From the NCBI GenBank assembly GCA_963422395.1, contig OY729431.1, positions 1,184,001-1,248,000 on the forward strand: DNA of 64,000 nt, read 5' to 3'. A program made the position numbers and the translations under genes. The DNA comes from Vicinamibacteria bacterium (lineage in GTDB: Bacteria > Acidobacteriota > Vicinamibacteria > Marinacidobacterales > Marinacidobacteraceae). The notes beneath the pieces were generated by a model. That model made no database searches. It was given only the letters and a program-made list of their open reading frames with translations, and was not told the origin of the DNA. Below are positions 1 through 64,000 of this stretch, one piece after another (the first letter of the stretch is position 1; each line of letters opens with the position of its first letter).

Positions 1-107
1 GATCCGGAGGCCGCCGAGGCCCTGCTCGAGGCTCGAAACGCTTCCTTTCCCCGGGGAAAACTTCGAGCGCCTCGCACCAGCGGCGGGTACACTCGATAAT
101 TCGGTCC

Positions 108-1688
108 ATGACCCCCCGGGCGGCTTGGAGCGCGGCAGTCGCCGCCTTTTTCATCGGAGCGCCGCTTTTCGCTCAGCCGGCCGACCCCCAGCTCGAGCGC
201 GCCGCCGATCGCCGATTTCTGAGCGCCGAGCAGTTCTATGCCGGGGGGCGCCATGCGCAGGCGATCCGCGATTTCGAGGCGATTCTCGACGCGATGACGG
301 AGAGCCGGCTCGCCGACGATGCTGCCTTGCGCATCGCCCGTCATCGTTTCGAGGTCGAGGGGGACCCGGCGGGAGCGGAAGCGATGGTGAGCCGCCTGCT
401 CCGCGAGTTTCCCGCCAGCGATTCGGTTCCCGGCGGCCACCTGCTGCTCGGCCGGATCGCCGCCGACAGCATTCCTCCCCGCCCTGCCGCTGCTCTCGCC
501 GAGTTCGAGCGGGCGTTGACGGCTGCCGGGCCTTCGAGCTCTCCCTGGTCCTTTGCCGCGTTGATGGGGATCGCCCGGATCTCGTGGGACCGCATGGAGG
601 ACCGTACGGCTGCCGGCGCTCTTCTTTCGGCGCTCCACGAGACGGACGGAGCGTCGGTGACGCCGTCGAAACGGTTCGAGGCGCGGTTCCTGCTCGCCCG
701 CAGCCTGGCCCGATTGGGGGAGGCAGACGCGGCGCTCGGCGAGATCGCGAGTCTTCGCGTGGACTTGCTGCGGACCGCAGAGAAAGAAGATCTTCCCTCC
801 GACCCGCCGGAAGGGGAGCCGAGGGAGTTCGATGCCGGAGAGCTCGCCGAGCGCGCCAGCGAGCTCGCGACCCTGGTGGCGCGATATCGCGCGCCCGACG
901 GTCTGGAGTGGCGTTTCAGCGGAGCGCTCAAGCCGCCGAGGGATCTTGAGGAACCGCGCCGGATCCGGATCGCCGACGGAGTTCTCCATCTGCTCGATCG
1001 GGACGCCGATGCGTTGCAGGTCTTCTCGACCACGGGAGAGTTTCGGAGCGCCTTCGGAATCGAGGATTCATGGGATCTGGAGTTCGACGAAGCTTCGCCG
1101 TTCGCTACCGGAGGGGCGATCCCGGTGGTTGCGGCGGAAGAGTCGCTGGTGGTGGGCGGGAACGTCATGCGCCTCCAGGCGGCGGCCGGCGGCCGCGGCT
1201 CCCAGCCGCTGCGGCGGATCCGTGCGGTGACGGTCTCGCCGGAGGGCTACTGGATCTGGGACGACCGGGAGAAAGCAGTTCTGCGCTTTGCCCGCTCGGG
1301 ACTCTTTCTCGGCAGGGTTCCGCATCCGCGCCTCGACGAGGTGCGCCGCATCGCCCGCCACCCTGCCGGGGGGCTCGTCGTCCTCGATGAACGGCAGGGA
1401 GTGCTCGCCTTCGATGCCGAAGGCCGGCGGGTGCTCCATATCTCCTCGCAGCTCGGTATCGGCGAGCCGTTGGATTTCGTCTTCGACGACCTGGGCCACC
1501 TGCTCGTTCTCGGCAGCGAAGGGCCGTCGCTCGCGGTCCACGACCGGGACCTGGCCCCGGTGACGACGCTCGCCGGCGCCGCTTGGTCGGGCGGCTCGCT
1601 GCGGCGTCCGCGTTCGCTCGATGTGGGCGCCGACGGAACGCTCTTCGTGCTCGACGAGTCCACCCGGACGGTGGCCGTGCTGCGGTGA
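108..1688 (+). CDS. Exported TPR (BamD/YfiO-like) plus NHL/6-bladed beta-propeller protein
   Basis: N-terminal signal peptide (…PLFAQ), helical TPR-like repeats (ADDAALRIA, FPASDSVPGGHLLLG), C-terminal NHL-like repeats (PRSLDVGADGTLFVLDE). Confidence 0.7.
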   Translation: MTPRAAWSAAVAAFFIGAPLFAQPADPQLERAADRRFLSAEQFYAGGRHAQAIRDFEAILDAMTESRLADDAALRIARHRFEVEGDPAGAEAMVSRLLREFPASDSVPGGHLLLGRIAADSIPPRPAAALAEFERALTAAGPSSSPWSFAALMGIARISWDRMEDRTAAGALLSALHETDGASVTPSKRFEARFLLARSLARLGEADAALGEIASLRVDLLRTAEKEDLPSDPPEGEPREFDAGELAERASELATLVARYRAPDGLEWRFSGALKPPRDLEEPRRIRIADGVLHLLDRDADALQVFSTTGEFRSAFGIEDSWDLEFDEASPFATGGAIPVVAAEESLVVGGNVMRLQAAAGGRGSQPLRRIRAVTVSPEGYWIWDDREKAVLRFARSGLFLGRVPHPRLDEVRRIARHPAGGLVVLDERQGVLAFDAEGRRVLHISSQLGIGEPLDFVFDDLGHLLVLGSEGPSLAVHDRDLAPVTTLAGAAWSGGSLRRPRSLDVGADGTLFVLDESTRTVAVLR

Positions 1689-3763
1689 GTCCGGCGAACA
1701 TCCGGCTGCGGCTCCCGCTCCGCCGTCTTGGCCTCGCGTCCTGCCTCTCGCTGGTGGGGTGGTCGTTCCTGCCGGGGGGGGCTCTGGCCGGGCAGGGAGG
1801 TTCTTCCTGGGACCCGGCGGCGGTCGCCGCGGAGCTCCTGACGCTCCGCTCCGCGGCATCCGATCCGGACGAGGCCGCCGTCGCGGTTCCCGCATTGACC
1901 CGGATCCTCGAAGAGCTCGACGAGCGGCGCGGCCCGGCGGGAGAATTGCCGCCGACCGAGGCCGAGCTGTTTCTGCGGGCCCTCGAATACCGAGCCCGGG
2001 GCCACGCCGAACGCGGAGCCCGGGAGGCAGCGGCCGATGACCTCCGCATCCTCATCCTCGCCGACCCGGCGCGGAGACTCGATCTCGTTGGATTGTCGCC
2101 GGCGGTGGTGGATCTCTTCGAAACCCAGCGCGGCGAGCTGCTCGCCCACCTCACGGTCCGCACCGAGCCTTCCGGAGCCACGGTGCTGGTGGGAGATGAA
2201 CCGATCGGCGAGACGCCGATCGTCGGGCGGCCGGTGCTCGCCGGATCCCTGGACATCCGGCTGGAGCGGCCCGGATACGCCGCGGCGCGGGAACCGCGGC
2301 GCGAAGTGTTCGCCGGGGAGATGGTCGCGATCGAGCGCGCGTTGGAGCGCGCAAGCCCCGTCCTGTCGGTGATGACCGCCCCTCCCGGGGCAATCGTCCG
2401 GGTTGCCGGCCGGGTGACGGGGACCACGGCCGGCCGGCTTCCCGAGGACCTGATCCCGCTGGTCCCGCCGCGCTTCTCCGAGGAGGAATTCTCGGCGCCC
2501 CTCGCACTCTCCGATCTGACGCTCGGCGCCAACGAGATCACCATCGAAGCCCCCTGCCGCCGCCCGGCGCGGTTCACTTTCCACGCCGATGAGGTCCGCG
2601 ACTATCTGCCGCGCTTCGTTCGTCTCGGCCCCTCGACCGGCGGGCTGCGCATCGAGAGCGAACCCGAGGGCGGGAGGGTGCTGCTCGACGGGGAAGAGCG
2701 AGGCGTCACTCCGCTCGCCTTCTCGGCCATGTGTTCCGGCGAGCATCGGGTCGAGATCCGTCACCCGGCGGGCCGCTGCGTCCGGTCGTTCACGGTTTCG
2801 CGCGCGGCGCGGACGGCGATCCGCTGCGAAGTCCGCCCCGTCCTCTCGTTCGTTCCGAGCGGTCCGCAGTCGGAACCGTCGGTGGACGAAGCCGTCCGGC
2901 GGGCGCTCGAAGGTCGGGAAGGATTCTTCCTGGCAGCCGAGGACGACGAGGAAGTGCAGGCGCGGCTCCGGGTGATGGTTCCCGAACTCGGGGCCGGGCC
3001 CTCGCGGATCGAATTTTTCGCTGCGGGTTCCTTGGTTCCGGATACTGCCGGTTTCGACCGGTTCGCTCCGGAAAGCGCGGCGCGGGCGGCCCTCGAGCTG
3101 CTGACTCCGCCAGTGCGCCGCCGCCCCTGGCTCGGGCTCACCGCCGCGGTCCGCCGGTCCTTCGGGGCGGAAGAGGCCGGATTCCGACTGGAAGTGTCCA
3201 GCGTTCATCCGGCGGGTCCGGCGGTGCTCGCCGGTATCGAACCGGGGGATGGGCTGATCGAGGTGGAAGGCAGGCTGGTCCCGGAGGAAGCCTCGCTGGC
3301 CATGATCGTGGATTCGCTCTCGCCTGGCGCCTCGGTGGACATCCTGGTGCGTCGAGAAGGAGCTGCCCGGACGCTGCATCTGACCCTCGACGAGACCCCG
3401 GTGCTGGCTTCGCTTCGGAGCAGGCAGTGCAACCGTCGGCTGGTTGCCCTCGAAGGAGAGTTCGCCCGCAGTCAGCGCGACGCGGCCCGGGAGCTGGAGG
3501 CGGGCATCTGCTGGATCATGCTCGGGGATCCCAGCCGCGCTCTGCGAGAGCACCTGAACGATCTGCGTCTCTCCGGGAGCGCGGGGATCGGCGAGGGTAC
3601 GGTTCTCTACTATCGGGGTCTCGCTCTTCTCGCCGCTGCGGAACCCGCGCGCGCGGCGGCGGCGTTCGAAGCCGCCGCGGCGGTTCCGGGAGCCACCCTC
3701 GTGACCCACGACGGCCCGCTCCTCGCCCCGCTGGCCCGGCGCCGTGCCGCGATGCCCCGCTGA
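1685..3763 (+). CDS. PEGA-domain / PDZ-domain / TPR exported protein
   Basis: GTG start overlaps upstream TGA (GTGA); PEGA repeats (VRTEPSGATVLVG..GETP, IESEPEGGRVLLDG..GVTP); PDZ motif (VHPAGPAVLAGIEPGDGLIEVEG). Confidence 0.75.
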   Translation: MSPANIRLRLPLRRLGLASCLSLVGWSFLPGGALAGQGGSSWDPAAVAAELLTLRSAASDPDEAAVAVPALTRILEELDERRGPAGELPPTEAELFLRALEYRARGHAERGAREAAADDLRILILADPARRLDLVGLSPAVVDLFETQRGELLAHLTVRTEPSGATVLVGDEPIGETPIVGRPVLAGSLDIRLERPGYAAAREPRREVFAGEMVAIERALERASPVLSVMTAPPGAIVRVAGRVTGTTAGRLPEDLIPLVPPRFSEEEFSAPLALSDLTLGANEITIEAPCRRPARFTFHADEVRDYLPRFVRLGPSTGGLRIESEPEGGRVLLDGEERGVTPLAFSAMCSGEHRVEIRHPAGRCVRSFTVSRAARTAIRCEVRPVLSFVPSGPQSEPSVDEAVRRALEGREGFFLAAEDDEEVQARLRVMVPELGAGPSRIEFFAAGSLVPDTAGFDRFAPESAARAALELLTPPVRRRPWLGLTAAVRRSFGAEEAGFRLEVSSVHPAGPAVLAGIEPGDGLIEVEGRLVPEEASLAMIVDSLSPGASVDILVRREGAARTLHLTLDETPVLASLRSRQCNRRLVALEGEFARSQRDAARELEAGICWIMLGDPSRALREHLNDLRLSGSAGIGEGTVLYYRGLALLAAAEPARAAAAFEAAAAVPGATLVTHDGPLLAPLARRRAAMPR

Positions 3764-3773
3764 TGGAATCCGG

Positions 3774-4427
3774 TTGAGCGAAAGCCGATCCGGGCACGCC
3801 GCTCCGATCTATACGCTGGTGGTGGAGACGGCTCCGTCCGGGACCGCTCCCAGGGAGCAGCAACCGCCGCCGGCGCGCCACGAGATCGCGTCCCGGGAGA
3901 CCGTGATCGGGCGCTCTCCGGCGGCTACGGTGCGGCTCGACGATCTCTTCGTCAGCATCCGGCACGCGCGGCTGCTGCTCCGCGATCACGACCTGCACCT
4001 CGAAGATCTCGGCAGCACGAACACCACTCGCCGGAACGGAGTCGTGGTCCGGACCCGGGTGCGGGTGAACGCCGGCGATGTCCTCGAATTCGGACCGGTC
4101 CGCTGCCGCGTCGAGGGAGAGGGAACCGCCCCCGGAGAACGGGCGGCCTCGTCCGAAGCTCCCGCCGCTGCGTCTCCTCCCGCCGAGACGGCGCCCCGGC
4201 GGCCGGCTTCCGGGGCTGCGCCGCCCTCGAGCCCGGAACCGAATGGGCCGGACCCCGTGCCCGCCGGCCCGCGAGCGCCCGCTCGGCCGGCGGCTGAACC
4301 GCCCCGCGTCTTCGCGGCCGGCCCGTTTCCCGGGGAACCGCGCCGCACGCGGATCCGGGCAGCTCTCTGGCTCGCGGCGGTGCTCGCGGTGCTTGCGGCG
4401 GTTTCTTCGGCAGGGCTCTTCCGATGA
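3774..4427 (+). CDS. FHA domain protein with Pro-rich linker and C-terminal TM helix
   Basis: FHA motifs IGRS, VSIRHA, DLGSTNTT; start uncertain (TTG 3774 or upstream). Confidence 0.8.
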   Translation: MSESRSGHAAPIYTLVVETAPSGTAPREQQPPPARHEIASRETVIGRSPAATVRLDDLFVSIRHARLLLRDHDLHLEDLGSTNTTRRNGVVVRTRVRVNAGDVLEFGPVRCRVEGEGTAPGERAASSEAPAAASPPAETAPRRPASGAAPPSSPEPNGPDPVPAGPRAPARPAAEPPRVFAAGPFPGEPRRTRIRAALWLAAVLAVLAAVSSAGLFR

Positions 4428-5335
4428 AACCGCGCGCGGTGCTTCCCGGCGCCGTCCTCGGCATCCTGGCCCCGGCGAGCCCGGTCCAGCTGCGCTGGCT
4501 CGAAGCCGGCGAGCGAGAGTTGCGCGAGCGAGGCTTTCACCCGCGCCGCGGATCGAATCTGCTCGCCCGCCGCGAGTACACCGCGGGTTCCGCCGACGAA
4601 CGCGCCGCGGACTTTCTGGAGCTCTGGGGCGATGCACGGGTGGCGGCCCTCTGGTGCGCCCGCGGGGGCTACGGCAGCCTCGACCTGCTCTCCCGGATCC
4701 CCCCGGATCGTATGCGCCAGGACCCCAAGGCGATCCTCGGCGCGAGCGATGCGACGGCGCTGCTGGCGCTGGCGTCGAGCGCCGGGGTCGTCTCCTTCCA
4801 CGGCCCGATGGTGGCCCAGCAGATAGCACGGGGAGTAGGTTCTTGGGACGCCGAAGAGACCCTCGCGGTCCTGGGCGCCCGGGAGGCGGGCCTCCAGCTG
4901 CCCTGGCGCGGGGCGAAGCTGCTGCACCCCGGCACCGCGGAGGGGGTGCTCCGGGGCGGGTGCCTTTCGCTCCTGGCGGCGCTCGCCGGAACTCGCTTCG
5001 CGGTGGGCTTCGGGGGAGCGATCGCGGTACTCGAGGACATCGCGGTCAAGCCCTACCAGATCGAACGAATGCTGACCCAACTGAGGCTCGCCGGACTCCT
5101 CGACGGAGTGCGGGGCATCGTCTTCGGAGAGATGCCGGGCTCGATCCAGCACCCGGACCAGGGATACACGATCGAGGAGCTCCTCCTCCGTCTCACCGAG
5201 CGGTTCGGCGTCCCGACCGCGATGGGTTTCGCGACTGGCCACACCGCGGCAGCCCCCGGCCGGACGATTCCGTTCGAGGTGCGCGCCCGGATGGACGAGC
5301 ACGGTCTGACTCTCCTCGAAGGCGCCGTTCGGTGA
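4424..5335 (+). CDS. ldcA: LD-carboxypeptidase (peptidase S66)
   Basis: Motifs ARGGYG, GASDATA, FHGPM, LEDI, GH; adjacent to mpl. Confidence 0.9.
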   Translation: MKPRAVLPGAVLGILAPASPVQLRWLEAGERELRERGFHPRRGSNLLARREYTAGSADERAADFLELWGDARVAALWCARGGYGSLDLLSRIPPDRMRQDPKAILGASDATALLALASSAGVVSFHGPMVAQQIARGVGSWDAEETLAVLGAREAGLQLPWRGAKLLHPGTAEGVLRGGCLSLLAALAGTRFAVGFGGAIAVLEDIAVKPYQIERMLTQLRLAGLLDGVRGIVFGEMPGSIQHPDQGYTIEELLLRLTERFGVPTAMGFATGHTAAAPGRTIPFEVRARMDEHGLTLLEGAVR

Positions 5336-5386
5336 TTTCCGGCGCTTCGATCCGGCCCGGACTCCTCGGCCGGTGATCCCCGCCCC

Positions 5387-6859
5387 ATGATCTTCGGCCC
5401 GACGCCCGGCGATCCGCTGCATTTGCTCGGCGTGGCGGGAACCGCCATGGCGTCTCTGGCGGGGCTTCTCTCCCGCTTCGGCTACCGGGTGACCGGCTCC
5501 GACCAGGGTGCCTATCCGCCGATGTCCACTTTGCTGGAAGGAGAGGGGATCGCGATCCGGGCGCCGTTTTCCCCGGACAACCTGCCCGACCCCTGCCGGG
5601 CGGTGATCGTCGGGAACGCAGTGTCGCGCGGAAATCCAGAACTCGAAGCTGCGCTCGACCGCAGGCTGCCGCTTTGGTCCTTCCCGGAAACCCTGCGCGA
5701 GATCTTGCTCCGCGCCCGCATCCCGGTGGTGGTCGCCGGAACCCACGGCAAGACGACGACCACGGCGCTGCTCGCCTGGATCCTCCGCTCTGCGGGCCGC
5801 GACGCCGGATTCCTCGTCGGCGGGGCGCCCGCGGACCTCGGGGGCAGCTTTCGAGCGGGCGCGCCCGGCGAGCCCTTCGTCGTCGAGGGGGACGAATACG
5901 ACACCGCCTACTGGGACAAGGGGCCGAAGTTCCTCCACTACCTCCCGGAGGTGGCGATCGTCGGCAATGTGGAGTTCGACCACGCCGACATCTACTCCGA
6001 TTTCGCTGCGGTGCGCCGGCAGTTCTCCTTCCTCGCCCGTTTGCCGCCGCGCCGCGGCCTCTTGTTGCTCGGTGCCGATTCCCCGGCGGCGCTCGATCTC
6101 CGGGAGTACGCTCACACCACGGTCCGGACCTTTTCGGTTCGAGACCCGGCCTCCGGTTCCCCTTCCGGGGGGGCGGACTGGACCGCGGCCCCGGAGGGGT
6201 CCGGCCCCGCCGGCACCCGCCTCGCGGCGGCGTTTCGGAGAGAGGCGAAGCCGCCGCTCGAAGGCCGTTTCTGGGGTGCGGCTTCGGCTCGCAATGTGCT
6301 GGCCGCCGCCGCTGCTGCAGACTGGCTCGGAGTCTCCTGGAGGCAGATCGGGGACGCGGTGCGGAGTTTTTCCGGGGTGGCCCGGCGCCTCGAGGTCCTC
6401 GCCTCCCGGGCGGATGGGAGCGTCGTGGTCGTGCGCGATTTCGCCCACCACCCCACCGCGGTGGAAGCCGTGCTCGAAGCTGCGGCAAAGCGCTGGCCGG
6501 ACGCCCGACGGGTGGCGGTCTTCGAACCGCGCTCCTTCACCGCCCGCAGCGCACACTTCCAGGGGCGTTTCGCGCAGTCCTTCCGGAACGCGGCCCGGGT
6601 GCTGCTCGCTGCCGATACCGGCGAGTCGCGCGGCCGCCACCCGGAAGAGGCTGCTCGCCTCGACCTCGACCGGCTCGCGGCCGATCTCGCGGCGCACGCC
6701 GTCCCCGCCGAGGTTCCGACCGGCCATGCCGCCCTCGTCGAGCGGGTCCTCGAACTGGCGGACTCTCCCGAACCCACCGTCTTCCTCTTCCTCTCGAACG
6801 GCCATTTCGACGGCATCCCCGAACGGGCCGCCCGAACTCTCGGGTTACCGCACAGCTGA
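5387..6859 (+). CDS. mpl: UDP-N-acetylmuramate:L-Ala-gamma-D-Glu-mDAP ligase
   Basis: GVAGTAMASLA, YPPMST, GTHGKTTT, EGDEYDTA, EFDHADIY, DFAHHPTA, FEPRS. Confidence 0.92.
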   Translation: MIFGPTPGDPLHLLGVAGTAMASLAGLLSRFGYRVTGSDQGAYPPMSTLLEGEGIAIRAPFSPDNLPDPCRAVIVGNAVSRGNPELEAALDRRLPLWSFPETLREILLRARIPVVVAGTHGKTTTTALLAWILRSAGRDAGFLVGGAPADLGGSFRAGAPGEPFVVEGDEYDTAYWDKGPKFLHYLPEVAIVGNVEFDHADIYSDFAAVRRQFSFLARLPPRRGLLLLGADSPAALDLREYAHTTVRTFSVRDPASGSPSGGADWTAAPEGSGPAGTRLAAAFRREAKPPLEGRFWGAASARNVLAAAAAADWLGVSWRQIGDAVRSFSGVARRLEVLASRADGSVVVVRDFAHHPTAVEAVLEAAAKRWPDARRVAVFEPRSFTARSAHFQGRFAQSFRNAARVLLAADTGESRGRHPEEAARLDLDRLAADLAAHAVPAEVPTGHAALVERVLELADSPEPTVFLFLSNGHFDGIPERAARTLGLPHS

Positions 6860-6879
6860 CGAAACGTTTGCCGCGGGAG

Positions 6880-7080
6880 TGTTGCCGACCGAATCACAAC
6901 GAAGAGCGAAGCGGTTCAGCCAGGGCCCCACCGGGAGGACTGGGCATCGCCGGTCGCTCCGAGCGGGGCCGAATATGGCCCCGCGAGCACGCCGGAGAGT
7001 GAGGGCTCCCGGTCGGGGAGGCTAGACCGGGAGCCCCTCGCTACTCGGCAATGCCGTGTGACTTCGTCCACGGGCTGCTA
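6880..7080. mobile_element. MITE-family copy (right end plus internal sequence), related to 40846-41023
   Basis: Shares CAACGAAGAGCGAAGCGGTTCAGCC (6897-6921 = 40949-40973) and the terminal TGCCGTGTGACTTyGTCCACGGGCTGCTA (7052-7080 vs 40994-41022). Confidence 0.7.
7003..7036. terminator. 12-bp perfect hairpin between convergent mpl and amidase genes
   Basis: GGGCTCCCGGTC…GACCGGGAGCCC; no U-tract, so function is tentative. Confidence 0.4.
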
Positions 7081-8772
7081 AAGGCTCGGGTGGCGTTCGT
7101 GGTAGTCGGTTGCGTCCTGAAGCGCCTTCGCGGCGCGCAGGAGCCGTTCCTCTCCGTAGATCTGCCCCACGAGCGAGATGCCCGTCGGCGTACCGTCCGC
7201 GGTGAAACCGTTGGGTACGGTCACGACCGGGTGGCCGGTCATGCTCGTCAGCGGATTGATCGCGCGCCACGGAGACAAGACGGCGTCGATGTCCGCCATC
7301 TCGTCGGCCATCTCTTCCATGAACAGCCGCCGGATTCGGTTGGCCTGCAAGTACTCGACCGCGGGGACGAGATGGGACGCGCGGAGCTCGCCGCGATGCC
7401 GCTGCCGCTTCAGGTCTCGGTCTCGCCGGGTCCGCGCGAATTCGTCGAAACCGGCCGCGCGCTCCACGTACTCGATGAAATAGGTGAGGCGGCTCTGCGG
7501 GATCGCCACCGGTTTCAGGTCGTAGCCCAGCGACCGAAGAGTGGCCAGGCTCTCGCGGGCCGACGCCTCGTTCTCTTCGTCTCTTGAGGGCTCCGGATCC
7601 GCGAACGCGGACTCGAGATAGCCGAGCCGCAGATCGCGCGCGGAAGCGCTGCCGTCCCAATTGAACGGAACGCCGTCCACCACGGCGAGATCTCGGTCGT
7701 CGCGACCGGCGATGGCCCGCAGCACCAGCGCGTTGTCCTCGACCGTTCGGGTCATGGGTCCGATCTTGTCCAGAGAGTACCCCGCGGCCATCACCCCGTG
7801 CCGGCTGACTCTGCCGAAGGTCGGGCGGAGACCGACGATGCCGCAGCGCACCGCCGGCGAGAGGATCGAACCGCCGGTATCGGTTCCGATCGCGAACCCC
7901 ACCAGGCCGGCGGCGGTCGCCGAGCCCGAGCCGGCGGAAGACCCGCTGGAGCCTTCCTGCGGGTTCCACGGGTTGTTCGTGCGCCCGCCGAACCACTGGT
8001 CGCCGAAAGCGAGCTCACCCGTCGTGAGCTTGGCGACGAGGACTGCGCCCGCGGCATCCAGACGCTCGACGACGGCGGCGTCGATATCGAGGATCTGATC
8101 CTCGAAGGGGGCGGCACCCCAGGTCGTGCGATACCCGCGCACCGAGATGATGTCCTTGGCCCCCCAGGGAATGCCGTGGAGCGGGCCTCGGTAGCGTCCG
8201 GCAGCGATCTCGGCATCCGCTCGTTGCGCCTGCTCGCGAGCCCGGTCTCGGGTGAGAGTCACGACGCAGTTGAGGACCGGATTCAGTCGCTCGAGCCGCG
8301 AGAGATACATGTCGGTGAGCTCGATCGCGCTGACCTCGCGCGTCTCGACCAGGCGGGCCAGGTGGGTTACCGGCCAGAACGCGGCCTCCTCCAGATTCGC
8401 GGGACGCGGCACCGCGGGCACGGCTCCCAGGCGAACCCCCCGTTCGTTGCGGTCGAAACGCATCCCGGGAACGGCCGGGTTGAAATAGAGGGGAGGCGGG
8501 ACGGAGTTGTCGAGAGGCGTCTTCCGGATCTCCTGGTAGTGATCGAAATTCGCGTTCACCTCGTCCAGCATGAGGTCGTACTCCTCGTCGGTGAACTCGA
8601 GCCCGGCGAGAGCCGCGGCCTCCTGCATCATGCCGAGGTTCACGCGCTCGGCACCGGTTTCCTGCAGACGCGCCCAAAGCACGCCGGGGAACAGTGTCGT
8701 GGTCAGTCCGGCACTGGAAAAACAAGCGAGGAAATTCCTGCGCGAGTGGTCGTTCTCCGGAGAGAGTTTCAT
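7078..8772 (-). CDS. Amidase signature family protein, Tat-like signal
   Basis: SRRNFL twin-Arg motif; GPLHGIPWGAKD, GSSGSSAGS, IGTDTGGSI. Confidence 0.9.
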   Translation of the reverse strand: MKLSPENDHSRRNFLACFSSAGLTTTLFPGVLWARLQETGAERVNLGMMQEAAALAGLEFTDEEYDLMLDEVNANFDHYQEIRKTPLDNSVPPPLYFNPAVPGMRFDRNERGVRLGAVPAVPRPANLEEAAFWPVTHLARLVETREVSAIELTDMYLSRLERLNPVLNCVVTLTRDRAREQAQRADAEIAAGRYRGPLHGIPWGAKDIISVRGYRTTWGAAPFEDQILDIDAAVVERLDAAGAVLVAKLTTGELAFGDQWFGGRTNNPWNPQEGSSGSSAGSGSATAAGLVGFAIGTDTGGSILSPAVRCGIVGLRPTFGRVSRHGVMAAGYSLDKIGPMTRTVEDNALVLRAIAGRDDRDLAVVDGVPFNWDGSASARDLRLGYLESAFADPEPSRDEENEASARESLATLRSLGYDLKPVAIPQSRLTYFIEYVERAAGFDEFARTRRDRDLKRQRHRGELRASHLVPAVEYLQANRIRRLFMEEMADEMADIDAVLSPWRAINPLTSMTGHPVVTVPNGFTADGTPTGISLVGQIYGEERLLRAAKALQDATDYHERHPSL

Positions 8773-8801
8773 CGGGCGCCTCGCTACTCGGCACTCGTCT
8801 G

Positions 8802-10460
8802 TCAGCGCCGGACGATGTGGGGGAGGAGGGTGTCGCGGTCGAGGTCGGCGCGGCGGGCGATCCGGGGGGTGATCGTCAGGATGATGTCGGACTCCAGCGC
8901 GGTTTCGGAGTTCTGGCCGAAGAGGCGGCCGAGCAGTGGGATATCGGCGATTCCGGGAAGCCCGTTGAGGCTCCGGCGCTCCTCTTGGCGGATCAGGCCC
9001 GCGAGCATGCTGGTCTCGCCGTTCCGGAGCCGGAGGGTGGTCTCCACGCTGCGGTTGCCGAAGGTGGGGAGTCCGGAGTAACCGGTTCCCGAAACATTGT
9101 CGAGGCGCACCTTCACTTCGAGGGTCACGCTGTCGTCGTGATGGAGGCGGGGCAGGATTTCGATGCTGACTCCCACATTCTCGTACTCGAAGGTGGTGGT
9201 GGGCTGCTGGGCGAGTCCGCCGGTCGCGATCGGAGCGAAGGTAGTGACCGGAACCGGCACCCGTTCTCCGAAGTCCGCAGTGGCGGTCTTGCCGTCGGAA
9301 GCGCGGAGCTGCGGGTTGGCGAGCACCTGGGTGTCGGCGTCGGTGCGGACCAGGTTCAGGATCGCTGCCGGCAGCCCGGCCACCCGCAGGTTCGAGCGGC
9401 GGTAAGGGTTTTCGAGGACGGTGTCGAGCCGGGGTGCGAGGGCGAGCTGGAGCCCTTCGGAGTCCGGCGACACCAGCGGGATGCCGTACTGCTGGAGGTG
9501 GGTTCGGTTCACCTCCATGAGCTCCACATCCACGAGAACCTCGCCGGGGCTTCGGTCGAGCGATTCGATGATGCGCGCGGCCGAGCGGACCTGTTCCCAA
9601 GTGTCCACCAGGGTGATCGAGTTCGTTCCGGGGTGCTGGGCGATCTGCCGGAGCCCCAGCACCACCCGCAGGGTATCGGTGGTCTCCACCAGGTCCGCGG
9701 TGGACAGATAGAAGGTCTGTGCCACCACCTGTTCGTACTGGGTTCGCTTCGTCTGCGTGTCGGGGACGATCGTGATCAGGTGCGGCGATTCGACCCGGAA
9801 GAAGTGGCCGGTGGTGGAGGTCAGCCCCCGGACCGCGTCCTCGAAAGTGGAGTCCTCGGCTTCGATGGAGACCGGCTGGTCCACGAAGTCCTCGTCGAAG
9901 ACCACATTCACCCCGCCGATCTCGCCGAGGGTCAGAAGCACATCCCGGAGGCTCGCGTCCCGGAATACGAAACTCGCGGGAGCTCGGGCGTCTCGGAGGA
10001 CATCGAGGCCGAGCGGACGGGAAAGCGCCTCCTCCTTGAGTGCGGCGAGAGTGCGGGCGCGAGCCTCGCGGTCCTGCCCGGCGGCGGCTTCGCGCACCTC
10101 CTGGAGCCGCTCCTGGTAGGAGGCTTCGTTCGGGGCGAAGAGGATCGCGCTTCGCAGTTCGTCCTCGGCCCCCCGGTAATCCTCCGCCGCCACCCGTCGT
10201 TCCGCCTCTCGGGCGTGTTCCTCGGCGGCCCGCAGCTTGGCGCGAGTCAGGGAGAGCGCCGCCGCCTGGTCGGACGGATCCTCGGAGACGGCGCGCGCAT
10301 AGTGGGCGACCGCTTCGTCGTAACGGCCGGTCCGTTCGGCGGTTTCGCCCGCGGCGAGGTGCCGGCTGCCGGCGCAGCCCCCGAGTCCGACGAGCAGCGC
10401 ACAACCGACGAGGAACGCGAAGCGAGAGCCTGCTGCATCTTCGATCGCCATGGGGGGCAT
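8802..10460 (-). CDS. Secretin (GspD/PilQ-like) with N-terminal lipoprotein signal and TPR
   Basis: Lipobox LGGC; secretin motifs LANPQL, GERVP, NGETSMLAGLI, PGIADIPLLGRLF, LTITPRI. Confidence 0.88.
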   Translation of the reverse strand: MPPMAIEDAAGSRFAFLVGCALLVGLGGCAGSRHLAAGETAERTGRYDEAVAHYARAVSEDPSDQAAALSLTRAKLRAAEEHAREAERRVAAEDYRGAEDELRSAILFAPNEASYQERLQEVREAAAGQDREARARTLAALKEEALSRPLGLDVLRDARAPASFVFRDASLRDVLLTLGEIGGVNVVFDEDFVDQPVSIEAEDSTFEDAVRGLTSTTGHFFRVESPHLITIVPDTQTKRTQYEQVVAQTFYLSTADLVETTDTLRVVLGLRQIAQHPGTNSITLVDTWEQVRSAARIIESLDRSPGEVLVDVELMEVNRTHLQQYGIPLVSPDSEGLQLALAPRLDTVLENPYRRSNLRVAGLPAAILNLVRTDADTQVLANPQLRASDGKTATADFGERVPVPVTTFAPIATGGLAQQPTTTFEYENVGVSIEILPRLHHDDSVTLEVKVRLDNVSGTGYSGLPTFGNRSVETTLRLRNGETSMLAGLIRQEERRSLNGLPGIADIPLLGRLFGQNSETALESDIILTITPRIARRADLDRDTLLPHIVRR

Positions 10461-10492
10461 CGAGCCTCCGGGCAGCGGTGGGCGCCGTCCGT

Positions 10493-11233
10493 TCATTCGC
10501 GCAGTGCCGAAGCGGTGACAACATCGGTTCCCGGAGGGATGGTGAAGGTGAACAGCGAGTCGTCCGGCGCCGGGCCGGTACGGTAGTCGCGGAATGCCAA
10601 GGTCGTGAGGTTGCCTTCGGGGTCTTCGGACTCGATCGTGAGGATCCGCCCGGTCTCCCCGTCCACACTGAGTCGGAGCGACTGGATCTCACCGCCCGTC
10701 CCGCGGGGGGTCAGCGACACCGTGCGATGGCCGACGCTTTCCTCGCCGACGGCGAACGCGTCGAAATGGTCGAGGATCGCTGCGCCTCCAGTGAGAAAGT
10801 CCAGCGGATTCACCGTGCTCTCGCCGGGAACCGCGGCAGCCGCAGCGTCGTCGCCGCCCGCGAAGGAACCCACGACCACCTGCTGATCGGCGGGAACATG
10901 GAACCAGGTGTTCGTCCCGTCGCTGACGAAGACCTTGGGCTCGGGCGTCTCGTAATCCCAGCGCATCCGGCCTGGCTGTTTCACGATGAGCCGGCCGGTC
11001 TCGATCCGGTCGCGCCCGAAGATCCGGGGGGAGAAGCGCTGCTCGAACCGGGCCTCGAAATGCGGCAGCGAACGGTGGTGGGCTTCGATCCGCTCGATCA
11101 GGGCGCGCGCACCGATCTCGGGCGCTGCTGGCTGCTCCGGAGCAGCGGGTACGGCGGCGGAGCTGCCGAGTGCCGCCAGCAAGCCTGGAAGAATGCCTGA
11201 AACGCTCGCAGGTTTCGAACAGGTCTGCCGCAT
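10493..11233 (-). CDS. lolA: Outer-membrane lipoprotein carrier protein
   Basis: ARFEQ, KQPGRMRWDYETPEPKVFVSDG, C-terminal LFTFTIPPGTDVV. Confidence 0.88.
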   Translation of the reverse strand: MRQTCSKPASVSGILPGLLAALGSSAAVPAAPEQPAAPEIGARALIERIEAHHRSLPHFEARFEQRFSPRIFGRDRIETGRLIVKQPGRMRWDYETPEPKVFVSDGTNTWFHVPADQQVVVGSFAGGDDAAAAAVPGESTVNPLDFLTGGAAILDHFDAFAVGEESVGHRTVSLTPRGTGGEIQSLRLSVDGETGRILTIESEDPEGNLTTLAFRDYRTGPAPDDSLFTFTIPPGTDVVTASALRE

Positions 11234-11273
11234 GCTGGCGAGTCCACCTCGGGAACCTCTCCTACTCCGGCGG

Positions 11274-11346
11274 TGGACGGCACGGGGCTCGAACCCGTGA
11301 CCTCGGCATTGCGAACGCCGCGCTCTCCCAGCTGAGCTAGCCGCCC
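11274..11346 (-). tRNA. tRNA-Ala(CGC), CCA not encoded (CCG)
   Basis: GGGCGGCTAGCTCAGCTGGGAGAGCG…TTCGCAA…GGTTCGAGCCCC…GCCGTCCA; G3:U70 Ala identity pair. Confidence 0.95.
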
Positions 11347-11372
11347 CCCGGCAGGAACGATCCGCCGAAATT

Positions 11373-11393
11373 CTAGCAGCCCGTGGATGAAGT
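11373..11393. repeat. Solo terminal inverted repeat of the MITE family
   Basis: CTAGCAGCCCGTGGATGAAGT matches the TIRs at 40846-40866 and 41003-41023. Confidence 0.65.
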
Positions 11394-11403
11394 CCCCCGG
11401 CGG

Positions 11404-12491
11404 TCATGGCGCCGCCGCGGTTCCCGCTTGCCGGATCGCGTGGTCGGCGAGGACCAGACAGGCCATCGCCTCGACGATGGGCACCGCCCGGGGGAGAACG
11501 CAGGGGTCATGGCGGCCGCGGGCTGCGAGCGTGACCTGTCGGCCTTCGGAGTCCAGGGTCCGCTGCGGCTTGCGGATGGTCGAGGTGGGCTTGAAGGCGA
11601 CTCGAAAGACGATCGGCATCCCCGTGGAGATTCCCCCGAGGACGCCTCCAGCGTGGTTCGTTTCCGTCTTCACCCTGCCGTCTTCCATCGTGAAGGCGTC
11701 GTTGTGCTGGCTGCCGAGGAGGCGGGTTCCGGCGAAACCGGAGCCGATCTCGAAACCCTTGCTCGCGTTGATGGCGAGCATCGCCTTGGCCAGATCGCTT
11801 TCGAGCTTGTCGAAGACCGGCTCTCCGAGACCTGCGGGGACCCTGCGCACCGAACAGCCGACGACGCCGCCCACCGAATCTCGATCTGCTTCATCGCGGC
11901 GATGAGTTCTGCGATCCGGGAAGCGGCTTCCTCGTCGGGGCAGCGGGTGGGGGTTCGCTCGACCGCGGCACGGGTGACCTGTCCCGGGTCCACTCGGGCT
12001 TCGAGGTCCCGGACCCGCTGCACCCAGGCGACGCATTCGGTGCCGAACCGCTCCCGAAGCAGGACGCGCGCCACCGCTCCGGCGGCCACATGAGCCACCG
12101 TGACCCGCGCCGACGCCCGCCCGCCCCCGTGTGGATCTCGGATTCCGTACTTCGCTTCGAAGGAGTAATCGGCGTGCCCGGGACGGTAGATGGTCTCGAT
12201 CTCCCGATATTCGGCGGGGCGGGCGTCGGTGTTCCGGACTACCATCGAGATGGGATGTCCGGTGGTCCGGCCGGCGAAAATTCCCGACTCGATCGCCACC
12301 CGGTCCGCTTCCATCCGGGGTGTGACGAGTGCACTCTGGCCCGGCCGGCGCCGGTCCAGATCCTCCTGGACGACGGCTTCGCTGATGGGCAGCTGCGACG
12401 GGCAGCCGTCCACCACCACCCCGATCGCCGGTCCGTGGGATTCGCCCCAGGTGGTGACCCGAAATGCCTGTCCGAGAGAGCTACCAGGCAT
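11404..12491 (-). CDS. aroC: Chorismate synthase, 1-nt frameshift near 11882 (error or pseudogene)
   Basis: N-half [28 protein letters not shown]; C-half in another frame [33 protein letters not shown]. Confidence 0.9.
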
Positions 12492-14592
12492 CGTCGGCTC
12501 GGCGCGCTTCCTCCGCTCTGCGGGCGGCCGCCACCATGGTTTCCAGCGGGGCCGACTTGCCGGTCCAGCGCTCGAATGCAGCCGCCGCCTGATGGATCAG
12601 CATCCGCAGGCCCGGCACGGTTTTCCTCCCGAGGCGGCGGGCGGTTTCGAGGAAGATCGTCTGCGGCGGCGAGAAGACCAGGTCGAAGACCACCTCGTGT
12701 CCCGCGATCGCCGCTTCCGGGGCCGGACAGCGATCCGCTGCGGGGGACATTCCCACCGGGGTCGCATTTACCAGGATGTCGCCGGCAAGACGCCCGAGCC
12801 GGGAGCGGGGGGCGTGCCGAGCGCCGAATTCCCCGGCGAGAGCCGCTGCCTTCCGCTCATCCCGCGAGACCACGAGGGCCTCCGCGCCGCGGCGAAGAAG
12901 GCCGTGGAGTACGGCGCGGGCGGCGCCGCCGGCGCCGAGTACGGTGGCGCGCCGGCCGGTGAGCGGCACCGTTTCCTCGAGCGCCCGCACCGCGCCGATC
13001 CAGTCGGTGTTCGCCCCGACGAGTCCGCCTTCCATCGGCAGGATGGTATTCACCGCGCCGATTCGCCGCGCGTCGGCATCGAGCCCATCGAGCAGCGGGA
13101 GAATCGCGCGTTTGTGCGGGATCGTCACATTCAGCCCCCGGACCCCGGTGAGCCGCGCGGCGATGAGGAAGTCAGCGAGCTCCCCGGGCGGCGCGTCGAA
13201 CGCCAGGTAGGCCCTATCGAGGTCCAACCGGCGGAACGCCGCTTCTTGCATCGGCGGACTCAGGCTGTGGGCGATCGGGCTGCCCACGACTCCATAGACC
13301 GGAACCGGTGCTCGGAGCCTCCGCCCCCAGCGGCGGTCGCGGTCGCGGATGGCTGCCGCGTCCAGCTGGCCCGGAGCCGTTGTGGGAAGGCCCGGCGGCG
13401 AGGCATAGCTTCCGATCGAGGCCCCGGCGCCCCGGGCGATCACCCGGAGCGCGGCCCCCGCCGGCCCGAGGGCGATCCCGACGATCGGTCTTCCGGCGGC
13501 GGCGCGGCGCCGGATCAGTGCGTGGATCCGGCGGACCTCGTTCTGCCCGCCGGCGGCGGCGATCTTGGTGATCGAGGGTTTCATCGCGGCCATCCGTTCG
13601 GGGAGTGTCTCCAGATCGTCGGGGACCGTGTCGAGGTCGTGCACCGAGGCGACCAGACGGACGCGGGGCGCCGCCTCCCGGAGCCGCCGGGAGATCGCGC
13701 CGCCGCTCTGCAGATCGGCTTCGTACTCGAGGTCCAGATATCCCGCGCCACGGTGCGCTGCTTCCAGGAGCAGCGAGATCCGCTGCTCTTCGCTGCCGCG
13801 AAAACGGCCCCCTTCCTCCCGGCGGCGTACGGTGACGATCAGGCGCGCGAGAAGGGATTCCGGCAGGCTTTCGAGAAGCTCGGCGAGTCCGGCGGCAGGA
13901 CTCTTCGGGGCGGGAATCCGGAGGGGATCGACGCGCAGCTCGATCAGGTCCTCCGGCCCGGCTTCCCGGGACGCCGCAGCGAGGCCGGCCTTCGCCTCCG
14001 ACGGAGTTTCGGCGGCAACCGAGAGTGCGAGCCGCGGCCCGAAATGAGCGGCGCGCAGATGCTCGGCCGCTTCGCCCGGACCGCTGCTCCAGATGTCGTA
14101 CCCCGCGGCTTCCCGGTAGAGCGGCGTCCGCCGTTCCAGTACGACCCCGGCCTCCTGCTCGGGGGCGGTCCCCGGAAGCGGCGGACGCGCGCGGCGGAGT
14201 GCTGGTCGGGAAAGGCGCTCCGCGAGCGTCGGAACCGGAGCGCGCATCCAGTACACCGTCCCGAGCGCTGCGAGACGCCGGATGTTCCCGGGCCGCTCCA
14301 CGATGCCGCCGCCGCAGTCCACCACGAGCTGCTCTCCGGAAATTGCTGCGAGAACCGCGCTCTCCTCGTTTCGGAACCGCTCCCAGCCATGGCGTTCCAC
14401 GAAAGCGGGGATCGGACCGAGACGCTCCTCGATCCGTTCGTCGGTGCTGACCCGCGTCCAGCCGGTGGCCTCGGCGAAGGCCCGTGAAGCCCGGCTCTTG
14501 CCGGAGGTACGGGCCCCGATGAGCACTACATTCGGATAGCGCGCCCCGCCGGGGAAGAGAGACGCCGGTGGCGGTGGCGCGGATTCGGTCAC
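12481..14592 (-). CDS. aroE: Trifunctional shikimate kinase / type I 3-dehydroquinase / shikimate dehydrogenase fusion (AroK-AroD-AroE)
   Basis: SK: [24 protein letters not shown]; DHQase I: [22 protein letters not shown]; SDH: [33 protein letters not shown]; single open frame, GTGA overlap with aroA. Confidence 0.88.
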
Positions 14593-15893
14593 GGCTCGGC
14601 AGCGGATCGACAGATCCGGCATCCGAGTCGGGAAAGCGCGCTCCAGAATCCGGGAAACGATTTCGCGACCACTTCGGGAGTCCCGATCCGCACTCCCGGG
14701 ACCCGAAGCCCGGGGAGCGCGAGCGCCATGGCGATTCGGTGGTCGCCCCGGGGATCCACGCTCCCCGGCCGGAGCGTCGAGGGGTGGATCGTGAGCCCGT
14801 CCGGGTGGGTGTCCACCCGGGCGCCGAGCGCCGCGAGCCCCTCGGCGAGCGCCGCGATCCGATCGCTCTCCTTGTGCCGCAGATGCGCGATTCCGCGGAT
14901 GCGGGTCGGGCTCGCGGCGAAGGGAGCGATCGCGGCGAGGGCGGGCGCGGCGTCGGGCAGGGAGCTCATGTCCACCGTGACCCCGCGCAGCGCTCCGGTG
15001 CCGGTGACGGTCGAGCGAAAGCCGTCCTCGCGTTCCTCCTCGGAGACTTCGCAGCCCATCTCCTCGAGGATTTTCGGAAAGCGCCGTTCCCCTTGCGGAG
15101 AAGCCGGATCGAGGCCCGAGACCGAGACTCTGCCCGGAGCGGCGGCTGCCGCGGCGAAGAAATTGCCGGCGGCGGTCCAGTCGCCCGACACCTGCCGGGA
15201 ACCCGGCGCGTAGCGTTCGCTGCCGCCGATCCGGAAACGCCGTCGGCCCTCCCGCTCGACGAAAACCCCGCAGCGGGCCATCACCGAAACCGTGAGATCG
15301 AGGTAGGAGCGGGAGACCGGTTCGTCGGCGAGTTCGACCACCAGCTCGCTCCGGGCGCGCGGCGCGGCGAGGAGCAGGGCGCTCGCGAACTGGCTGCTCT
15401 CTCGCGCGGCGACGCGGACCGTCCCGCCCCGGAGCTTCCCGGACCGCACGATGAGCGGCGCGAACCCGCTGCTCGTTTCCACCTCGGCGCCGAGTTCTGC
15501 GAGCGCCGTGACGAGTCCCGCGATGGGACGCTCGCCAATGCGGCCGCTCCCGAGGATTCGGACCGGATTCGGCACGGTGGCGGCCGCCGCGGTCGCAAAA
15601 CGAAGCAGGGTTCCCGACTCGCCCACCGAGACGGTGACGGGGTCGGACGACCGCCGCCGAGCCGCGCTGGGCCCTCGCACCCGCAGCTCGCCGGGAGAGT
15701 CGAGGATCGTCGCGCCGAGCGCCGCGTACGCGGAGACCGCCGCCTGGATGTCGTCGTTTTCCGGCGCGCCGGCGATCCGGCTTTCGCCGTCGGCGAAGGC
15801 TGCGGTGAACAGCAGCCGGTTCGCCTCGTACTTGCTGCCGGGTACGCGGAGCACCGCGTCCGGCGGCGACGGCCCCGGTGCGATCTCGATCAC
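14589..15893 (-). CDS. aroA: EPSP synthase
   Basis: VPGSK, GESGTLLRF, RPIAGL, SSQFASALL, LRHKESDRI, DHRIAMA, KSFPGFW. Confidence 0.95.
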   Translation of the reverse strand: MIEIAPGPSPPDAVLRVPGSKYEANRLLFTAAFADGESRIAGAPENDDIQAAVSAYAALGATILDSPGELRVRGPSAARRRSSDPVTVSVGESGTLLRFATAAAATVPNPVRILGSGRIGERPIAGLVTALAELGAEVETSSGFAPLIVRSGKLRGGTVRVAARESSQFASALLLAAPRARSELVVELADEPVSRSYLDLTVSVMARCGVFVEREGRRRFRIGGSERYAPGSRQVSGDWTAAGNFFAAAAAAPGRVSVSGLDPASPQGERRFPKILEEMGCEVSEEEREDGFRSTVTGTGALRGVTVDMSSLPDAAPALAAIAPFAASPTRIRGIAHLRHKESDRIAALAEGLAALGARVDTHPDGLTIHPSTLRPGSVDPRGDHRIAMALALPGLRVPGVRIGTPEVVAKSFPGFWSALSRLGCRICRSAAEP

Positions 15894-17056
15894 AGCCCGA
15901 TGGCCGAAAGCCCGGAATCCACCACTTCGGGAGAGAGGGGAAAGGAAACCGTGGTCCGTCCCCCGTTTTCCTCGCACCGGACGCGGCCGATGGCTTCGAG
16001 CAGCACGAAGCGGGCTTCGCCGCAGCGAGTCTTCTTGTCACTCGCGAGGGCGCTCAAGACCTGTTCGCGCGACGCTTCCGCCGGAGCTCTCCCCGGGAGT
16101 CCGGCGGCGGCGAGGAGCCGGCCGAGACGCTCTTCCTCGGAGGCGTCGAGAAATCCCGCGGTCCGCGCCATTCGGCTCTCCGCGATCATCCCGATCCCGA
16201 CCGCCATCCCGTGCGGAAGCCGGTATCCGGTGGCGTGCTCCAGGGCATGGCCGATGGTGTGTCCGAAATTGAGCACCTGCCGCAGGCCGCCTTCGCGTTC
16301 GTCGGCGGCTACCACTGCAGCCTTGATCCGCACGCTGGCGGCGACGAGACGGGCCAGCCCGCCGGGCTCGCGTCGGAGCAAGGTGGGCAGGTCCTGCTCG
16401 ATTTCGGCGAAGAGCCTGCCATCGCTGGTCGCTGCCATCTTGAACGCTTCGGCCAGCCCGTTCCGGAGCTCCCGGTCTGGCAGGGTCCCGAGCAGCGAGG
16501 TATCGGAGAGCACCGCCGCGGGCTGGCGGATGAGCCCGATCAGGTTCTTGCCGCGCGGAGTATCGACCCCGGTCTTGCCGCCCACCGATGCGTCCACTGC
16601 GGCGAGCAGCGTGGTCGGAACCGCGGCGAACGGCACGCCGCGGAGGTAGGTGGCGGCCACGAACCCCGCCAGGTCGAGGGCTACCCCGCCGCCGAAGCCG
16701 ACGATCACGCTGTCCCGTCCGAGACGGTGGGAAAGCAGTGCGTCCTCGAGACGCTCCTTCTGCGCTCTGGACTTGTGCTCTTCCCCCGCAGGGACTTCGA
16801 TCAGCGGCGCTCCCGGAGGCAGAGCGGCGCGGAACCGTTCGCCGTGGAAGCCGAGGGCTCCGGAATCGGCGATCCCCGCCGCCCGGTGCCCGGGGAAGAG
16901 TCCGGCGAGCAGCCCCGGGAGTTCGAGGAGGGCTTCCCCGCCGATGTGGACCTGGTACGAAGCGCGCTGTCCCGGCGTCTCTACCCCGACCGTGACCGCC
17001 GGTGGGGAAAGCGCCCCGCTATCCCGCGCCGCGGGTCTCGACCCGCCGACTTTCAA
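15890..17056 (-). CDS. aroB: 3-dehydroquinate synthase
   Basis: GEEHKS, GGGVALDLAGF, PTTLLAAVDASVGGKTG, KNLIG, LNFGHTIGHA. Confidence 0.95.
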   Translation of the reverse strand: MKVGGSRPAARDSGALSPPAVTVGVETPGQRASYQVHIGGEALLELPGLLAGLFPGHRAAGIADSGALGFHGERFRAALPPGAPLIEVPAGEEHKSRAQKERLEDALLSHRLGRDSVIVGFGGGVALDLAGFVAATYLRGVPFAAVPTTLLAAVDASVGGKTGVDTPRGKNLIGLIRQPAAVLSDTSLLGTLPDRELRNGLAEAFKMAATSDGRLFAEIEQDLPTLLRREPGGLARLVAASVRIKAAVVAADEREGGLRQVLNFGHTIGHALEHATGYRLPHGMAVGIGMIAESRMARTAGFLDASEEERLGRLLAAAGLPGRAPAEASREQVLSALASDKKTRCGEARFVLLEAIGRVRCEENGGRTTVSFPLSPEVVDSGLSAIGL

Positions 17057-17083
17057 CGAGGGCTGCCGAGAGTCATCGGAGAG

Positions 17084-18154
17084 TCAAATCCGCGAGGGCG
17101 GCTTCGCGGCCTCTCGGAACCCCGCCGTTCGGGAGCCCTCGGGCAGGACCCGTCGGTGGAGCGCGGCGCCGAGCCGTTTCAGGTCTCCCATCAGGTTGAC
17201 GAACTGGTGGGGATACAACGATTGGTCGCCGTCGCTCAGCGCGGCCGAGGGGTTGGGATGGACCTCGATGAGGAGTCCGTCTGCCCCTGCGGCCACCGCC
17301 GCGAGCGACAGCGCCGGGACGAGGGTCTTGTTGCCGGCGCTGTGGCTCGGGTCGGCGATCACCGGCAGGTGGGTCTCCTGCTTCAGCACCGCGATGGCGC
17401 CCACATCGAGGGTGTTGCGGTAGGCGGTCTCGAAGGAACGGATGCCGCGCTCGCAGAGGATCACTTGTTCGTTGCCCTGGAGGATGTACTCGGCGGCCAA
17501 CAGGAACTCGCGGATGGTGTTCGACATGCCCCGCTTCAAGATCACCGGGGCCGCGACGCGGCTCATTTCGCGGAGCAGATCGAAGTTCTGCATGTTCCGG
17601 GCTCCGATGCGAAGCACATCCACGAGCCCGGCGGCGGTCTCCACATCCCGCACATCCATGACCTCGGTCTCGACGAGCATCCCGGTCTGCTCCCGGATGC
17701 GGCTCAGGATGCGCAGCCCCTCGACCCCGAGCCCCTGGAAGGAATAGGGCGAAGTGCGCGGCTTGAAGGCCGAAGCGCGCATGATCTCGAGCCCGAGATC
17801 GCGCAGCATCCGCGCGGACTCCATGCCCTGCTCTTCGCTCTCGAGCGCACAGGGGCCGCCGAAGACGACCAGGTCCTCGCTGCCGAGTTGCTGGCTGCCG
17901 ATCTGGATCCGGGTGTTGGCCTTGCGATGGGTCTTGTTGGCGAGCCGGTACGGCTTGGCGAGCCCGTACACCTGCTGGACGCCGGGCTGGGTGCGCCAGA
18001 AAGCTTCGGTTTCCCCGGAGAGATCCCCCAGCACATGGATCTGGGCTCCCGTCTGGCTGCGGTAGATCGCGCGATCGAGGGCTCTTCGCTCGATCAGGCC
18101 GGTGAGGTGGGCGATGTCCTGGTCGGTGGCCCACGAGTTCAGGATGAGCACCAT
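17084..18154 (-). CDS. aroF: DAHP synthase (type I-beta) with N-terminal regulatory domain
   Basis: GPCALES, FKPRTSPYSFQGLG, IGARNMQNF, LKRG, CERGIRSFE, DPSHSAG. Confidence 0.93.
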   Translation of the reverse strand: MVLILNSWATDQDIAHLTGLIERRALDRAIYRSQTGAQIHVLGDLSGETEAFWRTQPGVQQVYGLAKPYRLANKTHRKANTRIQIGSQQLGSEDLVVFGGPCALESEEQGMESARMLRDLGLEIMRASAFKPRTSPYSFQGLGVEGLRILSRIREQTGMLVETEVMDVRDVETAAGLVDVLRIGARNMQNFDLLREMSRVAAPVILKRGMSNTIREFLLAAEYILQGNEQVILCERGIRSFETAYRNTLDVGAIAVLKQETHLPVIADPSHSAGNKTLVPALSLAAVAAGADGLLIEVHPNPSAALSDGDQSLYPHQFVNLMGDLKRLGAALHRRVLPEGSRTAGFREAAKPPSRI

Positions 18155-18180
18155 GGTGGCGGACTCTTGGGAGAGGGGAT

Positions 18181-18759
18181 TCACGGGATGTCCGGAGTGA
18201 GGTCGAGGAAGTTCTCCACGAGATGCCTGCCACAGCGGGTCAGGATGGATTCTGGGTGGAACTGGACGCCCCAGAGCGGGGCGCTTCGGTGCCGAAGGCC
18301 CATCACCTCGCCGTCGTCGTCGGAGCGGGCCGTCACCTCGAGTTCCGGCGGGAGCGGCTCGTCGGCGGCGAGCGAGTGATACCGGGTGGCGTCGAACGGA
18401 TTTTCGAGGTCGGCGAAGAGATCGCCTCCATTATGGCGCACCGGCGAGGTCTTGCCGTGGACGAGCTGGCGCGCTCGGCGGATCCGGCCGCCGAAGGCCC
18501 GCACCAGCGCCTGATGCCCGAGGCAGACGCCGAGGATCGGAGTGGTTCCGGCGAGGTCCCGGATCAGGTCCACGGAGATCCCGGCGGTGTCCGGCGTTCC
18601 GGGCCCCGGGGAGATCACGATCCGGCGGGGAGCGAGCTTGCGGACTCCGGTCGGAGTCAGAGTGTCGTTGCGGAAGACTCGGGGGGCGGCGCCCAGCTCG
18701 CCCAGCAGCTGCACCAGGTTGAAGGTGAAGGAGTCGTAGTTGTCGAGGACGAGGGTCAA
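18181..18759 (-). CDS. trpG: Anthranilate synthase component II (glutamine amidotransferase)
   Basis: DNYDSFTFNL, ISPGPG, GVCLGHQ, RYHSL, GVQFHPES; TTG start with GAGGT SD. Confidence 0.92.
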   Translation of the reverse strand: MTLVLDNYDSFTFNLVQLLGELGAAPRVFRNDTLTPTGVRKLAPRRIVISPGPGTPDTAGISVDLIRDLAGTTPILGVCLGHQALVRAFGGRIRRARQLVHGKTSPVRHNGGDLFADLENPFDATRYHSLAADEPLPPELEVTARSDDDGEVMGLRHRSAPLWGVQFHPESILTRCGRHLVENFLDLTPDIP

Positions 18760-18766
18760 CGGAACC

Positions 18767-20260
18767 TCACGAAAGGCCGGCATGCGCCATCCGGAGAGCG
18801 CTCAGCACGGCTTCTGCCTTCCGGCAGCTCTCTTCGTACTCGGCGGCCGGATCGGAGTCGGCGACCACTCCGCCGCCGGCCTGGAAATATCCGACGCCGT
18901 CCTTGGCGACCAGGGTGCGGATGGCGATCGCGGTGTCCGAAGCCCCGCTGTAGGAGAAATAGCCCACCGCTCCGCCGTACACCCCCCGGCGTTCCCTCTC
19001 GAGTTCCTCGATGATTTCCATCGCCCGAATCTTGGGGGCGCCGGAGAGCGTGCCGGCGGGAAAGGTGGCGCGCAACGAATCGAAAGCGTCGAGGTCGGGG
19101 CGGAGGCGTCCCAGCACGCGGGAGACGATGTGCATGACATGCGAATAGCGCTCGATGCCCATCAGATCCTCGACCTCGACCTCGCCGTAGCGAGAGACCC
19201 GGCCCACATCGTTGCGGGCGAGGTCCACCAGCATCACATGCTCGGCGCGCTCCTTTTCGTCGGCGAGGAGTTCCCTGGCGAGTGTGGCGTCTTCCTCGGG
19301 CGTCTGCCCGCGGGGGCGGGTGCCGGCGATCGGGCGGGTCTCGATGCGGTCTCCCTGGGTACGGGTCATCATCTCTGGCGAGGCACCCGCGACCACCAGC
19401 CCATCGAAATCGAGGTAGTACATGTAGGGCGACGGGTTCACCACCCGCAGCGCTCGGTAGAAGTCGAAGGGGTGCACGGTCAGCGGAGTCTCGAACCGCT
19501 GGGAGGGGACGACCTGGATGATGTCGCCGGCAGCCACGTACTCCTTCGCTCGGCGCACCATTTCGAGGTATGCCTCCCGGCTCACATTGGAACGCGGTTC
19601 GGGGAAGGGGCCGCGGTCCGCCGGCGCACCTCTTCGGGGTGCGGCGGGAAGCGGCGCCCGCAGCTCGGCGACCGCAGCGGCGATCCGGGCTTCGGCTTCA
19701 TCGTAGGCTGCGTCGGCGCGGTCCGGCGTCTCGACGACGGAGTTCGTGATGACTTGGATCACATTCCGCACCCGATCGAAGACCAGGACGGTGTCGGCGA
19801 GTAGAAACGCCGCGTCGGGGAGCCCGAGCGAATCGTCCACCGTCTCTGGCAGGCGTTCGAACTGGCGCGCGGCGTCGTAGGCGAGGTAGCCGACGAATCC
19901 GCCGGGAAATGGCGGCAGGCCGTCCACCGGCACCGGGGTGTAGCGGCGGAGCAGATCCCGCAGCGCCGAGAGGGGGTCTTCGCTGCGAAGCGCCTCGGTT
20001 TTCCCCTCCCGCAGGAAGCGGCAAGTCACGCGGGCGCCGCGGCCCTCGATGATCGCCTGCGGTTTCGATCCCAGGAACGAATAGCGGCCGACGGTCTCTC
20101 CACCCTCGACCGACTCCATCAGGAAGGCTGGCCCCCGGTTGCCGACTCGGAGGAAGGCAGAGACCGGAGTATCGCAATCCGCCAGGATTTCGCGGCGGAC
20201 CGGGATCAGGTTGCCCTGTCTGGCCAGCGCCCGGAAATCGGAACGAGAAGGGAGGAACAC
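18767..20260 (-). CDS. trpE: Anthranilate synthase component I
   Basis: LMESVEGG..GRYSF, GDIIQVVPS, NPSPYMY, SPE, KERAEHVMLVDLARND, PAGTLSGAPK. Confidence 0.93.
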   Translation of the reverse strand: MFLPSRSDFRALARQGNLIPVRREILADCDTPVSAFLRVGNRGPAFLMESVEGGETVGRYSFLGSKPQAIIEGRGARVTCRFLREGKTEALRSEDPLSALRDLLRRYTPVPVDGLPPFPGGFVGYLAYDAARQFERLPETVDDSLGLPDAAFLLADTVLVFDRVRNVIQVITNSVVETPDRADAAYDEAEARIAAAVAELRAPLPAAPRRGAPADRGPFPEPRSNVSREAYLEMVRRAKEYVAAGDIIQVVPSQRFETPLTVHPFDFYRALRVVNPSPYMYYLDFDGLVVAGASPEMMTRTQGDRIETRPIAGTRPRGQTPEEDATLARELLADEKERAEHVMLVDLARNDVGRVSRYGEVEVEDLMGIERYSHVMHIVSRVLGRLRPDLDAFDSLRATFPAGTLSGAPKIRAMEIIEELERERRGVYGGAVGYFSYSGASDTAIAIRTLVAKDGVGYFQAGGGVVADSDPAAEYEESCRKAEAVLSALRMAHAGLS

Positions 20261-20356
20261 GGAACCCTCCGGGCGGAGGGGCGCGGATTGTAGAGGGGCG
20301 GGCTTACGGACCGAGCGGTTCGAGCGGTTCGAGCGCTCCGAGAGCGGGGCGTCAGG

Positions 20357-21177
20357 ATGGCGTCGGGCGTTCTCGGGGGAAGAGTGAGGATGCCCCGCTC
20401 CCGAAGCGCCCGGCGCTGAGCGCCGCCCTCGAACAGGTGGATCAGGAGATCCTGGACGCCTGGGCGCGGCGGGACGCCATCACGGTGGCGATCGGGAGGG
20501 TGAAGCAGGAGTCCCGCCGGCCCATCCACGATTCCTCGCAGGAGGCGCGGGTCCTCGAAAGGGCCCGCGGCCTCGCCGCCGGCAGGGGCATCTCCCCCGA
20601 CCTCGCCGCGGCTTGATCTTCGACATCGTTCGGTCAAGGCGCCTCTCGCGCGTGGACTCGCCGCCCTGGTCGAGAGCGGCTGCCACGCGGCTTCGGTGCA
20701 TCCGATGTTCGGCCCGGATGCCCATGTCCTCCACGGCTGCCATGTGCTGGTCATGGATGCCGGCCGGTCGGAGGCCGCAGCCGAAGCCGCCTCTCGGTCT
20801 TCTCCGGCACCATGGCCGAGATCCTGTGCCTCCCGTTGGCGGAGCACGACCCGCTGATCGCCTATGTCCTCGGGCTCTCGCACGCCCTGAATCCGGCTTT
20901 CGTCACCGCCCTCATAGGGAGCGGGGAGCAGGCCCCGCGGCTCGCCCGGCTGTCCAGCGTCACCTTCGAACGCCAGCTGCGGGTCGCGGCGGCAGTCACC
21001 GGGGAGAACCCGCGCCTCTACTATGAGATCCAGCACTCCAATCCGCACGGCCCGGCGGCGATCCATCACCTCGCGGCCGCGGTTTCCCGCCTCGCTGCGG
21101 TCATCCACGATGACGACGAGGCTGCCTTCGTCCGCCTCATGAAGGCAGGGCGCGAGTACGTCCTCGGTCGCCGCTGA
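20357..21177 (+). pseudogene. tyrA: Degenerate chorismate mutase / prephenate dehydrogenase (T-protein)
   Basis: CM fragment LEQVDQEILDAWARR…IGRVK…EARVLERAR, then PDH fragments LIFDI/SVK, SVHPMFGP, EHDPLIAYVLGLSH in different frames; Rossmann GxGxxG segment absent. Confidence 0.75.
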
Positions 21178-21199
21178 CCCGCGGCGCAGACTCCTAGCG

Positions 21200-22612
21200 C
21201 TAGCGGAGTTCGGGTTCCTGGTTTGCCAGCAGGCGTCGCAGGGCTTGGACGGCGCGGACGGCTTCGGCGCCGGAAGCGAAGCCGCGGGGCCCGAAGGTGT
21301 CCTTCGAGGGCAGCCGCAGCAGGCCGAGCTGGACGGCGACCTGGGCGGCACTGCGGTTCCGGTGCCCCTCGGGCATGTCGGTGAGTTGTCGATCGGCGGC
21401 GTCGCGCTGTGCCCGGTGGAGCGCTTCGGGATCGAAGGCGCCGAGTGCGGCGCCGAGCGCAGCGGCGAGTTCGGCGCGGCTCACGAAGGCACGCGGCTTG
21501 AAGGTGTGGTCGGGAAACAGCCGCAGGTATCCAGCGCCGAGTGCCGTCCGGATGAGGTTCGCCGCCCAGCTGCGTTCGATGTCGATGGCGATCCGGAGGT
21601 CCGGGCGTTCGGGTTCCGGCGCCTCGGGCGCGCCGAGTTCCGCTGACAGGATCGCCGCGAGCTGTTCGCGGGTGACCCGTTCGGCTTCGCGGATCCGGTC
21701 GTACCGCTCCGCGACGCGGGCGATTTCGAGGCGGCGTTCGAGTGCGCTCGCGCGGTCCGTCAGGTCGGCCAGTTTCCGGAGGCCCGGTTCGGCGAGGACC
21801 CGGTCGAGGCGGACGAGGCTCTCCGAGAGCAGGCCCGCGTCGGCCAGCAGCTCCGCGCCGGCGATGCGGGCGGTGAGCGCCTGGCGTTCGCTGGCCGAAG
21901 CGAGCGCCGGCACCGAGTCGAACCACTCCCGGGCGATCAGCACGCTGCCTCCGGCGGACGCTGCCTCGGCGGCTTCGAGGAGCAGATCGGCGGAATCCGG
22001 GATCACCTCGAGGGCCGCCCGATACGCGTCGGCGACTGTCGGATCCCCGCGGTCCCGGGCAGCAGTCTCGCGGGCGCGGCGCAGGCGGCGCTCAGCGACC
22101 TCCAGCGTGAGCGCCGGGAGCCGCTCGGCGACGATTACGGCATCGGGTTCGATTCCGGCGAGCCGCCGAAGCCTCCGGAACATGCTCTCGGGGTCTTCCT
22201 CGCCGAGGACTACCAGAACCTGTCCGAGCGCCGCGAAGCCATCCCCGGGCACCGCTTCGAGAGCCCGCCCGAAGAGGGAATCGGCATCCTCCCGCCGGCC
22301 GGCCCGGAGCGCGAGGAACCCGTCGACTCCGAGCACGCCCGAATCGCCGGGAGCGGTCTCGCGAAGCGGAGCGAGCGCCCGGTCGGCCTCTCCGAGCCTT
22401 CCTTCGACGACGAGCCGCCATCCTTCGTGGAGCGCGGCCCGGGCGGCTTCGGTCAACCCCGCTCCTGCTGTCGGGCGCCGCGGCGCCGCATGGTGAAAGC
22501 CGTCGAGCGGGACTGTCGGAATCACCGGCGCCGGGCGCGGCCCGCAAGCGGCGCCGACGATCGCAAGGCCGGCCAGAATGCAGAGCGCGGCAGCGCCGTG
22601 TTTGGGCAGCAT
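21200..22612 (-). CDS. TPR lipoprotein with C-terminal SLH-like domains
   Basis: Lipobox-like GAAC; TPR-like helices; SLH motifs FPDHTFKPRAFVSRAELA, TFGPRGFASGAEA. Confidence 0.75.
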   Translation of the reverse strand: MLPKHGAAALCILAGLAIVGAACGPRPAPVIPTVPLDGFHHAAPRRPTAGAGLTEAARAALHEGWRLVVEGRLGEADRALAPLRETAPGDSGVLGVDGFLALRAGRREDADSLFGRALEAVPGDGFAALGQVLVVLGEEDPESMFRRLRRLAGIEPDAVIVAERLPALTLEVAERRLRRARETAARDRGDPTVADAYRAALEVIPDSADLLLEAAEAASAGGSVLIAREWFDSVPALASASERQALTARIAGAELLADAGLLSESLVRLDRVLAEPGLRKLADLTDRASALERRLEIARVAERYDRIREAERVTREQLAAILSAELGAPEAPEPERPDLRIAIDIERSWAANLIRTALGAGYLRLFPDHTFKPRAFVSRAELAAALGAALGAFDPEALHRAQRDAADRQLTDMPEGHRNRSAAQVAVQLGLLRLPSKDTFGPRGFASGAEAVRAVQALRRLLANQEPELR

Positions 22613-22773
22613 CCTTCCGAGTCTATCCAAGCAGCTCGGAGAGAAAGCCCCCGCTTCGCCAGCAGGCGCAAGTGAGGCAAAGCGCTGAGGCGGCGGCCCG
22701 GCAGGGCGGTTCCCTGCTCGGTTTCCGGAGAGTGCGCCCCGGAAGCCTCGAACGACCGGAATAGAATCGGGGG

Positions 22774-23679
22774 ATGCGTTCCCTCCTGCTCTTCGTCTCT
22801 CCTTTTCTCGCCACTCTCTTCCTGGCTCCGGCACTCGCCGCTCCGCAGGCGGAAGAAGATGCCGAGCGGCGGATTCTCGTGCATGTCGCGAACACCCTGC
22901 AGCCTGGCGAGAGGCTGCTGCTCTCGGAGCTCGTCGAGCGGTTTCAGGCGCCCGAAGAACAGCGGGCGCTCGATCGACTGAACGATGTCTTTTTTCGCAC
23001 TCCGTTGTTCCTGGTCGAGTTCGAAGGCCGCGAGGGGCGGCTGCCGACGCTCGGCGAAATCGCCGGGCAGTTCTCGCTCTACGGTGAGGAGGCAGCCGAC
23101 ATCGTGCTGCGGATCATGGAATCGGATCCACGGGTGCCGAAGTTCCTCGTGCGGGATGGAGAAGGAAAGCTGGTCTCGATCGACCAGGAGCTGGTGCGGG
23201 CCGACGAACGGTTTGCGCGCGCCGTGAGCCGGAGCCTGACCGGCTGGGAGGGCCGCAGCCTGCCGGCCATCGTCGGCGAGCGGTTCGGGGGCGGCGAAGC
23301 AGCGGTGGCCGACCTGATGGACGATGCCACCCTGGTCTATGTGTGGTTCACGAACTGCCCTCCCTGCGTCCAGATCGCGCCGGTGCTCCAGGCGCTCCAC
23401 GAGGACCTCGGAAGCGACGGGCTCGCGATCATCGGTCTGAACGCCGACCGGGTTCTCAAACTGCCCTTCGGGGACGAAGACCGTGCCGCGCACCAGGAGA
23501 AAGGCGGGGTCACCTTCGAAAATCTCCACTTGCGAGCGGAAGACCGCGCCGCCCTCGGCAATGTGAACATCTTTCCGACCCTGTTCCTCGCCTCGCGCGA
23601 TGGAACGGTCGCCCGGCACTTCGTGAACTTCCAGGCGCGCGAGGAACTCGAACCCGAAATCCTCGCACTGCTGCAATAG
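22774..23679 (+). CDS. TlpA/ResA-like thiol-disulfide oxidoreductase with N-terminal extension
   Basis: Signal peptide; VWFTNCPPC; IFPTLFL..RDG. Confidence 0.85.
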   Translation: MRSLLLFVSPFLATLFLAPALAAPQAEEDAERRILVHVANTLQPGERLLLSELVERFQAPEEQRALDRLNDVFFRTPLFLVEFEGREGRLPTLGEIAGQFSLYGEEAADIVLRIMESDPRVPKFLVRDGEGKLVSIDQELVRADERFARAVSRSLTGWEGRSLPAIVGERFGGGEAAVADLMDDATLVYVWFTNCPPCVQIAPVLQALHEDLGSDGLAIIGLNADRVLKLPFGDEDRAAHQEKGGVTFENLHLRAEDRAALGNVNIFPTLFLASRDGTVARHFVNFQAREELEPEILALLQ

Positions 23680-23794
23680 TTCTGGCAGCCGCTGCTCGCG
23701 GCCGCTGTGCCCCGGGTTCGACGATGGATAGCGGAAGGATGGGGGCCGTCCCTGCCTTGCAGAAGGCCCGGGTGCGAGGACCTCTCTCGTGGCC

Positions 23795-24258
23795 GGGCGC
23801 GGCGCAGCGGGGGAAAGTGTGAAAGGGGGGTTTCCCCCGTTCACGAGATGGTGGCTCAGAATCCGAACTGGCTGCCTGTGGCAGGAGTTCGGATTCCGGC
23901 GCGAAGCGCCGGGCGGTTCGGGAGCGGTGCGTCTCGCTCATCCCGCTCGCCCCATGGGAGTTAGACACGCTACGGCATCACGCCCCGCTCGAGGGTCTCG
24001 ATCCTCATCTGTGGCCGGAAAAACGTCTGTTGCGCCCGAGCCTCAGGATCGGGCGCGGCGCAGCGGGGGAAAGTGTGAAAGGGGGGTTTCCCCCCGTTCA
24101 CGAGATGGTGGCTCAGAATCCGAACTGGCTGCCTGTGGCAGGAGTTCGGATTCCGGCGCGAAGCGCCGGGCGGTTCGGGAGCGGTGCGTCTCGCTCATCC
24201 CGCTCGCCCCATGGGAGTTAGACACGCTACGGCATCACGCCCCGCTCCCGAACCGCTC
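23795..24258. repeat. Tandem structured repeat array A (~256-bp unit, ~1.8 copies)
   Basis: GGGCGCGGCGCAGCGGGGGAAAGTGTGAAAGG… recurs at 23795 and 24051, near-identical for ~195 bp; homologous to 63090-63730. Confidence 0.92.
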
Positions 24259-24267
24259 AGCTCTGAG

Positions 24268-24296
24268 TTGACAAAATATCACTCATATCTTATAGT
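24268..24296 (+). promoter_or_regulatory. Sigma70-type dnaK promoter with overlapping inverted repeats
   Basis: TTGACA (24268-73), 17-bp spacer, TATAGT (24291-96); TGAGT-N12-ACTCA and TAGTTG-N4-CAACTA overlap it. Confidence 0.8.
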
Positions 24297-24363
24297 TGCG
24301 TCCAACTAAGGGCCGGGTCGTCCCGGTTCAGTATTCGTTTTCGATTCAGGAGTTCCAAGGCGC

Positions 24364-26289
24364 ATGAGCAAGATCATCGGTATCGATCTGGGTACCACGA
24401 ACTCGGTCGTCGCGGTGATGGAGGGTGGGCAGCCCACCATCATCCCGAACGCCGAGGGGGGGCGAACCACCGCCTCGGTAGTGGGAATCGCCAAGTCCGG
24501 CGAACGGCTCGTCGGGGAGGTGGCGAAGCGGCAGGCCATCACCAACCCCGAGAACACCGTCTTCTCCATCAAGCGCTTCATGGGGCGGCGTTACGACGAG
24601 GCCCAGGAGGAACGGGGGACGGCTCCCTACGAAATCATCCGCAAGGACGACGGCATCGAAGTGTCGATGAGCGGCAAGGGCTACAGCCCGCCAGAAATCT
24701 CGGCCATGGTGCTGCAGAAGATGAAGGCGTCCGCCGAGAAGTACCTCGGCGAGACCGTTGAGCGGGCGGTCATCACCGTCCCGGCCTACTTCAACGATTC
24801 GCAGCGGCAGGCCACCAAGGACGCCGGCGAAATCGCCGGACTCGAGGTCGTGCGCATCGTGAACGAGCCCACCGCGGCCGCGCTCGCCTACGGCCTCGAG
24901 AAGCAGAAGAGCGAGAAGATCGCGGTTTACGACTTCGGCGGCGGGACCTTCGACATCTCGATCCTCGAGGTCGGAGAGGGGGTGGTGGAGGTTCGTTCCA
25001 CGAATGGAGACACCTACCTCGGCGGAGACGACCTCGACAAGCGGGTGCGCGAATGGATCGTCGCCGAGTTTCTGAGGTCTGAGGGGATCGACCTCAGCGC
25101 CGATCGGATGGCGTTCCAGCGGCTCACCGACGCCGCCGAGAAGGCCAAGGTCGAGCTCTCGACCACTCACGAGACGGAGATCAACCTGCCGTTCATCACC
25201 GCCGACGCCTCCGGGCCGAAGCATCTGGTGCTGACTCTCTCCCGATCGCGGCTCGAGTCCCTGATCGGCGAACTCCTGGAGCGGACCCGCAAGCCCTGCC
25301 AGCAGGCGATCGAGGACGCCGGGCTCGGCGGGAGTTCCGTCGATCAGGTGGTGCTCGTCGGTGGCACGACTCGGATCCCGCGGGTCCAGCAACTCGCGGA
25401 GGAGATCTTCGGAGTCGAACCGCACCAAGGGGTGAACCCGGACGAGGTCGTCGCTCTCGGCGCCGCGATCCAGGCGGGAGTGCTCGGGGGCGAAGTCAAG
25501 GACCTGCTGCTGCTCGATGTCACCCCGCTGTCGCTCGGCATCGAGACTCTCGGCGGGGTCTTCACGCCGCTCATCGAGCGAAACACCACGATCCCGCATC
25601 GGGCCAGCAATGTCTTCTCGACCGCTAGCGACAACCAGACCGAGGTCGAGGTCCATGTGCTCCAGGGCGAGCGGTCCATGGCTTCCGACAACCGAACCCT
25701 CGGGAAGTTCAAACTGGTGGGGATTCCGCCGGCGCCGCGCGGGGTTCCGCAGGTCGATGTGGCCTTCGACATCGATGCCAACGGCATCGTGAATGTCTCG
25801 GCGAAGGACCAGGCGACCGGGCGGGAGGAGGCGATCACCATCACCGCCTCGAGCGGACTCAGCAAGGACGAGATCGAGACGATGAAAGCCGAAGCGGCCT
25901 CCAACGAAGACGCGGACCGGCAGCGCCGCGAGGATGTCGAGTTCCGGAACGAAACCGATGCCCTCGCCCACCAGGTCGAGAAGCTGCTGGAAGAAAACCG
26001 CGAAAAGATCGAAGGTTCCGATGCGGACACGATCGGCAAGGCGGTGTCGGCGGCGCGCGCGGCGCTCAAGGACGGCGACATGGACCGAATTCGCTCCGCC
26101 CGGGCCGAGCTGGAGAAGGCGAGCCACCGGCTCGCGGAAGTCATGTACCGGAAGACTTCGGGCTCCGGGGAAGAGGCTGCCTCAGATGCCCCGCCGCCCC
26201 CGCCGCCTCCACCCGGCGGTAAGAAGAGCAAGGGGAACGGCGCCGCCGACGGCGACATCATCGACGCCGAGGTGGTAGGAGACAACTGA
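24364..26289 (+). CDS. dnaK: Molecular chaperone DnaK
   Basis: [44 protein letters not shown]. Confidence 0.98.
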
Positions 26290-26333
26290 GGGGTCGTGGG
26301 CGCCGCGCCCTCCGTCAGCAGTATCCCCGGAGG

Positions 26334-27491
26334 ATGAGCAGCCGGCCGAAGACCAGCCCCGGCGGCGCGGACTACTACGCCGTGCTGGGGGTGGTGCGCA
26401 CTTCCGACACCGCCCGAATCCGCCAGGCGTACCGGCGGCTGGCGCGCCGGATGCATCCGGACCTGAACCCGAACGACCGAACTGCCCGGGAGCGCTACCA
26501 GGAGATCCAGCGGGCCTGGGAAGTGCTCGGCGATCCGGAGCGGCGCGCCGAGTACGACCGCTGGGGCAGCCGCGAACCCGCTCCCGCGGTGGTGACCCAG
26601 GTGCACTACGGCTTCGCCGGCTTCGATTTCGGCGGCGACCCGGCCACCGATTCCGGGGCGCTCCACGAGATCTTCGACAGCCGCGGCGAGCCGGACCCGG
26701 GGGAGCCGGAAGCTGCTGCGGACATCCATGCCAGAGTGAGGGTCTCGTTCCTCGAATCGCTGGAAGGCAAGCAGATTCGGTTGCGGGCGGTACGGCAGGA
26801 GACCTGCGAACCCTGCGGCGGTCGCGGCGAACAGCCCGTCGGCGGATCGTTTCTCGACAGTGGAGCCGGTTGTCCGGCCTGCTCCGGGTCGGGACGGCGC
26901 ACCCGCCGGTACGGCCACATGGTGTTCGTGCGTCCCTGCCGGCGGTGTAATGGACAGGGAGTGCTGCTCCATGTCGCCTGCCGCCGGTGCGGCGGGAGCG
27001 GGCGCTGCGCCCGTCCGGCCCGGCTCATCGCCCGGCTTCCCGCTGGAGTGGCCGATGGCGCCACGATCCAGGTGGAGGGCAAGGGGCACCACCGGGGCCC
27101 GGGAGAGCCTCCCGGCGATCTCCAGCTCCATGTGGAGGTGGCTCCGCATCCGGTGCTCGAACGCCGCGGCGACAACCTCATCTGCCCTTTGCCGCTGACC
27201 CTCGCCGAGGCGGTGCTCGGCGGCCGGATCGAAGTGCCGACGCTCTCCGGGCCGGTCACGGTGCGCCTGCCGCCGGGAGTCCAGCCCGGTACCCGCGTCC
27301 GGCTCGCCGGCCGCGGCGTTCCCTCGACCCGGGGGGATGCGCGCGGCGACCTCTTTCTCGAGGTGCGGATCCACATTCCGGAGATCCGTGACGACCGGTC
27401 GCGGGATCTGGTGCGGGAGCTTTCGGCTCGTTATCCCGAGTCCCCCCGGGATGCTCTCCGTGAGAAGCTTCGGCCGGAGGATTCCCGATGA
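26334..27491 (+). CDS. dnaJ: DnaJ-class co-chaperone with zinc fingers
   Basis: J-domain HPD; four CxxCxGxG repeats; DnaJ C-terminal domain. Confidence 0.92.
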   Translation: MSSRPKTSPGGADYYAVLGVVRTSDTARIRQAYRRLARRMHPDLNPNDRTARERYQEIQRAWEVLGDPERRAEYDRWGSREPAPAVVTQVHYGFAGFDFGGDPATDSGALHEIFDSRGEPDPGEPEAAADIHARVRVSFLESLEGKQIRLRAVRQETCEPCGGRGEQPVGGSFLDSGAGCPACSGSGRRTRRYGHMVFVRPCRRCNGQGVLLHVACRRCGGSGRCARPARLIARLPAGVADGATIQVEGKGHHRGPGEPPGDLQLHVEVAPHPVLERRGDNLICPLPLTLAEAVLGGRIEVPTLSGPVTVRLPPGVQPGTRVRLAGRGVPSTRGDARGDLFLEVRIHIPEIRDDRSRDLVRELSARYPESPRDALREKLRPEDSR

Positions 27492-27901
27492 GCGCGGAAC
27501 GCCGCCGGGGCGTGTACATGATCAGCGCCGTCGCCGAGATCTGCGGCGTCCACCCGCAGACGCTCCGACTCTACGAACGCGAGGGACTCCTCCGGCCCTC
27601 GCGCACCGAGGGGAACACCCGGGTGTACACCGATGAGGATCTCGAGCGACTGCGGACGATCCTCAACCTGCGGGAGCTCGGGGTGAATCTGGCCGGCGTG
27701 GACATCATCCTCGACATGCGCCGCAAGATGGAACGCATGCAGGAGGAGATCGCCCAATTCACCGAGTTCATCCACCGGGAACTGGCGCGGGAGGAGAGCG
27801 CGCTCAGCGAAAGGACCAGGAACGCGCTGGTCAGACTTCCCCGGCAGGACATGGTGCGCGTTGCCGAGGCGCCGGGGAAGGACGACGCCGCCGGAAGATA
27901 G
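27488..27901 (+). CDS. hspR: MerR-family heat-shock repressor HspR-like
   Basis: YMISAVAE..GVHPQTLRLYEREGLLRPSRTEGNTRVY, GVNLAGV; directly after dnaJ. Confidence 0.88.
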   Translation: MSAERRRGVYMISAVAEICGVHPQTLRLYEREGLLRPSRTEGNTRVYTDEDLERLRTILNLRELGVNLAGVDIILDMRRKMERMQEEIAQFTEFIHRELAREESALSERTRNALVRLPRQDMVRVAEAPGKDDAAGR

Positions 27902-27923
27902 AGCCTGCCGGCAGAGAACATCG

Positions 27924-28661
27924 TTGCCGAAGAAGGAACGCTGTCCCGACTGCGCCGGTACCCGCTGGAAGCCGGCGGTCGGCCCGAACGGATCGAGCGG
28001 AGTCGAGCCCTGCCATTGCCGGCCATCGGCTCCGGTTCCAGCGAGCCTTGCCGAAGTCGGAGTGCCGCTGCGCTTTCGCGACAATGCCCGCTTCGAATAT
28101 TTCGACGAGAAGATCTCCGAGGATCTTCGGCGCGCCAAGCAGACGGTGCGGAAGTGGGCTGACGCCTATCCCGATGTGGAGACGGGGCTCGTGCTCACCG
28201 GTCCTGCCGGAGTCGGCAAGACGCATCTCGCGGTTGCAGTGCTCCGCCGCATCCTCCTGGAGCGAAAGATCTCTGCCCGCGTGGGCTTTTTGTATCTCCC
28301 GCAGTTTCTCCGAGACGGGCAAGGGAGCCGGCGGGAGGTCTTGGAGGCGGAAAGACGCTGCATCGAATGGGCCGCCAGGGCCGAGATCCTGGTGTTCGAC
28401 CAGCTCGGCGCCGATATGGCGAGCCGCTTCGGCCAGGAACGAGAAGAAAAGCTCCTCTATCTCCTGACCCGGTGCTTCAACAACGGAGTTCTGCTCCTCT
28501 GCACTACCGTCTATCCGTTCGAAGCCTCGGCCTATCAGCCGGCGCTCTCCGAGCGGATCACCCACCGCGCGGTTTCGCTGCTGCGGGAGGCATGTCGGAC
28601 GGTGCCCATCGTCGGCCAGGACTACCGCGATACTGTCTTGCGCCATGGGCTGGGCGTCTGA
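27924..28661 (+). CDS. DnaC/IstB-like ATP-binding protein with N-terminal Cys cluster
   Basis: CPDCxG…PCHC; Walker A GPAGVGKT; Walker B-like LVFDQLG; C-terminal GQDYR; start uncertain. Confidence 0.8.
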   Translation: MPKKERCPDCAGTRWKPAVGPNGSSGVEPCHCRPSAPVPASLAEVGVPLRFRDNARFEYFDEKISEDLRRAKQTVRKWADAYPDVETGLVLTGPAGVGKTHLAVAVLRRILLERKISARVGFLYLPQFLRDGQGSRREVLEAERRCIEWAARAEILVFDQLGADMASRFGQEREEKLLYLLTRCFNNGVLLLCTTVYPFEASAYQPALSERITHRAVSLLREACRTVPIVGQDYRDTVLRHGLGV

Positions 28662-28703
28662 ACGCCCGGCGGACCGCTTCGCATCCCCAAAGGAGATCCG
28701 GCA

Positions 28704-29525
28704 ATGCGCCTTCTTTTCCCTTCCTTCGCTCTCGTCAGCGTGCTGCCGCTCGCCGCGGCCGCCCAGGGCCCGGCGCCCGACAAGCCGCGGCCGATCCCCA
28801 TCCGGGACAGCGTCTTCATCGAGGACCTCACCTGGATGGAAGTCCGCGACCTGATCGCCGCCGGGAAAACCACCGCCATCGTGGCCAGCGGCGGCGTGGA
28901 ACAGAACGGACCATACCTGGTCACCGGCAAGCACAATGTCCTGTTGCGCGGCGTCACCGAAGCGATCGCCCGCGACCTGGGCGACGCGCTCGTGGCACCC
29001 ATCCTGAAGCTGGTGCCGGAGGGGGACTTCGATCCCCCGAGCGGGCACATGCGCTATCCCGGAACCGTGGGGCTCAGCGAAGAGACCTTCCGAGCCGTGG
29101 TGCGGGATGTCTGCCGCAGCCTCCGCGCCAGCGGCTTCGCCGACATCGTCCTGATCGGCGACAGCGGCGGCAATCAGGCCGGGATGAAGGCGGTCGCCGA
29201 GGAACTGAATGCCGCGTGGGCCGGCGCTCCCGGCGTCCACTACATCCCGGAGTACTACGACTACTCCGGACTCCAGACCTGGCTCGCCGACCGCGGGATC
29301 GAGCAGACCCCCGAGGGGATCCACGACGACTACGCCATCACGGCGATGATGGCGGCGGTGGACCAGAACTCGATCCGCGCCTCGGAACGCCGCCAAGCCG
29401 ACCTCTTCTCGATCAACGGGGTCGAGGTGGACCCCCTCGACGAGACCAGGTCCTGGGGGCGCCAGCTCTTCCGCTACCGTGCCGAAGTCACGGTTCGGGC
29501 CATTCGCGACGCGATCGGTCGGTGA
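28704..29525 (+). CDS. Creatininase-family amidohydrolase, exported
   Basis: EDLTWMEV, GGVEQNGP, PGTV, GDSGGN; signal peptide. Confidence 0.85.
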   Translation: MRLLFPSFALVSVLPLAAAAQGPAPDKPRPIPIRDSVFIEDLTWMEVRDLIAAGKTTAIVASGGVEQNGPYLVTGKHNVLLRGVTEAIARDLGDALVAPILKLVPEGDFDPPSGHMRYPGTVGLSEETFRAVVRDVCRSLRASGFADIVLIGDSGGNQAGMKAVAEELNAAWAGAPGVHYIPEYYDYSGLQTWLADRGIEQTPEGIHDDYAITAMMAAVDQNSIRASERRQADLFSINGVEVDPLDETRSWGRQLFRYRAEVTVRAIRDAIGR

Positions 29526-29568
29526 GCGCTCCGGGCGCGCGGCGCCCGAGGCCCTCTGTCTGACGCAC

Positions 29569-29590
29569 CGCTCCCCCTCCGGGGGGAGCG
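29569..29590. terminator. GC hairpin between convergent genes
   Basis: CGCTCCCC…GGGGAGCG inverted repeat. Confidence 0.35.
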
Positions 29591-29603
29591 CGCTTCCCTT
29601 TTC

Positions 29604-30341
29604 TCAGCGACTCTTCCCGGAGCGGTCGAGGATCGCCGCGCGGCGCACCTGCGACTCTTCGGAACACCAGGAGTCGAGGAACCGCTCGCGGTTTTCGGCG
29701 CGGCTCTCGGCGGCGCGGGCCGCGAACTCCCTCCGGAGTTCTCGTTTCGTGTGGACATACGCCTCGCGCGGCAGCGCGCCGAGCTCTTCCGCCCGCTCTG
29801 CGGCACGGACGAGGAGCCCATCTGCCGGCGCGAGTTCATGGAGGAAACCGCTCCTCACCGCTTCCCCGGGGCCCGTCAGCCTCCCTCGGAGGAGCACTTC
29901 CGCAGTGCGGGACGGCGCGATGGCGCAGCGGAGGATTTCGAAGGCGGCCGCCGGGAAGATGACCCCCAGCTGGACCTCGGACACGCCGATCCGGTAGTCC
30001 CCTTCGGCGCCGATTCGGACATCGCTCGCGGCGGCGAGGATCGCCCCCCCGGCTACGGCGTGCCCGTTCACTGCAGCTACGGTCGGGCAGGGGAACCGGA
30101 AGAGCCGGAGCAGCAGATCCTCGAAGGCGTCCACGAACTCTCCGAGCTCTGTCCGGTCGGTGGGCAGTCCGGCGAGATCGAGGCCGGCGGAAAAGAAGCC
30201 ACCCGCCCCGGTCAGGACCAGCGGCCGACCGGCTGCTTCCGCCTCATCGAGGCTTTCGGCGAGCCGGGAAAGGAGGAGGGGGCCGATGGCGTTCGCGCGG
30301 CCGTGGCGAAGCGCCGCCACCACCGCCCGGTGCCGGGGCAT
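29604..30341 (-). CDS. Enoyl-CoA hydratase/isomerase family protein
   Basis: ANAI, FSAGLDL, AAVNGHAVAGG, SEVQLG. Confidence 0.9.
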   Translation of the reverse strand: MPRHRAVVAALRHGRANAIGPLLLSRLAESLDEAEAAGRPLVLTGAGGFFSAGLDLAGLPTDRTELGEFVDAFEDLLLRLFRFPCPTVAAVNGHAVAGGAILAAASDVRIGAEGDYRIGVSEVQLGVIFPAAAFEILRCAIAPSRTAEVLLRGRLTGPGEAVRSGFLHELAPADGLLVRAAERAEELGALPREAYVHTKRELRREFAARAAESRAENRERFLDSWCSEESQVRRAAILDRSGKSR

Positions 30342-30399
30342 CGCGCGCTATTCGGACGGCTGTTTTCGACGGCTACTCGAGAATCTATCCGTCGAGAAC

Positions 30400-31077
30400 C
30401 TACTCGAGGGCATCGAGTGCTTCCATCAGGGGGCCGTAGTCCTCCCGGATCTGATAGTCGTAGTTGACATAGCGCAGGATTCCCTGCCGGTCGATCACGA
30501 AGGTGGCCCGGGAGGCGTAACGCGCCCCATTGATCTCGATGGGTTCGACGCCGTAAGCGTCCACCACCTGCGCCAGCCGGTCGGAGAGGAGAACCAGACC
30601 TGGAAGCTCGTCCCCTTCGGCAGCCGGTTCGTCGGCGCCGCCGCCGTCTTTCGAAAAACTCTCGAGCCAGTTCCACTGGGAGAAGGGGGAATCCACGCTG
30701 ATTCCGAAGACCTGGGTGTCCGCATCCAGAAACTTCCGGATGTCGTCCTGGTAGGACGAAAACTGCCGCGTTCAACCACCGGTCCAGTCGGCGACATAGA
30801 AGGCGAGAACGATGTTCTTGTTGCCGAGTACTTCTTCGAGTGCGATCGCCCGGGCGCCCGGACGCTCGCCGGCGGTCGAGGGCAGCGGGGCGGGAAAGGC
30901 CGGCGCCCGGTCTCCCACCTGCAGCGGGCCGTCCTGAGCCGCAGCTTTCGGCGTCATCGCTTCAGGCGCTTCCCCGGCAGCGGCGCCGCCTTCGGCAATG
31001 CCGGCGCTGAGGAGCGCCGCAGCCAGCGCCGACGCGGCGAGCCGCGCATCTCGCGGCTGGCGAGTGATTTCTTGCAT
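30400..31077 (-). CDS. AhpC/TSA peroxiredoxin-like probable selenoprotein (in-frame UGA at 30774-30772)
   Basis: LQVGDRAP…VLAFYVADWTGG-UGA-TRQF…GISVDSPF…LLSD…RATFVIDRQG continues in frame across the UGA; UGA sits at the peroxidatic TxxC position; no Cys in the protein. Confidence 0.8.
30743..30759 (-). promoter_or_regulatory. Candidate SECIS-like hairpin
   Basis: TCGTCCT-ACC-AGGACGA starting 13 nt 3' of the UGA. Confidence 0.45.
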
Positions 31078-31237
31078 GGACGACCTCCCCGAACGAAAGC
31101 ACGGCAGCGGATCATGCCGCCTCGCCGCCCGCCCCGCAAGGGCTCTTCCGGGATGGAGGCCCGCCACCGTGGTGCTATTCTGAACTTTCGCTCCGACTAC
31201 GCTCCCGGCTCTCTTCCCGAAAGGCTTCGACCGATCT

Positions 31238-31714
31238 GTGACCCTGACCTTCCGCACCCGCATCGAGACCGAAGTGCGCGATCTCGAAGAGGAACTGCAC
31301 CTCCGGCTTCCCGAGCAGATCAAGGAAGCTCGGGAACACGGCGATCTGTCGGAAAACGCCGAATACGAGGCGGCCAAGGAGCGGCAGAACTATGTGGCGA
31401 TCCGGCTCGCCCAGCTCAAGAAACGGCTCGCCGATCTCTCCATGCTGAGTGTCGAGAACATCCCGGTGGACCGCATCTCGCTCGGCAGCGAGGTGCGGGT
31501 CTTGGACTTGGGCACGGATGAAGAGCACCGGTACGAGCTCGTGGTGAGCGAGGAGGCCGACGCGAGCAAAGGCCGAGTGTCTCTCGGTTCGCCGATCGGC
31601 CGAGCCCTCATGGGCTCGCGGGTCGGAGATGAAGTCAGCGTCCACACGCCGGCCGGCGAGCGGGAACTCGAGGTCGTCGCACTGCGCACGATCCACGATC
31701 GGGAGCAGCGTTGA
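31238..31714 (+). CDS. greA: Transcription elongation factor GreA/GreB
   Basis: AREHGDLSENAEYEAAK, SLGSPIGRALMG. Confidence 0.9.
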   Translation: MTLTFRTRIETEVRDLEEELHLRLPEQIKEAREHGDLSENAEYEAAKERQNYVAIRLAQLKKRLADLSMLSVENIPVDRISLGSEVRVLDLGTDEEHRYELVVSEEADASKGRVSLGSPIGRALMGSRVGDEVSVHTPAGERELEVVALRTIHDREQR

Positions 31715-33132
31715 GAGTGCGCGGCCCCGTCGGCCCGTCGTGCCGCCGCCCGCCCGGACACCGCTGCGGCTCGCCGGCCCGGCTCGTGCCGCGGCTCGCG
31801 GCCGCGCTCTTCGGCGTTCTGGTCGCCGGCCCGGCGGCCGCTTCCGAAGTGCGCCAGGTGGATGTGGTGGACATCATCCATTCGATCTCCGCCGAACGGG
31901 TGGCCAGCACCATCGTGGCCGCCGAAGAGGCCGGAGCAGCGCTCGTCCTCGTGCGTCTCGACACCCCGGGCGGCCTCGACACCTCCATGCGCGAGATCAT
32001 CGAGGCGATTCTGAACAGCGAGGTCCCCGTGGCGGTGTTCGTCGGTCCGTCCGGTGCCCGCGCGGCGTCGGCCGGCTATCTGATCACCCTCGCCGCGGAT
32101 GTCTCGGGAATGGCGCCGGGGACGAACATGGGTGCCGCGACTCCGATTTCCGGGACTGGCGGTGAAATGCCCGAGACGCTGAGCCGCAAGGTGGAGTCGG
32201 ACGCCGCGGCCTATCTGCGCTCCATCGCCGAACGCCGGGGGCGGGATGTGGCGCTCGCCGAACAGGGAGTCACCGAAGCGAGGAGCTGGACCGCCAGCGA
32301 AGCGCTCGAAGCCGGGCTCATCGACCTGATCGCCGACGACACCGCGGCGTTCCTCGACGCGCTCGACGGCCGGACCGTGCAGCGGATCGACGGAGCCGAA
32401 GCGACGCTCGCCACTGCGGGAGCGCTCGTCGTCGAAACCGGAATGTCCTTCCGCGACCGCGCGCTTTCGGTCATCGCCAATCCGAACCTCGCGGTCCTGC
32501 TGGGGATGATCGGCCTCCTGGGCCTCTATCTCGAGTTTTCGAACCCGGGGCTGCTGTTCCCTGGCATCCTCGGGGCGGTTGCCCTGTTGCTCGCGGGCTT
32601 CGGTTTGAACCTGCTGCCGGTGAGTCTGTTGGGCATCCTCCTGCTTCTGCTCGGGATCGGCCTGCTGACCGCGGAGGCGCTGACTCCCTCGTTCGGCATA
32701 ATGGGCATGTCGGGGGCGGCGGCGCTGGTGCTCGGCCTTTTCTTCTTCTTCGAAGAGCAGTCGCTCCCCACACCTGCACTCGATTTGACCTGGGGACTCG
32801 TGATTCCGTCCGTCCTGGTGTTTTCGGTGCTGGTGTTCTTCCTGGGGCAGCTCGTGGTCCGGTCGCAGCGGGCGTCCGCGGTGACTGGCCAGGAGGGGAT
32901 GGTCGGTCTGACGGCCACCGCACACACCGACATCCGGCCCGGAGCGGCCGGCAAGGTTTTCGTCCACGGAGAGTTCTGGGACGCCATCGCTTCCGGACCG
33001 GTCGCCGCGGGAGACCGGGTGCGGGTCCTCGCCATCGAGGGACTGACCCTCCGGGTCGGAGGGGCCTCCGGTTCGGGCGCCGCTGCGGCCCTTCCCGATC
33101 TCTCCGATCCCCCATCGGAAACAAGGAGCTGA
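31711..33132 (+). CDS. nfeD: NfeD membrane-bound serine protease (ClpP class)
   Basis: [30 protein letters not shown] block, C-terminal OB fold [10 protein letters not shown]; start uncertain. Confidence 0.9.
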
Positions 33133-33139
33133 GAAAGCA

Positions 33140-33922
33140 ATGTTCGGACTTCCCCTGGGAGCCCTGATCGCCATCGCCTTCGGCGCGATCTTCCTGCTGA
33201 ACTGGATCAAGATCCTCAACGAGTACGAGCGCGGCGTCGTCTTTCGCTTCGGCAAGCTGCTCAAGAAGACGAAGGGACCCGGCCTCGTGCTCGTGTTCTC
33301 GCCCATCGACCGGATGGTTCGGGTGAGCTTGCGGCTCGTGGCCTTCGATGTGCCGCCCCAGGACATCATCACCCGCGACAATGTCTCGGTGAAGGTGAAC
33401 GCGGTGGTGTTCTTCCGGGTGGTGGACCCGACGAGGGCGGTGGTCGAGGTGGAGGACTACCTCTACGCCACTTCGCAGCTCGCACAGACCACGCTTCGCA
33501 GCGTGCTCGGCCGGGCGGACCTCGACGACCTGCTCGCCCAGCGCGACCAGCTGAATCTGCAGCTGCAGGGGATCCTCGACAAGAGCACCGACCCCTGGGG
33601 CATCAAGGTGTCCTCGGTGGAGGTCAAGCATGTGGACCTGCCGGGCGAGATGACCCGGGCGCTTGCGCGGCAGGCCGAGGCCGAGCGCGAGAAGCGCGCC
33701 AAGGTCATCCATGCCGAGGGCGAATTCCAGGCTTCGACGCAGCTCGCCAGAGCTGCCGAGATCGTGGGCAGGCACCCGCTCGGCGCCCAGCTCCGTTATC
33801 TGCAGACCCTCACCGAAATCGCTTCGGAAAAGAACTCAACGATCATCTTCCCGTTGCCGCTCGACATCGTGAAGCCGTTCATGGCGCTCGCCGAAAAGTA
33901 CGGCAGCGGCACCACGGACTGA
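33140..33922 (+). CDS. Slipin/stomatin SPFH-domain protein
   Basis: [51 protein letters not shown]. Confidence 0.93.
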
Positions 33923-34072
33923 GAGCTTCTGCTTTCTCCGCGGCCGGCGGCAGCAGCCTCGCTGCCGGGACTTCAAGTGTCACTTTAGGAAAGCTGGCGT
34001 AAGTTATGTAAGGTTCTCGGTAGGGGGCATTGATTTCTGCTCCCTTTTCAGCGGGCGCCACGGGAGGAAACC

Positions 34073-34801
34073 ATGACCTACCACGACAGCGACAACTATG
34101 ACATCCAGTTCACTACCCGTCAGCTCGTGATGCTCTTCGGGCTGCTCACGGTGATCGTCGGGGGAGTGTTCGTCGGGGGGATCGCGATCGGCCGGGGGAT
34201 GCAACCGGCTGCAGCGGTCACGGCTCGGTCGCAGCCGCCGAAAGCGGCCGAGCCGCTCGCCGGAGCTCCCGTGCCGCCTTCCCTGTCTGCACCTGCCGGC
34301 AGCGCTGCGGAGGCTGCGGAGAACGCTTCCGAAAATGCCGGCGACCAGCTGCAGCTGCCGGTCGGGGAGCCCTCCGCGAGGACCGCGGAGACCCGCTCCG
34401 AAAGCCCGGACCAGCTCGCCGCCAGCACGCTGAGTGTCGCGACCGGCAGCCGGAAGACTCCGCCCTCCCGGAATACGGCGGGCCCTCCGGTTGCGGCCGC
34501 TCGAGAGGAGAGGGCGCCGGCCCGTTCGTCGTCCTCGCCGCCTCTGTCACCGGCGGCGGGGGGCGCGGCGGCGGAGTCCCAGGGAAAGTTCACGATCCAG
34601 GTAGCCGCCTTCCGCGACCGCGCGGCAGCCGAGAATCTCTTGGCCCAGCTCGCAGGAAAGGGGATCGATGGCTATCTCGAAGCGACCCCGGCGGGGATCT
34701 TCCGGGTGCGCGTGGGCCGATTCGGCACCCGCGAGGCGGCCCGGGCACTCGCCGCGCGCCTCGAGAGCGAGCAGTTCGCCACCCTGGTCACCAGCCGCTG
34801 A
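34073..34801 (+). CDS. SPOR domain protein (DedD/FtsN-like)
   Basis: GGAGG SD, N-terminal TM, low-complexity linker, FTIQVAAF…FRVRVGRF. Confidence 0.85.
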   Translation: MTYHDSDNYDIQFTTRQLVMLFGLLTVIVGGVFVGGIAIGRGMQPAAAVTARSQPPKAAEPLAGAPVPPSLSAPAGSAAEAAENASENAGDQLQLPVGEPSARTAETRSESPDQLAASTLSVATGSRKTPPSRNTAGPPVAAAREERAPARSSSSPPLSPAAGGAAAESQGKFTIQVAAFRDRAAAENLLAQLAGKGIDGYLEATPAGIFRVRVGRFGTREAARALAARLESEQFATLVTSR

Positions 34802-34870
34802 CCCCCGGGCAGCCCCGGGGCAGCAGGTCCCCCTTCGGCCAGTAGAATCCGTTCCGATGAACACCGCCGA

Positions 34871-35993
34871 ATGAGTCAGGAACTGCTGGACCGTTGCGAA
34901 GCCCTGCTGGCGCGCGCTTCCGCCCACCGGGGGTTTCTTTGACCCGGCGGCCCTATCCGCAGAGATCGAAGGGCTCGACCAGCGACTGAGCGATTCCGGG
35001 GTCTGGTCGGGGGCCGGCGGAGGCGAAGCCCTCGCCCGCCGCCGGTCCGACCTGGCGGTGGAACTGGATCGCCATTCCCGGTTCGAACGCGTAATCGACG
35101 AGGTGGAAACACTCGCCGAGTGGACCCGGGAGGGAGAAGAGGTGGCCGAGGACTTCCGCGAGCACCTCGACCGTCTGGAGAGCCAACTCACCGATATCGA
35201 ACTGCGGCGGCTGTTCGCCGGCGAGCACGATGCTGAGGACGCGATCGTCACCATCAACCCGGGCGCCGGCGGAACCGACGCTCAGGACTGGGCGGAGATG
35301 CTCCTCGGGATGTATGTGCGCTGGGCGAAGAATCGCAGCTTCGAGATCGAGGTGCTCGACCGGCAGCCGGGGGAGGAGGCCGGAATCAAGGGAGCGACCC
35401 TCGAGGTGCGGGGAGACCACGCCTACGGGCGGCTCCGGGTCGAGTCGGGGGTCCACCGGCTGGTGCGGATGTCCCCCTTCGACACTCAGCACCGGCGCCA
35501 CACTTCCTTCGCCTCGGTGGCCGCCTTTCCCGATCTCGACGACCGGATCGAGATCGAGGTGGACGAGAACGACCTGCGCATAGACACCTTCCGCGCCAGC
35601 GGCAAGGGCGGCCAGCATGTGAATGTCACCGACTCCGCGGTCCGCATCACCCATCTGCCCACCGGGATCGTGGTCTCCTGCCAGAACGAACGCTCCCAGC
35701 ACCGGAACCGGGACAGCGCCATGAAAGTGCTCCGCGCCCGCATCCACGACCGCGCGGTGCGGGAGCGAAAGGCGCAGGAGGAAGCCCAGAAGGAGAGTCT
35801 CGGCGAAAACACCTGGGGCAACCAGATCCGCTCCTATGTGTTCCAGCCGTACCGGCTGGTCAAGGACCACCGCACCAACCACCAGGTGGGCGATGTGGAC
35901 CGGGTCATGAACGGAGATCTCGACGGCTTCATCGAAGCCGGTCTCGCCTTCGCCGCGCGAACCGGCAAGGCTCCGGGCTCCGGCGCATCGTAG
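34871..35993 (+). CDS. prfB: Peptide chain release factor 2 with programmed +1 frameshift
   Basis: ATG 34871; SD-like GGGGG then CTT TGA C at 34937-34943; +1 frame continues to the SPF and GGQ motifs. Confidence 0.95.
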
Positions 35994-36003
35994 ACTTCCG
36001 GCC

Positions 36004-36960
36004 ATGCGTTCCCTCGATGCCCCGTCTCGCTTCGCCCTTTCCCCTCGGGCCTGCCGGCGCCTGCGGGCGGTCGTTTCCGGCGCCGCCCTCGCGGGGCTCT
36101 TGCTCGGTTGCGGCGACGCTCCCTTCGATGAGGAAGCCTGGCGCGAGGGAGAGCGGCTCCACCGGGAGGAGGCGGAGGCCCTCCTGACCTCCGACGGTAG
36201 TTGGCTCACGGTTGCCGGACTCCATTTCCTCACCGCCGGAGACCACATCGTCGGGAGCGGCGAGGACGCCGATCTGCGCCTGCCGGAGCGGTTTCCGGAC
36301 ACCGCGGTGACCGTCTCCTGGTCGGCAGCGGGGAAAGCATTCGCCCGGGTCGCCGAGGGGCTGACCGCGACCGTTGGCGGAGCGCCGTTTCGCGAAGGGG
36401 AGCTCGCGGCCGGAGAGGACGGCGCGGTGGTTCTCGACGAGCGCATCCGTTTCTGGCTCCACTCGAGCGGCGAGCGCCGCGCGCTGCGCTTGCGCGACCT
36501 CGAAAACCCCCTGCGGACAGGGTTCACCGGCCGCAAGTGGTTCCTGCCGGATCCGAAGTTCCGGGTGGAAGCCGCTTTCGAGCGCCATCCGCAGCAGCGC
36601 CAGGTCGAAGCGGTGAACATCCGGGGCGACATCGTGGACTATGTTTCGGACGGCGAGGCGGTCTTCGACTGGGAAGGCGAGGAGGTCCGCCTCTTGGCGT
36701 TCACCCGCCGAAACGGCAACCTGTTCTTCATCCTCACCGACGGCACCAGCGGCGTTTCGACCTACCCGGCGGCCCGCTTCCTCACCACCGCGCCGCCGGA
36801 GAACGGGCGGGTCGTCCTGGACTTCAACCGGGCCGAGAACCCGCCGTGCGGCTTCAGTGCCTTCACCACCTGTCCCACGCCGCCGCCGCAGAACCGGCTC
36901 CGGTTCCGCATCGAGGCCGGCGAGCGGCGCTACCACCCCGCCGTCGCGCCGACCGACTGA
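36004..36960 (+). CDS. DUF1684 lipoprotein
   Basis: WLTVAGLHFL, RLRD, DGTSGVSTYPAARFL, LDFNRAENPPCGFS..TCP.PP.QNRL. Confidence 0.88.
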   Translation: MRSLDAPSRFALSPRACRRLRAVVSGAALAGLLLGCGDAPFDEEAWREGERLHREEAEALLTSDGSWLTVAGLHFLTAGDHIVGSGEDADLRLPERFPDTAVTVSWSAAGKAFARVAEGLTATVGGAPFREGELAAGEDGAVVLDERIRFWLHSSGERRALRLRDLENPLRTGFTGRKWFLPDPKFRVEAAFERHPQQRQVEAVNIRGDIVDYVSDGEAVFDWEGEEVRLLAFTRRNGNLFFILTDGTSGVSTYPAARFLTTAPPENGRVVLDFNRAENPPCGFSAFTTCPTPPPQNRLRFRIEAGERRYHPAVAPTD

Positions 36961-36978
36961 CCGGGTGGTCCCGAGCGT

Positions 36979-37383
36979 TTGGGCATAGGCATCTCGGTAG
37001 TCCTCGACCGTGAGGTCGATGGCGCCGACCCGTCGAATTTCGAGGGCCGGGCACTGCATCAGGCCCGCTGGGAGCTCTCCGAAGCCGCCGAGGAAGCGGG
37101 GCTCCAGCCTCTCGACGAGTTCGTCAGCCTGAGCCCCGAGGAGTCCGAGATCCTGGCCTCCGACCTCAATTTCGACTCCGAGGTGGACGCGGCGTCTCCC
37201 GCGGGTTGGTTCGACTCCGGCACCGGACTCGAACTCGTGCGCACCCTCCTCGGCAGGGTGTCTTCGGAGCCCGACGCGTTTCCATCCGCGGAGCAGCTGC
37301 TCGCCGAACTCCGGGAGCTTTCGTCGCTCCTGGCCGCAGCAGCGCTCGCCGACGTCCGCTTCCGGCTCTCCGTCGCCTACTGA
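36979..37383 (+). CDS. Hypothetical acidic protein
   Basis: Fills the gap, GC3-rich codon usage. Confidence 0.6.
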   Translation: MGIGISVVLDREVDGADPSNFEGRALHQARWELSEAAEEAGLQPLDEFVSLSPEESEILASDLNFDSEVDAASPAGWFDSGTGLELVRTLLGRVSSEPDAFPSAEQLLAELRELSSLLAAAALADVRFRLSVAY

Positions 37384-37437
37384 TCCTGTCCGAAGCGGCA
37401 CCGATGCTGTCCGGTGCCGCCATCCACGGGAGGGAAG

Positions 37438-37929
37438 TCAGGCTGCGGCGGGCTTTTTCGAGATCTTCGCGGTCAACCAGGTGATCGAACCGCCGAGGAG
37501 CGTCGTCCAGAGTCCCATCCAGAAGAGCACTTGCGCCATGACGCCCCCGAAGAACCACTGGGCCAGCGGGCCCATACCGGCCATTTCGGGTGGATAGGCG
37601 TCGTAGTGGGTTCCCCAATCGCCGAGGGTGGCGAACAGCATGATGACGATGACCGGGATGCGCGCGCCGAACGAATAGACGAAATTCGTCCGCAACGCGG
37701 AGACGAAGCCGGTGTCTCCGGCACGGGCGTGCCGGGTTCCGAACCAGACGGCGAAGATCGGCGCCAGCCAGACGATTCCGATGATGGCTCCGGTCCCGCC
37801 GGTTTCGCGGTTCACGAGGAATTCCGGCAGGCCGCCGAGAGCGCCCAGCAGACGCAGCGCGGTGACTCCGAGAGTGACGAGCACCGGAGTGCGCACCAGT
37901 TGCCAAACGGGGGATGAGAAGGGGAACAT
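37438..37929 (-). CDS. Hypothetical membrane protein (~4 TM)
   Basis: Hydrophobic segments, WGTHYDA motif. Confidence 0.7.
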   Translation of the reverse strand: MFPFSSPVWQLVRTPVLVTLGVTALRLLGALGGLPEFLVNRETGGTGAIIGIVWLAPIFAVWFGTRHARAGDTGFVSALRTNFVYSFGARIPVIVIMLFATLGDWGTHYDAYPPEMAGMGPLAQWFFGGVMAQVLFWMGLWTTLLGGSITWLTAKISKKPAAA

Positions 37930-38033
37930 GGGAAGAGATCTCCTTGCCGGTTGGGTACTCCGGTGGATTCGGGACCTGTAGGAGCCGCTGATTCTGGCAG
38001 ACTTCGCCGGTTCTCGCAGGAGGTTCCGCACCG

Positions 38034-39680
38034 ATGCGCCGTCCGTTCCGGGTTTCGTTCCTTTTTCTGATCTCTTCGGGGGTCGGGGCGGCGGCCTCCG
38101 CCGCGCTTTGGTCTGGTTGTGCTGGCGGGCCGTCCGGTTCGGAGGCCGCCCGGTTCGACGAGGCTCGGCTGCTCGAACAGATCGCCGTGCTCTCTTCCGA
38201 CGAATTCGGCGGGCGAGCTCCGGCTTCGCCCGGAGAAGAGAAGACGGTTGCGTGGCTGACGGATGCGTTCCGGACAGCCGGGCTCGATCCGGGAAATCCC
38301 GACGGTAGCTGGGTGCAGCCGGTTCCGCTGGTCGGCTCCACCGCTGCCGGCATGGAGGCTTCGTCGGATCCGGGCGGCGCCTGGGAGCCGGCGGTGGACT
38401 TCGTGGCCTGGACGAAACGGGTGGTTCCGGAGATCCGGGCGTCCGGGGAGTTGGTGTTCGTCGGCTACGGAGTCGAAGCTCCGGAATACCGCTGGGACGA
38501 TTTCGGCGAAACCGCCCTTGCGGGAAAGATCCTCGTCGTGCTGGTGAACGATCCGCCCGGCGAGCACCATTTCGGCGGCGAGGCGATGACCTACTACGGC
38601 CGCTGGACCTACAAATTCGAAAAGGCCGCCGCGATGGGCGCTCTCGGAGCGCTCATCGTCCACGAGACCGGCCCGGCGGGATATCCCTGGGAAGTGGTGA
38701 GCGGCTCGTGGACCGGAGAACAGTTCGACCTCCGCAGCCCCGGCGGGAATCTGGATCGGTTGGAGGTGGAGGGGTGGGTCTCCCGCGAGCGGGCGGTGTC
38801 GCTGTTCGAAGCTGCGGGGAGAGATTTCGACGAAGCGCGGGAAGCGGCCGCCGCGCCCGGGTTCTCTCCCATGCCGCTCGGGATCTCCGCCAGCTTCGTG
38901 CTCGAATCCGCGCACCGCGAGATCGACTCGAACAATGTGCTCGGGTTGCTGCCGGGTTCCGAGACGCCCGAGGAGCTCGTGATCTATACCGCGCACTGGG
39001 ATCATCTCGGTACCACAGCGGAAATGGAAGGCGACGGAATCTTCAATGGCGCTTTCGATAACGCCACCGGAACCGCGGGCCTCGCGGCGCTCGCGGAAGC
39101 CTTCGCCGCCGGAGGCGCGCCCCGGCGCAGCGTGCTCTTCCTCGCGGTGACCGCGGAGGAGCAGGGGCTGCTCGGTTCCCGCCATTACGCCGAGAATCCG
39201 CTCTATCCGACCGCGAACACGGTGGCGGCCATCAACATGGACGGCATGAACATCTGGGGGAGGACGACGGATATCACCGTGGTGGGCCTCGGCCAGTCGG
39301 AACTCGACGCGGTCGCCGGAGAGGTGGCGGCCGGGCTCGGCCGCGAACTGCGTCCGGACCCCGAGCCGGAAAAGGGCTTCTACTACCGCTCCGATCATTT
39401 CGAGATGGCGAAGGCGGGGATTCCCGCCTTCTATCCCGACGGCGGAGTGGACTTCCTCGGGAAGCCTCCGGGATTCGGCATGGAGGCCCGTGCCGCCTAT
39501 GTCGCCGAGGCCTACCACAAGCCTGGCGACGAGGTGCAGGACTGGTACGACCTCTCGGGCATGGTGGAAGACCTCGAGTTCCTCTACCGGATGGGCCGGC
39601 GCCTCGCCGACTCCGCCGAATGGCCCGAGTGGAGCGAAACGAGCGAGTTCCGTGCCCGCCGCCTCGAGGACCGCCGGTGA
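38034..39680 (+). CDS. M28 family metallopeptidase with PA domain
   Basis: LSSDEFGGR, TYYGRWTYK, TAHWDHLG, NGAFDNATG, TAEEQGLLGS, RSDH, YHKPGDE. Confidence 0.92.
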   Translation: MRRPFRVSFLFLISSGVGAAASAALWSGCAGGPSGSEAARFDEARLLEQIAVLSSDEFGGRAPASPGEEKTVAWLTDAFRTAGLDPGNPDGSWVQPVPLVGSTAAGMEASSDPGGAWEPAVDFVAWTKRVVPEIRASGELVFVGYGVEAPEYRWDDFGETALAGKILVVLVNDPPGEHHFGGEAMTYYGRWTYKFEKAAAMGALGALIVHETGPAGYPWEVVSGSWTGEQFDLRSPGGNLDRLEVEGWVSRERAVSLFEAAGRDFDEAREAAAAPGFSPMPLGISASFVLESAHREIDSNNVLGLLPGSETPEELVIYTAHWDHLGTTAEMEGDGIFNGAFDNATGTAGLAALAEAFAAGGAPRRSVLFLAVTAEEQGLLGSRHYAENPLYPTANTVAAINMDGMNIWGRTTDITVVGLGQSELDAVAGEVAAGLGRELRPDPEPEKGFYYRSDHFEMAKAGIPAFYPDGGVDFLGKPPGFGMEARAAYVAEAYHKPGDEVQDWYDLSGMVEDLEFLYRMGRRLADSAEWPEWSETSEFRARRLEDRR

Positions 39681-39779
39681 CGGCCTTCGGAAAAACACTC
39701 CACCCTGCGGTTTCGCCGAGACAGGCGAACGAGATGCCGGGGAAATTCCACCGGCTGCGCTTCCGCGTGGCGGACTTCC

Positions 39780-40517
39780 TCACGGGCTCCCTGGATCGGG
39801 AGCCGTGAGGCCGCGGCCCGGTCGGCGCCGGCGGGTGCAGAAGAACGGGGCGAGCACGAGGAAGAACATTCCGAGGCCGACGAATTCGAGCACCGGGAGA
39901 TACCACGGCCAGGGGATCCGGAAGAACGGAGAGGCGGTGTCCGTGGGAGGTCCCGACAGGAACAGGTAGTTCGATCCGAGGAGCAGATTCACCCCGGCGA
40001 CCCCCGCCGCGAAGAGGTTGAGACAGGCGAAGGCGCGCAGCAGCCCTCCGAGGGTCGGCCGCATCCCGAGCGCCCAGGTCGCATAGAGGACCCCCACCAC
40101 GATGCCCGAATGGGCGATGAAGTACTGGAAGAAGCGGTACTCGGGGAATCCGGCGTCGAGCCCGCCGGGAGTGAGGACCGCGTTCAGCGAGCCGACGAGA
40201 CCCCAGAAGTACACGATCTCGTAGGTCTTCCGGCTGCGAAAGAGCAGTGTCGCCGCGGTGAGCAGGACCGCCGCCCCGCAGAGGTGGAGCGGCAGGTGGT
40301 TTCGCACCCATCCATCGAAGCCGATCTGCCCGATCCGCACCGCCCACCAGACGAGCTCGTTCCCGAGGAGCACGGCGGCCCAGGCGGCGGCGATGGCGCC
40401 CCGCGCTCCGGGCGGCCCGCGCCGCGCCGCGCCGGCCAGCGCCATCGGCAGAGCGAGCGTCAGCCCCATGGCGACGAAGTGCGGCGCGCCGAAGGTCTGG
40501 AAACCGGAGGCCGGCAC
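39780..40517 (-). CDS. YwaF/TIGR02206 (TMEM164-like) membrane protein
   Basis: FGAPH, LPLHLC, FFQYFIAHSG, GSNYLFL, PWPWY. Confidence 0.85.
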   Translation of the reverse strand: MPASGFQTFGAPHFVAMGLTLALPMALAGAARRGPPGARGAIAAAWAAVLLGNELVWWAVRIGQIGFDGWVRNHLPLHLCGAAVLLTAATLLFRSRKTYEIVYFWGLVGSLNAVLTPGGLDAGFPEYRFFQYFIAHSGIVVGVLYATWALGMRPTLGGLLRAFACLNLFAAGVAGVNLLLGSNYLFLSGPPTDTASPFFRIPWPWYLPVLEFVGLGMFFLVLAPFFCTRRRRPGRGLTAPDPGSP

Positions 40518-40549
40518 GGCGTCAGCGGTGATCTTGCGGCAGATCGTTC

Positions 40550-40849
40550 ATGCGAGCCCGATGCCTGGAGCTCCTGGGCATCCACGATCCCCAGCAGCCC
40601 GAGCAGCAACCCGCAGGAACATCCACGAGTCCGCCCAACGGACCCCGTTTGGTCGAGAGATCCTGGTTCGCCGCCTCACCGAGGGAGGCCTTCGCATCGA
40701 GGAGGCGGCCCGGCACCGTGGGACGCATCGCCCAGCGCGCCGCCCGACTCCACCGATGCAGCGGCGCCGGCCGCATGCCAGCCTCCATCATCGACCTTCC
40801 ATCCAGCCGCTCGACTTCTGCTGAACAACTCGATGGATCGCACAGCTAG
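40550..40849 (+). mobile_element. IS481-family remnant with large internal deletion
   Basis: N-terminal piece (R)NIHESAQRTPFGREILVRRLTEGG..EAAR resembles the IS481 transposase start; 3' piece LNNSMDRTA/…GSHS* with CACA terminus resembles an IS481 end; no DDE core. Confidence 0.6.
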
Positions 40850-41023
40850 CAGTCCGTGGATAAAGTGGTGCGAGCGCCAAGACCGGGGAGGCGCCTGGCT
40901 GACAAGGCGCGAATCGGGAGGCATACCGGGCGTATTCCGACGGATTCGCAACGAAGAGCGAAGCGGTTCAGCCGGGATGAATCGCCGGTCGACTGCCGTG
41001 TGACTTTGTCCACGGGCTGCTAG
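40846..41023. mobile_element. 178-bp MITE with 21-bp terminal inverted repeats, CTAG at both ends
   Basis: Left CTAGCAGTCCGTGGATAAAGT; right (reverse complement) CTAGCAGCCCGTGGACAAAGT, 19/21 identical; non-coding. Confidence 0.8.
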
Positions 41024-42507
41024 CGTACGGTTTGGGCGGTGCGCATCAGATAGGGCTCGACCCGTTCGAGGGGCGGTGGGTCGGTGCGGAGAGAGACTGC
41101 GATCAGGACCAGCACATTCGCTGCCGCCCCGTAGATGCCGGGATGGATCCCCAACGGGGCGAGGACGGGCCACAGGTTGCCCGCCAGCGTGACGGTACAG
41201 CCGGCGAGGAGTCCAGCGATGGCACCGGCCCGGCTCGCCCGACGCCAGAACATCGCGGCGATCATCAGCGGGAAGAACTGGGCGATGGCGCCGTACGACA
41301 GGAGCAGCAGCCCGACCAGCGACGCCTCGGAACCCACCGCGAAGTAGTAGGCGACCGAGGCCATCCCGAGCGCGGTCCAGCGGATGCGCCGGGTCTCGGC
41401 GGCGGGCGTCCGGCGGATGCGCCGGAGCGGGACTTCGAGATCCTTCACCAGCACCGACGCGCCGGCGTGGAGGATGGCGTCTCCCGAACTCATCGAGGCG
41501 GCGAGCGCGCCGGCGCAGAAGAGTCCCACGGTGAGCGCCGAGAGGTCGAGGTCCATGAGGATCGTCGGCAGGATGGTGTCCGCCGGCTCGACGCCGGGAT
41601 AGGCGGCGATCCCGGAGAATCCGATGAAGAGCACCGGAATCAGGAAGATCTGGAAGGTCGGATAGAAGACCACCATCCGCTTGAGGGTCCGGATGCTCCG
41701 GGCGGCGTAGATCTTCATGAAGTAGTGCGGCCATACGGAAAAGCCGAGTACCGAGATCAGCACCGCGCTCGAATAGGCGCCGAAGCCCCACGGTTCGCCC
41801 GCGGTGTCGAGGCCCGGGGCGGTCAGCATCTCGGGCGCTGCGGCTGCGAGTTCCTCGAACATCGGGCCGATCCCGCCGTGGAGCTTTAGAGGAAGGTAGA
41901 GCCCCAGCCCCCAGGCGAGCCCCAGCATCAGGATGCCCTGGAAGGTATTCGTCCAGCCGACGCCGAGCACGCCGCTCCGAGCCACATAGAGGAACACCAC
42001 CCCGTAGGCGAGGGCGGCGCCCGCCCACTCCGGCATCCGCCCCTCGGTCACCACCGAAAAGACATACCCGGCGCCCTTCATCTGGATCACGAGGTAGGGG
42101 ATGAGCGCCGCCGCGCTCATGATCGCCATGATCGCGGGGACCGCGCGCGGGCTCTCGAAACGGTGGGCGAAGAACTCCGCCTGAGTCACGAACCCGAAGC
42201 GGCGCCCGAGCATCGCGATCCGAGGACCGAGGAAGTACCACGGCAGCAGCCCCACCGTCCCGTAGGAGACGATGTAGAAGGCTGCTGCGCCGCGCGAGTA
42301 GGCCCAGCCGGGGGCGCCCAGGAACGCGAAGGCGCTGTAGATCGACGCCCCCATGATGAAGTAGAGGACGATGAAGCCCAGGCTTCGGTCGCCGGCCACG
42401 AACCCCTCGGGGGTGTTCGACATCCGGCGGCCCGAGGCGACCCCGATCGCCAGGGTGACGCCGAGGTAGGCGAGAGTCGTCAGGAAGACGATGACCCAGG
42501 GGTCCAT
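41020..42507 (-). CDS. Sodium:solute symporter family protein
   Basis: FVAGDRSLG, YSAFAFLGAPGWAY, GWTNTFQG, AASMSS; ~13 TM. Confidence 0.92.
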   Translation of the reverse strand: MDPWVIVFLTTLAYLGVTLAIGVASGRRMSNTPEGFVAGDRSLGFIVLYFIMGASIYSAFAFLGAPGWAYSRGAAAFYIVSYGTVGLLPWYFLGPRIAMLGRRFGFVTQAEFFAHRFESPRAVPAIMAIMSAAALIPYLVIQMKGAGYVFSVVTEGRMPEWAGAALAYGVVFLYVARSGVLGVGWTNTFQGILMLGLAWGLGLYLPLKLHGGIGPMFEELAAAAPEMLTAPGLDTAGEPWGFGAYSSAVLISVLGFSVWPHYFMKIYAARSIRTLKRMVVFYPTFQIFLIPVLFIGFSGIAAYPGVEPADTILPTILMDLDLSALTVGLFCAGALAASMSSGDAILHAGASVLVKDLEVPLRRIRRTPAAETRRIRWTALGMASVAYYFAVGSEASLVGLLLLSYGAIAQFFPLMIAAMFWRRASRAGAIAGLLAGCTVTLAGNLWPVLAPLGIHPGIYGAAANVLVLIAVSLRTDPPPLERVEPYLMRTAQTVR

Positions 42508-42552
42508 TCCGCAGCTTCCGAGCCGTCGCCGCCGACCTCGTGTCTTCGCCCG

Positions 42553-42786
42553 CTACCTTCGATACTCGCGGTCGAGGGCTTCGTCGTCCTCGCGATCGGC
42601 GGCGAACAGCGCGAGGAAGGTGCAGAAGACGGCGGCGATCATCAGCACCAGCCAGAACATCGAGAACGGCATCCCGAACACCAGCGGCCGGATTCCGCCG
42701 ACCCAGGGGTAGAGCGGCCAGATGCTCAGCAGGAGCACCGCCAGGGCGACGAGGAATCCGGTCCGGCGGCGCGCCGTGCGGCTCAT
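42553..42786 (-). CDS. Small 2-TM symporter accessory protein (DUF3311-like)
   Basis: PLVFGMPFSMFW motif, immediately upstream of the symporter. Confidence 0.75.
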   Translation of the reverse strand: MSRTARRRTGFLVALAVLLLSIWPLYPWVGGIRPLVFGMPFSMFWLVLMIAAVFCTFLALFAADREDDEALDREYRR

Positions 42787-43673
42787 GGCCGCTCCTCCTC
42801 CAGTTCGATCTCGAAGAGCGTCGGCCATTTCTTGCCGGTCACGAAGATCCGACGCTCCCCCGGGTCCCAGGCGATGCCGTTCAACACATCGCTTTCGGGA
42901 TGGCGGGAGGCCGCGGGAAGGAGGCCGTCGAGGTCCACGAAGGCGGTCACTTCTCCGGTGTCGGGCCGGATCCGGGCGATCCGGTCCTCGGTCCAGAGGT
43001 TGGCCCAGATCTCCCCCTCGATCCACTCCAGCTCGTTCAGCGAGAAGACCGGCGCGCCGTCGGCGGCCACCCGAAGCCGACGGACTTCGCGAAAAGTGTC
43101 CGGATCCCAGAAGCGGAGGGTGTCCGACCCGTCGCTCATCACCAGCTGCTCCCCGTCGAAGGTCAACCCCCAGCCCTCGCCGGAGTAACGGAACTCGCGC
43201 AGCAGCCGGAACGAGTCCCGGTCGTACACGAAGCCGAGGCCCGCCTTCCAGGTCAGCTGCACGATCCGGTCGCCGACGAGCGCTGCTCCTTCGCCGAAGA
43301 GCGAGGGAAGGAGCCGGCGCTCCTCGAGCACTTCGCCGGTCTCGACCGCGACCCGCCGCAGGCCCGATTCTCCGTGGAGTCCGGTGCTCTCGTAGAGGAA
43401 GCCGTCGTGGAAGAAGAGCCCCTGCGTGAACGCCTGCGGGTCGTGGGGAAACTCCCGGACCACCCGGTGCCGGAGCACGGGGGGCGGCGCCGCGGCCGGT
43501 GGTTCCGGCGGCACCGCCGCGGCCGCCGCCGGGTCGAGGAGGCCGATACCGGGAGAAGCGTCGCCGGGCGTGCCGCAACCGAGGAGCGCGAGGAGCGCGG
43601 GGACGGGCAGGAAGACGGGGAGAAGCGGAAAGATCCAGCGCTTTCGCCCCGGGCGGCCCATGCGGCGAATCAT
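42783..43673 (-). CDS. Glutaminyl-peptide cyclotransferase (bacterial/plant type), lipoprotein
   Basis: FPHDPQAFTQGL, YESTG, FGEG, QLTWK, GEGWGLT, LNELE, VLNGIA, VTGKKWP. Confidence 0.93.
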   Translation of the reverse strand: MIRRMGRPGRKRWIFPLLPVFLPVPALLALLGCGTPGDASPGIGLLDPAAAAAVPPEPPAAAPPPVLRHRVVREFPHDPQAFTQGLFFHDGFLYESTGLHGESGLRRVAVETGEVLEERRLLPSLFGEGAALVGDRIVQLTWKAGLGFVYDRDSFRLLREFRYSGEGWGLTFDGEQLVMSDGSDTLRFWDPDTFREVRRLRVAADGAPVFSLNELEWIEGEIWANLWTEDRIARIRPDTGEVTAFVDLDGLLPAASRHPESDVLNGIAWDPGERRIFVTGKKWPTLFEIELEEERP

Positions 43674-43750
43674 GGCACGCGGCCTGTGGATGAAGCGGCG
43701 CGGGTTCCGAGAGCGGTTCGGATCCCCCGGCGGCGTATCCTCCCCGCACC

Positions 43751-45082
43751 ATGGTCCAGGACCTCGGCGTCCGGTTCGCCGAACACCTCGACACCCGCCT
43801 CGATGGCGTCGCCGAGGATCTCCGGACGACCGGTTTCTCCGCTCTGCTGCTCGATGCCGGGAGTCCGCATTTCTACTTCCGCGACGACCAGCCGGCCCCC
43901 TTTCGGGCCGGAGCGCATTTCCTCCACTTCTGCCCGCTCGAAGGGCCCGGCCACCTGCTCTTGCTCCGCCCGGGCGAGGAACCGTTTCTGGCAGCCCTCT
44001 GCCCGAACGACTATTGGTACGAGAGCCCGAAAGTCGGGGACCCCTTCTGGGCGGGCGGCTTCCGCATCGTCGAATGCGGCAGCCGAAGACATCAGGCGGC
44101 CGAGATCGCGAAACGGCTCCCCCGGTCCCGCGCCGCCGCCATCGGCGAAAGCGCCGGGATCGCCGAGGCGCTCGGGCTTTCCCGGAACCCCGATTCGCTG
44201 CTTTCCCGACTCGACTGGCGGCGCGCCATCAAGACGGCCTACGAGGTCTCATGCATCAGCGAGGCGAACCGGATCGGCGCCGCAGGGCACCTTGCGGCTG
44301 CGGCGGTGTTCCACGAGGGGGGCAGCGAACTCGACATCCACCGTGCCTTCGTCGAGGCGGCCGGCAGCGTCGAAGCCGACCTTCCCTATCCGACGATCGT
44401 CGGGCTCGACGAGAAGGGTGCCGTGCTCCACTACGAAGGGAAGCGTCCCGACGCGCGAAACGGCAAGAGCCTGTTGCTCGACGCCGGCGCGAGAGTCCGG
44501 GGGTACGCCTCCGACATCACCAGGACCCACGCCGCAGAAGCCGCCGACGAGAGCTTCCGCTCGCTCCTCGCCGCCGTGGAGAAGGTCCAGCAGGTGCTCT
44601 GCGGCGAGGTCCGACCCGGCCGCCCCTGGGCGGAACTCCACCAGCAGGCGCATCATGCCCTCTCTGGAGTGCTCCGGGACGAGGGCATCCTTCGGATCTC
44701 CCCCGAGGCGGCAGTGGAAAGCGGGCTCAGCCGCGTCTTCTTCCCCCATGGTCTCGGCCACTTCCTCGGCCTCCAGGTCCACGATGTGGGGGGCTACCTC
44801 GCCGGGCCCGACGGCGGCCGCGTCCCCGCACCCGCGGCCTACCCCGCGCTGCGCAGCACCCGAACGCTCGCGGCGGGGCAGGTCCTCACGGTGGAACCCG
44901 GCCTCTACTTCATTCCGATGCTGCTGCACGAGTGGCGGACCGGCGAGGAATCGCAGCGCGCCGCAGTGCGCTGGGAGGCGGTCGAAGCGCTGCTTCCCTA
45001 CGGCGGGGTCCGCATCGAGGACGATGTGCTCGCGACCGAAACCGGCCCCCGCAATCTGACCCGGGAACACCTTCCGGCCTGA
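43751..45082 (+). CDS. pepQ: Xaa-Pro dipeptidase (prolidase)
   Basis: FRDDQ, LLDAGA..RGYASDITRT, FFPHGLGHFLGLQVHDVGG, TVEPGLYF, GGVRIEDD. Confidence 0.92.
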   Translation: MVQDLGVRFAEHLDTRLDGVAEDLRTTGFSALLLDAGSPHFYFRDDQPAPFRAGAHFLHFCPLEGPGHLLLLRPGEEPFLAALCPNDYWYESPKVGDPFWAGGFRIVECGSRRHQAAEIAKRLPRSRAAAIGESAGIAEALGLSRNPDSLLSRLDWRRAIKTAYEVSCISEANRIGAAGHLAAAAVFHEGGSELDIHRAFVEAAGSVEADLPYPTIVGLDEKGAVLHYEGKRPDARNGKSLLLDAGARVRGYASDITRTHAAEAADESFRSLLAAVEKVQQVLCGEVRPGRPWAELHQQAHHALSGVLRDEGILRISPEAAVESGLSRVFFPHGLGHFLGLQVHDVGGYLAGPDGGRVPAPAAYPALRSTRTLAAGQVLTVEPGLYFIPMLLHEWRTGEESQRAAVRWEAVEALLPYGGVRIEDDVLATETGPRNLTREHLPA

Positions 45083-45521
45083 CCGGGGGGTACTCCTCCG
45101 GCCGAGCCGCTCGGTGCCGGGCTCTCCGGGCCCGCTGTTCGGTTCCCAGTCGGCGGGTTCCCAGTCGGCGGGTCCGCCGCCGCGGGCGCGGCACCGAGGG
45201 ACCGGTCGGAAGCCGCGGAATCCTCGCACTCAGCGCCGCGCGGCTGACCCCCGCGATCCGGACCAGCTTCCGCGCGTGGAAAGTCCCGGAGACGATCTGG
45301 ATCGACTCGCTCGAAACTCGAAGCGTCCGGGAGAGGAGAGCAATGAGCCGCGCGTTGGACTCGTCCGGCTCTGTCGCTGCCGCGAGGAATGCCCGGACGC
45401 TGCCGTCCGCCAGCCGGCCGAGCCGTTCCGGCGAGCCCCCCGGCGTGACCCGGACCCGGAGCAACACGGCAACGATGAGGGGCTGCGCCTCCGCTGCCCC
45501 TGCGGCCCCGATGGGGGTCAT
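44910..45521 (-). CDS. DUF167 (YggU-like) protein, long C-terminal extension overlapping pepQ
   Basis: VRVTPG…ESNARLIALLS…IQIVSG..ARKLVRI; true 3' end uncertain. Confidence 0.6.
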   Translation of the reverse strand: MTPIGAAGAAEAQPLIVAVLLRVRVTPGGSPERLGRLADGSVRAFLAAATEPDESNARLIALLSRTLRVSSESIQIVSGTFHARKLVRIAGVSRAALSARIPRLPTGPSVPRPRRRTRRLGTRRLGTEQRARRARHRAARPEEYPPVRPEGVPGSDCGGRFRSRAHRPRCGPRRREAALRPPPSALRRAAIPRRSATRAAASE

Positions 45522-45575
45522 TCGGAAACCGCCGGGAGAACGGGCGGAAGCGGCCCGGAGGGCGGGGTGCCTGCT

Positions 45576-48500
45576 TCAGTGGGCGTTCGGGTGGGCATCG
45601 CTCTCGGTCTCGTCGTCTGCCTCTTCGGGTGTTTCCTCGGGGGGGCGGGGCCGGTCCAGCCGGATGGAGACGCCGCCGAAGAACTCGCTCGATTCGCGGG
45701 TTACCCGGTGGTCGCCGTCGAGCAGGTACTGCAGGATGGCAGTGTCCCAGGCGAGGCCGGCGGAGGCGACGAGCTCCATCCAGTCGCCGCGCGCCGGCTC
45801 GTCCGGGGCTTCGGTTCCACCGGCCCAGATGGTGATCCTGGGGTCGTAGGTGAAGTTCCTGCCGGACCCCGCGGCGCGGCGGCCCTTGATCGGCATGCCG
45901 ATGTTGACGCCGCCATGGAGGTCCATGCGGAAGGTCTCCGGGTCGAAATCCATGCCGTAGCGGCGGTAGCGGTCGTAGTTCCGGGCGTTCATCGCAGCCA
46001 CCGGGCCGGTGGACTGGATGGCGTCCATGATGTATCTGCGGATCTCGAGGGCAGCCGCCTTGTGGCGGGGGAGTTCGGGGTCATCCACCACATCGAAGCC
46101 GGGCATGAACCATCCCTTGTTGAAGCCCCAGTTTCGTTCGGTGCGGCGTCCGGCCCGGACGAGGCCGCTGAACTCGCTGAAGAGCTGCACCAGCTGATGC
46201 GCGGGGTAGCCGTGAGGGTTCAGGAAGATGTCGGGGAGCCACATCCGCCAGAGGCGGGGACGGACTTCGGCTTCGGGATAGATCGGCATCGGCTGGTCGC
46301 TGTCCGAGGTGGAGTCGATTCCGAGCGACCCCCAGTACCCCGCGTGGAGGATGTGTTCCGGGTTGATCTGGTGCATGTCCCAGGCGAGCTGGGCGCCGTC
46401 CGGGTTCTGGATCGGATGCACGATGACCTGCACCCGGTCCAGCGCCTTCCGGTGCTCCGGATCGGTGAGGATCCGCTCGGCGAGCCGCAGGACATGCGAG
46501 GTGGAGGAGACCTCGTTCGCGTGCTGTCGGGCGCTGTACACGATGGTCGGCTTCAACAGGCTGGCCTTCCGCTGGGACCAGTGAGAGGCTTCCAGCTCCG
46601 GCATCAGATCCATCGCCCAGATGGACTGTCCCAGGTAGCTTTCGCCGATCTGGTACACGGCGGCCTCGGGGAATTCGGACATGCGCGCCAGGATGCCGTA
46701 GGCCTCGGGGGGAGAGATCGGGGCGTCCCAGTGGACCAGCGGATCGCCGCTTCCGGTCTCGTTCCGGAAGGTCATGACATCGGGGAACGGGGGCGGCTCG
46801 CCGTTCGCGGGCAGCGTGGCCACCCGCTCGGTATCCGGCTCGTGGTCCCAGGTCCAGGAAGCGGCGAGCTGCAGCTCACGAAGGCCGGCGAACGCCAGTT
46901 CGTCGGCATAGAGCCCGGCGGTGCGGAGCTCGCCGAGGAGTTCCATCGTCCTCGTCGCCTGCGCCGCGGACAGGATCCGCTCGTCGGCGGCGTCCTCGCC
47001 GTGCCGCGAGACGAAGTAGTCCCGTTCGTCCGCATCGGTGTCCACCTTGACCCGCAGGCGCAGGCGGTCCACCCCGGAACCGCCGCTGCTCACTCGGGCC
47101 GCCATCGCGCGCGGCCGATCCACCTCGACCCGGGGGATGTTCCGCCGCACGGTTCCGCGCTGTCCGTCCGCGGTCCGGTACTCCACCACCACCGCCGGGC
47201 GGCCGGTGCGGAAGCCGGTGAAGCGGATGTGCGCGGTTCCCGGGGAGCCGTCGGTCTTGGGCCGCATCTCGGGAATCACCCGGCCGCCATAGGTCAGTTC
47301 GGTTCCCAGGGAGTTGCGGCCGAGGTGGCGGAGGAGGGTGTGGGTGACGAAATAGATGTCCTCGTGGAGGGCGTCGTGGGTGGATTCGATCTCCTGCTCC
47401 ACGCCCAACCGGCGCTCCGGCTCGGAAAGCGAGAGCACCACCTTCAGCTGACCGAAATAGGGCGCATCCACCGGGCCCCGGGGTTTCCCCTCGTGCTGCT
47501 CCATGAGGTGGTCGTAGAGCCGGGCGAGGGTGTCGGATTGGTAGTGGTCCCAAAACGCCTCGGCGTCGGTCCGAATCCGTTCGTCCAGCACCGTCCGGCC
47601 CTCCACTCGCGCGGTGAGGCCGCCGGTGGTCACCTGGATTCGCTCGTAGTCCGGATAGCGGTCGAGAAAGGGCCGCGAAACGAGCCGCGGCTCGAAAGTG
47701 TCGTTGAAGAGCACCTCTCCGTCCGCGCTCTCGGCGACCAGCTGGTAGGCCGGAGCGTCCTGCTCGGTGCGCATCTCGTAGCCGACCTGCGGCAGGTCGA
47801 GGCCGAGCCCTTCGGCGAGGATCTCGTCGGCGGGGAACATGGCGTGCTGCCAACGGAGCGGGGTGTGCATCGCCTGTTGCGGCCAGTCGGCCGGCGGCCG
47901 GTGCTCGCGGAACAGCAGCCGCACGCGGGCCGGTGGGTTCGGGCCGTCCCGGAGTTCGAGGAGCCTCGGAAGCACGACCTCCTCGATCCAGCCGTAGCCC
48001 TGCCGGTAGGCGGAGAGGATCACGATGTCTCGGGGAGATACCGCAGCTGCCCGACCCTCGAGGGCGGCGGCCAGCTCGTCCCGGAGCGAAGCCCGGACCT
48101 CCGCCGGCTCGCTCAGGTGGGCCACTACCCGGACGCGGTCGCCGCGCCCCACCGCGGGGAGCAGCCGGTCGCGCACCAGCCGTCGGAACTCCTCGACTTC
48201 CGATGGCACCGGGTACTCCTCCTCGTGGATCACGCGGGCGCCCTCCACATTCCGGTCGTCGAGTTCCAGGGCGGCTTCGCCGAGGCCCAGCCGTCCCGCG
48301 GCATCTTCGAGGAAGCCGGCGAGTCCCGGCGCCGGATCCTTCACCGACACCAGGATCCTGGAACTCTCGATTCCCAGGTGGGAGATCTCTCCGGCGATCT
48401 GCTCCAGCTTGTAGGCGGCGGCCGCGGCCTGCCCCCCGGGGCTTCGGGAGGACAGGAATTTCCAGGCAGCGAACTCGACGGCCTCCACCGTGGGGTGGTC

Positions 48501-49769
48501 CTTCTTGCGGTTCGAGGCATCGAGGTGGGGGAAGCTCACCGCCGTCTGGTGGAGAGCGCGGGCGAGACCGGCCGGGTCGCCGCCGGTGACCGCGAGCGCC
48601 GGCTTCTTCCCGAAGGCTCCGGGGACCACTCCGACGAAGCCCTCTCCCGCGCCGAGCGCGGGGATCTCCAGATCGGCGAGCAGGGGGTTCGCCGCAGCGG
48701 TGCCGACGACCACCAGCGTCGGGAACTCCTCCGGTTCTTCGACTGCTTCCGCGGGGATCGCCACTGGGAAATCCATGCCGGAGGACTCGAGTCCGAGCCG
48801 GGCGGCGAGCGCCAGCGCGCCTTCGGGGTCTTCGGCGGTGACCGCGAGCCGGGAGTCGAGCCGGTCCGGGATGCGATCTCCGTTCGCGTCGCCGAGCAAG
48901 CCGTCCGGCTCGTAGAGCACCCCCAGGTCGAGGTCTTTCTTCGCGCCCGATCCGGCCCGCGCCGGAATGGGGCCCGGTTCTCGGGGCCGCGGCGGGTGAG
49001 CGATCGAGGCCGCCGCCTCGCCGCCCGCGTGCGCCGCGACCACCCGAAGGACATCCAGGCTCTCGAACCGGAGGTCTTCACCGGCCGCTTCGGCGGCGGA
49101 ACCGATCCGGGCGGCAGCGTCGGCGCTCGCGGCGCTGATCCGGACTTCGGCGAACGCGAGCGAATCGGCGCCGGCTTCCAGCTCGACCCGCACGGTATGG
49201 GCCCCGCCGGCCGGGTCTTTCGCCGGGTCTCCCACCGCGCCGAGTACCGCTGCTTCCACCGCGTCGAGGGACTCACCCCCGAGACGGAAGACATGCGGCG
49301 CTCGGGAAGCGAGCCAGCTCGCAGCGGCAGCGAGACCGGCGGCGTCCCCGCCGCGGACGACCACCACGGCTTCGTCTCCGTTGGAGTGCAGCTCCACCGC
49401 GCCCCGTCCCGCGGCGAGCTGCCCGGGGCTCTCCGAGATCCCGAGCTCCGACGCGGCCGCCCCGCCGATCGCGATGGCCACCGGAGAGTCGTCGGGGAAC
49501 GGCAGATCGAGCGCCATGGTCTCGAAACCGAGACGAGCCGCGATCTCCGCTCCGGCGGCGACTTCCGCGGCTGAAGGCGCCCCGGACAGCACCACCCGAG
49601 CGCGGAGTCGGTCGGGTACCCCGTCCCCGTTCGTGTCGGCGGCGGCTCCCCCCGGCTCGTAGAGCGCGGCGAGAGAGTCGAGTGGGGAACCGGGTTGGGC
49701 GGTCGCCGCCGCGGCAGCGGCCCCCCCCAGCACGATGATGAAACTCGGAAAAACGGCGGAAGTACGCAT
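45576..49769 (-). CDS. Large exported M14 zinc carboxypeptidase-family protein
   Basis: Signal peptide; GESYLG, RQHANEVS (HxxE), NPDG, NPHG. Confidence 0.85.
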   Translation of the reverse strand: MRTSAVFPSFIIVLGGAAAAAATAQPGSPLDSLAALYEPGGAAADTNGDGVPDRLRARVVLSGAPSAAEVAAGAEIAARLGFETMALDLPFPDDSPVAIAIGGAAASELGISESPGQLAAGRGAVELHSNGDEAVVVVRGGDAAGLAAAASWLASRAPHVFRLGGESLDAVEAAVLGAVGDPAKDPAGGAHTVRVELEAGADSLAFAEVRISAASADAAARIGSAAEAAGEDLRFESLDVLRVVAAHAGGEAAASIAHPPRPREPGPIPARAGSGAKKDLDLGVLYEPDGLLGDANGDRIPDRLDSRLAVTAEDPEGALALAARLGLESSGMDFPVAIPAEAVEEPEEFPTLVVVGTAAANPLLADLEIPALGAGEGFVGVVPGAFGKKPALAVTGGDPAGLARALHQTAVSFPHLDASNRKKDHPTVEAVEFAAWKFLSSRSPGGQAAAAAYKLEQIAGEISHLGIESSRILVSVKDPAPGLAGFLEDAAGRLGLGEAALELDDRNVEGARVIHEEEYPVPSEVEEFRRLVRDRLLPAVGRGDRVRVVAHLSEPAEVRASLRDELAAALEGRAAAVSPRDIVILSAYRQGYGWIEEVVLPRLLELRDGPNPPARVRLLFREHRPPADWPQQAMHTPLRWQHAMFPADEILAEGLGLDLPQVGYEMRTEQDAPAYQLVAESADGEVLFNDTFEPRLVSRPFLDRYPDYERIQVTTGGLTARVEGRTVLDERIRTDAEAFWDHYQSDTLARLYDHLMEQHEGKPRGPVDAPYFGQLKVVLSLSEPERRLGVEQEIESTHDALHEDIYFVTHTLLRHLGRNSLGTELTYGGRVIPEMRPKTDGSPGTAHIRFTGFRTGRPAVVVEYRTADGQRGTVRRNIPRVEVDRPRAMAARVSSGGSGVDRLRLRVKVDTDADERDYFVSRHGEDAADERILSAAQATRTMELLGELRTAGLYADELAFAGLRELQLAASWTWDHEPDTERVATLPANGEPPPFPDVMTFRNETGSGDPLVHWDAPISPPEAYGILARMSEFPEAAVYQIGESYLGQSIWAMDLMPELEASHWSQRKASLLKPTIVYSARQHANEVSSTSHVLRLAERILTDPEHRKALDRVQVIVHPIQNPDGAQLAWDMHQINPEHILHAGYWGSLGIDSTSDSDQPMPIYPEAEVRPRLWRMWLPDIFLNPHGYPAHQLVQLFSEFSGLVRAGRRTERNWGFNKGWFMPGFDVVDDPELPRHKAAALEIRRYIMDAIQSTGPVAAMNARNYDRYRRYGMDFDPETFRMDLHGGVNIGMPIKGRRAAGSGRNFTYDPRITIWAGGTEAPDEPARGDWMELVASAGLAWDTAILQYLLDGDHRVTRESSEFFGGVSIRLDRPRPPEETPEEADDETESDAHPNAH

Positions 49770-49864
49770 TTCGCTGCCTCCTTCGACCCGGCTTCGACCC
49801 AGCTTCGACCGGACGGGCAACCGAGGCCGGCGATTGTAGGGGGTCGCCGGCTATCCTCCGGCCG

Positions 49865-51016
49865 ATGCGGGGGGCCGCGTTCCGGGAGCGAGCCGGCCAC
49901 CCGGTTCTCGGTCTGGCGGTGGTGGTTCTGCTCGCCGGTTGCCGGGGAGCGGGCGGCGGAGGGGACTGGCCGGGATCCGGGCCGACCCGCGACGCTCTGA
50001 CCACGCTCCACACTGCGGTGCGGGAGCGGGTGCTCGCCGGCGATCTCGCCCGGAGCGACGGTTTCGCCTATGCGGTGGACATCGGCGAGCTGATGCGGGT
50101 GGCGGCGCGGCTTTCGGATCGAGAGCTCTACGAGTCGCTTCGGGGGTTCGCGCTCCGCAGGCTGATCGTGGACGAACCCGACGATCCCTTCACTCGCGGC
50201 TTCGTGGTCTGGCGGCGGGCGCCGGGGCCGGGCGGTGATCCGCCGGACGCCTCGGGCACCACCGAGGCGCTTCGGGTCTCCGAGGGTCTTCGCGAAGGCG
50301 CCGCAGCATTCGACGCGCCCGAGGATCGGGAGCTGTCGCTCGTCGTGCTCGATGGCTACGCCCGCCACGCGAGCGAGGCGGGCGGACTGCTGCTGATCCG
50401 GAACTACTTCAACTTCGCAAGCCGTGACTTCGCCACGAATTCGTTCCTCGTGGACTACGGTCCCGACTACCTGGCGCGGGTGGCCCGCGCGACCGACCGG
50501 GAGGAACTCGCCCGGCTCGCGGCGCGAAGCTACGAGGTGGTTCGCGCCGCCCGCTCCCCGGCAGGACTTCTCTACGATGTGTTCCAGCCGGAGATGACCA
50601 CGCTCTTCGACGACGACCGGACAGTGCTCTTTTCCCCGAACGACATCGTCCAGACCTCGAATGCGGCGGCAGTGGCCGGGACCGCGCTGGAAGGCGCTCC
50701 CGAAGTGGCGGCGCGGGTGCTCCGGTTCTGCCGCGAGCGGATGCCGGGGCTGAAGCTCGCCTACTACGGGCGCACCGGCGAGGAAGCCCGGCAGAAGCGT
50801 CCGGGTATCGAAATCTGGGGGACTCTCACCGAGATGAGTGTCCGCAGCGGCGACCGGGCGGGAATCCGCGCCTTCGCCCCGTTCCTCGTGTCGAACGCCG
50901 CCCCACAGCGGATCCCCCGGGACGCCTTCCTCTATGTCGCAGCGCACCTGCTTCTCGGCCTCGATGCCCTCGACCGGCATTACCGCAGCGCGCGTCCGCT
51001 TCCGGGCCTCCCGTGA
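49865..51016 (+). CDS. Hypothetical lipoprotein
   Basis: Lipobox LLAGC; GC3-rich coding pattern; GTGA overlap with the next gene. Confidence 0.7.
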   Translation: MRGAAFRERAGHPVLGLAVVVLLAGCRGAGGGGDWPGSGPTRDALTTLHTAVRERVLAGDLARSDGFAYAVDIGELMRVAARLSDRELYESLRGFALRRLIVDEPDDPFTRGFVVWRRAPGPGGDPPDASGTTEALRVSEGLREGAAAFDAPEDRELSLVVLDGYARHASEAGGLLLIRNYFNFASRDFATNSFLVDYGPDYLARVARATDREELARLAARSYEVVRAARSPAGLLYDVFQPEMTTLFDDDRTVLFSPNDIVQTSNAAAVAGTALEGAPEVAARVLRFCRERMPGLKLAYYGRTGEEARQKRPGIEIWGTLTEMSVRSGDRAGIRAFAPFLVSNAAPQRIPRDAFLYVAAHLLLGLDALDRHYRSARPLPGLP

Positions 51017-52614
51017 ATCGCGGGCCCCGAGAAGTCGAAGCAGGCGGTCGGATCGGCGTCGTTCGAGTCGGGCTGGCGTTCGGGGCCCTGAACCTGCCGC
51101 TCACCCTGTCGGCCTCGCCGGAGGTGCCTTGGGTGCGGCCGGTGGCCGCGGTTTCCCCGGACCTGCTGGCGCTGGTGGTTCTGGCCGCGCTGGCGCCGGG
51201 TTTCTTTCGGGCCGAGCGGTTCCGGACGCTGTTCGCGGCGGGCCTCCTCGCGGTGGCGGCGGCCCGTTTCGCCGGCCTCGCCGCCCTGGGCCTCCTCGGC
51301 CGGCCGCTCGATCCGGCGGGAGATCTGCCGCATGTCGGCCGGGTGGCCGAGATGCTCTTCACGGCGCTCCCGGGGTGGTCCTTCGGCGCAACCCTGCTCG
51401 GGGTGCTCGCGGCCGGTGCGGTTCTGCTGGCGGCCACCCGCTGGTCGCTCGCGGTCTTCGGCACCGCCGGGGCGCAGATTTCGACGAGGGGGCGGGTTGC
51501 CGCGGGCGCCCTCGCTTTCGGGGCTCTCTGCTGGCCGGCAGCGGCTCCCCCAGGCGGTTCCGCCGTGCTCGCCGCGTTCCGGATCGCCGCCGCACCGCTC
51601 GCCGAGCCTGCCCCCGACCTCTCCGGACCGGAGCTGCCCGGTGCTCCCGATCTCGGCGGCGCGGATCTCTATCTGATCTTCATCGAGTCCTACGGCGTGG
51701 CGGCGTTCGACGAGCCGTCGCGGCGGGCCCGCCTCGCCGAGGCGGCCGGGCGCTTCGCCGCCGACGCGGCGGCGGGCGGCTTCGATTTCCGTTCGGCGCA
51801 AATCCAGAGCCCCACTTTCGGCGGCGGTTCCTGGCGGGCCCACGCTTCGCTGCTCTCCGGGGTGTGGGTGGATCGGGAGGCGGTGTACGAGGCGCTGCTC
51901 GCCTCCGGGCGGGCCAGCCTGGTCGAGCGTTTCCGCGAGGCGGGGTACCGGACGGCGGCGTTCGAGCCGGGGATCCGCGAGGAGTGGCCGGAGGGCGCGT
52001 GGTACGGATTCGACCGCGTGTACGACTACGAAGGCATCGGCTACCGAGGGCCGGCGATGGGCTGGTGGAAGGTGCCCGACCAGTTCACGCTCTACGCCCT
52101 CCACGAACGCGAGATCCGCAGTGCGGACCGCCCGCTGTTCGCCAAGGTGTCGCTCATCACCAGCCACATCCCCTACTGGCCGATACCGCCCTATGTCGAG
52201 CCGTGGCGCCGGTTCGATGAGGGAACGGCCTATGAAGGACCGCTTCGCTCGGTCGCCCACGACGACTTCCGGGATCTGGAAGAGCTTTCGGAGCGCTACG
52301 CCCTGAGTCTCGAGTACCAGTTCCGCATCCTCGGCGGTTTCCTCCGCGAGTTCGCTCCGCGCCGGACGCTCGTCGTGGTCGTCGGGGATCACCAGCCGCC
52401 GAAGCTTTCGCTCCACGACAGCGACACCTGGGCGACTCCGATCCACCTCTTCTCCCGGGACCCCGCTCTCCTGACCCCTTTCGAGCGGTTGGGCTTCGCC
52501 CGCACGCTGGTTCCGGAAGCAGGCTCTTCATGGCGCATGAGCGACTTCGCCCGCGATCTGCGTAGGGTGTTCCCGGGGTCGAACGAGCCCGCAGATGGGG
52601 CTCTCGTTCCATGA
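51013..52614 (+). CDS. Membrane-anchored sulfatase/alkaline-phosphatase-superfamily protein
   Basis: N-terminal TMs; FIESYG, SPTFGGGSWRAH, PDQF, TSHIP, GDHQP. Confidence 0.8.
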   Translation: MNRGPREVEAGGRIGVVRVGLAFGALNLPLTLSASPEVPWVRPVAAVSPDLLALVVLAALAPGFFRAERFRTLFAAGLLAVAAARFAGLAALGLLGRPLDPAGDLPHVGRVAEMLFTALPGWSFGATLLGVLAAGAVLLAATRWSLAVFGTAGAQISTRGRVAAGALAFGALCWPAAAPPGGSAVLAAFRIAAAPLAEPAPDLSGPELPGAPDLGGADLYLIFIESYGVAAFDEPSRRARLAEAAGRFAADAAAGGFDFRSAQIQSPTFGGGSWRAHASLLSGVWVDREAVYEALLASGRASLVERFREAGYRTAAFEPGIREEWPEGAWYGFDRVYDYEGIGYRGPAMGWWKVPDQFTLYALHEREIRSADRPLFAKVSLITSHIPYWPIPPYVEPWRRFDEGTAYEGPLRSVAHDDFRDLEELSERYALSLEYQFRILGGFLREFAPRRTLVVVVGDHQPPKLSLHDSDTWATPIHLFSRDPALLTPFERLGFARTLVPEAGSSWRMSDFARDLRRVFPGSNEPADGALVP

Positions 52615-52787
52615 CCTGGGGGAGCGGGGACCGGCGGCATCGTCCCTGCGCCCTTTCGGGCCTCGGGCTCCCCGGTGGAATCCTGCTGTTGCAGCGGCTC
52701 GACAGCTGAAAAGCGGCGATCGATCGGGGTGTGGTTCAGCATGACGGTGGTTCGTCCGCTGACCGGCCAATGCGGGATACTTCCCTC

Positions 52788-55700
52788 ATGCTTCGTGGAT
52801 CGTGTCTCCTCTTCGTTGTCGGGATCTTCGCTGCCCCGGCCGGGATTGCCGGGTCCTCACTCGCCGCCGCGCCGCCGCCCGCGGAGCAGAACCGTGCCGC
52901 ACCCCCGGAAGGCGAGGAAGATCCGCGCGAGCCCTCCTTGCTCGAAAGGGCGCGGGGCGATTCCGCCGCGCCTCCGCTCCCCGCTGCCGAATCACAGCAA
53001 CAGCAGGATCCCGCCGAGGAGCCCGAGGAGACCGTTCAGGATCCGGAAGCGGACATTACCGAACTCCGCTATGAGGAGGAGGTCTCGGTCACCGGAACCG
53101 CGATCCGCGAGACCCCGATCGATTCTCCCTACTCGGTGTCGTTCGTCAACCGCGACACCCTGGTCCAGCGCGGATCGCCGCAGCTCGTGGATATGTTCAA
53201 GAGTCTCACCGCAAGCAGCGGGGTCATCGGCGAAGTGAACAGTTGGTACGCCGGCAGCACGAATGTCCCGGAGACGGTGGCGAATGTGAACTTGCGCGGC
53301 CTGGGGGCGTCGCGGACCCTGGTTCTCATCAACGGCCGCCGCCAGGTCCATGTTCCCGCCCAGCTCGTCGGCGGCCGTTTCGTGGATGTGAACTCGATAC
53401 CGGGGATCGCCGTGGAACGGCTGGATGTACTCAAGGAGGGGGCCGGCGCGATCTATGGTTCCGATGCCATCGGCGGGGTGGTTAACTTCATCACCCGCAA
53501 CACCTTCGAGGGCCTTGAAGTGCAGGCGTCCCACGAGTACTTCGAGGGGGGCGGAGATTCGCTGTTCTCGGGTATCTGGGGACGGCGTTTCGGAACCAGG
53601 AATGTCGTCGTTGCATTCGAGCACCAGCGCCGCGCCCGACTCGAAGCGGAGGAGCGGAGCTTCACATTGCGTCCTTACCCGAACTGGAGGTGGGGATGGT
53701 CGGGGGTCGGAAACCCAGGTGCCTTCATCGTTCCCGGAGCCGGTCCGCTGAACGAGACAGGGCTCGCGGCCGCGCCGCGCTTCATGGATCCTCAGTGCGA
53801 GAACTTCGGCGGCTATGTGGACAACGAGTTGCGGAGCTGCCGGTTCCGCTATCAGCCGTGGGATGACCTCATCCCAGAGACCCAGCACACTCGGGGGTTG
53901 GTCGAGGTCAGCGGGGATGTCGGAGAACACGGCTACTACCGGATCGATGGTCTGTTTGCCGATGCGCAGACCCCCAATTGGGAGACCACTCCCTCCTTTC
54001 CGCCGGTGTCTCTGCTGAACCAGGTGCAGCTCGTCGGCCCCGATCATCCCGGCCGTCAGGCGCTCGCCGCTCGGTATCCGGGGCTCTACGCCGCCGATGG
54101 CGCAGCGCTGGATCTGACCGGCAGCGAACCCTGGTACTTCTTCGGGCGGCTGGTCGGGAATTCCGGTCCGGGCCGCGTCCTGAAGCGGGAGAGTTCGACT
54201 GCGAGGATCACTGCATCGCTCGGCGGCGAACTCGGCGGCGGGCTCCACTACGACATCGGTGCGGTAGCGGCCCGTTCCACTGGCAATGTGAATCAGCCGG
54301 CGGAATACGCCTACCGAAAATTCCTCGCCTTCCGCGGGTTCGGCGGGCCGAACTGCGGCGTGGGTGTGGTGGTGGACCCGAACGCACTCTCGCGGATGGG
54401 GCTCGGGGACCCGGGCGGAGCCGCTCCGGGGCAGGGGAACTGCATGTACTACAACCCGTTCTCGAACGGCCTTCAGTTCTCCGCGCAACCAGGCGCGCCC
54501 TATCTCGATGCCGCGAACCCCGAATACGAAGCGGCTCTCGCGAACTCCGCCGAGCTGCTCGGCTGGATCAACGAGCAAGTCGATGTGCAGTCCACCTCCG
54601 ACCTGTTCTCCGCCGACGCGACCTTGAACGGCGTGCTGAGCGAGAGCGCCAGCTACGCCGTCGGCTACCAGTTCCGCCGGGTAGGCGCGAGCGCCCACCC
54701 GAACGATGCCGGGAATCTTTCGCTGCATCCCTGCCCGGTTCCCGGCGACCGGGGGTGCGCGATCCAGACCGGCCCCTTCACCTTCACCACCGCCCGCCAT
54801 CCATACGACGCCAACCAGACGACCCATGCGGTGTTCACCGAGCTGGCGCTGAACCTCGGCTCCCGCTTCGACGCCCAGATCGCCGGCCACTACGAGAAGT
54901 ACGACTTCGCCGACAGCTTCGATCCCAAGGTGGCCGTCATCTTCCATCCCGTCGAGAACTTCGCGCTGCGCGGCACGGCGCAGACGAGCTTCCGGACTCC
55001 GTCGGTAGATGATCTGAACGAGGATCTAGCGACCTACCTCGACTGGGTCTCGGCGAGCGGCACCTGGAAGGCGATCGACGACTCCGGCAGCAAGGACCTC
55101 CTGCCCGAGCAGGCGTTCACCTACAACCTCGGAATGACAGTGAGTACCGACGGCGGGTTCGACGCGACACTCGACTACTGGCACTTCGACTTCGACAACC
55201 CGATCAGCACCCTGCCTCACTCCGGCATCGTGAGCGCCTACGGGAACCCCGCCACCCGCAGCCGGGTGCAGCACCTGATCACTTGTCCCGGGGGCCTCAC
55301 CGATGGAAGCTGCGACCCGGTGGACATCGAGCGCATTCGGGTCCGTCGGGTCAACGCCACCGCCCTCAAGACCTCGGGGGTGGACTCCCACCTCGGCTAC
55401 CGCGGAGCGATCGGACCAGCGCCCTCGTCTTCAACTTCGACGCCAGCTACACCCTCGACTACACCGTGGAGGCGCTTTTCCACGAGGGCGTCGAATTGAT
55501 CGCCGAAGAACAGGCGGCGGGCTTCCTGAACCGGACGAACCCGCTTGCTCCGCCGCTGCCCAAGCTCAGGACGCATACGCTCCTCTCCTGGCTCTTCGGC
55601 CCGTTCACGATCACCGGCGCCTCGCAGTACATCTCCGGCTATCGGGACCGGACGACGACGGCGGAATATGAGAACATCGATTCCTGGCTGATCTTCGACG

Positions 55701-55867
55701 CCAATCTCCAGTACCGTGTTCCGGATACCCAGATGCTGATCACGTTTTCGGTGCTGAACCTGACCGGGACCCATCCGCCGCTCGTGAACCAGGAGCTCGC
55801 CTTCGACGCCCTGACCCACAACCCCAAGGGCCGCCGCTTCAAGGTCGGTGTCTCCTACGAGTTCTAA
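52788..55867 (+). CDS. TonB-dependent receptor, 1-nt frameshift near 55415
   Basis: VSVTGT, NLRGLGASRTLVLINGRR, LKEGAGAIYGSDAIGGVVNFIT; C-terminal part in another frame ending VSYEF. Confidence 0.9.
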
Positions 55868-55917
55868 CGATTTCGGTTCCTGAGCCCGGCGGCGTACGCC
55901 GCCTCGCTCCGGCTGCC

Positions 55918-56784
55918 GTGAGGGGGCTCTGGTCGTTTTCGGCGGCGGCCGCGGGCGCTGTTTTCGCCGCCGGGATGTTCCTCGCCGGTTGGACCCTCGG
56001 CGGGGGCCTCGCCAGCGCCGCCATCTTCTTCGGCGTGGTCGCGTTCGCCGCCCGTGAACTGGTGCCGTCGCCCCTCGGGCCGGCGAACCGATTGACGATC
56101 GCCCGACTCGCGGTGCTGGGGGCGCTTGCCGGTCTTTCGTTCCCCTTCTCGGCCGAGGCCCCCCTCGCGCTGAGCGGCTGGATCCCGTGCCTCTCGTACG
56201 GAGCGGCGTCGCTCGCTGATTTCGCAGACGGCGTGCTTGCTCGGCACACCCGCTCGGAGAGCGCATTCGGCGCCCGGCTCGACGCGGAAGCCGACGCGCT
56301 CGGGATAGCGGCGGCGAGCGGCATCGGCGTCTTCGTCGCCGGGACCCTGCCGCGCTGGTATCTGGCGGCCGGCCTCGCGCGGTACCTCTTCGGCGCCGGC
56401 CTCTTCATCGAACGCCATCTCGGCCGTCGTCCGCAGAAGCTCTCCCCGAGCCCGTTCCGCCGCCGTCTTGCCGGCTTTCAGATGGGGCTCCTCGTCGTCT
56501 GTTTGGCCCCCGGTATCGAGCTTCGTTGGGCGCTGCCTTCGAGCGTAGCGCTCGGCGCCCCGTTCCTCGCCGGTTTCGTCCACGACTACCTTCTGGCGAG
56601 CGGCCGTCTCGGTCAGGGTTTGCGGCAGTTCGCCTTCCGGCTAGATCGCCTCCGCGCTCCGGCAAGCCGGATCGCCGCCTTTCTCGCCGCCGCCTTGGGC
56701 GCCCTGAAACTCGCCGGGCTCCCGACGGGATCCCTCGCTCTCGCCGCCTTCTTCTTCGCCTGGCTCATGCGCCCGCCCCGGTGA
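55918..56784 (+). CDS. CDP-alcohol phosphatidyltransferase family protein
   Basis: ANRLTIAR; DFADGVLAR…FGARLDAEAD signature. Confidence 0.88.
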   Translation: MRGLWSFSAAAAGAVFAAGMFLAGWTLGGGLASAAIFFGVVAFAARELVPSPLGPANRLTIARLAVLGALAGLSFPFSAEAPLALSGWIPCLSYGAASLADFADGVLARHTRSESAFGARLDAEADALGIAAASGIGVFVAGTLPRWYLAAGLARYLFGAGLFIERHLGRRPQKLSPSPFRRRLAGFQMGLLVVCLAPGIELRWALPSSVALGAPFLAGFVHDYLLASGRLGQGLRQFAFRLDRLRAPASRIAAFLAAALGALKLAGLPTGSLALAAFFFAWLMRPPR

Positions 56785-57838
56785 GCAGATCCTCGACTGC
56801 TTCGAGGCTCTCTGCCCAGGTCGGATGTGCCCGGTACCGCTCATCGGCGCGGATCCCCATGGCGGCGAGTTTCGCCCGGTCGGCCCTCAGGGTTTCGAGA
56901 TGGCCCGCCAGCAGAATCGCCGTCTCTCGGGGTGGTGCCTGGGGGATCAGCCAACCGGTCTCTCCCTCGGAGACGATCTCCGGCGCGCCTCCGGAGGCGG
57001 CGGCGAGAGCCGGAAGACCGAAGGCGAAACCATCGAGATAGGCGATGCCGAACCCCTCGTGGGTCGAAGGTACTGCGGTCAGGCAGCTTCGGTGGAGGAG
57101 CGTTGCGACCTGCTCGGCGTCCAGTCGGCCATGGAAGCGGACTCGGCCGGCGAGGTCGGGAGCGCGGGCGCGGAAGCGGGCGCGGGCAGCGTAGCCGGGG
57201 TCGAGGTCGAAACGGCCCGCGACCGCCAGTGTCCATTCGGGCACCCGGGAGATCGCTTCGAGCAGTTCCAAAAGTCGCTTTCGCGGGATCAGGTTGCCGA
57301 GGAAGACCGCCCGCAGCGGCCCTTCGGCGCGCGCTCTGATTCCCTCCCGGGTCTCTTCCCGGGTCCCTTCGCTGTCGAGCAGGGGGGGCGGCCCCGAGCC
57401 GGCGAAGCGGTCGCGTCCCGGCGGCGCCACCGCCGCCTCGATCTTCCTTCCGGCGAGCCGCCGTGCGGCCCGGACGGTGGCCCGGCTGGGGGCGAGCACG
57501 GCGTCCACACTCTGCAGATAGGCCGCTTCTTCCTGCCGGAGCCGCCGCCGCGCGGCTTCGCTCCGCTCCGGCTCGTCGCTCATCAAGTGGTGGACCAGCG
57601 CCACGATCCGGGGGCGCTCCGAGACGAGGGCGCGGTTTCGGGCCAGGAACTCCCGATGGAAGAGCTCGTCTTGCAGCACCACTTGGGGCGAGAAGTCCGG
57701 ATGCGGTTCGGCGCCGGTACCGAATTCGCGAATCCGCACTTGGTGCCCCCGCGCTTTCAGCCCTTCGGCGAGCGCCTGGTCGTAGAGGTTCCCGCCGCTC
57801 AGCCGGGCGAGCGGCGGGGTCCAGATCTCGATGCGCAT
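56765..57838 (-). CDS. Glycosyltransferase family 4
   Basis: SGGNLYD, LVHH, GNLIPRK, PSTHEGFGIAYLDG. Confidence 0.88.
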   Translation of the reverse strand: MRIEIWTPPLARLSGGNLYDQALAEGLKARGHQVRIREFGTGAEPHPDFSPQVVLQDELFHREFLARNRALVSERPRIVALVHHLMSDEPERSEAARRRLRQEEAAYLQSVDAVLAPSRATVRAARRLAGRKIEAAVAPPGRDRFAGSGPPPLLDSEGTREETREGIRARAEGPLRAVFLGNLIPRKRLLELLEAISRVPEWTLAVAGRFDLDPGYAARARFRARAPDLAGRVRFHGRLDAEQVATLLHRSCLTAVPSTHEGFGIAYLDGFAFGLPALAAASGGAPEIVSEGETGWLIPQAPPRETAILLAGHLETLRADRAKLAAMGIRADERYRAHPTWAESLEAVEDLLTGAGA

Positions 57839-57997
57839 CGACAGTGGATGATCGGGGCGATCCTCTTTCCCGGGAGGCGTGGAGGATGCAGCAGCCGGGA
57901 TATCACACTTCCGGACGGGGCGCTCCGCGGCTCCCCGCGCACGGCCATCTGCCGGGAGCGAACAGCCCGCCGGCGCTCACCGAGGATGTGCTGCTGT

Positions 57998-60900
57998 CTA
58001 CCTCGCGAACGGGTCATTACCGTCCCCCGGGATGCAGGGCAACGAATAACAGGGGATGGAGCGGCCCGGGGTCCAGGGGACGCCGGCGGCGTCGGCTCGA
58101 GCTTCGAGAGCAGCGAGCTGGCCGTCCACGAGTTCGATGAGTTCGGCGTTTGCCAGGTCGAACTGTTCCACCACGATCTCGACCTGACGGCGGTGGGTGG
58201 CAGTGGGGTCTGCGGTGGACCAGAAGGCGCCGACGACGCGCTGGATGCGCTCGCGGAGGCCGGGGAGGACCGCTTCGCGGCGTGAGCGGACGGTGTCGTC
58301 CCCGAGAAACCGCACCCGGAGGTCGAGCAGCGCGGTGCGGATCGCCGCCGCCTCGGCGCGGAGCTCGCTACCGGCAGTGGATTCGTCCATCGCTTTCGCG
58401 AGCGCCTCGACCCGTTCGACGGAGGCTTCGAGGGCGGCGACGGCACCGAAGGTCTTTCGCTGGAGCCTGGCGACCTCGCTCTGGAAGGCGTGGCGGGCTT
58501 CGGGGTCCGACGGAGGCACTCCGGCGGCAGCGAGCACGCTGGGAGTGAAGGGCTGTGGTTCCCCGAGCCGTTCGCTCTCCCCGCCGGCGCGGCGCACGAG
58601 CTCCGCCGTGTAGCGCCCCGGCATGGCGAGCGGGCCGCCGCGCGAGCCCCCGGCGGCGTCGGGGTGCCGGAGGTCCCAGGCGATGCGGTGGATTCCCGCG
58701 GCCCCCGGCGCCGGGAGGCGACGGACGAGGGTGCCGTCCGCATCCCGGATGACCAGGAACAATGCTGGGTCTTCGGCGCGGTCCTCGGCGCGGAGTGCAT
58801 CCCACGAGGGGTAGGCGAGCGGCTCGCCGGCGGCCGCCCGGGCGCGTTCGAGATCGCGGCGCTCTTCGCGGAGCGAGCGCAGCCCCTCTCGCAGGTAATA
58901 GGTCACGACCGCCCCGAACGGAGGATTCGGCGCAGTGAAGAAGGCGTCGCCGCGCTGCGCTTTCTCGCCGCCGCCGAGAGGGTTCGCCTCGATGTACATC
59001 CAGGGATCCTTCACCGGAAACACTGCGCCGGCGCTGGCGAGAGCCTGGGCCGAGAGGTGGCGCAGGGGGGTGTAGTCGTCGAGGATGAAGAAACCACGGC
59101 CGAAGGAGGCGGCGGCCAGGTCGTTCTCGCGCGTCTGGATCTCCAGATCGCGGATCGGGATGGTGGGCATTCCGCCTCGCAGCCGGATCCAGCGTCCTCC
59201 TCCGTCGAGGGTGACGAAGAGTCCGAATTCCGTCCCGAGGAACAGGAGCCCCTCGCGTCCGGGGTCCTCGACCACCGCCCACGCGAGCTGATCTTCAGGC
59301 AGGTCTCCGGTGATGTCCTTCCAGTTTTCACCGCGGTCGTCGCTCCGCATCACATAGGGCGCGAAATCCCCCTGTTTGTGGTTGTTGAAGACCGCGTACA
59401 CGGTGTTCTCGCGGTGCCGCGAGGCGTGGAGATCGGCGACATAGGTGCGTGGCGGCACTCCGGGGACGGTGTCCACCGCCCGCCACTCCAGGCCTCCGTC
59501 ACCGCTGATCTGGAGGAGTCCGTCGTCCATTCCAGCGTAGAGCAGCCCTTCGACGAGCGGCGATTCGTCGAGCGCCACCATGTTGCCGTAGGTCGAAGTG
59601 AAGACATTTCGCCAGACGGCGTCCACGCTCCACGAGCGGCCCATCACCGGCAGCTCGGCGCGGTCGATGCCGCGGGTGAGATCGCCGCTGATCGGGGTCC
59701 AGCGGTTCGCCCGGTCGTCGCTGCGGTACAGCCGGTTCGCGCCGAAATAGAGCCGCCGCGGGTCGTGCGGCGAGATGAGGAGCGGTGCATCCCAGTTCCA
59801 CTTGAGCGGCGGCTCGTCGGGCTCGGGCTGCGGCTGGATATCCACCCGTTCCCCGGTGCGGCGGTCGAAGCGGACGATTCCGGCGTACTGGAACTGCGCG
59901 TAGATGATGTTCGGGTCCTCGGGGTCCACTCGCGCCTGGAATCCGTCGCCGCCGATCACATCCAGCCAGTCGCTGTTGCGGATCCCGTGCACATTGATGG
60001 TGCGCGAGGGGCCGCCGAGAGTGGCGTTGTCCTGAGTGCCGCCGTAGAGGTTGTAGAAGGGGAAGTCGTTGTCGATCCCCACCCGGTAGAACTGGGTCAG
60101 CGACTGGTTGGCGTGGAACTTCCAGTGCTCTCCGAGATCCCAGCTCTCGTAGAGGCCGCCGTCGGTGGCGACCATCAGATAGTCCGGATCGTCGGGGTCG
60201 AATTCGAGATCGTGGTTGTCCACATGCTTGAAGCGACTGTTCAGCCGCCGCCAGCTGCTGCCTTCGTCGTCGGTGAGGTGGACGAAGACATCCATCGAAT
60301 AGATACGGCCCGGCCGGTGTGGGTCGGGAAAGATCTCCATGTAGTACTGCGGGTCCACCGGGAGGTAGTCGCTGCGCTTCTCCCAACTCTCACCCCGGTC
60401 GGTCGTGCGGTAGAAGCCGCTCGCGTCGTCGGAAGCGGCGACCTGCGCATAGACGATGTCCGGGTCGTGGGGAGAGATCGCGAGCCCGATGCGACCGATG
60501 TCGTGGCGGGCCCCATCGGGGAGGCCGCGGGAGAGCTGGCGCCAGCTGGTGCCGCCGTCCTCGGACTTGTGGATCCCGCCCTCCGGGCCGCCGGCGACCA
60601 GCAGACCGGTGTGGCGGCGCCGCTGCCAGGCCGCGGCGTACACGATGTCCGGATCCCTCGGATCGAGGACCACATCGCTGATCCCGGTGTCTTCGGAGAT
60701 GTGGAGGACCCGTTCCCAGGTCGCGCCCCCGTCGCCGGTGCGGTAGAGGCCCCGGTCACCCCCTGACCGCCACAGCGGCCCCTGGGCGGCTACGAAGATC
60801 GTCTGGCTGTCGCGCGGGTCGAGAACGATCTTGCCGATGTGTTCGGAATCGTCGAGGCCGAGGTGTTCGAAGGAGGCGCCGGCGTCCCGACTGCGCCAGA

Positions 60901-61330
60901 CGCCGTTGCCGTAGCCCGCCGAGCGCTGTCCGTTGTTCTCCCCGGTCCCGAGCCAGACCACATTCGGGTTCTCTGGGTCCACCACCACGGTGGAAGTCGA
61001 ATAGACCGGGTAGTCGTCGAAGATCGGCTCCCAGGTGACGCCCCGGTTCGTCGTCTTGAAGGCGCCCCCCGAGGCGGCTGCGATGTACCAGGTCGCCCGA
61101 TCGCTCGGGTCCACGGCGACATCGGCGATCCGTCCCGAGCGGGCTGCCGGTCCGATCCCGCGCAATTTCAGGCCGGCGAGGAGGTCTTCGCTGACCGTTG
61201 GGGGCGCGGCCTCCTGGGCGGCGGCGGGGATACCGCAGAGTAAGGCGGCGAGAGCGGCCGCCGCAGCAGCCATGAAGGGGGCAGGGAAGGGGGCGGCGGG
61301 TGTGGAAGGGGGTGGCGGCTTCGGGATCAT
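57998..61330 (-). CDS. VPS10/BNR (Asp-box) repeat glycosyl-hydrolase-like protein
   Basis: LRGIGPAARSGRI; many SxDxGxTW Asp-boxes; GGTQDN, GGDGF, APNPPFG. Confidence 0.88.
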   Translation of the reverse strand: MIPKPPPPSTPAAPFPAPFMAAAAAALAALLCGIPAAAQEAAPPTVSEDLLAGLKLRGIGPAARSGRIADVAVDPSDRATWYIAAASGGAFKTTNRGVTWEPIFDDYPVYSTSTVVVDPENPNVVWLGTGENNGQRSAGYGNGVWRSRDAGASFEHLGLDDSEHIGKIVLDPRDSQTIFVAAQGPLWRSGGDRGLYRTGDGGATWERVLHISEDTGISDVVLDPRDPDIVYAAAWQRRRHTGLLVAGGPEGGIHKSEDGGTSWRQLSRGLPDGARHDIGRIGLAISPHDPDIVYAQVAASDDASGFYRTTDRGESWEKRSDYLPVDPQYYMEIFPDPHRPGRIYSMDVFVHLTDDEGSSWRRLNSRFKHVDNHDLEFDPDDPDYLMVATDGGLYESWDLGEHWKFHANQSLTQFYRVGIDNDFPFYNLYGGTQDNATLGGPSRTINVHGIRNSDWLDVIGGDGFQARVDPEDPNIIYAQFQYAGIVRFDRRTGERVDIQPQPEPDEPPLKWNWDAPLLISPHDPRRLYFGANRLYRSDDRANRWTPISGDLTRGIDRAELPVMGRSWSVDAVWRNVFTSTYGNMVALDESPLVEGLLYAGMDDGLLQISGDGGLEWRAVDTVPGVPPRTYVADLHASRHRENTVYAVFNNHKQGDFAPYVMRSDDRGENWKDITGDLPEDQLAWAVVEDPGREGLLFLGTEFGLFVTLDGGGRWIRLRGGMPTIPIRDLEIQTRENDLAAASFGRGFFILDDYTPLRHLSAQALASAGAVFPVKDPWMYIEANPLGGGEKAQRGDAFFTAPNPPFGAVVTYYLREGLRSLREERRDLERARAAAGEPLAYPSWDALRAEDRAEDPALFLVIRDADGTLVRRLPAPGAAGIHRIAWDLRHPDAAGGSRGGPLAMPGRYTAELVRRAGGESERLGEPQPFTPSVLAAAGVPPSDPEARHAFQSEVARLQRKTFGAVAALEASVERVEALAKAMDESTAGSELRAEAAAIRTALLDLRVRFLGDDTVRSRREAVLPGLRERIQRVVGAFWSTADPTATHRRQVEIVVEQFDLANAELIELVDGQLAALEARADAAGVPWTPGRSIPCYSLPCIPGDGNDPFAR

Positions 61331-61341
61331 GGCGGTCGGCC

Positions 61342-62250
61342 TCAATCGGTGAGGGTGGCGATGTGTGCGGCTGCTGCGCGAGCCTGCCCATCCACGTTGT
61401 ATCCGCCTTCGAGCAGCGACACCAGTCGGCCGCCGCAGTAGTGGGCGGCGATCTCCATCAGGGTGCGGGTCATTCGGACGAAGGCGTCATCGGTCACCTC
61501 GAAGGAGCCCAGGAGGTCCTCGCGGCGGCTGTCGAACCCGGCGGAGACGATCACGAATTCGGGGCGGAAGCGCTCGACCGCGGGGAGAAGGGTGCGGTCC
61601 CACGCCGAAAGCAGGTCGCGGTCGGTAGCACCCGGCCCGAGGTGCACATTCAGGTTCGTGCCGCTCCCTTCACGCGCGCCGGAGAGCGAGGGATCGCCGG
61701 TGCCCGGGTAGTCGTGCCAATTGTGGGTCGAGAAGAAGAGCACCGACGGGTCCTCGTAGAAGGCGTTCTGGGTGGCGTTGCCGTGGTGGTAGTCCCAGTC
61801 CACGATCAGCACCCGCGGATGGCTGCAGACCTGCTGCGCGTAGCGGGCGGCGACCGCTGCGTTCGAGTAGAAGCAAAAGCCCTCCTCGGCGCCGGTGTCG
61901 TTCGCGTGGTGGCCCGGCGGCCGGACGGCGCAGAAAGCGTTCCTGAGCCGCCCTGCCGAGACTTCCCGCACCGCGGCGAGCGCGCCGCCCACTGCGAGCT
62001 CGGCGATTTCGCCGGTGGTGGGGATGCGGCGGATGCGATCCACATGCTCCCGGGTGTGATGGCCCAGCAGCGCCGCGAGCGGGTCGGGCCAGTCCTCGAT
62101 CGGGACCAGAACCGAGAGCAGCCCGGCGGCGGCGAGCGCTTCCCGGATCTTCACGAGGCGGGTCGGGGATTCGGGGTGTTCCGGGCGGATGTGATGGCGC
62201 AAGAATGCCTCGCGGTACACGAGGCCGGTCCGAGAAGCGGGAGTTGGCAT
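61342..62250 (-). CDS. Histone deacetylase family protein
   Basis: HPESPTRL, RPPGHHA, GFCFY, DWDYHHGNAT, SAGFD, LEGGY. Confidence 0.92.
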   Translation of the reverse strand: MPTPASRTGLVYREAFLRHHIRPEHPESPTRLVKIREALAAAGLLSVLVPIEDWPDPLAALLGHHTREHVDRIRRIPTTGEIAELAVGGALAAVREVSAGRLRNAFCAVRPPGHHANDTGAEEGFCFYSNAAVAARYAQQVCSHPRVLIVDWDYHHGNATQNAFYEDPSVLFFSTHNWHDYPGTGDPSLSGAREGSGTNLNVHLGPGATDRDLLSAWDRTLLPAVERFRPEFVIVSAGFDSRREDLLGSFEVTDDAFVRMTRTLMEIAAHYCGGRLVSLLEGGYNVDGQARAAAAHIATLTD

Positions 62251-62282
62251 GGGGAGAACGATACCGAGAGGGTGGGGAACGG

Positions 62283-63005
62283 ATGCTACGGTTCCTCCTC
62301 TTGCCGAGCCACCGCGACCGCAGCACCGACCACGCGAAGCGCCCGTGGTGGAAATCTTTCCGAACCACTGCGGCGATCGGTTACTGCATCCGCCACTACT
62401 CCGGACCGTGGAATCGGATGGTGATCGAGCGGGCGGGGATCCGCGCCGGCGACCGGGTAGTGGACATCGGTTGCGGGCCGGGCGAGGCGGCGCTGCTGGC
62501 TGTCCGGAGTGCTTCGGGAGTCGAGGTTCTGGCGATCGATCCCGCCTGGCCCTGCTGTCTGGCCACCGGTGTCCGGTCGCTCGGACTGCTCGGGTCGTTC
62601 CGCTCGTTCGTCGAGGCGGAGTCCTGGGGCGCAGTACGGGTGCGGCGCGCCTCTGCCGAGAGCCTTCCGTCCGAGAGCGGCTGGGCCACCCTCGTCCTTT
62701 CGATCAACGCCTTCCACCATTGGGCCGACCCCAAGCGGGGCCTCGCCGAGGTGCGTCGGGTGCTCGCCCCCGGAGGCCGGCTGGTGCTCGTGGACGAGGA
62801 CTTTCCGGAGGATCACCATCACACCCGCTTCCATAACGAGTCGCAGACGGTGGCCCCGGTCCACGCCGCGAGCCCCGAGGTCCATGGATGGCTTCGGGAA
62901 CTCGGTTTCGGCCTGGCCGGTGTCGAGCGGATCGAGGATGCGGAGGGCTCTCCCCACCACTTCCTCCGTGCGGTCGTTCCGTCTCCAGCCGAACCTACCG
63001 GCTGA
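62283..63005 (+). CDS. Class I SAM-dependent methyltransferase
   Basis: VVDIGCGPG, AESLP, AFHHWADP, RVLAPGGRL. Confidence 0.85.
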   Translation: MLRFLLLPSHRDRSTDHAKRPWWKSFRTTAAIGYCIRHYSGPWNRMVIERAGIRAGDRVVDIGCGPGEAALLAVRSASGVEVLAIDPAWPCCLATGVRSLGLLGSFRSFVEAESWGAVRVRRASAESLPSESGWATLVLSINAFHHWADPKRGLAEVRRVLAPGGRLVLVDEDFPEDHHHTRFHNESQTVAPVHAASPEVHGWLRELGFGLAGVERIEDAEGSPHHFLRAVVPSPAEPTG

Positions 63006-63089
63006 CTGACGAACCGAATCTCGCCCTGCGGGGCTCAGCGCTAGCGGGGCGTCCTTCCCATGGAGTATCTGCCGCGATAGAGCCGATGT

Positions 63090-63730
63090 TTCAGAATCCG
63101 AACTGGCTGCTGTGGCAGCAGTTCGGATTCCTGGCGCGGAGCGCCGGGCGGTTCGGGGGCGGGGTGTCCCGCCTTCCCACGAGAGTGCGAGATGCAACCT
63201 GACATCACACCCCGCCGGAGAGGGCCTCGATCCTCATCCGTGGCCCGGAAAACATCTGATGCGGCCGAGCCTGTGGCTCGGGAGCGTCGCAGCGGGGGAA
63301 AGTGTGAAAGGGAGTTTCACCCCCGTTCACGGATTGGCGATTCAGAATCCGAACTGGCTGCTGTGGCAGCAGTTCGGATTCCCGGCGCGGAGCGCCGGGC
63401 GGTTCGGGGGCGGGGTGTCCCGCTCTTCCCACGAGAGTGCGAGATGCAACCTGACATCACACCCCGCCGGAGAGGGCCTCGATCCTCATCCGTGGCCCGG
63501 AAAACATCTGATGCGGCCGAGCCTGTGGCTCGGGAGCGTCGCAGCGGGGGAAAGTGTGAAAGGGGGTTTACCCCCGTTCACGGATTGGCGATTCAGAATC
63601 CGAACTGGCTGCTGTGGCAGCAGTTCGGATTCCCGGCGCGGAGCGCCGGGCGGTTCGGGGGCGGGGTGTCCCGCTCTTCCCACGAGAGTGCGAGATGCAA
63701 CCTGACATCACACCCCGCCCCCGAACCGCC
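63090..63730. repeat. Tandem structured repeat array B (251-bp unit, ~2.6 copies)
   Basis: TCAGAATCCGAACTGG recurs at 63091, 63342, 63593; homologous to array A. Confidence 0.93.
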
Positions 63731-63816
63731 TGGTGCCGAAGGGGGGACTCGAACCCCCACGGGATAACTCCCATACGCCCCTCAAGCGCACGTGTCTACC
63801 ATTCCACCACTTCGGC
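63731..63816 (-). tRNA. tRNA-Leu(GAG) with encoded CCA
   Basis: GCCGAAGTGGTGGAATGGTAGACACG…TTGAGGG…long variable arm…GGTTCGAGTCCC…TTCGGCACCA. Confidence 0.95.
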
Positions 63817-63894
63817 ATTCCACCACTTCGGCGGAGGCGAGCCCCCGCAGTCGGCGCGCCGGACGGCAGCCCGGAATCATAGGCGGCCCCGGGA

Positions 63895-63999
63895 TCAGTC
63901 CGAAGGATCCGATTCGGGCTCGGAGGCTTCCTCTTCGGGGCTTTCGCGCTCTCCGCTCTCCGGCGTGTCCCCCGGAGGTTCTTCCTCGGGTTCCATGGG
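63895..63999 (-). CDS. 3' end of a gene entering from outside the window (acidic tail; possibly secG by synteny with tRNA-Leu GAG)
   Basis: Frame PMEPEEEPPGDTPESGERESPEEEASEPESDPSD*. Confidence 0.4.
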   Translation of the reverse strand, partial: PMEPEEEPPGDTPESGERESPEEEASEPESDPSD

Positions 64000-64000
64000 C

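Follow-up and report, generated by a model that had tools for sequence, protein, structure and literature searches.

A large, structured gene-end repeat dispersed through a Vicinamibacteria genome forms a tandem array beside dnaK

The tandem repeat in front of dnaK is a member of a new, unusually large and well-structured family of repeats dispersed at gene ends in the genome of a Vicinamibacteria bacterium. The window analyzed is a stretch of 64,000 nucleotides of contig OY729431.1 (positions 1,184,001 to 1,248,000), and coordinates below are those of the window unless a genome position is named. The genome is a single contig of 2.908 Mb with 68% G+C and a completeness of 93.8%. On balance, we favor the reading that this array (array A) is a lineage-specific insertion of a non-coding dispersed repeat that serves as a REP/BIME-like transcript-end or insulator module. 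The features in and around array A are as follows.

22774..23679, + strand: thioredoxin/AhpC-like gene, upstream of array A and co-oriented, ending 115 nt before the array
23791..23989 (genome 1207791-1207989), + strand: array A unit 1 (nhmmer, family profile 59-251; direct repeats)
23990..24256, + strand: array A unit 2, complete (nhmmer, profile from 4 to 260 or 262; consensus structure)
about 24019-24060, + strand: unit 2, A-rich stretch and helix H0
24065-24069, + strand: unit 2, G-run
24075-24101, + strand: unit 2, H1
24116-24153, + strand: unit 2, H2
24153-24169, + strand: unit 2, H3
24170-24189, + strand: unit 2, H4 5' arm
24190-24236, + strand: unit 2, H4 loop
24237-24256, + strand: unit 2, H4 3' closing arm
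24257..24267, + strand: conserved 3' tail of the element, here TCAGCTCTGAG, family consensus TCAGCCCGAG
24268..24296, + strand: dnaK promoter TTGACA-17-TATAGT, 11 of 12 matches (shuffles give 0.1)
24364..26289, + strand: dnaK (HSP70, E 3.5e-248), neighboring gene outside the element

A repeat search recovers about 1.8 head-to-tail copies with a period of 256-257 at 23794-24267, much as the earlier note on this DNA had described them. They appear as two sets of direct repeats, 23794-23838/24050-24094 (100% identity, spacing 256) and 23822-23990/24079-24247 (98% identity, spacing 257). Tandem Repeats Finder, run on the window, detected array B, described below, but not array A. Unit 1 is 5'-truncated or decayed; H1, H2 and H3 are present, as is H4 with its 5' arm, its loop and the 3' arm as far as the inner half, and the outer closing arm of H4 is missing. 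The long inverted repeat of the array pairs 24162-24189 with 24237-24264 (28 nt, 86% complementary, 47 nt between). As previously noted, this hairpin is closed in the last copy only, the identical 5' arm of unit 1 (23905-23932) having no partner of its own. The complete second unit is predicted to fold as RNA at -145.6 kcal/mol (z -5.2). The array does abut the dnaK promoter: the conserved tail, which carries a TGA on the opposite strand, ends at 24267 and the -35 box begins 1 nt on, at 24268. The promoter itself lies outside the element. Nine DNA data sets from six studies are listed as containing this sequence, and no RNA data set is; contigs from four runs were compared with window positions 22700-25000. 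These contigs break inside array A, with ends at 23823 and starts at 24056, and one of them wraps from 24049 back to 23794.

Two further members of the family lie in the window.

63085..63735, + strand: array B, same family (nhmmer profile, repeat search)
63085-63216, + strand: array B unit, profile 119-251
63218-63468, + strand: array B unit, profile 2-251
63470-63735, + strand: array B unit, profile 2-267
63731..63816, - strand: tRNA-Leu(gag), 3' end 1 nt from the closing end of array B
20333..20425 (genome 1204333-1204425), - strand: third family member, profile 165-260

Tandem Repeats Finder places array B at 63090-63719 (period 251, 2.5 copies), and H4 is closed in its last unit only. The third member consists of H3 and H4 followed by short tandem copies of the tail motif, with tandem 9-mers at 20307-20342 beside it. 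Tail-like short tandem repeats follow the element at genome 778284, 1336007 and 1204333, the last being this third member (TCAGTCTCAGTCTCGG..., three copies of GACCGCTCAGCCCGAG and three of CGCTCGAAC). Close to array B, a perfect 16-nt direct repeat, CATTCCACCACTTCGG, occurs twice at 63800-63831. The first of the two coincides with the 5' end of the minus-strand tRNA-Leu(gag), so a second copy of this tRNA end stands just upstream of the gene.

To search the whole genome, we used a family profile whose initial version was built from array B (63085-63735). A second-round nhmmer search gave 104 profile matches in 57 loci, which excludes chance as an explanation of the repeat in array A. BLAST with two units yielded 53 merged intervals totaling 17.9 kb, and the family takes up about 0.6% of the genome. 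A regular-expression scan for H3 returned mostly noise. Around the inferred replication terminus (~1.44 Mb), a 380-kb region (genome 1336778-1718733) holds no family copy.

A complete unit of about 260 nt is built, in order, of an A-rich stretch, H0, a G-run, H1, H2, H3, H4 and the tail. H1 is GTGAAAGGGGG/CCCCCKTTCAC and H3 is CCGGCGC-GNA-GCGCCGG. About ten copies carry a ~48-nt expansion in H2. H4 starts with GCGGTTCGGG (GCGG) and is a helix of 20-21 bp enclosing about 35-49 nt. The two ends of the element, CCGAGAGAG... and ...CCGCTCAGCCCGAG, do not form an inverted repeat.

The stem changes between the two arrays that had suggested a conserved structure are present in the sequence: GGGAGCGG/CCGCTCCC in A versus GGGGGCGG/CCGCCCCC in B, GCGT/ACGC versus GTGT/ACAC, and a GAA versus GGA loop in H3. 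H4 encloses 47 nt in array A, about 40 in array B, and this sequence is nearly constant per array. An alignment was made of 69 complete units, all distinct, of which 33 come from this genome and 36 from relatives; from it RNAalifold derives a consensus fold of five helices (H0-H4) with 53 pairs. Standard pairs fill 97.1% of the 3639 cells compared with a shuffle mean of 88.4%, 26 of the 53 pairs are changed on both sides (15.4 in shuffles), and there are 283 compensatory cells (81 in shuffles). None of 500 shuffles reached the observed value by any of the three measures. When the partner was moved by 1-3 columns, only 37-55% of cells paired. Substitutions are thus far from random with respect to pairing, and since the covariation exceeds both shuffled and slid controls with all units aligned, the structure is under selection, as the earlier note had supposed. 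H0, H2 and H4 are the covarying helices; H1 and H3 are conserved in sequence and hence uninformative on covariation. Across the three genera that carry the family, the helix bases, the G-run with H1, and H3 are near-invariant; H0 and the distal parts of H2 and H4 either covary or are free to change.

Units also resemble their neighbors. Pairs of units from one array (37) have a median identity of 0.946, pairs from different loci (1998) one of 0.795, which bears out the claim that units are homogenized locally, or are local duplicates. The closing arm (profile position 260) stands at the end of 46 of the 57 loci and of all 16 arrays with at least two long units, and first units start anywhere from profile position 1 to about 196. 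The internal junction is constant in this genome: the 3' arm of H4 breaks off after its inner half (...CGCCCCGCY) and the following unit begins there at position 1 (CGAGAGAG...). Because of this junction, H4 can be closed in the last unit alone. The array period is 251-257 nt in this genome; in relatives, arrays with periods of 105 and 212 nt are made from modules of the same element. One relative locus has a full element followed by four 105-nt H3-H4 modules, and another has 212-nt H1-H4 units, with a complete H4 in every unit of both. The arrays may have arisen by repeated local tandem duplication, through unequal recombination or slippage at the very stable hairpins, and the junction type of this genome would then be either inherited or recurrent. 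Two arrays with their flanking gene end (genome 1284945-1285720 and 2858616-2859601) are 96-98% identical and, from this match, appear to be a segmental duplication that took the array along.

To place the copies relative to genes, we took ORFs from a crude picker based on GC3 (1912 ORFs, covering 83% of the genome; a stricter version gave 1330) and tRNAs from ARAGORN. A converging gene or tRNA 3' end lies at -30 to +50 nt of the closing end in 22 of 47 cases. Random intergenic points gave a mean of 3.3 (sd 1.8), with a maximum of 10 in 2000 trials. The corresponding figure for the 5' side of the element is 9 of 57. Array A belongs to a minority class, 10 of the 57 loci, in which the closing end faces a promoter rather than a gene end. 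Three of the 52 tRNAs (Leu, Leu and Ser) are abutted by the element, with gaps of 1, 3 and 17 nt. All three (genome 1063838, 1247731, 2627555) are of the type with a long variable arm.

Copies also overlap coding sequence. On the opposite strand the element starts CTCGGGC-TGA-GCGG..., with a second TGA 21 nt further in, and the stop codon of several ORFs is one of these two TGAs. Seven unrelated ORFs share an element-encoded C-terminal tail in the variants ..SERSGNGA*, ..AERAGNGA* and ..SGSGAGR*. They lie at genome 413336, 857780, 1047918, 1884665, 2151831, 2449805 and 1722538, and include a SelB-like factor and a short-chain-dehydrogenase-like protein.

We also examined the orthologous sites in relatives. 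None of 25 relatives of the same family has the element in the 1.4 kb upstream of dnaK, though they conserve the promoter and its spacer. Array A is thus not ancestral to dnaK regulation. Likewise, the end of the SelB-like gene overlaps the element here, and the orthologues of 24 relatives end in short, unrelated tails with no element downstream. The earlier note had proposed comparison with empty orthologous sites. The absence at dnaK holds in all 25 relatives; as those compared belong to other genera, it establishes a lineage-specific gain rather than a clean empty site. Most of the 25 relatives keep the promoter as TTGACA-N17-TATA(C/G)T with the conserved spacer ..ATCACTCAYATC.. (window 24268-24340), and most also keep a motif in the dnaK 5'-UTR, CTAACTAAGG, followed by a hairpin. 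This is possibly an operator bound by a heat-shock repressor.

We searched 151 genomes of the class with a covariance model of the core (139 positions). The model matched this genome, all 15 genomes of a second genus and, with weaker scores, all three of a third. There were no matches in the eight genomes from four other genera of the same family, nor in 125 genomes from 18 other families of the class. Among these genomes the model finds the family in three genera only, all belonging to one family of Vicinamibacteria. In a scan of 185,579 species genomes a 20-mer gave at least 114 stretches, where a 25-nt degenerate motif had given none, and the matches listed are nearly all in MAGs labeled Acidobacteriota, Vicinamibacteria or Candidatus Marinacidobacterium. 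Among 125 loci from relatives, eight show no further similarity to the family, including records labeled Oscillospiraceae, Oscillibacter and Gemmatimonadetes.

Taken together, array A would be a lineage-specific insertion of a non-coding, non-autonomous dispersed repeat of about 260 nt, placed between the co-oriented thioredoxin-like gene and the conserved dnaK promoter. The distribution of the family suggests that it is mobile and spreads, or has spread, through the intergenic DNA of three related Vicinamibacteria genera. Copies would be kept preferentially where the H4 closing end butts on the 3' end of a gene or tRNA. Stop codons are available there on the element's opposite strand, together with a very stable hairpin, and so the element most likely serves, if active at all, as a transcript-end or insulator module.

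The unusually clean covariation over five helices points to a functional RNA or to a mobile element recognized through its structure. A possible, if unlikely, alternative is that the element encodes a structured + strand RNA that performs its own cellular function in cis or in trans, for instance as a protein-binding scaffold or sponge; this gene would have been multiplied in the genome, with arrays as multi-copy transcription units. The pattern of conservation, with H1, H3 and the G-run near-invariant and H0, distal H2 and distal H4 covarying or free to vary, is like that of functional RNAs. The wobble pairs fit as well: when the pairs predicted from each strand are pooled, 187 cells are G.U and 32 are A.C, and RNAalifold gives -84.9 kcal/mol and 53 consensus pairs for the + strand versus -63.5 kcal/mol and 34 pairs for the minus strand. 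As modeled, these statistics favor folding of the + strand, antisense to the abutting genes. Such folding counts against a 3'-UTR role in those genes, which predicts the opposite strand. However, the copies share ancestry, so the wobble cells are not independent and represent few events, with G.U recurring at about eight sites and A.C at one. Compared unit by unit, the minimum free energy is not decisive: the + strand has the lower energy in 14 of this genome's 34 units and in 25 of the 39 from relatives. On the minus strand, H0 followed by a T-run makes a canonical terminator in 18 of 36 relatives' copies and in 3 of 33 copies in this genome; no terminator-like site was found within arrays A and B. 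The strand evidence thus conflicts, the wobbles indicating the + strand and the abutting genes and relatives' terminators the minus strand. Further against an RNA gene, a scan of arrays A and B found no sigma-70-like promoter, copies are truncated to varying extents at the 5' end and run into the ends of unrelated ORFs, and orientation relative to upstream genes is even (28 versus 29 loci).

It is improbable, in our estimate, that the family is a new kind of RNA-like mobile element that needs no known transposase or reverse transcriptase and whose active form is + strand RNA or single-stranded DNA, possibly with a triple-helix core. New copies would be made from the fixed 3' end (H4 and the tail) with a variable 5' extent, and would insert preferentially at the exact 3' ends of transcription units or beside an existing copy, the latter giving head-to-tail arrays. 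A purine-motif triple helix serving as the recognition core could be formed by the near-invariant mirror repeat of purines GGGGGAAAG-TGT-GAAAGGGGG and the CCCCCTTTC that comes after it. In all copies a mirror repeat of the form GGGGG(A/T)A(A/T)G-TGT-GAAAGGGGG precedes H1, with CCCCCKTTCAC after it (window 24065-24101). The G-run segment is invariant across 111 copies from relatives; among the 55 copies here, nearly all its variation is exchange of A and T (15 and 25 cases). This pattern is the one expected of the third strand of a purine-motif triple helix, and could equally reflect linkage within subfamilies. An apparent covariation of the G-run segment with the 3' strand of H1 was set aside; it looks like subfamily linkage and is absent in relatives.

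To identify an enzyme that could move the element, we searched the genome for the main candidates. No transposase, reverse transcriptase or integron integrase linked to the family was found. There was no match to TnpB (PF07282; positive control), to the Y1 transposase/RAYT family (PF01797; the control matched 6 of 14 reference genomes), to reverse transcriptases (PF00078) or to IS110 (PF01548; positive control). An IS91 Y2 search was silent, and so was its control. An rve-type insertion sequence present in five copies, the one multi-copy insertion sequence observed, was dropped as the mobilizer, its ends being unrelated to those of the element. It is about 1.05 kb long, with three near-identical copies plus fragments (genome 1116715, 1740478, 1971443, 1563926 and 2568895) and ends GGCTGCTAG.../...CTAGCAGCC. 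Fragments resembling its ends adjoin several copies of the repeat, for instance near genome 2151912 and 2139171, so this insertion sequence may land in or beside the repeat. Eight tyrosine recombinases are encoded: XerC/XerD-type, phage-like and three ORFs of no family. In a family scan that covered seven of the eight, the best two are XerC/XerD-type (320 and 318 bits versus cut-offs of 335 and 330), and the integron integrase model TIGR02249 reached at most 126 bits versus a cut-off of 265. Three of the eight genes have an element locus within 2.5 kb, namely XerC, XerD and a short ORF that belongs to no family; none of the three adjoins a copy, and they were rejected as partners.

These searches bear on another alternative, that the element is a non-autonomous partner of single-strand DNA transposition of the REPIN/RAYT, IS200/IS605 or IS91 kind, its + strand hairpins being recognized. 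A strand-specific fold, a constant 3' end with a variable 5' end, and head-to-tail arrays would all suit such a mechanism. With neither a Y1 transposase nor TnpB in the genome, and no bias of orientation relative to replication (32 versus 25 loci), we consider it quite improbable.

The earlier note went beyond structure and local homogenization, both of which stand, to suggest that the segment within the long stem could be a locus-specific guide or target; arrays would then act like guide-RNA arrays. No other part of the element varies as much as the H4 loop, where the fold is least constrained. The loop has a majority fraction of 0.75 in this genome and of 0.47 in relatives, the arms one of 0.84-0.92 (0.91-0.92 in this genome); the loops thus vary more than the stems, contrary to the alternative the note had allowed for. 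However, the 33 loops of this genome are plainly homologous, diverged copies with two related consensus types, and the units of an array share their loop, as spacers do not. A genome BLAST with the loops found nothing outside the family, the best being 15-nt exact matches (E about 0.06), and a whole array B unit had no match in plasmids and phages. Neither the two loop cores named in the note nor the 20-nt H1 core motif of the family had an exact 20-nt match in IMG/VR viral contigs, an exact 20-mer scan being of low sensitivity. Variable segments that match foreign or genomic targets, the mark of CRISPR-like or guide arrays, were thus not found, and TnpB and IS110 are missing from the genome. 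With homologous loops and no outside matches there is no support for a guide or target role; that reading is already largely refuted and is very improbable. Just as implausible is that array A is a dedicated dnaK regulator, an upstream activating element or heat-sensing structure as its end 1 nt from the -35 box might suggest, as the element is absent there in 25 of 25 relatives with the same conserved promoter and is present at 56 other, unrelated loci.

As a dispersed gene-end repeat, the family has consequences for its host, which has a small genome and belongs to an uncultured, partly sponge-associated acidobacterial lineage. It rewrites gene ends, giving at least seven proteins a new C-terminal tail, and adjoins tRNAs and the promoter of the core chaperone operon. 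It also breaks short-read assemblies, which matters for the binning and annotation of these genomes. If a partner enzyme or + strand RNA is found, the family would be a tractable case of the spread and domestication of structured repeats outside the Proteobacteria.

At its gathering threshold, Rfam recognizes only two tRNAs in the window; the best models below it are generic hairpin (miRNA) models, far under threshold. A full-text literature search found no description of the family in the excerpts it returned. Tests for membership in REP/RAYT, MITE, attC, omega RNA, bridge RNA and retron families were negative. MITEs such as Correia/NEMIS and RUP are non-coding, dispersed and structured, and can overlap gene ends and add C-terminal tails. 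The family does all of this, but has no terminal inverted repeats and no parent insertion sequence was found for it in the genome. A CCCGAG-like motif occurs at both ends of the element, the 5' ends being too variable to define a target-site duplication.

The REP/BIME elements of Enterobacteria and the REPINs of Pseudomonas are high-copy extragenic palindromes at gene ends and between convergent genes, often in tandem mosaics, and REP/BIME elements have been proposed to stabilize or terminate transcripts. REPs are single palindromes of 20-40 bp that depend on a RAYT enzyme. Like REP/BIME, the family is high-copy, extragenic and near gene ends (57 loci; 22 of 47 closing ends). Unlike REP, its element is about 260 nt long with five helices, and H4 starts with GCGG rather than with the REP tag, GTAG or CGTC according to an excerpt of PMC3733652. 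It further differs from REP/REPIN in that the genome has no RAYT match and the element no replication-orientation bias. The other close parallel is with BOX. In Streptococcus pneumoniae, BOX is modular (A-Bn-C), with modules of 45-60 nt, the internal one repeated variably and the terminal ones completing the structure. In the same way, an internal module of our family is repeated in variable number and the terminal part completes the structure. The repeated module, however, is the whole 251-257-nt unit (105 or 212 nt in relatives), there is no sequence relation, and the phylum is a different one. By analogy, then, the element would work most like the mosaics of REP/BIME or of BOX.
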